In this document: positions 1 to 30,576 of the stretch, piece by piece
Numbering within the stretch: the stretch's first letter is position 1
Layout: the number at the start of each line of letters is the position of its first letter
NCBI GenBank assembly: GCA_964573325.1
Contig: CAZNJL010000001.1
Location: forward strand, 1 to 30,576
Length of the DNA: 30,576 bases
Reading direction: 5' to 3'
From: an uncultured Candidatus Saccharibacteria bacterium
GTDB lineage: Bacteria; Patescibacteriota; WWE3; UBA101185; UBA10185
Translations under genes and position numbers: made by a program
Notes under the pieces: generated by a model
Database searches by the model: none
Seen by the model: the letters and a program-made list of their open reading frames with translations, nothing else
What the model was told of the DNA's origin: nothing

Positions 1-2
1 TT

Positions 3-257
3 GAGAAGTCGTATAACTTGTATAGTTTATTTTGGGGATTAAATTTGGGATTTGTCGGAGCGCAGGATGTGGGAGATAAGTTGGAAGAAAAAGAAGAATC
101 TCCGGTCACAGAACAGGAGAAAAGAGGGGACCGGAACATAGAAAAAATAGTGTTTCTGGACGAGACGGACAATCCCCCAAAAGAGACAGGTTCTATAAGC
201 CTTTTTGCCAAACTTGGAGAGATTATTAAAAAAGCGATAGATTGCTGTAAAGAATAA
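3..257 (+). CDS. C-terminal part of a hypothetical protein, truncated by the window start
   Basis: The frame is open from position 3 to TAA at 255-257, and the TTG start at 18 is probably internal. It has an acidic region and ends DCCKE. No family recognised. Confidence 0.45.
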   Translation, partial: EKSYNLYSLFWGLNLGFVGAQDVGDKLEEKEESPVTEQEKRGDRNIEKIVFLDETDNPPKETGSISLFAKLGEIIKKAIDCCKE

Positions 258-258
258 G

Positions 259-1026
259 TTACTCTGCCAAAACCTCCACCGATAGTATCTTGACCGGCGA
301 TATCGGAGTTGATTTTTCACCAAGCTTACTAAATTTAACCTCGGCGGTGGCAATTTTATCTATTGTGTCCATGCCGGAAATAACACGACCGAAAATCACA
401 TAGCTCTTAGGTAAGGCGTAGGCTTGATGCATGATAAAAAACTGGCTTCCGTTGGTGTTGGGGCCGGAATTGGCCATTGCCACAGTTCCGCGGGTGTATT
501 CGCCCTCAAAAGTTTCGTCATCAAATTTATATCCCGGGCCTCCGGTTCCGGTTCCTTCGGGATCGCCTCCCTGAATCATAAATCCCTTGATTACTCTGTG
601 AAAAATAGTGCCATCGTAAAAACCTTCTTTAGATAACTTCACAAAATTTGCGACCGTATTGGGGGTTTGGTCGTGGTTAAGTTGTATTGTTATGTCACCC
701 TCAGCGGTTTTGAGAGTGATAGTATATTGGGGGTTTTCTTCCGGTTGTACGGTTTTTTCCGACTGTGGAGTTTCATCCGGGAGAGTCTCGTTTGCGTCTG
801 TATCTGCCTCTACTTCTGCTTCTGTATCTAAAGCATTATCGGTAATTTTGGAGTCAGCCTTATCATCAACTATAGCGCCACCGCTGTCAGAAGGCACTAA
901 ATCAGTCTGCTCAACCAGTTCATTGCTGCTTTTTGAGGGATTTTTAGCCTTATCTAAGACAAAAACTACCAACAAAACTAAAATGATTCCTGCGATTATT
1001 AAAAATGCTCCATATTGTGATTTCAT
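259..1026 (-). CDS. Cyclophilin-type peptidyl-prolyl cis-trans isomerase with N-terminal membrane anchor and acidic linker
   Basis: Motifs TPNTVANF, FHRVIKGFMIQGGDP, GTVAMAN, SQFFI and IFGRVISGMD; hydrophobic N-terminus. Confidence 0.95.
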   Translation of the reverse strand: MKSQYGAFLIIAGIILVLLVVFVLDKAKNPSKSSNELVEQTDLVPSDSGGAIVDDKADSKITDNALDTEAEVEADTDANETLPDETPQSEKTVQPEENPQYTITLKTAEGDITIQLNHDQTPNTVANFVKLSKEGFYDGTIFHRVIKGFMIQGGDPEGTGTGGPGYKFDDETFEGEYTRGTVAMANSGPNTNGSQFFIMHQAYALPKSYVIFGRVISGMDTIDKIATAEVKFSKLGEKSTPISPVKILSVEVLAE

Positions 1027-1115
1027 ACTTTAGTATTTTACCACCTATGTAAACTCCTGCCACTATGACAAGACTTAATTTTTACCTAGGAGAACTTGTC
1101 TGCTAAAATTAAAAG

Positions 1116-3454
<2,339 letters not shown>

Positions 3455-3500
3455 GGTAGTGCCTAAGGATCCAACACCCAACCCTGATATAATAATCACT

Positions 3501-4844
3501 ATGCCGGAACCGCAAAACTTTGAAGACCGCCTTATTACCGTCAGCGAATACCTAGAACTCATCAATGAGTACATAAAACCTCTAAACTTCAGCATCACCG
3601 GAGAGATCAGCTCCGTTTCAGATCGCGCCGGCAACGCAGTATTTTTCTCAGTTTCCGACGAAAAAGAGCAAGCAGTGCTGGAATGCGTCATTTGGCGCGG
3701 CGTTTACCGCAACCTAGGCTTTAAGTTGGAAAAAGGCATGCGAATAAAAATGAGCGGATACCCCAACGTTTACAAACCCTCCGGAAAGCTTTCGTATGTT
3801 GCCGGAAACATTATTCCCACGGGAGAAGGCGCACTAATAAAAGCCTACGAAGAACTAAAAAAGAACTTGGAGAAGGAAGGATTGTTTGCCCCGGAAAGAA
3901 AGCGCATCTTACCACAATACATAAAAACTGTCGGGCTGATTACGGCAGACAACAGCGACGCCAAAAAGGATTTTGAAACACACTTAGGGAATTTTGGATA
4001 CAAAGTTTACTTTTACGATGTTCGCGTGGAGGGACTAAAAAGCGCGGAAAATGTTGTCCAAGCGATAAAGTTTTTCAACGAGTCGACCACTGCGCCGGAA
4101 GTCCTTGTTATCACGCGGGGAGGAGGAAGTTTAGAAAGTTTGCAGGCTTTTAATTCGGAGGGAGTAGCACGCGCCATATATTCATCAAAAATTCCGGTCT
4201 TATCTGCCATAGGGCACGAACGCGACGTGACTATTGCAGATATGGTGGCCGGTGTGCGGGGCTCAACTCCCACAGATGCCGGAAAAATTGTTTCTCAAGA
4301 CTGGCGCGAAGCTGAACAAAAAATATCTTTGGTAAGACGGGACATACTCAGCGCCTACCATAACAACTTGATTGGAATGGCTGATTATTTGGAAATGCAG
4401 AAAGAAAAAATGGCAATGCAGTTTGAAAAAGCTTTGCTAGCACAAATTAACGCAGTAAAAATGCAGGCGCAACAGCTTTTTGTCAGCTTTACAAAAATAT
4501 TCCATAAATTTGACACCATAAGTAAGAGTTTCCATAACAATCTTTTACATTTTCATTCGGAAATAGTTGCGAAAAAAGCACTGGTGGTAAATACGCAAAC
4601 AGCTTTCTTACGGGAAGGAAAATATCTCTTGGAGCAAAATGAGGACAGATTAAAACAATTGGAAAATCTAATAATTAGCGCGGACCCAAAGAAAAAGCTG
4701 GAACAAGGGTACTCAATAACTCAAAATAGGCAGGGCAAGACCGTAAAATCAATAAAAGGAGTTGGGGATGGTGATATACTAAAAACACTGGTAATTGACG
4801 GGGAAATAGAGTCCTCCGTTACGGCATTATTAAAGAAAGATTAA
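3501..4844 (+). CDS. xseA: Exodeoxyribonuclease VII large subunit
   Basis: OB fold (TVSEY..GEIS), VGLIT, RGGGSLESL, SAIGHERDVTIADMVA..R.STPT. Start moved to ATG 3501 because the ORF-track start lies inside ligA and TGaTATAAT lies 7 nt upstream of 3501. Confidence 0.95.
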   Translation: MPEPQNFEDRLITVSEYLELINEYIKPLNFSITGEISSVSDRAGNAVFFSVSDEKEQAVLECVIWRGVYRNLGFKLEKGMRIKMSGYPNVYKPSGKLSYVAGNIIPTGEGALIKAYEELKKNLEKEGLFAPERKRILPQYIKTVGLITADNSDAKKDFETHLGNFGYKVYFYDVRVEGLKSAENVVQAIKFFNESTTAPEVLVITRGGGSLESLQAFNSEGVARAIYSSKIPVLSAIGHERDVTIADMVAGVRGSTPTDAGKIVSQDWREAEQKISLVRRDILSAYHNNLIGMADYLEMQKEKMAMQFEKALLAQINAVKMQAQQLFVSFTKIFHKFDTISKSFHNNLLHFHSEIVAKKALVVNTQTAFLREGKYLLEQNEDRLKQLENLIISADPKKKLEQGYSITQNRQGKTVKSIKGVGDGDILKTLVIDGEIESSVTALLKKD

Positions 4845-4912
4845 AACAGGAGAAACTGTTGCGAGACGTGTTTTAAAAGATTAAGCAATTATTAAATTGA
4901 AAGGAGAGACAA

Positions 4913-5176
4913 ATGTCAGAAAAATTTGATTTTAAGAAAGCGATAGAGGAATTGGAAGAGATTAACCGCTGGTTCCAAGAAGAGGAAATTGATTTGGACG
5001 AAGGTCTTGAAAAGCTAAAGCGAGGAAAGGAGTTGATAGCAAAATGCCGCACAAGACTGGGTGAGGCGGAGACAGAATTTGTTGATATTAAGAAAGATCT
5101 TGAAGAGGGAGATTTGGCCATAGAGGAAAAGTTAGATCCGGACTTAGACGATTTAGAATTTGATCTTGAGGAATAA
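4913..5176 (+). CDS. xseB: Exodeoxyribonuclease VII small subunit
   Basis: FKKAIEELEEI...IDLDEGLEKLKRGKELIAKCRTRL pattern; follows xseA; AAGGAG RBS. Confidence 0.92.
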   Translation: MSEKFDFKKAIEELEEINRWFQEEEIDLDEGLEKLKRGKELIAKCRTRLGEAETEFVDIKKDLEEGDLAIEEKLDPDLDDLEFDLEE

Positions 5177-5253
5177 TAGGATTTAGATTCACATCGTAAT
5201 CCGACATTAAAATTCGGTCTTGCTTGTGGCGCCTAAAAATGCAAAAATAAGTC

Positions 5254-6537
5254 ATGCCAATATTTGGGTTTCCTTCGGGCGGCATAAACCGCGTCACCGG
5301 AACAAAAAAGCTCCCATTTAATCAAACTGAACCCTACAAACTGTTCATAGACATAAATTCCTGCTTTGCCACGATAGAACAGCAATACAATCCAAAGCTT
5401 CGAGGAAAGCCCATCGCAATAGCCGCCTATACGGGCCCGACGGGATGTGTAATTGCTGCCTCCGTAGAAGCTAAGAAGCTAGGGATAAAAACAGGTTTCA
5501 GGGTTAAAGAGGCGCAAAAGATCTGCCCAAATATAATTATCATGGAACCGAATCCCTTCAGATATCGCGCCGTACACAAAAAGTTAAAGGAACTGCTTTA
5601 CACGTACACCCCAAAGATTATCCCTAAATCCATAGACGAATTCTGCATAGATATAGAAAAAACTCCTGCGGAAAAAGTGGGTGCGGTGAAAACAGCCTTG
5701 GCAATAAAGCGCGATATAAAAACTAAGGTAGGGGATTGGATTACGGTTTCTATAGGAATAGGCCCGAATGAGTTTTTAGCAAAAACAGCGTCTAATTTAG
5801 AAAAACCTGACGGACTGCGGGTTATCGATAAAAGTAACTTTCAACAGGTCTTTTCCAAACTAAAGCTAACCGATCTATGCGGTATAAAATCAGCCAATGC
5901 CTCTCGTTTGGCCGCAAAAAAGATTTTTACAGTTTTGAATTTTTACAACGCCAACATAAAGGAACTTTGCACGGCTTTTGGTTCAATAGATGGGTATTAC
6001 TGGCACATGAGAATTCACGGATGGGATATGGCGACATCGTCGCAACCACAAGAAATAAAAAAGTCATTTGGAAATTCTTTTGCTCTTCCGGGGAAACTAC
6101 AGAAAAAGGAAGATTTAGCGCCTGTGCTGTACGAATTGGTAGAGAAAACCGCAACTCGGTTGAGGCGCGAAGGTTACAAAGCGAAAAGCTTTAGTTTAAA
6201 CATTAACTACAGAGACGGCACTTTGTGGAAAGACCACAAAAATACTGGTAAATACACAGATGAGACAGCCGAAATATACCGTTTAATGTTTAAGCTGCTT
6301 GCTAAATGCCCCCACGAAAAACCGATCAGAGTTTTAGCCGAAACCTGCTTTAAGGTTGCTAAGACCAGTCAAAAACAGCTTGGCCTGTTTGAGTCCACAA
6401 GCACGGCGGAAAAGCGGGATGCTTTGTACGATGCGATAGATAAAATAAATCTAAAACACGGGGATATGACGATTAAACCGGCGGAGTTGTTGAAAGCGAA
6501 GAATTTTGCAAAAGATAGGATTGCTTTTGGGAAATAG
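5254..6537 (+). CDS. dinB: Y-family DNA polymerase (DinB/Pol IV-like)
   Basis: FIDINSCFA, CVIAASVEAK..GIKTG, SIDE catalytic motif, SIGIGPN.FLAK.AS..KPDG, little-finger domain. Exact start uncertain. Confidence 0.88.
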   Translation: MPIFGFPSGGINRVTGTKKLPFNQTEPYKLFIDINSCFATIEQQYNPKLRGKPIAIAAYTGPTGCVIAASVEAKKLGIKTGFRVKEAQKICPNIIIMEPNPFRYRAVHKKLKELLYTYTPKIIPKSIDEFCIDIEKTPAEKVGAVKTALAIKRDIKTKVGDWITVSIGIGPNEFLAKTASNLEKPDGLRVIDKSNFQQVFSKLKLTDLCGIKSANASRLAAKKIFTVLNFYNANIKELCTAFGSIDGYYWHMRIHGWDMATSSQPQEIKKSFGNSFALPGKLQKKEDLAPVLYELVEKTATRLRREGYKAKSFSLNINYRDGTLWKDHKNTGKYTDETAEIYRLMFKLLAKCPHEKPIRVLAETCFKVAKTSQKQLGLFESTSTAEKRDALYDAIDKINLKHGDMTIKPAELLKAKNFAKDRIAFGK

Positions 6538-6639
6538 ATATCAAGACACGAGAACAACGCGCATAGCATGATTTTTCACACCAAAATCCTGCCCATACTA
6601 AATTTGATAAACGCCCCCTCCTCCTGTAGTATTTGGGAA

Positions 6640-6939
6640 ATGGCAGGAAACTACTCACGAAATAAAGGCAGGCGGTTAGAACAAGAACTAGTTAATCTCC
6701 TAAAAGCCAAAAAAGTATCCGCCCAAAGAATAAGCATGATAGAAACAGGTCGTTGCTTAAAAGGCGACCTTTTAATACAGGACAGGTGGAAAGCAGAAGT
6801 TAAAGGCGGAGATCAGGTTCCCAAATTCAATTACTCCGCAGTTAAAGAAGGCGAAGAGCTACTTTTCATGAAACGCGACCGGGAAAAGTGGCTAGTTTGT
6901 GTAGACCTTGATTGGTTTACCGAAAATCTCCTTAATTAA
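6640..6939 (+). CDS. Small PD-(D/E)xK nuclease, Hjc/phage Holliday-junction-resolvase-like
   Basis: SRNKGRRLEQELVNLL...KGDLLI...AEVK pattern. Start placed at ATG 6640 (TAGTAT 7 nt upstream). Confidence 0.7.
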   Translation: MAGNYSRNKGRRLEQELVNLLKAKKVSAQRISMIETGRCLKGDLLIQDRWKAEVKGGDQVPKFNYSAVKEGEELLFMKRDREKWLVCVDLDWFTENLLN

Positions 6940-6990
6940 AGCCAAAAAGTTCAGAGTGCAAAACTCTTCCAAATGTCCTAAAATAAGTAC

Positions 6991-7686
6991 ATGAATAAAA
7001 AATACACTAAATTTATTTCGTACTTATTACTAATTTCCCTGATCCCATTGTTAACGGCCTGCTCAATAAAAATACCCTCCAGTGTAGACGATATAAAAAA
7101 TCTTTTTTCCAAAACCGAGCCGGAAGCCGCCAAAGATGAAAAACCCCTGCCTGAAGATCAATCTCCATTTGAAGCTGAGATAAAACCAATTGAGACGGGA
7201 TTGGGCAAGTTAGAGGAAATTTTAGCCAATAAAAAATCCATGGAGTGCACTTATACTTTTGAAGATCTGACGGGCACGATTTACACTGATGGAAAGGATT
7301 TACTCTTTAATTCAAAAATTAAGACGGGTGTTGAGCTTATGGAAGTTAGCACGCTCATGAAAGACGACTATATGTATAGTTGGGCAGTAGGCCAAAGCAC
7401 AGGGACAAAGTTTGCTATAAACGATGTTGAAAACCCTAAAGAATCCGAGGAAAATGCTACACCTGCCCCGGAACTTCCCGACCAAATTAAATACATGAGT
7501 TACACCTGCGAGGAAAAGGAAATAGAGGCGAGCACATTTGAGCTTCCCCAAGGTGTAGAATTTGTAGACCCGACTCAAGCTCTAAATGATGCGCCCGACA
7601 CAAATATCGATTACTGCAAGGCCTGTGATCAATCAACAAGTTTGGACGAGAGAGAAGCCTGTAAAACAGCGTTAAACTGCGAATAA
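6991..7686 (+). CDS. Predicted lipoprotein/exported protein of unknown function
   Basis: Basic N-terminus, hydrophobic core, LLTA-C lipobox at Cys24, Cys-rich C-terminus (CKAC...C...C). Confidence 0.7.
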   Translation: MNKKYTKFISYLLLISLIPLLTACSIKIPSSVDDIKNLFSKTEPEAAKDEKPLPEDQSPFEAEIKPIETGLGKLEEILANKKSMECTYTFEDLTGTIYTDGKDLLFNSKIKTGVELMEVSTLMKDDYMYSWAVGQSTGTKFAINDVENPKESEENATPAPELPDQIKYMSYTCEEKEIEASTFELPQGVEFVDPTQALNDAPDTNIDYCKACDQSTSLDEREACKTALNCE

Positions 7687-7688
7687 TT

Positions 7689-8549
7689 ATGGATCTGCTA
7701 ATACTACCTTTCGACCACCGATCGTCGTTTGCGAAAAAAATCCTTGGAGTTGAAGGTAATCCAAATAAAGCTCAAATAGAACAAATCAAAAAGCTGAAGA
7801 GACTTGTTTTTGATGCGTTTTTAAAGGTTAGATCAGAGGTGGAAAAACCCGAAGAGTTGGGAATTCTTGTTGATGAGAAGTACGGGGCTGAAATTATTAA
7901 AGAGGCAAATCAAAAAGAAATAATCACTTCTGTTGGAGTAGAGAAGAGCGGGGTAGATGTTTTCGACTTTGAATACGGGCGGAAATTCGGCAAACATATA
8001 GAGAAGCTTAATCCTTCGTACGTAAAAGTCCTCGTTAGGTACAATCCCGAAAACGCTAAAGAGAATGTAAAGCAACTTAAGCGCTTGGAGAAATTAAGCA
8101 AATATTGCGAGAAAAAGGGAAGAAAGTTGCTTTTTGAACTTCTCGTGCCTTCAACGGATGCTGATTTAGCTGCAGGAAAAGATTATGACACCGAAATCCG
8201 TCCCGAAAAAACTGCTATCGCTATCCGGGAAATTCGGGAGAAAGTCGCGGTTAGCTTGTGGAAATTGGAAGGTTTTTCTACGGAAGGGTGGAGAAAAGTC
8301 CTGGAAGTAATACCTGAAGATAAGAAGGTTATTGTTCTGGGAAGGGGTGAGGACGCAGAGAGAGTAAGGTATTGGTTAACCGTGGCAGCGGAATTTGATC
8401 AGATTATCGGTTTCGCCATAGGTAGAACTATTTTTATGGAGCCGCTAATTTCGCATTTGAAAAACAGCTTGGGTAAAGAGGAAACTATAAAGGCGATTGC
8501 AGTAAACTATCGTAATTTTGTGGAAATTTGGCGGGAAGGCAGAGCCTAA
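7689..8549 (+). CDS. DUF2090 / IolC-associated class I aldolase-like TIM-barrel protein
   Basis: ILPFDHRSSF, GILVDEKYG, VKVLVRYNP, LFELLVP, WKLEG, VLGRG, GFAIGRTIF. Confidence 0.85.
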   Translation: MDLLILPFDHRSSFAKKILGVEGNPNKAQIEQIKKLKRLVFDAFLKVRSEVEKPEELGILVDEKYGAEIIKEANQKEIITSVGVEKSGVDVFDFEYGRKFGKHIEKLNPSYVKVLVRYNPENAKENVKQLKRLEKLSKYCEKKGRKLLFELLVPSTDADLAAGKDYDTEIRPEKTAIAIREIREKVAVSLWKLEGFSTEGWRKVLEVIPEDKKVIVLGRGEDAERVRYWLTVAAEFDQIIGFAIGRTIFMEPLISHLKNSLGKEETIKAIAVNYRNFVEIWREGRA

Positions 8550-8620
8550 AACATAATCGGAACAGGAATCCTGATTTGGTAAACTTTTTTCAGCAGATTG
8601 AAGATTCCTGAAGGAAAGAC

Positions 8621-9133
8621 CTATTCCAACAAAGCAGAATCTTTTTTCTCAGAAAAGAAATACCAACCCAAAGATACAGCTAGCAAACCTCCGAAGAGTG
8701 CCATAACCTGCCCTACCCCTGTGTCCGGAACGGTAGACTCAGTAGTCTCCGGAGTCGTGTCCCCCGCCGCGGGAACGGTTCCTCCCGTAGGCATGGACTG
8801 ACCTAAACTCAAAACAAACGAATAGGTGTCAGTATCGGTCTTTATGGAAATGTTGTTGTCACCTTGGACTAAGGTATCGGGAGAGAAGGACCAGCTGCCT
8901 TCGGCGTCGGCAGTAACATCAGAAGCAGTCTCACCAACAGCGACAGATAGAACAGCACCTGCTGTTGCTGTACCGGATAAAGCCGGATTAGCTTCGTCAT
9001 ACCACCACTGTGGGTATCTATTGCCCGCGGTATCCAACACTCCGATTTTATCTAGCGTAAAAGAAGCGGCAACGGCTTGTGATAAGCTAAATGTAAGTAA
9101 TAAAGTCAAAGTAAAGAGGCAGATTTTTTTCAT
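8621..9133 (-). CDS. Secreted Ig-like-domain protein with LPxTG-like (VPDTG) C-terminal sorting signal
   Basis: Signal peptide; P.LSGTA.AGA...ADAEGSWSF Ig-like pattern; Pro/Thr linker; VPDTG followed by a TM helix and a KK-containing tail. Confidence 0.7.
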   Translation of the reverse strand: MKKICLFTLTLLLTFSLSQAVAASFTLDKIGVLDTAGNRYPQWWYDEANPALSGTATAGAVLSVAVGETASDVTADAEGSWSFSPDTLVQGDNNISIKTDTDTYSFVLSLGQSMPTGGTVPAAGDTTPETTESTVPDTGVGQVMALFGGLLAVSLGWYFFSEKKDSALLE

Positions 9134-9204
9134 AGTATGAATTCTAGACTACTTTGGTTTATACTGTCAAATAAAACGAAGATTCAAACGAAACCAAGGT
9201 AATA

Positions 9205-10008
9205 ATGAGTAAACAATTAAATCAAAAAAACAAGATATTTCTTTTGGCGGCAGCTTTTTTGATTGCGGGAGGATGGTTTTTGCCGACAATTGTGAAGAAA
9301 TTATTAAACAGCGAGACCCTTACAACCGCAATTTCTAAAAAAACAAATACGGATTCGGCGACAGCGGAAGTAAATAAATACTTAAAGGACTTGGAGCTTA
9401 TGTCTGCAGAGGAACAGGCGAAAATTCTTGGAATAAAAAATCCCTTAATTACAGGGACCTCCGTAGACAATTTAACAGGGAATAACAAGACAGCTACAGC
9501 CAAAGTACGTATTTATATAGTAAATAGCTACTTAGAACGAACGATTTATTTGGTCAGAAATAACGACCTCTGGGAGGTAGAAAAAATCGAAGGGGGCAAT
9601 GCCCTTTTTTATAGGAAAGATGGAGTAATAATAAAACACGATCTGATGTGGGAGGCTTTTTCATCAAACTTTGGTGAGGGAATAGAAAACGGATGGATTT
9701 TAAGGAACAATGAAAAAGGTTCGGAAAATGCGGAAGTTGGTGTTGAAATTATGTTTTTTACGGAGCCCGTTGGAGGCCCATATACAAAGGTTTTTACTGA
9801 TTGTAGCAGCGAAGGGGTGAGCGATTGTCAAACAGAGACCTTGGGAAAACACTCGGTTCGTTCCGCGGTTTATGAAAAAATGATTAAGGTTTATGTTTTT
9901 GAACCGGACAACGGAGAAAAGAACGTTATTGCGTTAGTAGAGTTGGGATTACCGAAAGAAAGTATGGATGGTGTAATTTCGGTCCTGCAAAATATTAAAT
10001 TTGAATAA
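9205..10008 (+). CDS. Membrane-anchored hypothetical protein
   Basis: 267-aa ORF with an N-terminal TM helix; no family recognised. Confidence 0.7.
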   Translation: MSKQLNQKNKIFLLAAAFLIAGGWFLPTIVKKLLNSETLTTAISKKTNTDSATAEVNKYLKDLELMSAEEQAKILGIKNPLITGTSVDNLTGNNKTATAKVRIYIVNSYLERTIYLVRNNDLWEVEKIEGGNALFYRKDGVIIKHDLMWEAFSSNFGEGIENGWILRNNEKGSENAEVGVEIMFFTEPVGGPYTKVFTDCSSEGVSDCQTETLGKHSVRSAVYEKMIKVYVFEPDNGEKNVIALVELGLPKESMDGVISVLQNIKFE

Positions 10009-10027
10009 AAACTGCTACAATAAATAC

Positions 10028-10981
10028 ATGCAAAAAATATTTAATTGGATAAAATCCAACAAACTTTCTACAGTACTTATCCTGGTGGTAGGCTATTTCC
10101 TTGTCGGAAGAAGCGCTGTAATACCTTTGCTTGGGGGAACGAGCAGACTAAGTAGCGATGCTTATCCTGAAAAATCCGTGAGTTCAGCAAACTTGGACTC
10201 TGCTTCCTACGAAGGACAGGGCGGAGGATACGGCGAAATTCCATACTACGAACCTGCGCCACAACCGGATATAAAAGAGCGAAAACTAGTCAGAAACGCC
10301 AGACTATCGTTGCATGTCAAGGATGTTAGGGAAACCATTGGAGAAATTGATGCTTTTACCAAAGGCGTCGGGGGCTATGTCATCAACTCCAGCATAAATA
10401 CGCCTCAAGAGTCATCAACCGGATCAGTTTCTTTACGCGTGCCAACAGAAAAACTAGACGAAGCTTTAATTTATTTTAAAGGCAAGGCAGTTAATGTAGT
10501 CTATGAAGATGTTCGGAGTTCAGATATTACCGACCAATATGTTGATACAACGGCAAAGCTCGCCACCCTGGAAAAGACGAAAGCGATATTTGAAGGAATG
10601 CTTAGTTCCGCAACGGAATTTGATGATATTTTGCGCGCTCAAACAGAGATTTTGAATGTACAAAGCCAGATTGATCAGGTAAAAGGCCAAATTAAATATA
10701 TGGAAGGAACATCCGCTACAGCACTGGTTAGCATAGATTTGTCGACAGATGCCCTGGAGCTTGGATATGCCCCGGAGAATTCTTGGAGACCAAAAGTTGT
10801 GTTTAAACAAGCGGTAAGATCTTTGGTTGCTAACGCGAGGAAGTTGGGAAACACGGTGATTTGGGCCGGTGTATATAGTGCTATTTGGGTTCCGGTAGCG
10901 GTTGTGGTTTTGGTTGTGAGAAAGAAGAAAAGGGCTAATAAAGCGGGACAAGAGAATGGCGGAGAACAGACAAATAACTAG
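10028..10981 (+). CDS. DUF4349-domain membrane protein
   Basis: RKLVRNARLSLHV, GGYVINSS, SLRVP, DITDQYVD..AKL, QSQIDQVKGQIKY; N- and C-terminal TM helices. Start moved to ATG 10028. Confidence 0.88.
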   Translation: MQKIFNWIKSNKLSTVLILVVGYFLVGRSAVIPLLGGTSRLSSDAYPEKSVSSANLDSASYEGQGGGYGEIPYYEPAPQPDIKERKLVRNARLSLHVKDVRETIGEIDAFTKGVGGYVINSSINTPQESSTGSVSLRVPTEKLDEALIYFKGKAVNVVYEDVRSSDITDQYVDTTAKLATLEKTKAIFEGMLSSATEFDDILRAQTEILNVQSQIDQVKGQIKYMEGTSATALVSIDLSTDALELGYAPENSWRPKVVFKQAVRSLVANARKLGNTVIWAGVYSAIWVPVAVVVLVVRKKKRANKAGQENGGEQTNN

Positions 10982-11063
10982 GCAACTGGAGAAACGAAAT
11001 TAGCTTGGCGGGGATCGGCGTGAAGTTGATCAGTGGGAAATTGGGGTTGGTTTGAGAAAAACT

Positions 11064-11103
11064 AAGGGAAGGCGGGCAAACAAATGTCTGCCTTCCCTTT
11101 TTT
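11064..11103. terminator. Bidirectional intrinsic terminator
   Basis: 14-bp stem AAGGGAAGGCGGGC/GTCTGCCTTCCCTT with two G-U pairs and a T-run on the + strand; lies between convergent genes. Confidence 0.8.
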
Positions 11104-11130
11104 GGGACTTTTAGGGACAGGGACGGAAGG

Positions 11131-11340
11131 TCAGCTGTAATAGGCGGGGCGAAGAAAAGCGCTCGAAATGTGGCTTCGCCAACGGCGTCCGTCAAAATGA
11201 TATTCTCCCATTTTGAGGGCCCCCTCGAGATCGGTTGGGGTACCTTTGTACCCTGTTTTGACCACAAGGTCAAAGAGCCGATCTAGTGTCGCTCCTTCCC
11301 GCGGAACATTTCCCCTAAGAAAAACCCCGATGGAAAACAT
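11131..11340 (-). CDS. Small hypothetical protein, possible winged helix
   Basis: Strong RBS (GAGGAGG) 5 nt before the ATG; 9 nt downstream of the upstream ORF; ends in a G-R-R-W wing-like motif. Confidence 0.5.
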   Translation of the reverse strand: MFSIGVFLRGNVPREGATLDRLFDLVVKTGYKGTPTDLEGALKMGEYHFDGRRWRSHISSAFLRPAYYS

Positions 11341-11349
11341 TGTCCCTCC

Positions 11350-11661
11350 TCAATCATATCTTGTGGCGCTGTAGTGCGCCGAGAGGATTTTTCCAGGCTC
11401 TTTGGGCATTCGAAAACCGAAAACCTCTTTCAGCCTCCAACGGGAACCGGTTCTGGCGAACAGTTGGGGATTCCTGTGAAGGTACGTGACGACTTGCCGC
11501 TGATAAGTCTGGCTGCCGTCCGCACGGCGAAGACCGGGCCCGTCCGGGGGCTTAAGACTCTCGTACAGATCCCGACCTGTTTTGGAATAGCGACTGTACG
11601 CCAGAACCGCCCTAATATGGTCCTTTTGCTCCTTTGTCAAAGAACTCTTCCTAGCCATCAT
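11350..11661 (-). CDS. Small basic protein, HARE-HTH/RNAP-delta-like winged helix (tentative)
   Basis: RBS AGGAGG; pattern HIRAVL...T..DLYE...QVVTYL..NPQLFARTGSRWRL. Confidence 0.55.
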   Translation of the reverse strand: MMARKSSLTKEQKDHIRAVLAYSRYSKTGRDLYESLKPPDGPGLRRADGSQTYQRQVVTYLHRNPQLFARTGSRWRLKEVFGFRMPKEPGKILSAHYSATRYD

Positions 11662-11781
11662 GACCTCCTAAAGATTGGATTTTCAACACCTTAAAATACC
11701 ATATAACCCATAAACTGTAAAGGACGGAAGGAAATCAAAAAATGAAATGAGATGCTAAAAATTACAAAAAACTATCTAAAC

Positions 11782-12747
11782 CTACTCCCGTCCCTCCAAA
11801 AACCTCTCCAAATCAAGCGCCGCCATACAACCAAAACCCGCCGCCGTTACAGCCTGTCTGTACCTAAAATCCGCCACATCGCCGGCGACAAAAACTCCTT
11901 CCTTGGATGTATGCGTCCCGTTAAAAACCTTTACATAGCCCTTGGCATCCAAGTCTACAAATCCCTCCAGATAGTCGGTATTGGGTTTATGCCCTATGGC
12001 TACAAAAACTCCCTCAACATCAGACAACAAACTAACTTCGCCGCTTTGGTTATTTACGACCTTAACTCCTAATACCTTGTTTACCAATTCATTGGCCATA
12101 ACCTCCTGCAATTCAGTATGAAAATGGAACACGATCTTTTCATTGCTAAGCACCCGTTTCTGTATAATTTTACTGGCGCGTATCTCCTCTCGGGATTTGC
12201 GCACCAAAACATGAACTTTGGAAGCGAACCTGGTCAAAAAATTAGCCTCTTCCATTGCGGCGTCGCCTGCTCCAACAACGACAACTTCTTTGTCTCTAAA
12301 GAAGAAACCATCGCAGGTAGCGCAAGCCGAAACTCCTTTGCCACGCATGGCTTGCTCGCTTTCCAGGCCCAGCCATTTTGCAGAAGCACCTGTTGCGATG
12401 ATGATAGCGCGTGCTTTAATTTCGAAGCCATCCTCAGTAATTATTGTAAAACCTTTTTTAAAATCGCCCTTTACTCGCAGAATATTTGTATCTAACAAAT
12501 CAGTGCCAAATCTCTGTGCCTGCTTTCTAAAATTATCAATCAATTCCGGTCCCTGGATCCCATCGGGAAAGCCGGGATAGTTTTCAACCTCGCTGGTTAG
12601 GCTCAGCTGTCCTCCGGGAGGACTGCCGGCAAAACAAACTGTCTTTAATAGCGCGCGGGAGGTGTATATTGCTGCGGATAATCCTGCCGGACCGCCACCT
12701 AAAATAACGATATCGTAATTAGTGTTTGAAGTATTCGTAGTGAACAT
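11782..12747 (-). CDS. trxB: Thioredoxin-disulfide reductase
   Basis: GGGPAGLSAAIY, GGQL, IIATGA, GVSACATCDG (CxxC), VVGAGDAAMEEA, FVAGDV, QAVTAAG.GC.AA. Confidence 0.97.
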   Translation of the reverse strand: MFTTNTSNTNYDIVILGGGPAGLSAAIYTSRALLKTVCFAGSPPGGQLSLTSEVENYPGFPDGIQGPELIDNFRKQAQRFGTDLLDTNILRVKGDFKKGFTIITEDGFEIKARAIIIATGASAKWLGLESEQAMRGKGVSACATCDGFFFRDKEVVVVGAGDAAMEEANFLTRFASKVHVLVRKSREEIRASKIIQKRVLSNEKIVFHFHTELQEVMANELVNKVLGVKVVNNQSGEVSLLSDVEGVFVAIGHKPNTDYLEGFVDLDAKGYVKVFNGTHTSKEGVFVAGDVADFRYRQAVTAAGFGCMAALDLERFLEGRE

Positions 12748-12807
12748 GAAAAAAAGTATAACACGACAAAAAGAACATTCCTTTAACTCCTTTAAAAGAA
12801 ACGGCCA

Positions 12808-13584
12808 TTAAATTATTTTGGTATTTCCTCCAAATCGCCTCTCCCTACTCGCAAAATCCAGTAAAGCCTTTTCAAACTCTTCCCTACGGAAATCTGGCAT
12901 ATGCACCTGAGGAAAGTATAACTCGCTGTACACGCTTTGCCACAGCAAAAATCCGCTTAATCTTTGCTCACCGGAAGTTCTGATTATAAGGTCCGGGTAA
13001 GGGAATGGCTGATCCTTTGTGTCAAGATAATCCTTATATAAATAATAAGGATACTTTCCATTGTATTGACCGGTTTCTTTGAATAAATCGTCGGCAGTAA
13101 TTTTGCCTGACTGAATATCGACAATAATTTTTTTGGTCGCGCGGAGAATTTCATCGTGACCTCCATAGTCCAAGCAAATATTAAGGTAATACTTGGAATT
13201 GTCTTTACTTTTTTCCTCAGCTAAAATGATTTTTTCTCTTAGCTTCCGGGGGATTCCTTCTTTGCGGCCCAAGTGAGTAACTCTTGTACCCTCGGAAATA
13301 GCCTCTTCCAAATACTTGTCTGCATAGTCAGCGTAAAGATTCATTAAATAAGAAAGCTCCTCCTTGGAGCGATTCCAATTTTCGGTGGAAAAAGCCCAAA
13401 GTGTCATGGTGGAAATACCGTACTCGCGGGAGACACGGGTTACTTCACTAACCGCTTCAGACCCCCGGCGATGACCCTCCAATGCGGGTAGTCCGCGCGA
13501 TTTAGCCCATCTTCGGTTTCCATCGGGTATTATGGCAATGTGATTTGGTAAGTTTGATAGTGACAAAAGATCCGATTTTGTCAT
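12808..13584 (-). CDS. uppS: Undecaprenyl diphosphate synthase (cis-prenyltransferase)
   Basis: HIAIIPDGNRRWA, GHRRG, WAFSTENWNRS, YGGHDEI, DLIIRTSGEQRLSGFLLWQ. Confidence 0.96.
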   Translation of the reverse strand: MTKSDLLSLSNLPNHIAIIPDGNRRWAKSRGLPALEGHRRGSEAVSEVTRVSREYGISTMTLWAFSTENWNRSKEELSYLMNLYADYADKYLEEAISEGTRVTHLGRKEGIPRKLREKIILAEEKSKDNSKYYLNICLDYGGHDEILRATKKIIVDIQSGKITADDLFKETGQYNGKYPYYLYKDYLDTKDQPFPYPDLIIRTSGEQRLSGFLLWQSVYSELYFPQVHMPDFRREEFEKALLDFASRERRFGGNTKII

Positions 13585-13704
13585 ACGTAGAGTATATCAT
13601 GGGACGCTCTTTTTAAAGGAGTGGCCTCGCGAGAGGGGAGACATCGTTTTAAATTGTGCTAAAATAGCGGGGTAACCGTATGCGTACACCCATATCGCAA
13701 GCGC

Positions 13705-13781
13705 GCGAGAGTAGCTCAGATGGCTAGAGCATCTCCCTTCCAAGGAGAGGGTCGCGGGTTCGAATCCCGTCTCTCGCTCCA
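13705..13781 (+). tRNA. tRNA-Gly (TCC), CCA encoded
   Basis: Acceptor GCGAGAG/CTCTCGC, anticodon arm TCTCC-CTTCCAA-GGAGA, TTCGAAT T-loop, U73. Confidence 0.97.
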
Positions 13782-13892
13782 TTAAAATTGCTTTGCGATT
13801 TTAATGTGCCAACAAAATGTAAAACATTTTGTTGAGCCCGAAAAGTTTGTACCCAAACTTTGAGTAATGCTTATCGTTTGGACTTAGCTTAC
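13781..13892. repeat. Array of three to four adjacent hairpins filling the tRNA-Gly/tRNA-Arg spacer
   Basis: ATTAAAATTGC/GCGATTTTAAT (13781-13805), CAACAAAATGT/ACATTTTGTTG (13810-13834), AAAGTTTG/CAAACTTT (13842-13861), and a weaker stem at 13864-13892. Confidence 0.75.
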
Positions 13893-13894
13893 AG

Positions 13895-13970
13895 GCTCCA
13901 GTAGCTCAGGGGATAGAGCAGTTCCCTTCTAAGGAAAAGGTCGGGGGTTCGATTCCTCCCTGGGGCGCCA
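13895..13970 (+). tRNA. tRNA-Arg (TCT), CCA encoded
   Basis: Acceptor GCTCCAG/CTGGGGC, loop CTTCTAA, A20, G73; G27-A43 mismatch at the top of the anticodon stem. Confidence 0.95.
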
Positions 13971-14056
13971 TAAATACTCGCACAGGAGAATATTTATGAC
14001 TCAACGTAAATGCAAGCTGAAAGCAGACATTTCGTTGCGCCATGTATAATAGTCCT

Positions 14057-14446
14057 ATGAAAAACTGTATATTCTGCAAAATCGCCAACAAAGAAATACC
14101 GGCTTACATATTTTGGGAAAACGAAAACTTTATAGCGTTCCTAGACATTTTTCCTGTAATACCCGGCGCCACGGTGGTAATTTCTAAAAAGCACCATCCC
14201 AGTTACATAAAAAATACTCCCAAAGAATTGGTTGCGGACATAATGGAAGCGATGCAAGAAGTAATGGAAATACTGGACTCCAAACTGGAGGGAAACTTGC
14301 GTACTAAACTTATTTTCGAAGGGTTGGAGGTAGACCACCTCCACGCAAAACTATGGCCTATCTACAAAGGAATCAGGGAGAAAACCCCGGAAAAGTCGGC
14401 AGACGGTAAAGCTCTGGAAAAATTAGCCCAAAAATTAAGAAATTAG
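14057..14446 (+). CDS. HIT family nucleotide hydrolase
   Basis: MKNCIFCKI, FIAFLDIFP..PG.TVVI.K.H, VDHLHAKLWP (HxHxH with the third His replaced). Start moved to ATG 14057. Confidence 0.9.
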   Translation: MKNCIFCKIANKEIPAYIFWENENFIAFLDIFPVIPGATVVISKKHHPSYIKNTPKELVADIMEAMQEVMEILDSKLEGNLRTKLIFEGLEVDHLHAKLWPIYKGIREKTPEKSADGKALEKLAQKLRN

Positions 14447-14488
14447 GTATAATTACAAACGCTTTTGCGGTTAGGGTTGGGAAAACCG

Positions 14489-14575
14489 GGGCGAGTGGCG
14501 GAATGGTATACGCGATAGACTTAAAATCTGTTGAGACTTAGTCTCGTGAGGGTTCAAGTCCCTCCTCGCCCACCA
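14489..14575 (+). tRNA. tRNA-Leu (TAA), long variable arm, CCA encoded
   Basis: Acceptor GGGCGAG/CTCGCCC, loop CTTAAAA, variable arm GAGAC-TTA-GTCTC, A73. Confidence 0.96.
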
Positions 14576-14624
14576 TGGTTGTTTGTTGCTGTATCAACAT
14601 AACTTGAAATCTTTTACTTTGTAC

Positions 14625-15917
14625 CTAATAATTAATGGATACTTCGTTGTCTTTGGTATCCCCACACATAGCCAAATACCACGAATCCTTATTTAAGTAT
14701 TTTTTGCTAACCCTTTTAATATCATCCGTTGTAAGGACGTTAACTTTCGCAAGATACTCAGGTAAAGTCGTCTTCTTATCACTTTCGTATAATTCATCGT
14801 AAGCATGAAAAGAAACCCACGATGCTGATGTTTGCATTGTTCCTTTTTTGGACTTTATAGATCTGTTTTTAACAAACTCCAACTCCTCCTCGGAAACACC
14901 TCCCTCAACAAGTTTGCTCAGTTCCTCAGTAATTATGTTGAAGACTTCCTGAAGATTTTTTTTAGATACTTTTGTATTCACATCGAAAATTCCTGCGTTA
15001 GGTGACCCACCATACCTCGCGCTCACACCATACACATAACCTTTCTCATATCTAAGTAATTTTGTAAGTCTGCTTGCCCTTCCTCCACCAAGTATCTGCC
15101 CTAAAAAAATCATTGGGATAGCATCCTCGTGATAACGATTACAGACCCTAAATCCAAAGTCAATGTGTATTAAATCGTTTGTTGTATATTCCTTGATTAA
15201 TACAGCAATTTTTCTTGTGGTTGGTAGAAGCTCAAACGACCTATACTTTTTGGATTGGCGTATGGTTAATGTAGACTCCAATACCGATACTACTGAATCT
15301 ATATCTATACCTCCACTAACAACAATTACAGCCCTTCCGGTTGTAAGCATATCATTATAAAACTTAGTCAAATCGTCCCTGGTTATACTTTCTATGGTTT
15401 CCTTGCTTCCAAGAGTTGATCTGGCACAATCAGTGTCTTGATAATATAAACTTCGGCTAAGTTCCCAAAGGTATTTACCCGGATCGGACTCCTTTGAGCT
15501 CAGTTCACGTAAAATTGAACCTCTTTCTGTTTCTATAGTTTTCGGCTCAAATAGTGATTCGTTCAGCATCTCATTTAGTAACTCGACAGCCTGCGTGAGA
15601 TCTTCCGAGTCAACAATACTTATTGATATACTAAAGATACTCAAACCTGTAGATGCACCGAAACCCCCACCCAAATTCTCTACAAAAATAGCGAGAGTAT
15701 CCTTAGTTGGAAACCTTTTTGTACCTGCAACAGTCATGTGTTCCGTGAAATGGGAAACACCTTCCTTTCCTATAGGATCGAATTGAGAACCGCTTAAAAA
15801 TAAGACTTCCATTGATATTGGAGTTTTTGGCCTTTCAAACAAAATGACCTTTACACCATTAGACAGTCGCGCTTCGTGTCTTGCGACATTGAAATCGTCA
15901 AAAGTGGGAGTATACAC
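14625..15917 (-). CDS. M16 family (pitrilysin/insulinase-like) zinc peptidase
   Basis: Inverted zinc motif HFTEH, downstream ERGSILRE, C-terminal LGGGRASRL..LRYEKGYVY; GTG start. Confidence 0.9.
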   Translation of the reverse strand: MYTPTFDDFNVARHEARLSNGVKVILFERPKTPISMEVLFLSGSQFDPIGKEGVSHFTEHMTVAGTKRFPTKDTLAIFVENLGGGFGASTGLSIFSISISIVDSEDLTQAVELLNEMLNESLFEPKTIETERGSILRELSSKESDPGKYLWELSRSLYYQDTDCARSTLGSKETIESITRDDLTKFYNDMLTTGRAVIVVSGGIDIDSVVSVLESTLTIRQSKKYRSFELLPTTRKIAVLIKEYTTNDLIHIDFGFRVCNRYHEDAIPMIFLGQILGGGRASRLTKLLRYEKGYVYGVSARYGGSPNAGIFDVNTKVSKKNLQEVFNIITEELSKLVEGGVSEEELEFVKNRSIKSKKGTMQTSASWVSFHAYDELYESDKKTTLPEYLAKVNVLTTDDIKRVSKKYLNKDSWYLAMCGDTKDNEVSINY

Positions 15918-15964
15918 TCCGCTATTCTATACCTGTACTATGTTGGTGTAAATAAAACAATGCG

Positions 15965-16600
15965 TCAATCGGCCAGAATATTAATTAGGTCGTCAGGAGT
16001 AATTTGCGCTAATGAAGCATTTCTATCGCCATCGGGTGATAAATATTCCTTCCAATCGGCTAAGTGATTTTGCAATTTCTCCTCTAAAACTTCTACAGCG
16101 CGCCTCTTATTATCCGGCTGGTTTCTCGTTTCCTCATTTCTTACCGAAATATGTGTGGGTTCGTGCGTACACATAACCGCAGAGCTAACTTTATTTACGT
16201 TTTGACCGCCTGCATGGGCGCCGGATTTCATATATTTATAACTGACGTCGGGTTCAAGAATTATCACGGAGCCTTCCATAAGACAACTGTTTAACCACAA
16301 TAAATACCTTTCCCATTGCAAATCCTCATGATACGCATCCTTTGTCGGGGGAAAATCCTGCAAAAGGCCAGCTAAGCGTAGGCGAGCGTCTTCTCTACGA
16401 GCTTCTTGGGAATTCTGAACAGCGAATTTTCTAGCCCGGGAGGAGCTGCGCCTGGCTCTACGAGCATTTTTCGGTCCTTTTTGGCTATCGCCCGACCTTG
16501 GGACGTATTTTTCCGCGTAATCTTCATATTTATCGTATTTGTCAGCGGAATCTGCAGTAATACTATCCTCTCCGGCCGGGCATTCTCCATTTCTGAGCAT
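15965..16600 (-). CDS. Class I release-factor GGQ-domain protein lacking codon-recognition domains
   Basis: KSGAHAGGQNVNKVSSAVMCTHEPTHISV...RNQPDNKRRAVEVL. Start moved to ATG 16600 (TACATT 6 nt upstream). Confidence 0.8.
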   Translation of the reverse strand: MLRNGECPAGEDSITADSADKYDKYEDYAEKYVPRSGDSQKGPKNARRARRSSSRARKFAVQNSQEARREDARLRLAGLLQDFPPTKDAYHEDLQWERYLLWLNSCLMEGSVIILEPDVSYKYMKSGAHAGGQNVNKVSSAVMCTHEPTHISVRNEETRNQPDNKRRAVEVLEEKLQNHLADWKEYLSPDGDRNASLAQITPDDLINILAD

Positions 16601-16750
16601 CTTATTAATGTACACCTAATTTCGGGTATATAAAAGTTTTTGAAATCTGAAGAAGACAGCCACAATGCAGAGGAAAGCATCCCTACATTATTAATCAAAC
16701 ATCCCCTATAATAAACTTATTATGCATCTACAAAACGACAAAAGGCTATT

Positions 16751-17935
16751 ATGAAAATCTCGATTGATAAAAAGGAGGCCCTAGAAAAGCTCATCCAATG
16801 GTACAAAAACGAAAAGAAGCCACAATGTATTACGCTAGGAGGTTATGCCGGCACAGGAAAAACTACTTTAATTAGCGTCTTCAGATCCGCTATCAAAAGC
16901 ATAGATCCTGAGATAAATGTGGGATTTATAAGTTACACGGGCAAAGCCACGCGCATTCTAAAAAATAAATTGCAGGAGATGGGCGTACTGTTTCCCAAAG
17001 ACAGCATATCTACAATCCACTCGCTAATCTATTCACCAATTGTTAATTCCAAAAATGAGATTATCGGGTGGGATCGGCGCGAAGATATAGATAAAGACCT
17101 GCTTATCATAGACGAAGCCTCCATGGTAAGTGAGGATATCTGGATAGATCTGATAAGCTACAAAAAGCCGATTTTTGCGGTTGGCGACCACGGACAGCTT
17201 CCTCCAATAGGCGAAAAATTTAATCTTATGGAAAAACCAAACCTGACTTTAACTCAAATTCATCGTCAGATAAGTGATAATCCGATAATTCAAGTAGCGC
17301 AGATAGCAAGAGAAACGGGCGCAATTCCATTTGGAAAGTACGGAGAAAAAGTCCAAAAATTGGATAAGACTTCGTGGGAAACACAGGAAATTATCACTCA
17401 ACTTTTGGAAAATTATGATGAAGATACAATAATTCTATGTGGTTACAATAACACTAGAGTCAAAATAAATACTCAAATCAGGCGATTTCTGGGATATGAA
17501 ACATCGTACCCGGAACACGGCGATCGTGTCATCTGTTTAAGAAATAATCAGGCAAGGGGAATTTTCAACGGAATGCTGGGTCAAATAGTAAACATTGAGC
17601 CTTTAAACGAAAATTGGTATCACGCTAAAATAGACATGGAAGATGGTTTTACTTTTGTGGGGCCAATATCTAAGGCGCAATTTAATAGCTCACAACCTAT
17701 AAATTTTACCGAAAACCGCCGGGACACTTTAGACGGCGATCTATTTGACTTTGGATACGCGATGACGGTTCATAAGGCGCAAGGAAGTCAAGCAAAACGT
17801 GTGATTTTATTTGAGGAGCGCTTTAAGCAGATGAACGATGAAAAATGGAGAAGATGGCTATATACCGGCGTAACTAGAGCTGAAGAAGAGTTGTATATTG
17901 TCGGCGAAGGTGGAAAAGAAACGAAATACGAGTAA
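16751..17935 (+). CDS. SF1B helicase, RecD/Dda-like
   Basis: GYAGTGKT, STIH, IIDEAS, GDHGQLPP, IHRQ, FNG, YAMTVHKAQGS, LYTGVTRA. Confidence 0.92.
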   Translation: MKISIDKKEALEKLIQWYKNEKKPQCITLGGYAGTGKTTLISVFRSAIKSIDPEINVGFISYTGKATRILKNKLQEMGVLFPKDSISTIHSLIYSPIVNSKNEIIGWDRREDIDKDLLIIDEASMVSEDIWIDLISYKKPIFAVGDHGQLPPIGEKFNLMEKPNLTLTQIHRQISDNPIIQVAQIARETGAIPFGKYGEKVQKLDKTSWETQEIITQLLENYDEDTIILCGYNNTRVKINTQIRRFLGYETSYPEHGDRVICLRNNQARGIFNGMLGQIVNIEPLNENWYHAKIDMEDGFTFVGPISKAQFNSSQPINFTENRRDTLDGDLFDFGYAMTVHKAQGSQAKRVILFEERFKQMNDEKWRRWLYTGVTRAEEELYIVGEGGKETKYE

Positions 17936-17953
17936 TCGGATATAATAAGCTTT

Positions 17954-18631
17954 ATGAAATTTTTAAAAATACTGTTTGTTATGGTAATATTTGCATCCGT
18001 GGGAGGAGCGGTACTTGTAAATACCGAGATAGACGAATCTGAAAGTCAGGATAAAAAGACTCTTCCCAACGAAATTGCTAATCATAAAAACTTCAAAACT
18101 TTTCAAAAAGAGATGTCAGATGCAGGAATTGTAGTAAACCCTGACGAGATAACCCTAAAAGACCAACGGGAAATTTATAACCCGGATAGAATAAAAGTTT
18201 TCTCGCAACAAAATGAGATTAAAAAAAATGAACTGGAGGAAACAATGCAAAGCCTAAAAGATGTTAATGGAGTAACTCTCTCACCCGACCGAAATATTAT
18301 CTTAGACTACAGAAACATTAGTAAAATTGGCGCAAGCGCTAGACAGATAAGGTTGTTTGGCATCAGGAGCGAGAAGATACTCGACGCGTCATTACTGGAC
18401 TGCGCCATATCCTCTGAATGCGTTTTTTTAGACGGTTATTTTATAAACAATGATAACTTTGTGCTGCATGAAATTTCCTTGGCTCGCAAAGATCCCGACT
18501 GCGTCGCGGAAGGCACCTGCTTATACAGCATAAAAATACACCATGTAGAGTTGGCGCAAAATAGAAGGTCTTTATACGAATCCGCAGAATTTGAGGCTTC
18601 TGTTGCCGTCATAAGGCTATTAGTACAATAA
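17954..18631 (+). CDS. Membrane-anchored/exported hypothetical protein
   Basis: N-terminal hydrophobic helix, two Cys pairs, TATAAT 7 nt upstream of the ATG. Confidence 0.7.
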   Translation: MKFLKILFVMVIFASVGGAVLVNTEIDESESQDKKTLPNEIANHKNFKTFQKEMSDAGIVVNPDEITLKDQREIYNPDRIKVFSQQNEIKKNELEETMQSLKDVNGVTLSPDRNIILDYRNISKIGASARQIRLFGIRSEKILDASLLDCAISSECVFLDGYFINNDNFVLHEISLARKDPDCVAEGTCLYSIKIHHVELAQNRRSLYESAEFEASVAVIRLLVQ

Positions 18632-18722
18632 GGCTTACATAGCAGAAATTTACATAACAATGGCTAAGATGCTAAAATAACGGAGGGGTGTGATCTTGCT
18701 ACGGATATATTGGCTATTTTTC

Positions 18723-18799
18723 CGGGGTGTAGCTCAGTTGGCTAGAGCGCGCGGTTTGGATCCGTGAGGTCGCAGGTTCGAGTCCTGTCACCCCGACCA
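18723..18799 (+). tRNA. tRNA-Pro (TGG), CCA encoded, A at position 37
   Basis: C1-G72 acceptor CGGGGTG/CACCCCG, A73, anticodon arm CGCGG-TTTGGAT-CCGTG. Confidence 0.96.
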
Positions 18800-18803
18800 G
18801 AAT

Positions 18804-18828
18804 GGGCATGATATGGACCATCATGCTT
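18804..18828. terminator. Hairpin immediately downstream of tRNA-Pro
   Basis: GCATGAT/ATCATGC perfect 7-bp stem, extendable by G-U pairs; no clear T-run. Confidence 0.4.
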
Positions 18829-18929
18829 AGAATTACCTTTAATGGTTTGATAAAACCTGTCCCAGTTTTTAAACTCCCGAATCGCTATTTTGCTTGGTTT
18901 GGCTTGATAAAATAGGTTCGGCCGTACTT

Positions 18930-19721
18930 TTATTCGTTTTTTACCGCATCTTCATCCGGAAGTTGTTCTCCAGGTACTAATTCTTGAGATAATTCCTCTT
19001 TTGGTTGCTCTTTATAAAACGATACTTGAAAACTATTTTTTATAAGCTCTTCACAGAGCAAAGTTAATTCATTTATTTCTTTACCTGATAATTCGGTATA
19101 GGCTTCGAAATCAGAAAATGTGGAAGCCTGGAGAATTCCGCCAACCCTACCATCCTGAGATTTTGTCTCACTAAGACAAAAAGCCCCAAGTGTAAGTGCT
19201 TGCTCAATTGTTATATCACCTCTTAGATATAACCTATTCAATAAATAATTAGCTATAGTGGGTATCCCTGATGTTGCAAAACCTGTTGTAGTTGTTTCGG
19301 GTGCGAATTGCCTAAAACTGCTCAAACGAATTATTTTAGGATCTGAAAGTACATCATCATTATTTACAGCATAACCGCAAACAAGAACTGTAAAATCTGG
19401 AATCAATCCAGATTCAATAGATAGACCCTCAAACCAAGTTCTGTAACGTTCCATACAGAACAATCTAAACCTCTCACAAATCTCAATTACAGTTATTTTT
19501 TGATCTTCATTTACAAATTCTTTTTGAAACCCTTCGATCAAACTGACACCCATTTCACCACTTCCAGATATTCCCATCGCACAATGATCTGTTATTTTAA
19601 ATATTTTCTTAACAGTGTCATTAGACTGGGTTGCTGCTGCATTAGGATTTCCCATAGACATACGACTGTCTGTGGTTATAACAATTCCATCTTTAGCTAT
19701 TAAACCAATAATTAATGTCAT
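18930..19721 (-). CDS. Proteasome beta-subunit-like Ntn hydrolase (Thr protease) without propeptide
   Basis: After Met removal: T1, D17-S18-R19, KI motif (K33 equivalent, 5-aa insertion), SG (G47), TSG (S129-G130), D..VGG (D166 region). Confidence 0.85.
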   Translation of the reverse strand: MTLIIGLIAKDGIVITTDSRMSMGNPNAAATQSNDTVKKIFKITDHCAMGISGSGEMGVSLIEGFQKEFVNEDQKITVIEICERFRLFCMERYRTWFEGLSIESGLIPDFTVLVCGYAVNNDDVLSDPKIIRLSSFRQFAPETTTTGFATSGIPTIANYLLNRLYLRGDITIEQALTLGAFCLSETKSQDGRVGGILQASTFSDFEAYTELSGKEINELTLLCEELIKNSFQVSFYKEQPKEELSQELVPGEQLPDEDAVKNE

Positions 19722-20083
19722 TCTAGATTAATTGAAATTTGAGGTCCGGAAGGTGAAGTTAAATTGCACGAAGGAGCATAATGGCTGTGTAAAAATAATT
19801 CGGCACCGTCTCTTACTCTTCTATTCTCAACGCGAGCATACCTTACAAAACACTTATTGTTTGAAAGCATTCTTTTAATACAAATATTTGTTTCACTCTG
19901 ATTCAAGTGCTGAGACATTCTGGCATTAAGATTTTCAGCCTGGCCAACATAGAAAACGTACTTGTTACCATCTCCTGACTGATAAGACAACCTATAGACA
20001 CCAGAAGAACTTGGTATTGTAACTAGTGTGCTCAAAAGATTTAAATCTATTAACTTAGACCATTTTAGTGTCCAACTTTCCAT
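19718..20083 (-). CDS. Stand-alone GIY-YIG nuclease
   Basis: GVY...YVG motifs, catalytic R (NARMSQH), metal-binding E (GAELFL), N (PSCN); ATGA overlap with the Ntn gene. Confidence 0.85.
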   Translation of the reverse strand: MESWTLKWSKLIDLNLLSTLVTIPSSSGVYRLSYQSGDGNKYVFYVGQAENLNARMSQHLNQSETNICIKRMLSNNKCFVRYARVENRRVRDGAELFLHSHYAPSCNLTSPSGPQISINLE

Positions 20084-20089
20084 AAATAT

Positions 20090-20098
20090 ATTGTAGCA
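20090..20098 (-). promoter_or_regulatory. Extended -10 promoter (TGcTACAAT) for the GIY-YIG/Ntn operon, leaderless geometry
   Basis: Six nt separate TACAAT from the ATG at 20083, the same geometry as at many housekeeping genes here. Confidence 0.65.
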
Positions 20099-20127
20099 GT
20101 TTTATCTTTTTTGAACTGATAAAAAAT

Positions 20128-20316
20128 CTATCCAAGAGGATGTGTGTACACAGTCTTATTGTGAATATAAAGGGGTAGCTTCAGGGTTTTTATCGCTTCA
20201 AGTTTCTCCTCTCTTGTACCGTTATAAATAATGTATTTAAAATACTCTGCAAATGTTACTTTTTCTGATATGTGAATATCTTTACTCTCAGCACTGAAAT
20301 CAAAAATTTTTCCCAT
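20128..20316 (-). pseudogene. Probable C-terminal remnant of a large serine recombinase
   Basis: EYFKYIIYNGTREEKLEAIKTLKLPLYIHNK resembles, from recall, the C-termini of CPR recombinase-family proteins. An in-frame TAG lies upstream (20386-20388) and there is no catalytic domain. Confidence 0.35.
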
Positions 20317-20410
20317 ATAAACAACAATAAGATGGAAGATTATCCCAGAATAATTGAGAATAATGATAAAAACAACGACTATGTACTATCACTAAATTGA
20401 GACACCGCTG

Positions 20411-20451
20411 CTAAAAAGTCGTAAACATAGTCCGCTATAGCTATAGTCGAC
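20411..20451. repeat. Degenerate direct repeat, copy 1
   Basis: ctaaaaagt..AAACATAGTCCGcTATaGCTatagTCGAC; contains the perfect palindrome CTATAGCTATAG (20435-20446). Confidence 0.6.
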
Positions 20452-20543
20452 CGGTATTGTAAACAACGTTTTCCTGTTATAACAATAAATATTCAGCCCT
20501 GCATTTTGGGAACATACCGAAATTTATTGAACTCTCTGATAAA

Positions 20544-20933
20544 TTAATTAAGTATACTATTTACATACAGGTTAACTTTTAGTTCTTGAGTATCCACTGA
20601 GAGAGAAAAATCTGTTGAACCAGCCCACGAACCGGCTGGTATTGCTCGGTAAACACCTCTGGATAAAGTAAAACGAGCAATCCCTTTTTCATCAGTGACG
20701 CCCGAAGTAACTAATTTTTTATCAACAGAACCGGCTGGATTAAGAAAATAAATCCCGATAGTATTCCCCGGAACAGCTTCCCCACTAAACCTATTTAGTA
20801 ATTTAATCTCCACATTATGATTTAGACCTGCATCTTGACGGAATTCTGCAGAATCATTACGCCCAAAGTAAAATATAAATCCTGCAAACAAAACTATTAA
20901 TGAGAAAATCAACAGTATCAATTTCCTTTTCAT
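20544..20933 (-). CDS. Membrane-anchored beta-sandwich protein (Cna-B/carboxypeptidase-regulatory-like)
   Basis: TM anchor followed by V.I.L.N...GEAVPG...G.TDEKG.ARF.L..G.Y; start moved to ATG 20933 (TATAAT 6 nt upstream). Confidence 0.7.
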   Translation of the reverse strand: MKRKLILLIFSLIVLFAGFIFYFGRNDSAEFRQDAGLNHNVEIKLLNRFSGEAVPGNTIGIYFLNPAGSVDKKLVTSGVTDEKGIARFTLSRGVYRAIPAGSWAGSTDFSLSVDTQELKVNLYVNSILN

Positions 20934-20957
20934 GAAATAATTATACACAAAAGCTTT

Positions 20958-20993
20958 CTAAAAAAGTTACAAACATAGTCCGTTATGCTCGAC
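20958..20993. repeat. Degenerate direct repeat, copy 2
   Basis: ctaaaaaagt..AAACATAGTCCGtTATGCTCGAC; the 12-bp core is identical to 20423-20434; a partial third copy AAGTCCTTATGCTC lies at 21006-21019. Confidence 0.6.
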
Positions 20994-21183
20994 TACTGAT
21001 CCAACAAGTCCTTATGCTCTTGCCTGTCAGCTATATACCTCAACTGCTTGGAAAACTCCGTTGTCTTCTAAATATATTATTACCAAAATAGTTCTCAATT
21101 ATTTTTAATGTTCAGCTAGTTTTCAGGTTACACCTATATAATGACTAAAGTAAAAATCTGAAAGAAGAAAGTGGGTGATACAT

Positions 21184-21588
21184 ATGAATAAAAAAATAAT
21201 GATGTTTGGAATCTCTTCCCTAGCTCTAATAGCAACAGCGTCTACCTTTTCGAAGGGGGTATTAGCATATCAGGGAGATTATACCCAAAGGGGACCCAAT
21301 TGTACTTCCGAAAGACACGAGGAAATGACAGCTGCGCTTGAGAGCAACGACTATTCTGCTTGGGCAGCGTTGATGAGAGGAAAAGGCCGGATCACTCAGG
21401 TTATCAGTGAGTCCAATTTCGCAAGATTTGCAGAAGCACATAGATTGGCTGAAGAAGGCAAATACGAAGAAGCCAATGCTATAAGGAAAGAGTTGGGGTT
21501 AAGAACAAAAGATGGCGAGCGTGTGGGCGCCGGATACAGACAAGGAAATGGCCAAGGAAAAAGAAACGGCCAATCGATAAGTAACTAA
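21184..21588 (+). CDS. Exported helical hypothetical protein with Gly-rich tail
   Basis: Signal peptide, RBS-like GGGTGA 7 nt upstream, single Cys (RGPNC), G/R/Q-rich C-terminus. Confidence 0.75.
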   Translation: MNKKIMMFGISSLALIATASTFSKGVLAYQGDYTQRGPNCTSERHEEMTAALESNDYSAWAALMRGKGRITQVISESNFARFAEAHRLAEEGKYEEANAIRKELGLRTKDGERVGAGYRQGNGQGKRNGQSISN

Positions 21589-21600
21589 AATTGAAAATAT

Positions 21601-21627
21601 AGTGGGTGATCATTATGATCACCCACT
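21601..21627. repeat. Perfect 13-bp inverted repeat between convergent genes (possible terminator)
   Basis: AGTGGGTGATCAT-T-ATGATCACCCACT. Confidence 0.7.
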
Positions 21628-21643
21628 CCAAAGATCGGATCAT

Positions 21644-22948
21644 CTAGCCAAACATAAGAAGTTCTGGTTTAAACAATAACAATATACCTACAGCTACCAT
21701 AAGCAAACCTCCCACAAACCTAGTGTGCTTCACATACTTCGTGGTAATACCGGTCATTCTTAGGGTTATCATTGCGACAAAGAACACAAATAAGTCGTCT
21801 AACATAAAAAACAGGATATACAAAAGGATATATAAATAGTAGTTCAGACCAACCATTTCATTCATAGACAATACCTGAGTATAAACGGCAGGCAATCCGG
21901 CCGAACATACCAACTCAACCAGATTAACCGCTAAAGCTAGTCCTACTATCCCGACTAAAGATAAAAGAAAAGACTTGTTAGAAGTTATTTTCCCCAAGTT
22001 ATCGAAAATTCTTCTTTTTTTCTCATCACCACCTATATCACACCCCGAGGGATCTTTGCTGAAAAATTTTCTTAGACTGCTGTAACCACCAAAGAAGGCT
22101 ATCAAGGCAATGGTAGTTCTCACCCAAGAGATATAACCCACAAATTGAAATAGACTAAGCCATGCCACCATAAAAATGAAGTAAGCAAATGCCGAGGCAA
22201 TAATAAATGATATTCCAAGAAACCACATTTTCTTTCTATCTTCCATAGCTATCAAAAGACTGATCAAAAAAAGCAACACCCACATAGCGCAGGGATTAAA
22301 TCCATCGAGAAAGCCGAGAACCACAGTCAATACAGGCAGAGATAGCTTTTCCATATCTATATTCCCAAATTGCGGGAGAGCCGGTTTGGCTATCTCTTCT
22401 GAAGGTGCGCACTTCTCTTCTTCAGATGAAATTATTGTGTCGGACAACTCATCTTCAATCACACTAACAGCATCTTTTTCAATTACAGATTCAGGACCAG
22501 TCGTTTCGTCGGTAATTCTTTCCCTCTCAGTTTTATCTATAACCTCAGTATCGGTAGGATTAAAAATATCAAGGCACCCATCTTGTTTATACTCCTCAAT
22601 CAATTTCACAATCTCCACGCCGGTAGTTTCTTCGCTCATATAACCGACAAGGTATTTATTGCCTATAATTAAAAAGGGAACGCCGCTTATCTCCACATCA
22701 AGTTTATCGGCTGCTTCCATAAGCTTTTCTCTTCCTTCCATATCGTTGTAAACCTCATAAGAATGCAGAATGATGCTATCGTCCACATCCGCTAAACCTT
22801 CCAGGAAATCCAGCTCTTTTGCACAATGAGGGCATCCTTGGCCATAAAAAAAATAGACGGTCACAACATCAGAAGCTTTAGCGTAGATATCAGATAGAAA
22901 AAGCAGGCTGCCAAATATCAAAGAGGCGATAAGTGTCTTAAGTCTCAT
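21644..22948 (-). CDS. Glutaredoxin/thioredoxin-fold domain fused to a DsbD/CcdA-like multi-TM domain
   Basis: Signal/TM, VYFFYGQGCPHC, acidic linker, then about six TM helices with DGFNPCAMWVL and VELVCSAGLP Cys motifs. Confidence 0.85.
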   Translation of the reverse strand: MRLKTLIASLIFGSLLFLSDIYAKASDVVTVYFFYGQGCPHCAKELDFLEGLADVDDSIILHSYEVYNDMEGREKLMEAADKLDVEISGVPFLIIGNKYLVGYMSEETTGVEIVKLIEEYKQDGCLDIFNPTDTEVIDKTERERITDETTGPESVIEKDAVSVIEDELSDTIISSEEEKCAPSEEIAKPALPQFGNIDMEKLSLPVLTVVLGFLDGFNPCAMWVLLFLISLLIAMEDRKKMWFLGISFIIASAFAYFIFMVAWLSLFQFVGYISWVRTTIALIAFFGGYSSLRKFFSKDPSGCDIGGDEKKRRIFDNLGKITSNKSFLLSLVGIVGLALAVNLVELVCSAGLPAVYTQVLSMNEMVGLNYYLYILLYILFFMLDDLFVFFVAMITLRMTGITTKYVKHTRFVGGLLMVAVGILLLFKPELLMFG

Positions 22949-22951
22949 ACA

Positions 22952-23221
22952 TTACTTATTAATGTTTTCTGAAATAGCCCTTAATAGCTGGCCTTTCTCG
23001 GCTTCCCCTGTAAATCTTAAAATCTCTTTGTTATCTTTATCCAGAAAAACACACACGGGCAACTTACTATCAATATTGAACATATCTACTGTCTCTTTAT
23101 CTTTGTCAAAATCATAGTACTCAGTTATCAAATTCGGTATTTCTTTTTCTATTTCTTCCCATTTAGGCCTCATGACAAGACATCCGGAACACCAAACTGC
23201 GCCAAACTTTAATACTTTCAT
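22952..23221 (-). CDS. Small thioredoxin-family protein
   Basis: KFGAVWCSGC, cis-Pro region LPVCVF, GGAG RBS; no signal peptide. Confidence 0.85.
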   Translation of the reverse strand: MKVLKFGAVWCSGCLVMRPKWEEIEKEIPNLITEYYDFDKDKETVDMFNIDSKLPVCVFLDKDNKEILRFTGEAEKGQLLRAISENINK

Positions 23222-23271
23222 ATATAAACTCCTATAAATAAGAGACTTTCTACTTAGTTATTACATTTACG

Positions 23272-23370
23272 CTATCTACCACCACCAATGCCATTATCAC
23301 CGCAAGGACCTTTACCTCTACTCATCTTTGAACCCCGGCCATAAGGTCCCATTTTACCTTTATTAGGCAC
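23272..23370 (-). CDS. 32-aa DUF5320-like peptide, absent from the ORF track
   Basis: GTG start; MPNKGKMGPYGRGSKMSRGKGPCGDNGIGGGR. It has 13 identities over the first 24 gapless positions with the 25929-26180 protein. Confidence 0.65.
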   Translation of the reverse strand: MPNKGKMGPYGRGSKMSRGKGPCGDNGIGGGR

Positions 23371-23397
23371 GTTCAACACTACTTTCCATAGACTTAA

Positions 23398-23411
23398 TGA
23401 ATACGTATTCA
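23398..23411. promoter_or_regulatory. Palindromic operator, copy 1
   Basis: Perfect palindrome TGAATACGTATTCA, directly after a minus-strand TGaTAACAT box; identical to 26209-26222. Confidence 0.8.
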
Positions 23412-23455
23412 ATGTTATCACCATCAAATGCTTTTTGGTAGTAAAATATAACTAT

Positions 23456-24421
23456 ATGAGATATGGGCATGGAAGACATGGTTTAGGAAGGGGGATGGGT
23501 CTGGGAAGAGGTGCCGGTGAGAAAAACTCGGGCTATGGTAGACAGCACACGCCTCGTGGCAAAGGCATAGGAAGAATGTTGAAAGAGGCGCAGAGGGGAG
23601 AGATAACAGAATATGAAGTTTATTCCAGGCTCGCGAAGTTAACACGAAATCAAGAAAACAGCAGGACACTGAAACTGCTCGCGGGGGAAGAAAGAGAACA
23701 TGCTAAATTTTGGAAAACACACACGAACGAGGAACTTAAACCCGACCGTCTGAAGGTTTTCTTTCATGTATTAATATCTAAAATGTTTGGTCTTAATTTT
23801 GGACTCAAGCTTATGGAAAGCGGGGAAGGAAGGGCCCAAATAAATTACAACGAGATATCAAAGGAAATCCCGGCGGCGGCACAAATAGAAAAGGATGAAT
23901 CAAAACACGAACATCAACTCCTGAACATGATAGATGATGCAAAGTTAAACTACGTAAGCTCTATGGTTCTGGGAGTAAGTGACGCGCTTGTTGAATTGAC
24001 CGGCGCACTAGCAGGTCTTACATTTGCACTCCAAAACACAAATCTTATCGCGTTAACAGGAATGATTACCGGAATCGCAGCGTCTTTTTCTATGAGCGGC
24101 TCTGAATATCTATCTACAAAATCAGAGGGTGGCGGCAAGAATCCTTTAAAAGCGGCCTTTTATACCGGGATAATGTATTTATTAACAGTTATTTTGCTCA
24201 TTTTACCTTATCTGTTGATAGAGCAAGTTTATTTATCTCTTGCTATAACTTTGGCAACCGCAATTCTTATAATCTTTTGTTTCACCTTCTACATTTCAGT
24301 AGCACAAGATATCCCTTTTAAAAAAAGGTTCTTGGAGATGACGGCCATAAGCCTGGGAGTGTCTACGCTGTCTTTTATGATAGGCATGTTTGTAAGAAAG
24401 TATTTTGATATAGAAATCTAG
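23456..24421 (+). CDS. Ferritin/erythrin-like di-iron domain fused to a VIT1/CCC1 transporter (MbfA-like architecture), with Gly/Arg-rich N-extension
   Basis: EITEYEVY, EEREH, DESKH ExxH motifs; VLGVSDALVELTGALAG and ASFSMSGSEYLS VIT1 motifs. Confidence 0.88.
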   Translation: MRYGHGRHGLGRGMGLGRGAGEKNSGYGRQHTPRGKGIGRMLKEAQRGEITEYEVYSRLAKLTRNQENSRTLKLLAGEEREHAKFWKTHTNEELKPDRLKVFFHVLISKMFGLNFGLKLMESGEGRAQINYNEISKEIPAAAQIEKDESKHEHQLLNMIDDAKLNYVSSMVLGVSDALVELTGALAGLTFALQNTNLIALTGMITGIAASFSMSGSEYLSTKSEGGGKNPLKAAFYTGIMYLLTVILLILPYLLIEQVYLSLAITLATAILIIFCFTFYISVAQDIPFKKRFLEMTAISLGVSTLSFMIGMFVRKYFDIEI

Positions 24422-24441
24422 AGTTAAATATTGAATGTTCT

Positions 24442-25566
24442 TCATCGTTCGTTTTCTGACCCGGCAACAAAAGAAGCTACAAGGGTTGTAATGGGAACAG
24501 CAACAATTAATCCTATACTACCAAGCAAAGTCCTTATTATTTCAGAAGATACTATTTCGTAATTTATTACTTCATTAAAAGATTTTGTGGAATCTATAAA
24601 CAGAAGTAGTAAAGGAAGAGAAGCGCCGACATACACAAGAATCAACGTGTTGATCATGGATGCTATATGATCCTTACCTACCTCCGTGGCTCGTTTAAAT
24701 AGCTCGGAAAAAGTAAATCTCCGATTCGCTTTTTTAAGCTGGAATACTATAGCTGATTGAGATATCGTAATATCGTCTAGAACACCTAGTACACCCACAA
24801 TAATCCCAGCTAACAATATTCCCTTCATATTAAATGTCCCTCCTTTAGCTATCTGTAAGAACGATGCTTCGTCTGTTGTAAAACCAGTCAACCTGGCACT
24901 GTTAACATAGATTGATGACAAAGCTATTGTTATAACCAGAGAAATAAGAGTGGCTATAATTGCCACACTGGTTTTTTTGTTTAAACCATGGGAAAGATAG
25001 AAATTGACTGGTATAGATATTATTGAGAACACTAATATTATAAAAATCACGTTGGATCCCGAACTTATCTTAGGTAAAACAAGAGAAAATAATGCCCAGA
25101 ATGTTATCGCCATACCAATTAAAGATGTAAAACCTCTCTTACCTGCCACTATCACTGATATCACCAGAAAGATCAAAAACAGAGATAATAAAGAACCTCT
25201 CCGCACATAATCACTTATATATAGATGCGTTTCACCGCCCTCACCTTGAGATCCCGTCAATACTAACACATCATTTTTGCTGTAATTTTGGGTAGTTGGC
25301 GTGTCCCCGAGCCCATTTTCAACCGTAAATATTTTTCCTTGAAGTTCATTATTTAAAATCTCAATTTCCAGCTTCTGATAATATCCTCCATGAGTATTTA
25401 GATGTTCTTCAATAACACTTCTAACCCTACCCTCATATGTTGTCTGAACATTAATTGATGTGTTTTCTTGTGCAAGAGAAATGCGGAAAGCGCCAAAAGC
25501 ACCTATAAGCAAAGAACAAGCGACAGCAATGGAAAACACTAATTTTTTGCATAGGATACTTTTCAT
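24442..25566 (-). CDS. YibE/F-family membrane protein
   Basis: DYVRRGSL, YLSHG.NKKT..AI..TL, IIVGVLGVLDDITISQ, GKDHIASMINTLILVYVGASLP, EIIRTLLGSIG. Confidence 0.9.
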   Translation of the reverse strand: MKSILCKKLVFSIAVACSLLIGAFGAFRISLAQENTSINVQTTYEGRVRSVIEEHLNTHGGYYQKLEIEILNNELQGKIFTVENGLGDTPTTQNYSKNDVLVLTGSQGEGGETHLYISDYVRRGSLLSLFLIFLVISVIVAGKRGFTSLIGMAITFWALFSLVLPKISSGSNVIFIILVFSIISIPVNFYLSHGLNKKTSVAIIATLISLVITIALSSIYVNSARLTGFTTDEASFLQIAKGGTFNMKGILLAGIIVGVLGVLDDITISQSAIVFQLKKANRRFTFSELFKRATEVGKDHIASMINTLILVYVGASLPLLLLFIDSTKSFNEVINYEIVSSEIIRTLLGSIGLIVAVPITTLVASFVAGSENER

Positions 25567-25574
25567 ATTATGGT

Positions 25575-25859
25575 CTACTTCTCATCTTCAGTTATCTTAA
25601 TAGCCTTACCATTGATCAGAGCATCAGCTGCTTTTTTGCATGCCAAGTCTATCGTTCTGGCAAAAGTTGGCTGTGATATATGCATTTTCTCAGCTGATTC
25701 TGTCTGATCCAGCTTATCCACTAAGTACAACTTCAGGGATTCCAATTCATCCGGGAACAAAACCACCTCCTCAAGTTCCCTCAAAGGGATCCCTTGCGGC
25801 TTAAAGTAACGTACATTCGGTTCAAAATGTAGACAACGCGGTATTCTTGGTCTAGACAT
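25575..25859 (-). CDS. DUF134 (UPF0251) HTH DNA-binding protein
   Basis: MSRPRIPRCL, YFKPQGIP, DELESLKL, DQTESAEKMHISQPTFAR, ADALINGKAIKI. Confidence 0.9.
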   Translation of the reverse strand: MSRPRIPRCLHFEPNVRYFKPQGIPLRELEEVVLFPDELESLKLYLVDKLDQTESAEKMHISQPTFARTIDLACKKAADALINGKAIKITEDEK

Positions 25860-25928
25860 ATTATTTTATACAGTGATTATACGACCATACCCCGGTTATG
25901 GTCTAGGAAGCCTGCCGAGGTATCGTTC

Positions 25929-26180
25929 TTACTCACCCTTGCTTAGCTCCACTTCTTCCTTTTTCACATTTTCTAATTCTTCCTCAAGAGCTTTCTTATA
26001 GTCAGCTAAAGATCTTTTTTGGTCGGTGGGCGTTTGCGACCGATTCCAGTCGGAGTATCTGCCCATACCTCTACCCATTCCAAATCCCTTCCTCCGACCC
26101 AAACCCATGCCACAAGGACCGAAACCTCTTCCTGTCATTGAACCTTGTCCCATAGGACCTGTTCTATCAAATCTTGGCAT
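25929..26180 (-). CDS. DUF5320-family small protein
   Basis: MPRFDRTGPMGQGSMTGRGFGPCG, Gly/Arg-rich middle, C-terminal coiled coil; GAGGTG RBS. Confidence 0.88.
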   Translation of the reverse strand: MPRFDRTGPMGQGSMTGRGFGPCGMGLGRRKGFGMGRGMGRYSDWNRSQTPTDQKRSLADYKKALEEELENVKKEEVELSKGE

Positions 26181-26208
26181 TTTTAATCACCTCTTTCAAT
26201 TAACTAAG

Positions 26209-26222
26209 TGAATACGTATTCA
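26209..26222. promoter_or_regulatory. Palindromic operator, copy 2
   Basis: TGAATACGTATTCA, overlapping the last base of the -10 box and the predicted transcription start. Confidence 0.8.
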
Positions 26223-26250
26223 TAATAATCCTCCTGTGATGTGATGTCAA
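26222..26250 (-). promoter_or_regulatory. Sigma70 promoter of the DUF5320-DUF134-YibE/F operon
   Basis: TTGACA (26250-26245), 17-bp spacer, TATTAT (26227-26222). Confidence 0.8.
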
Positions 26251-26449
26251 CCACTAGAAAATAATATATTTTTAAATAAATTACCCCCAACCTATACAAG
26301 GGATTTCAAATCAGAAACTTATAAATAATTTAATTGAAAAGTTCAACAGAGGCGCGGTTATAATATGTTCTAGGGCAAAGGAAAAGTGCAATTATAATCC
26401 TATCCGGTATTTGCAGATGTTTAACGGGTTCTGACTGTTTTACCAACCA

Positions 26450-27091
26450 CTAATCCGAGGAGTCCTCGTGTTCTTGCCTGCTAGCTATACCCCCCTCAAT
26501 CGCCCGCAAAGAAAGCTTGTAAACCTCTCCCGTTTCAGAAAAATCAGCCAACGCCTTATTAACAACTGGGATCAAGGCTTCGGCCGCAGCGGCTTTCTCA
26601 CTGTTTATTGAATACTTTGTAACCGTCCTTAAAAGTTTCTTTTCTTCGGTAGTGTTTAAGTAGCCTTTTTCCACCAAACTACGTTTTGAAATATGAATTA
26701 TGTGCCCCCAAGGCAGAGTCTCATCATTGGAAAGGAGATAATAAACCGCACTTCGAACTTTGTAATCATCCCCAATATTATTCAAAAGTTTAAGCTCTAT
26801 TCCTGACAAAGCATCGGGAGAATCTGAGGTTGCTTCCTTAAGCTTCGTGGCAAAAACATCCTTTCCGGGGAATATAAAAAGATTTTTGACATCTTTAATG
26901 GATAGCGAAATATAACCCTTTTCTTTAAGAAATACCAAGGCGACGGTTGCCATTAGGTTTCCCAATGGTTTAACAGGTATCTTTTCTCCCGTTGGGTGCT
27001 TTTCCATATTTGCTAACTTTGCCCGTTGTGAAATAAACTTGTCGGCAAATAAATACATTATTTCTGAGTATGTAAGATTAATGTTTTCCAT
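26450..27091 (-). CDS. Hypothetical protein, weak resemblance to the GPP34/GOLPH3 fold
   Basis: 213-aa ORF with TATAAT 7 nt upstream; L..KGYI and LVEKGYL...EEKKLL patterns. The family call is tentative. Confidence 0.55.
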   Translation of the reverse strand: MENINLTYSEIMYLFADKFISQRAKLANMEKHPTGEKIPVKPLGNLMATVALVFLKEKGYISLSIKDVKNLFIFPGKDVFATKLKEATSDSPDALSGIELKLLNNIGDDYKVRSAVYYLLSNDETLPWGHIIHISKRSLVEKGYLNTTEEKKLLRTVTKYSINSEKAAAAEALIPVVNKALADFSETGEVYKLSLRAIEGGIASRQEHEDSSD

Positions 27092-27193
27092 ATAACTTAT
27101 TATAGTCGGTTTATGGAACTTTTCTACTACTTGCTGGAATAAGGATAGATTAAATTATATAATGCGTGTACGAACCGCCGAAAGTAGAGAAAT

Positions 27194-27772
27194 ATGCAAA
27201 CTAAAGTCATAATAAGGACAGTAATAATCATTGCGACGGCGGGTGCCGGTTATTTTCTTTACAATTACAATTACAGTGGGAACATATCAACTAAACCCCA
27301 AAACCCCGAGAGTACTGATGAAGTTGAAAGTACTGACGAGGTTTTGACGCCAAATCAAGCAAATGTAGATACTTCCAACGAAAAAGACGCAACAACCGAA
27401 GTTCCTCAAATATCGGAAACAGATGTAATAAACCTGTTCTTTAGCCTAATCAATGAAAACAGGGTTCAAGAAGCAATAAACATGCTTAGCCCAAAACTTT
27501 CCGGTGATGATACTACCAAACAAGGCTGGGGCGTACAATTCAACGATATAAAATCCGTTAACGTGATGAGCATAGAGCCCGAAAACGAGCAGTATTGGGC
27601 TGATGATAACCACAAATATAAAGTAACGCTTGAAATATATGTTGACGCAAGCTCATCCGACGCACCTATACCTTTCTACGGTTGGGAAGACAATCCAAAT
27701 ATCAGGTGGATTACCTTGGTTAAAGAAAATGAAGGTATGTGGGAAGTTGACAGCATCGGCACCGGACCGTAG
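27194..27772 (+). CDS. Membrane-anchored protein with an NTF2-like C-terminal domain (DUF4829-like)
   Basis: TM anchor, acidic linker, VINLFFSLIN...YKVTLEI...ITLVKE...WEVDSIGTGP. Confidence 0.65.
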   Translation: MQTKVIIRTVIIIATAGAGYFLYNYNYSGNISTKPQNPESTDEVESTDEVLTPNQANVDTSNEKDATTEVPQISETDVINLFFSLINENRVQEAINMLSPKLSGDDTTKQGWGVQFNDIKSVNVMSIEPENEQYWADDNHKYKVTLEIYVDASSSDAPIPFYGWEDNPNIRWITLVKENEGMWEVDSIGTGP

Positions 27773-27809
27773 TTATCAAGTTAACCATAAATTATAGAAG
27801 CAAGTTCGT

Positions 27810-29273
27810 ATGAAGACCAAAAAATTTACTATATTACACTCCAATGATATGCACGGAGATTTTCTTGCGGAAGACTCTAGTGAGAAGGGGGAGCTTATTG
27901 GGGGCCTTTCGCTTCTTTCCGGATACATAAATAAGGTTAGGGCGGAAGAAGAGAATGTATTGTTCGTGATTGCCGGAGACATGCTGCAAGGATCTTTAAT
28001 TGACTCTGAATATAAAGGTCTTTCAACCATTGAGATTATGAATTATTTGGCCCCCGATGTAGTCGCCTTAGGAAATCATGAAATAGATTACGGGCTTCCT
28101 CACTTATTATTTTTAGAAAAACTGGCCAACTTCCCAATTGTTAACGCAAATTTATATATTAAAAAGTACAACAAAAGGCTAATGAACCCCCACATTATTC
28201 TAAAGAAAGCCGGCCTTGATATATTATTTACCGGAATTATAACGGAAAAAATTATTGATTCATTAAAAATGGACTCGCTTATCGGCAGTTTTATTTCCGT
28301 GGAAGAAGTGGCAAGAGAAGTCGGCAAAATATGTAATTTTTATAAAAATGACGATATTGACCTCACAATTTTACTGACACACATAGGGTACGAATCGGAC
28401 CTGGAACTCGCGAGCCTGTTAAAACCGGAATGGGGCGTAGATATGATATTAGGAGGGCATTCACACACAATTTTAGAAAAACCGGCTGAGGTAAATAATA
28501 TCCTAATTGCGCAAGCGGGGGTAGGATCTAACCAAATTGGTAGATTTGACATTACTGTAGATGACGACACAAACAGCATTATTAAATACGAATGGCAGCT
28601 AGTAGAAATAAATAATAAAATTGCGGAACCGGATACAAAGCTAGAAGAGTTTATTAACTCATTTAGAGAAACTGTTGATCGAAAATACAGCACGATAATA
28701 ACTAAACTGGCTATTGAAGCCACACATCCGCAAAGGGAAATAGAGACCTCATTGGGAAATTTGTTTTCTGACGCCTTCGCGGAAGTAACTGAATGTGATG
28801 CTATGTTATTGGGAAGTGGCTCTATCCGAGCAAAACAGCTTGGCCCCATTGTCACACTAAAGGACTATATGAGTTGTTTCCCTTATGATGACACCCTAAC
28901 AAAGTTTTACGTAAGCGGCGATAAAATCAAAAAGATATTTAGCCACATTATGCGAGTTGAGAACAGAGACGGGGAGGGGGAGTGTTACCAAGTCAACGCG
29001 GGAGTAAAGGCAATATACAACGAGAAAAATAAAAAATTAACCAGCCTGTTAATTAATGGCAATTCTGTGGAAGAAAATACAGTATATTCCCTATGCATCC
29101 AGGGGTATCACCATACTAATTGTGTAAAATATTTGAACATCACGAATGAGGAACTTCAAGAGGAAAAATGCTCCAAAATTGTTACGACATCAGTTCAGGA
29201 AGTCTTAGAAGAGTATTTAAGAAACAATCAAAATCTAAAACCGCAGATTAACGGTAGATTAGTCTTCGTTTGA
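27810..29273 (+). CDS. Bifunctional metallophosphoesterase/5'-nucleotidase, no signal peptide
   Basis: HSNDMHG, AGD, GNHE, LTH, GGHSH calcineurin-like motifs; C-terminal E..LGNL..DA...GSIR...PYDD domain. Confidence 0.92.
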   Translation: MKTKKFTILHSNDMHGDFLAEDSSEKGELIGGLSLLSGYINKVRAEEENVLFVIAGDMLQGSLIDSEYKGLSTIEIMNYLAPDVVALGNHEIDYGLPHLLFLEKLANFPIVNANLYIKKYNKRLMNPHIILKKAGLDILFTGIITEKIIDSLKMDSLIGSFISVEEVAREVGKICNFYKNDDIDLTILLTHIGYESDLELASLLKPEWGVDMILGGHSHTILEKPAEVNNILIAQAGVGSNQIGRFDITVDDDTNSIIKYEWQLVEINNKIAEPDTKLEEFINSFRETVDRKYSTIITKLAIEATHPQREIETSLGNLFSDAFAEVTECDAMLLGSGSIRAKQLGPIVTLKDYMSCFPYDDTLTKFYVSGDKIKKIFSHIMRVENRDGEGECYQVNAGVKAIYNEKNKKLTSLLINGNSVEENTVYSLCIQGYHHTNCVKYLNITNEELQEEKCSKIVTTSVQEVLEEYLRNNQNLKPQINGRLVFV

Positions 29274-29344
29274 TAAGGTATTTAAGTATTTTGCACCCTG
29301 ACACCTCTGTGTGTTAAACTTTTGAAAGACATTGCAGTCTGAAT

Positions 29345-30175
29345 ATGCCTCGCAAAATTTACCAAAAGAAAAAGCCAAAAAGCTTTTTTACCAAGAACGG
29401 TAGAGAACTAAAGTCGTACAAAGACTTTAATGCTGTGTATTCGTTACTGGAACAACTACAACCCCGAAAAGAACAAGTTTTGGCAATTACAGACCTGGTA
29501 TTCAAAAAAAGTAAGTTTAACCAAATCAAAGAAAGATTAGGCAACCTTGGGGAGATAGCGACCCAAAAAATCCGACAAATACGCCAAATAGACAAATTAA
29601 GACTTTCTATGATGTCTCTTGGAATAAACGCCGCCCTACTATTGGCATTAGTTTTTGTAGTAGGAACAAATTCCGTAAATCAGCGGCCCATTTCTAAATA
29701 CTCTATCTTCTCATCCAAGCCTTTAACGGTTTTGGGAGCAAGCGTCAGCCTTTTTGGCGGAGATCCACGAGCCGCCACTATAGACAAAATAATGGATGCT
29801 TATAACTGTCCTCTAGCTGGAAAAGGTAAAGTTTTTGTCAAAGAAGCCGACAACAATGGAATACCTTACTGGCTGCTCGCCGCCATAGCATTCCAAGAAT
29901 CCGGGTGCGGGAAATACACTCCGAAAACAGGTGGCGAAGAATCATATAATGCGTGGGGATGGGGCGTGTGGGGAAAAAATGTTCGCATGTTTGAAAACTG
30001 GGACGAAGGCATTAAAACTATTTCCAGATACATGGGAGATAATTTCTACTCCAAAGGAGTAACCAATACTTGCGAAATTATGCGTATCTATACACCTTCC
30101 TCAAATGGATCTTGGTGCCTGGGCGTTAATTATTACGGCGATATTATCCAAAGCTACAAATCTCCCGACAGATAA
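29345..30175 (+). CDS. Membrane-anchored lysozyme-like/glucosaminidase-type protein
   Basis: Basic N-terminus, TM helix, AAIAFQESGCG, YNAWGWG, F..W.EGI.TI, YTP....W..GV. Confidence 0.7.
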   Translation: MPRKIYQKKKPKSFFTKNGRELKSYKDFNAVYSLLEQLQPRKEQVLAITDLVFKKSKFNQIKERLGNLGEIATQKIRQIRQIDKLRLSMMSLGINAALLLALVFVVGTNSVNQRPISKYSIFSSKPLTVLGASVSLFGGDPRAATIDKIMDAYNCPLAGKGKVFVKEADNNGIPYWLLAAIAFQESGCGKYTPKTGGEESYNAWGWGVWGKNVRMFENWDEGIKTISRYMGDNFYSKGVTNTCEIMRIYTPSSNGSWCLGVNYYGDIIQSYKSPDR

Positions 30176-30224
30176 GGCCTAACTTGCTTTTTTCTTCCAC
30201 TATGATATAATAACAATTGTACTA

Positions 30225-30576
30225 ATGCGCAAACAAATAGGTGCCCACAACCTAATCGTGGGACTCTTTCTTCTTGTATTTTTCCTCTCCACAGCAACCT
30301 ATACCGCTGTATCGGAGGCACGAGAAGAAGAGAAAAATAAAATAGAGAAAGCCTACGAAATAACCTACAAGAATGTAGATAGAACTGAAGTATTGAGAAA
30401 ATTCTTGGAAAAATATCAATCTCCTTTGGCTAACGAAACTGAGACTTTTGTACAAGTAGCCGATATACAAGATTTAGATTACAGATTACTACCTGCCATT
30501 TCCTGTATGGAATCAGGCTGCGGAAAGGTTTTGATACCCGAAACATATAACGCTTGGGGATGGGGAATATATGGAA
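30225..30576 (+). CDS. Second lysozyme-like/glucosaminidase-type paralog, truncated by the window end and missing from the ORF track
   Basis: Manual translation: MRKQIGAHNLIVGLFLLVFFLSTAT...LRKFLEKYQSPLA...LLPAISCMESGCGK...YNAWGWGIYG. Confidence 0.8.
   Translation, partial: MRKQIGAHNLIVGLFLLVFFLSTATYTAVSEAREEEKNKIEKAYEITYKNVDRTEVLRKFLEKYQSPLANETETFVQVADIQDLDYRLLPAISCMESGCGKVLIPETYNAWGWGIYG

Follow-up and report, generated by a model that had tools for sequence, protein, structure and literature searches.

A proteasome-like threonine hydrolase and a GIY-YIG protein encoded as a conserved gene pair: a candidate conflict cassette of Patescibacteria

What would a proteasome-type hydrolase do beside a small GIY-YIG protein, in a genome where none of the usual proteasome partners was recognised? 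The question is raised by two genes on the minus strand of the window (the whole stretch of DNA analysed here, 30,576 nucleotides in length). The first gene (bp 19718-20083) encodes a 121-aa GIY-YIG protein, identified from the open reading frame list, PF01541, an AF2 model and Foldseek, while the second (bp 18930-19721) encodes a 263-aa proteasome-type Ntn (Thr1) hydrolase, identified from the same list, PF00227, AF2 and Foldseek. The two genes overlap by 4 nt (bp 19718-19721) that read ATGA on the minus strand, combining the GIY-YIG stop codon with the Ntn start codon. Ahead of the pair, an extended -10-like motif, TGcTACAAT, can be read from the minus-strand sequence at bp 20098-20090, followed by 6 nt and then by the ATG at bp 20083; this is a leaderless geometry, without a Shine-Dalgarno motif ahead of the GIY-YIG start. 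The promoter call is a motif match only, and the site is absent from the list given by a two-hexamer promoter scan. The same geometry is seen in the close relatives L001 and L002, where TATAAT precedes the ATG by 6-7 nt. No RNA run was listed among the sequencing runs that contain this DNA. The GC content is 0.33-0.35 over 19-21 kb, as compared to about 0.40-0.43 elsewhere in the window, and a tRNA-Pro(UGG) gene (bp 18723-18799, plus strand, predicted with ARAGORN) flanks the cassette on the outside, convergent with it and 130 nt from its end. The first-pass annotation of this DNA had described both reading frames and their overlap, a leaderless promoter, an AT-rich operon and an adjoining tRNA; all of these were borne out, the promoter at the level of its motif. 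This layout shows that the two genes form a predicted co-transcribed unit. We read the region as a horizontally mobile two-gene cassette whose products would act as an obligate pair in genetic conflict, a reading to which we assign a probability of roughly 50%.

The larger protein had been called an Ntn hydrolase from its sequence, and this identification held. It passes PF00227 (45.9 bits against a cut-off of 22.4, E-value: 6.7e-12), with the N-terminal 70 residues matched, and its AF2 model (pLDDT 83, below 55 in the tail) has the Ntn alpha-beta-beta-alpha, or proteasome, fold. The best Foldseek matches of this model are 20S beta subunits (probability 1.00, TM 0.75-0.82 by target), with Anbu found at rank 43. 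A profile of the family aligns to 20S subunits over up to 220 positions, and a PDB profile search with a profile of 22 members matched archaeal 20S alpha and beta subunits equally (E-value: about 1e-11 each). There is no propeptide, and the model has a long C-terminal helix (at about residues 213-235) followed by a disordered acidic tail, as had been predicted. The protein begins Met-Thr, and exposure of Thr1 would require removal of the Met. The further claim that it follows proteasome beta numbering stood in part. The equivalents of T1, D17, R19, K33, G47 and D166 are present, and four of these (T1, D17, K33 and G47) do not vary in any of the 54 pairs analysed; the S129 equivalent, however, is Ser in the window protein only and I or L elsewhere in the family, and the S169 equivalent is Val in the window protein.

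The protein shares with 20S beta subunits (archaeal PsmB and actinobacterial PrcB; MEROPS T1) its best sequence and structure matches and the same catalytic residues, but it differs from them in three respects. First, it scores 36 bits on the PsmB model TIGR03634 (cut-off 224) and 23.9 bits on the PrcB model TIGR03690 (cut-off 191.9). Second, the 764-kb genome (84% complete) contains no second PF00227 gene and no separate alpha subunit, and neither a Pup ligase (no PF03136 match) nor an ARC/PAN-type partner was found in it. Third, the protein lacks a propeptide, and the equivalents of S129 and S169 are unconserved across its family. HslV and Anbu resemble it in being single-gene bacterial proteasome homologs with a Met-Thr start, and Anbu additionally has a long C-terminal helix and is matched by Foldseek. 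Unlike HslV, the protein scores only 12.2 bits on PRK05456 (cut-off 137), and the same 84% complete genome has no HslU above the cut-off (best TIGR00390 match of 19 bits against 362). Unlike Anbu, whose operon has ATP-grasp, Alpha-E and transglutaminase genes, it was found without an ATP-grasp partner (no CP_ATPgrasp_1 match in the window or the 84% complete genome), and its neighbour in 81 loci is instead a GIY-YIG gene. We know of no GIY-YIG partner for either HslV or Anbu. The lack of partners of HslV, PrcB and Anbu, previously remarked on for the window, was thus found to extend to the whole genome as assembled, and by the curated models the protein is not an HslV, PrcB, PsmB or Anbu.

Orphan proteins of this type have been collected before. 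Fuchs, Alva and Lupas (2021; PMC8665760) catalogued 22 clusters of orphan proteasome homologs and state that neither a genomic context nor a co-occurrence pattern emerged for any of them. The family described here has in common with these orphans Thr1, Asp17, Lys33, Gly47, the lack of a propeptide, the lack of an AAA+ partner and a long C-terminal helix, but it is distinguished by a strictly conserved partner gene where their catalogue reports no context. It is probably the PMI-3 cluster of that study (representative OGZ26396.1) or else WPH, as matched by accession range and taxon row rather than by sequences. PMI-3 is indicated because the central member of the family (P0073) carries accessions OGZ06653, OGZ13318 and OGZ17126, plus OFX11239 (labelled 'Alphaproteobacteria'), which fit both the PMI-3 range and the table row 'Proteobacteria + other bacteria'. 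PMI-3 proteins are described as having insertions after H1/H2 and between H3/H4, whereas the model of the window protein has only 13- and 7-residue loops at these two sites. It does have a long H5; WPH has a long coiled-coil H5, and WPH and group II proteins were reported to be equally similar to 20S alpha and beta subunits (PMC8665760). The first-pass annotation had stated that no system with this pairing was described. This is upheld for the pairing itself, as full-text literature searches returned no paper in which a proteasome homolog is connected with phage defence or with a GIY-YIG protein as partner, but not for the Ntn family, which has probably been catalogued by Fuchs et al. without its context. 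The parts belong to known superfamilies; it is their pairing for which the searched literature gives no description.

The 121-aa partner is only just above the PF01541 cut-off (24.1 bits against 22.6, E-value: 4.6e-5), and its AF2 model (pLDDT 94.8) has a GIY-YIG fold. The only significant PDB match of this model in Foldseek is the UvrC N-terminal domain (1yd6; E-value: 3e-4, TM 0.75 by target), and it is also matched by AFDB clusters of GIY-YIG domain proteins. Residues Y30, Y45, R55, H59, E95 and N107 are all present, in agreement with the intact catalytic site that had been ascribed to the window protein. The fold and the pattern GVY...YVG...R...H...E...N are shared with the UvrC N-terminal domain and with small stand-alone GIY-YIG proteins. 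In contrast to UvrC, the partner lacks the UvrC C-terminal domains, is always encoded ahead of a protease gene, has its Arg replaced in 20 of 54 family members and has elements of its own: W8 near the N-terminus and P104, P111 and N119 near the C-terminus. The invariant positions of the family are W8, G28, R31, Y42, G47, A83, P104, P111 and N119, several of which are located in elements with no UvrC counterpart. When a profile of the partner was searched, 279 cluster representatives were found at E ≤ 1e-10, almost all of them 118-125 aa in length. A typical representative at 1e-25 is paired with an Ntn gene, while three atypical representatives have no Ntn gene: a tandem 241-aa protein, a 199-aa protein encoded beside DUF2188 and Imm_superinfect, and a 141-aa protein.

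To determine how often the two genes occur together, 113 loci were gathered from assemblies, species genomes and metagenomes, and pairing was counted wherever the sequence extended upstream of the Ntn gene by 380 nt or more, as it did in 101 loci. In 81 of these 101, the gene directly upstream is on the same strand and belongs to the partner family, with gaps of -8 to +13 nt (-4 nt in 21 of the 81). As the 20 unpaired loci form a single clade (100/100 support) nested among paired sequences, it appears that pairing is ancestral and was lost once. In the unpaired clade, the Ntn gene is preceded directly by a gene for a Lys-rich 130-aa protein and followed by one for a Cys-rich, Rho_N-like 60-aa protein, in a conserved context that includes a ParA/MinD-like ATPase and a DUF4870 membrane protein. 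The protein identities of the two genes correlate over 54 distinct pairs (r = 0.77), a value reached in 0 of 999 Mantel permutations. No fusion of the Ntn and GIY-YIG genes was identified among 99 homologs (search range 145-460 aa), and the protease gene is frame-broken in two genomic copies, L025 and L031. The pairing, whose failure to recur in unrelated genomes the first-pass annotation would have taken as a refutation, does recur, amid varied flanks, and is confirmed to be far beyond chance. These results support the view that the two genes are a conserved, co-inherited pair that, judging by the gene layout, would be translationally coupled.

Such a pattern is difficult to reconcile with chance adjacency. 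GIY-YIG homing endonucleases are common mobile genes, and it could be proposed that a free-standing enzyme of this type has spread with a proteasome-like gene as cargo. The partner does show weak matches to a group I intron endonuclease model and to the PADLOC 'HEase' entry, and its more distant relatives occur alone in mobile or phage-like contexts. We nonetheless consider this origin highly improbable for several reasons. In contrast to enzymes of the I-TevI / Seg type, the partner is only 121 aa in length and consists of the catalytic domain alone, with no DNA-binding domain, and it scores 18.4 bits on TIGR01453 against a cut-off of 56. Across the family, the genes are strictly coupled and their proteins have diverged together, whole clades without the catalytic Arg still keep the pair, and no high-identity Ntn gene was found both with and without GIY-YIG in otherwise identical loci (81 paired loci compared).

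The constraint on the two proteins is unequal. Of 54 partners, 34 have all six residues of the GIY-YIG catalytic set and 20 have another residue in place of the catalytic Arg, a change that has occurred at least six separate times. Fifteen of the 20 replacements are found in one clade (100/100 support), six to K or T and nine to E or D; the nine E/D partners mostly also have H59 replaced by L or I and a Tyr replaced by Phe at position 30 or 45. At least five further independent replacements are to W, Q, H, K and S. Purifying selection acts on both genes, even on the partner in the Arg-to-Glu clade: the partner dN/dS is about 0.23 in this clade and 0.135 where the set is intact, and the corresponding values for the protease are 0.10 and 0.055, all of them approximate as dS is near saturation. 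Because the protease residues are kept in every pair while the partner Arg is so often lost, the protease can be regarded as the constant core of the cassette, and the essential role of the partner may be non-catalytic, in binding or regulation. For the same reason, the mechanism that had been suggested at first, in which the protease gates a nuclease, does not hold for the family as a whole. The repeated loss of the nuclease Arg also counts against a purely nuclease-effector model.

This asymmetry bears on whether the cassette could be an addiction module, similar to a toxin-antitoxin system and without an immune role, in which the co-translated protease degrades a GIY-YIG toxin and loss of the cassette frees the toxin, so stabilising a mobile element. 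Tight translational coupling with the nuclease gene first, a sporadic mobile distribution near integrases, recombinases and a transposase, and the broken protease genes of L025 and L031, as expected of selfish-module turnover, are all consistent with this proposal. However, a stable protease combined with a labile toxin reverses the usual stability logic, and the copies with a broken protease gene still keep the partner. Moreover, clades whose partner has neither the catalytic Arg nor the His hold both genes under purifying selection, where a toxin-centred model predicts otherwise. We believe addiction without an immune role to be an unlikely function.

The constancy of the protease beside the variability of the nuclease residues could also reflect general or stress proteolysis with no link to DNA, in which the small protein would be a subunit that assembles or gates a proteasome-like particle independent of ATP. 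In keeping with such a subunit, the W8, P104, P111 and N119 elements of the partner are more conserved than its active site, and in the derived clade another small protein, encoded upstream, has taken the place of the partner. Against it, the complete catalytic set of 34 of 54 partners is hard to explain without catalysis, and both the rarity of the pair and its restriction-modification and recombinase contexts are ill-suited to a housekeeping function. A general proteolytic role therefore seems distinctly improbable to us.

The cassette is found in 2 of 401 sampled genomes of the phylum, in none of 12 other genomes searched from the same family and at 18 loci when 185,579 species genomes were searched. 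The named records are almost all Patescibacteria, with a few binned elsewhere; one metagenome copy adjoins polA and DUF2480, the latter a family that we take to be known mainly from Bacteroidota. Carriage by phages or plasmids was considered and rejected, as a pattern scan of IMG/VR and searches of INPHARED phages and PLSDB plasmids gave no relative. Annotation of the 243 neighbour proteins covered recurrent clusters and large or adjacent genes. Because 192 of the 243 are singletons, no third gene is conserved with the pair. Of 31 non-redundant loci, 11 (35%) have an N6_N4 methylase no more than 5 kb away, and the same intervals contain type IIG enzymes (3 loci), HsdR (1), Mrr (2), Tyr integrases (4) and Ser recombinases (2). 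Genomes of the phylum, at roughly 0.95 Mb, have about 2.2 PF01555 matches each, from which a methylase would be expected in about 3% of 11-kb windows; the corresponding binomial tail probability is 3e-10 (p = 0.0275), or 2e-5 if p is raised to 0.08, values that are based on a rough background and on loci that are not fully independent. In 8 loci, the pair is located just behind restriction-modification genes in the same direction, with gaps of 2-4 nt in three of them. Directly upstream of the pair, an IS1595 transposase is found in one locus and a methylase-Mrr fusion in another. A check of the neighbourhoods of Ntn homologs, as the first-pass annotation had advised, thus associates restriction-modification genes and recombinases with the pair across loci, given the rough background. 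Taken together, these data show that the cassette is a rare, horizontally mobile accessory element that lands in many chromosomal sites, often behind restriction-modification genes or beside recombinases.

Many loci, including the window, have ordinary neighbours (rpoB, gyrB, dnaK, dnaN, pyrG, uvrB and trigger factor across loci), and these housekeeping surroundings speak against a conflict module. The neighbours on both sides of this division are relevant to a possible function in DNA maintenance, in which the partner brings the protease to DNA to clear bound or cross-linked proteins. One version of this proposal is restriction alleviation, with the protease degrading a restriction enzyme stalled on host DNA and UvrC-like incision serving as an auxiliary step. 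In E. coli, ClpXP degrades HsdR during restriction alleviation. In its favour, the UvrC incision domain is the closest solved structure to the partner, restriction genes often directly precede the pair on its own strand, and uvrB, PolX, gyrB, dnaN or polA is adjacent in some loci. The invariance of the protease and the dispensability of nuclease catalysis are also consistent with a partner that recruits. A repair function, however, would be expected to be wider and more vertical in distribution than 2 of 401 genomes, and the housekeeping neighbours vary by locus and are likely incidental in compact genomes. The partner pI ranges from 4.7 to 9.1 across the family, and DNA binding by this protein is putative. 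For these reasons, we doubt that DNA maintenance is the function of the pair.

The preferred reading remains that of a mobile cassette whose two products act together in genetic conflict, and a defence or conflict role for the pair is plausible; the anti-phage or toxin-antitoxin function proposed in the first-pass annotation is likewise putative. The Ntn protein would be a putative active Thr peptidase working without an ATPase; protease activity has been hard to demonstrate for the stand-alone proteasome homologs Anbu and BPH. The GIY-YIG protein would be its DNA-directed partner, in complex with it, and the pair would serve as a conflict module in either anti-phage defence or addiction. Binding or regulation, rather than catalysis, would be the indispensable contribution of the partner. 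In lineages with an intact site, that of the window included, it may also cut DNA as an effector under the control of the protease, which may degrade or process it or be recruited by it to DNA-bound proteins. When compared to PADLOC-DB 2.0, the Ntn protein had no match and the partner had 40-residue partial matches only (PDC-S14 at 28.8 bits), with no system model matched.

A more specific form of this reading is DNA-guided proteolysis, in which a nuclease-fold subunit targets an ATP-independent Thr peptidase of the proteasome family to DNA-bound phage or plasmid proteins, or is activated by it. We offer it tentatively and think it unlikely in this exact form. If true, it would be without precedent in two respects: no dedicated partner other than an ATPase is known for any proteasome homolog, and no protease of the proteasome family is known from prokaryotic immunity. 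Bacterial gasdermins with their proteases, CalpL-type Lon proteases and Craspase are similar by functional analogy only: in each, a mobile defence locus links a protease genetically with an effector or a target. These modules differ in using Lon, caspase-like or other proteases with sensor domains, whereas no sensor is evident in the cassette. To our knowledge, no immune module of the protease-plus-effector type has a proteasome-family Thr peptidase or a GIY-YIG partner.

Prokaryotic genomes hold many proteasome relatives without ATPase partners, the functions of which are obscure, and a conserved, co-evolving partner gives one such family a testable hypothesis. If the association with restriction-modification genes reflects function, a proteasome-type protease would join the prokaryotic conflict systems. 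The setting is also of importance in that the defence repertoire of Patescibacteria is poorly known. Natural variants with an Arg-less partner offer a built-in comparison for the function of the pair.

The surroundings of the cassette in the window itself are plain. A recombinase remnant had been reported beside it, and the position had been compared to that of a defence island, but neither description was sustained. When the integrases of four relatives and other neighbour proteins were used as tblastn queries, nothing was matched in the window, and the remnant was rejected. Apart from a tRNA, the genes around the pair are ordinary or unknown; no recognisable defence gene adjoins it in this window, and a 62-aa ORF upstream of the cassette has no family match. 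A RecD-like helicase matches PADLOC PDC-M16A and was considered as defence context, but as 13 of 21 genomes of the family have it in synteny, it was rejected as such and treated as core. In G413, the relative genome closest to this one, the order of tRNA-Leu, helicase, 222-aa protein and tRNA-Pro is kept, and the contig stops exactly at the tRNA-Pro, which is where the empty-site comparison ends. The DNA was detected in at least 11 lake-water metagenome runs.

The proteasome-type Ntn hydrolase is not always encoded beside its small GIY-YIG partner. Within the same Ntn family, one derived clade (L075, L083, L086, L088, L090, L092, L097, L099, L108 and L110) has lost the partner. Its Ntn gene, located at about 6001-6717 in most of these loci, is surrounded by a conserved gene block of the clade's own. 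This block includes genes encoding a ParA/MinD-like ATPase that carries a CBM48 domain, a membrane protein with DUF4870 and, immediately 5' of the Ntn gene, a 130-aa protein whose tail is rich in Lys. Past the Ntn gene, the block continues with a Cys-rich Rho_N-like protein of 60 aa, a Zn-ribbon-like protein of 61 aa and, last, a DUF134 protein. It looks as if the replacement partner in this clade also binds nucleic acids. Distant relatives of the GIY-YIG partner were found in three forms with no Ntn gene beside them: a tandem double-domain protein of 241 aa (L116:1911-2636), a 199-aa protein followed by one gene for DUF2188 and one for superinfection immunity (L118:15-614) and a 141-aa solo protein with an integrase nearby (L119:3001-3426).

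In two species genomes, the Ntn gene is read as two overlapping pieces, of 199+82 aa and 149+128 aa (L025:6001-6772 and L031:6001-6697). One of these genomes is a closed Berkelbacteria chromosome of 929 kb, and the GIY-YIG partner gene is intact at both loci. These split genes are frameshifts or assembly errors. The disordered tail of the Ntn protein (window 18930-19030; columns 240-278 of the family alignment) carries a short, semi-conserved motif near the C-terminus, preceded by a conserved F-Y-P/K-E-D/x segment. In the 263-aa clade, the motif takes the form P-x-x-D-A-V/I, and many members of the 235-aa clade have Q/K-D-A-T/K. It could serve in docking or processing.

At four loci, an N6_N4 DNA methylase gene precedes the gene immediately 5' of the Ntn/GIY-YIG pair. 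This intervening gene encodes a DUF6996/DUF6997 protein in L063 (4841-5611, 24 nt from the pair) and unannotated proteins of 185-282 aa in L056 (4785-5633), L051 (4802-5626) and L044 (3850-4407), each 2-4 nt from the pair. The four genes probably encode uncharacterised type II restriction endonucleases.

In the window, a 394-aa RecD-like SF1 helicase (16751-17935, + strand) matches the PADLOC candidate PDC-M16A (E-value: 1e-42). However, its synteny behind a tRNA-Leu is kept in related genera and 13/21 genomes of the family contain it, which suggests a core gene and not one for defence. The syntenic contig of the closest related genus (L113, G413:C2) stops exactly at tRNA-Pro (5772-5848), which may mark a variable or repeated region at the position that the cassette occupies in the window.

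Follow-up and report, generated by a model that had tools for sequence, protein, structure and literature searches.

Two short, identical palindromes in the genome of an uncultured Candidatus Saccharibacteria bacterium raise the question of which protein reads them and which genes they control. Both lie in the window, the whole stretch of 30,576 nucleotides that was analysed, and an earlier note on this DNA proposed that they are operators of DUF134 (UPF0251), a helix-turn-helix (HTH) protein encoded near one of them. DUF134 is an old and widespread family. A literature search for DUF134, UPF0251, COG1342, PF02001, DUF5320 and the motif strings found no functional study, and the one UPF0251 match was a mutation table. 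We believe that the palindrome is in all likelihood the DUF134 operator, that DUF134 would repress its own operon from one copy (O2) and a thiol-redox operon from the other (O1), and that the two were a single operon until an erythrin-VIT1 gene split it. Judged from sequence comparison, DUF134 is very probably an autorepressor, because the phyletic pattern, the co-variation of its recognition helix with the site and a structural analogue, DeoR, point the same way. Conservation, position, phyletic linkage and helix/operator co-variation are shown in silico; that DUF134 binds, that it does so as a dimer, that it represses and what induces the operons is inferred. The family becomes directly testable, now that it has a candidate operator, a conserved cargo and a prediction of how it regulates.

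Two palindromes and the genes behind them

The earlier note described an identical, perfect 14-bp palindrome at two places, and its coordinates are exact. A window search for TGAATACGTATTCA returns O1 and O2 (Table 1) with no further match at up to two mismatches, and none of 100 shuffles of the window gave two matches. The genome-wide scan that the note had suggested finds these two exact copies only in the 764-kb assembly. A weight-matrix scan of the genome added just C82:1927 and C124:520, which are far weaker and intragenic; we dropped them as chance matches rather than as more members of the regulon. The two-copy arrangement is not an assembly artefact, since independent contigs from four lake-water runs show it too. 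One lake-water contig covers 22352-24460 with 0 differences.

The promoters that the note read at both copies stand as well. The one at O2 is the top sigma-70 match (11/12) within 21.5-26.5 kb. The first base of O2 is the last T of its -10 hexamer, so that the palindrome spans about -7 to +7. At O1 an extended -10 (TGnTAnnnT) abuts the palindrome in the canonical register. It has no recognisable -35 and was missed by the two-hexamer scan; we predict that it is the promoter of the unit formed by a mini-DUF5320 reading frame, Trx and the Grx/CcdA-like gene.

Pfam backs the gene calls for DUF134, DUF5320, YibE_F, Rubrerythrin+VIT1 and Thioredoxin, with DUF134 and DUF5320 above their gathering scores. 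In the alignment DUF5320 opens with the motif MPxFDxTGPxGxGxxTGRGxGPC, whose Cys is invariant, continues through a middle part rich in Gly and Arg and closes with a coiled coil; its gene has a strong Shine-Dalgarno sequence (SD; GAGGTG) and starts 28 nt past O2. The inverted repeat that follows it is a possible attenuator, and hairpins occur at the same junction in four relatives. DUF134 is single-copy in the genome. It has a conserved N-terminal segment (RPRxxR...YFKPxGxP), its recognition helix is ISQPTFART, its AF2 model has a pLDDT of 89, and its HTH resembles both the DNA-binding domain of DeoR and sigma region 4.

Each unit was said to be headed by a DUF5320-type peptide, and both are: by Pfam for the 83-aa protein, and by alignment for the 32-aa ORF of the second unit. 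This ORF aligns with DUF5320 residues 1-25 and keeps G8, P9, G13, G21 and C23, the invariant Cys; scanned as a 26-aa version from an internal ATG, it had no Pfam match. On the alignment we read it as a partial copy of the DUF5320 5' end that has since diverged. Whether relic or working short peptide, it has parallels, since short DUF5320 forms also occur at two other loci. The last protein of the second unit has Cys residues in two transmembrane helices. Its 6-TM domain has no match to Pfam DsbD_TM (PF02683) or DsbD_2, even at E up to 5, and its likeness to CcdA/DsbD_TM clusters comes from features and structure alone (Atlas feature score 0.90-0.92, TM 0.56-0.60).

Table 1. Genes and elements around the two palindromes (positions in the window)
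Feature	Position	Strand	Basis or remark
Intrinsic-terminator-like hairpin, 12 bp, end of second unit	21601..21627	-	Sequence scan
Signal peptide + Trx/Grx-like domain (CPHC) + 6-TM domain, CcdA/DsbD_TM-like	21644..22948	-	Weak Pfam Glutaredoxin match
Thioredoxin-like protein (Trx), WCSGC, with SD	22952..23221	-	Pfam, NCBIfam
DUF5320-like ORF, 32 aa, GTG start, degenerate SD	23272..23370	-	27 nt past O1; alignment
Candidate operator O1, second perfect copy	23398..23411		Centre of 103-bp divergent intergenic region
Extended -10, TGaTAACAT, abutting O1	23412..23420	-	Read from sequence; alignment of duplicated segments
TAAAAT, likely -10 of leaderless VIT1 transcript, 8 nt before ATG	23442..23447	+	Comparison with homologues
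Erythrin (rubrerythrin-like)-VIT1 fusion, Gly/Arg-rich N-terminal tail, convergent with YibE/F	23456..24421	+	Pfam
YibE/F-family membrane protein, last gene of first unit	24442..25566	-	Pfam, 231 bits
DUF134 (UPF0251) HTH protein, 94 aa, proposed repressor	25575..25859	-	Pfam PF02001, 67.1 bits (cut-off 27), residues 2-89
Inverted repeat, 7-bp stem + 7-nt loop, between DUF5320 and DUF134	25883..25903	-	Read from sequence
DUF5320 protein, 83 aa	25929..26180	-	Pfam PF17253, 63.1 bits (cut-off 27)
Candidate operator O2, perfect 14-bp palindrome	26209..26222		Promoter of DUF5320-DUF134-YibE/F operon; equivalent position in relatives
Sigma-70-type promoter: TTGACA 26250-26245, 17 nt, TATTAT 26227-26222	26222..26250	-	Hexamer scan

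The site follows DUF134

Footprinting upstream of DUF5320/DUF134 operons had been proposed as a check and gives a clear result. DUF134 is present in 25 of 61 related genomes, and in all 25 one copy of the motif lies on the DUF5320-DUF134 core promoter, 21 with the TGAATA type and 4 with the sister motif TGGGTAnnTAYTCA. Exact TGAATANNTATTCA occurs in 19 of these, each time at the DUF134 locus (in one genome, G018, on an overlapping contig end); two others have the motif with one mismatch, and the last four have TGGGTRTAYAYTCA once each, again at the DUF134 locus. Within DUF134-positive genomes the motif is thus essentially confined to this locus. In one genome (G040) a motif of the second class stands 5' of a sugar transferase, while its DUF134 belongs to class 1; this may be chance. 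The 36 genomes that lack DUF134 hold six exact matches, spread over five genomes. Five of the six were inspected (three intragenic, one at a gene junction, one intergenic but unrelated) and look like chance, and a reversed control pattern gave five matches.

These counts bear on the idea that an unlinked regulator, for instance of the Rex, Fur or Rrf2 type, binds the palindrome and that DUF134 is merely one of its targets. TGAA...TTCA arms do resemble the operators of other HTH proteins. The Rex-type operator is TGTGAA-N4-TTCACA; we rejected it as a candidate, since its spacing differs and our motif tracks DUF134. An unlinked regulator of any kind is very improbable, since the motif is not found at promoters of the 36 DUF134-less genomes, lies essentially at one locus in the others, and changes type together with the DUF134 helix. 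The pairing of DUF134 and motif also holds in archaea and bacteria alike, where a shared third regulator is unlikely.

The position of the site is as conserved as its presence. In bacteria it is TTGACA-N17-TATTA|T-GAATAnnTATTCA, a geometry common to dozens of loci. One family has the operator within the 17-bp spacer between -35 and -10, and the DPANN archaea have it between the TATA box and the start, so the identical site is used with bacterial and with archaeal promoter architecture. Relatives have the operator 23-45 nt 5' of the DUF5320 start, and an equal-length control region 3' of DUF134 has a site (at most one mismatch) in 1 of about 100 loci. Among 82 metagenomic occurrences of a -10 followed by the operator, 33 lie directly 5' of a DUF5320 or DUF134 ORF and 8 more have such a gene on the opposite side. 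Three mutually identical metagenome matches (L152, L191 and L203) were set aside as chance; in L152, the one examined, the site lies within the terminal repeats of an IS21-like element. Relatives thus conserve a palindromic site over the core promoter of the proposed regulator's own transcription unit, as an autoregulated operator-repressor pair would have it.

Because the bacterial palindrome lies at or just past the predicted start, much of it would be transcribed, and it could be an RNA hairpin in the 5' leader that acts as an attenuator or stability element. We find this extremely improbable. The arms are invariant with no compensatory changes, only the central 2 nt vary, and a 6-bp A/T-rich stem with a 2-nt loop would be unstable. 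In one family, moreover, the palindrome is in the untranscribed spacer. Rfam, too, gave no match in 21.5-26.6 kb with E allowed up to 1.

A Trx/Grx-CcdA-like gene lies 3' of DUF134 in 25-27 of 80 loci and YibE/F in 12 of 80; the conserved cargo is a putative transmembrane thiol-reducing pathway plus YibE/F. The circuit is one of few local ones legible from sequence in CPR and DPANN, since these groups have very few regulators. The orp operons of Desulfovibrio vulgaris are similar in being a redox-linked gene set of anaerobes, but their regulator OrpR, which senses through a [4Fe-4S] PAS domain, belongs to the sigma-54 enhancer-binding proteins and is not a DUF134 protein (PMC8359166). Genes of the orp type are also absent from the window, where the cargo consists of Trx, the Grx/CcdA-like protein and YibE/F. 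LexA and the local repressors of the TetR/ArsR type are comparable in logic. There too a palindrome overlaps the core promoter from which the regulator itself is expressed, a genome has one or two such sites, and the cargo is co-transcribed with the regulator. DUF134 differs from them in family, in that its gene comes second, after the one for a conserved small peptide, and in an operator used both at the bacterial -10/+1 and between the archaeal TATA box and start.

How the site would be read

If DUF134 reads the palindrome, the type of site should follow its DNA-reading residues. Over 102 bacterial (CPR) and archaeal (DPANN) loci it does, with an exception for Ser64. Pro64 pairs with TGAATA-N2-TATTCA in 62 of 62 loci; for helices of the form [IV]SQPT the TGAATA type is within 900 bp in 60 of 62 and farther upstream in the other two. 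No TGGGTA-type locus has Pro64, and 23 have Ser at that position, while three SRQT loci have a palindrome of the GCATATGC type or a related one on a TTGACA promoter. The starred branches of a tree of the 102 DUF134 proteins require at least five changes of operator label. The pairing is imperfect, in that Ser64 helices occur with both operator types and two loci (L098 and L121) have an identical helix but different operators. These classes amount to a natural experiment on the specificity of DNA recognition.

The comparison with DeoR of Bacillus subtilis, the closest HTH of solved structure, suggests how the contact would be made. The DUF134 HTH matches the DeoR DNA-binding domain at E 3e-5 (profile against PDB), with helix ISQPTFAR against ISRPTVSR, and Foldseek aligns DUF134 with 7bhy at prob 1.0 and rmsd 0.7 over 41 columns. 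DeoR (SorC family; PDB 7bhy, 8r7y) thus has, like DUF134, a sigma-70-region-4-like HTH with a near-identical recognition helix. Its left operator, ATTGAACAAAATTTCAAT, is TGAA-N6-TTCA (PMC11229326). DeoR is a repressor that sits on this palindrome as a dimer (PMC11229326); the DUF134 site has the matching core and spacing, and DUF134 would likewise be a dimeric repressor. There are differences. The DeoR site at dra-nupC-pdp covers -60 to -21 (PMC11229326), whereas the DUF134 operator is at -10/+1, and the second half-operator and tetramer that DeoR requires are not evident for DUF134. DeoR has a SorC sugar-phosphate effector domain; DUF134 ends at residue 94, with no SorC domain in Pfam or NCBIfam, and is not a SorC/DeoR family member, the HTH alone being held in common. 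DUF134 has instead a small Cys peptide partner, DUF5320. At one locus DUF134 is fused to a domain that looks NifX-like by eye.

We therefore have to consider whether DUF5320, alone or in an obligate complex with DUF134, reads the palindrome, with DUF134 as an accessory or RNA polymerase adaptor. DUF5320 is the first gene after the operator in 55 of 80 loci, is Arg/Gly-rich with a coiled coil, and is fused to DUF134 at two loci. It adjoins DUF134 with a near-identical phyletic pattern, and this keeps genomics alone from fully separating it from the DNA-binding unit. We give this reading little credence nonetheless. DUF5320 has no recognisable DNA-binding fold, operator type follows the DUF134 helix, four loci have the operator directly 5' of DUF134 with no DUF5320 between, and it is the DUF134 HTH that is homologous to a domain known to read the TGAA-N6-TTCA core.

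With DUF134 as the reader, a dimer would set one HTH on each TGAATA half-site. Since each operator starts where the -10 hexamer has its last base, and extends over the predicted transcription start, bound DUF134 would block RNA polymerase, turning off the DUF5320-DUF134-YibE/F operon from O2 and the mini-DUF5320-Trx-Grx/CcdA-like operon from O1. The operator, its repressive placement, autoregulation and the Trx/Grx-CcdA operon as second target, all claims of the earlier note, are supported in this form by footprinting, phyletic co-occurrence and helix co-variation. Our best guess for the inducing signal is thiol or redox stress, which the DUF5320 peptide with its Cys would help to sense.

More tentatively, and we think it rather doubtful as a whole, DUF134 and DUF5320 might form a two-part sensor-repressor common to the ultra-small bacteria of the CPR and the archaea of the DPANN. 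DUF5320 would dock on DUF134 through its N-terminal motif with the invariant Cys, which would turn a thiol-redox or metal signal into release from TGAATA-N2-TATTCA. Other lineages would have swapped the DUF5320 motif for fused Gly/Arg-rich Cys4 zinc-ribbon tails, or fused it to DUF134. One or two helix residues (Pro64/Ile61 versus Ser/Thr) would switch the operator from TGAATA to TGGGTA. If true, this would provide a natural, portable and orthogonal repressor/operator set for bacterial and archaeal promoters. A complex prediction for DUF134 with DUF5320 scored 0.01, which speaks neither for their binding nor against it.

The second copy and the erythrin-VIT1 gene

The closest relatives have DUF5320-DUF134-YibE/F-Trx-Grx/CcdA without interruption, which argues that VIT1 is an insertion in the window. 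We propose that the two units were formerly this one operon, that the erythrin-VIT1 gene entered between YibE/F and Trx, and that duplication placed a second operator, together with a copy of the DUF5320 5' end, ahead of Trx. The duplicated segment would have kept the severed thiol-redox genes under like control. The locus would then show how a regulon grows, with an operon split by insertion and its operator duplicated with the severed genes.

Another possibility is that only O2 works and that O1 is left over from a recent duplication, in which case the Trx-Grx/CcdA unit (and VIT1) would be constitutive or otherwise controlled. O1 derives from the duplicated O2 region and may have lacked time to decay; its segment has lost the -35, and in the mini ORF both SD and ATG are gone. 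A second exact site occurs in none of the relatives. We nevertheless consider a relic improbable. In the alignment the palindrome is identical at 14 of 14 positions, whereas identity drops to about half over the adjoining 30-40 nt, and the extended -10 keeps its register. Many genomes have Trx-Grx/CcdA under the operator as part of the operon, and one locus (L056) has a second, independent operator in front of Trx. We therefore keep both copies as probable operators.

The earlier note also drew the erythrin-VIT1 gene into the regulon, and there we disagree. None of 60 relatives has a full-length erythrin+VIT1 match, near the operator or elsewhere. The closest VIT1 homologues outside these genomes likewise have a leaderless -10 (conserved as GTAGTAAAAT in two of the three inspected) and lack the operator. 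In the window about 50 bp separate the palindrome from the likely VIT1 start downstream of it, so that the site falls beyond the VIT1 core promoter. VIT1 is thus a doubtful member, and with it goes the metal theme, which came from VIT1 only; the genes that recur as cargo are of the thiol-redox kind (Trx, Grx-like/CcdA-like), along with YibE/F. The protein shares its Rubrerythrin + VIT1 architecture with MbfA, the alpha-proteobacterial iron exporter, but scores 36.3 bits against NCBIfam NF045676, below the 450-bit equivalog cut-off, and has a Gly/Arg-rich N-terminal tail that MbfA lacks.

Nor does the block look acquired as a unit, as had been suggested from its SD-type starts. The window DUF134 nests among its own family's copies on the tree, and VIT1 is the insertion. 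The observation about starts was correct: DUF5320 and Trx have an SD, and most window genes do not. With a TAnAAT box only 6-10 nt from the ATG, the latter look leaderless. The SD-type starts are explained more simply by the leader needed to house the operator.

The palindrome, its genes and its promoters

The earlier note reported two identical palindromes, and both copies of TGAATACGTATTCA are exact: O1 at 23398-23411 and O2 at 26209-26222. A search of the whole window found no further match at up to 2 mismatches, and not one of 100 dinucleotide-shuffled versions attained two. They are also the sole exact copies in the source assembly (764 kb, 84% complete, best hits to candidate division WWE3). 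The genome-wide scan that the note had proposed, done with a weight matrix derived from related sites, yields just two other sites in the assembly, both much weaker and both intragenic. DUF134 and DUF5320 occur once each in the genome. An assembly artefact as the source of the two copies is ruled out by independent contigs: Logan contigs from four lake-water runs recover the same arrangement, and a single one covers 22352-24460 with 0 differences. Other lake-water contigs match only at 26148-26184, where the 5' coding part of DUF5320 is conserved, and diverge beyond it, so related organisms with the same module co-occur in these samples.

Genes of the block around the two palindromes
Feature	Coordinates	Strand	Source
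434-aa protein, weak Trx/Grx-like domain with CPHC plus membrane domain	21644-22948
Thioredoxin	22952-23221	minus	Pfam
Rubrerythrin+VIT1	23456-24421	plus	Pfam
YibE/F	24442-25566	minus	Pfam
DUF134	25575-25859	minus	Pfam
DUF5320	25929-26180	minus	Pfam

The membrane domain of the 434-aa protein is CcdA/DsbD-like by Atlas features and structure only; Pfam gives no support for this likeness.

The predicted minus-strand promoter TTGACA-17-TATTAT (26250-26222) is the top sigma-70 match within 5 kb. The first base of O2 is the final T of this -10, so O2 would cover about -7 to +7. At O1 an extended -10, TGaTAACAT, directly adjoins the palindrome on the same strand. Most window genes have a TAnAAT box 6-10 nt 5' of the ATG and no SD (upstream of 10028, 17954, 19718, 20933 and 26450-27091, for example). 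The organism's mRNAs thus appear mainly leaderless, with SD-led genes the exception; DUF5320, Trx and a few others have SD-bearing leaders. The earlier note was right that SD starts are unusual here, but acquisition of the block as a unit, with which it took them to be consistent, is not supported: an operator occupying +1 would require a leader, and this accounts for the SD starts more simply. A stem-loop lies at 25883-25903 (minus strand) between DUF5320 and DUF134, and likewise at loci L006, L007, L013 and L028. It may be a partial terminator giving a high DUF5320:DUF134 ratio.

Pairing of the proposed operator with DUF134

Phylogenetic footprinting, also proposed in the note, places the motif or a sister element at the DUF134 locus in all 25 genomes that have DUF134, among 61 of the same class. 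Exact TGAATANNTATTCA is found in 19 of the 25, always at that locus (in G018 on the overlapping end of an adjacent contig), and 2 more have a one-mismatch site. The remaining 4 carry the sister element TGGGTRTAYAYTCA, one copy each, which occurs away from DUF134 loci only once in all 61 genomes. Only 5 of the 36 genomes lacking DUF134 have a TGAATANNTATTCA match; of five sites inspected there, three are intragenic, a fourth is at a gene junction and the fifth is intergenic by unrelated genes. A comparable background comes from the reversed pattern, used as a control. The operator lies 23-45 nt 5' of the DUF5320 start in relatives. In genome G040, whose only detected DUF134 is of the TGAATA class, a TGGGTATATACTCA site stands 5' of a sugar-transferase gene (G040:C2:4366-4379, locus L269), and 46 nt upstream of this site is a perfect GGGTATATACCC palindrome.

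The pairing recurs in 80 extra loci from species-representative genomes of CPR phyla, Dependentiae, Chloroflexota, DPANN and other archaea. In the equal-length region downstream of DUF134, used as a control, a site with at most one mismatch occurs in 1 of about 100 loci. The bacterial consensus is TTGACA-N17-TATTA|T-GAATAnnTATTCA-TAAT, with symmetry over about 20 bp; one family has the palindrome occupying the 17-bp spacer. Archaeal palindromes lie 5-8 nt 3' of a TTTATATA box. Frequently DUF134 has a second site in front of it at -15 to -19, or the sites are tandem and 23-24 bp apart. Judged by position, all three placements are repression geometries. The DPANN tandem operators before DUF5320 stand at -756/-733 (L092), -820/-796 (L095) and -441/-417 (L120) relative to DUF134, and their separation is about two helical turns. 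Together with the extra site at several loci, they hint at cooperative binding.

An unbiased metagenome scan for a -10 plus operator returned 82 sites, 33 of them directly 5' of a DUF5320 or DUF134 ORF and 8 more with such a gene on the other side. Three of the remainder are identical matches (L152, L191 and L203). At L152 (2720-2875), the one examined, the ends of an IS21-like element contain adjacent palindromes CCGGGTACGTACCCGG and TGAATACGTATTCA; we reject this site as an operator and regard it as a chance look-alike in the element's ends.

Recognition helix and the DeoR comparison

Operator type goes with the recognition helix of DUF134. Where the helix is [IV]SQPT, a TGAATA-type site is present within 900 bp in 60 of 62 loci, and further upstream in the other 2. 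No TGGGTA-type locus has Pro at that helix position, and 23 have Ser; of 22 loci with TS[QT]ST helices, 17 are TGGGTA-type. At the three SRQT loci the palindrome is of the GCATATGC type (two loci) or the GGGCATACGCCC type (L130), each time on a TTGACA promoter. The TGGGTA-class site is asymmetric because its -10 (TATAYT) lies inside it. Starred branches of a maximum-likelihood tree of 102 proteins force at least 5 changes of operator label, such as at the Ser-bearing pair L067/L076 within the Pro/TGAATA half. Among Ser helices the rule is not one-to-one (L098 versus L121).

The AF2 model of DUF134 is confident (pLDDT 89). Structures that match its three-helix core include sigma region 4 and, as the best, the DNA-bound DeoR DNA-binding domain, whose helix ISRPTVSR aligns with ISQPTFAR. 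The DeoR left operator ATTGAACAAAATTTCAAT is TGAA-N6-TTCA (PMC11229326), a core and spacing common to the DUF134 palindrome. DeoR's two base-contacting Arg are five residues apart (PMC11229326), as are both Arg in ISRPTVSR, which the alignment places opposite Q63 and the invariant R68 of DUF134. We infer that this is the base-contacting pair, and so Q63/R68 would be its counterpart in DUF134. In mechanism DUF134 is very probably a classical autorepressor; what is new is the family, with its operator classes, a small partner and a single site used in both domains. The OrpR/orp system does not apply to the window, where orp-type genes are absent. A literature search brought up no paper about DUF134, DUF5320 or the motif.

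Locus history, VIT1 and DUF5320

The nearest relatives (L022, L073, L025/L053, L057) have a single operon, DUF5320-DUF134-YibE/F-Trx-Grx/CcdA; other relatives' operons are without YibE/F. In the window YibE/F and Trx are separated by a convergent erythrin-VIT1 gene, and Trx is preceded by a diverged duplicate of the stretch that runs from the operator to about DUF5320 codon 25. The duplicate has lost the -35 and reads TAGTG in place of GAGGTG and GTG in place of ATG. The palindrome remains 14/14 identical, 27 versus 28 nt from the start, and its identity against this decay argues for selection on it. At locus L056 a separate Trx-Grx/CcdA unit is independently preceded by an operator-like site.

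Membership of VIT1 in the regulon, as the earlier note had it, is not borne out. None of 60 relatives carries a complete erythrin-VIT1 gene, or any VIT1 gene beside DUF134; none of three VIT1 homologues inspected has the operator, and O1 is centred about 50 bp 5' of the likely leaderless VIT1 start. Control of VIT1 by the operator is therefore possible but unsupported. Two of the three homologues share a proximal GTAGTAAAAT box. The closest VIT1 homologues elsewhere also have Gly/Arg-rich N-terminal tails, and the tails of the window gene (23456-23580) and of homologues P0003, P0009, P0014 and P0027 resemble the middle of DUF5320.

The invariant residues of DUF5320 are M1, G8, P9, G13, G21 and C23. 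Its N-motif is fused to the N-terminus of DUF134 in L026 and to the C-terminus in L129, and many DUF134 proteins have Gly/Arg-rich tails with Cys4 zinc-ribbon motifs. These fusions and tails suggest a detachable Cys-based sensory module. The DUF134 of L130 has an added domain that is NifX-like by eye. The fusion loci are L026; L129; L006-L008, L083 and L120; L077, L121, L127 and L114; and L130.
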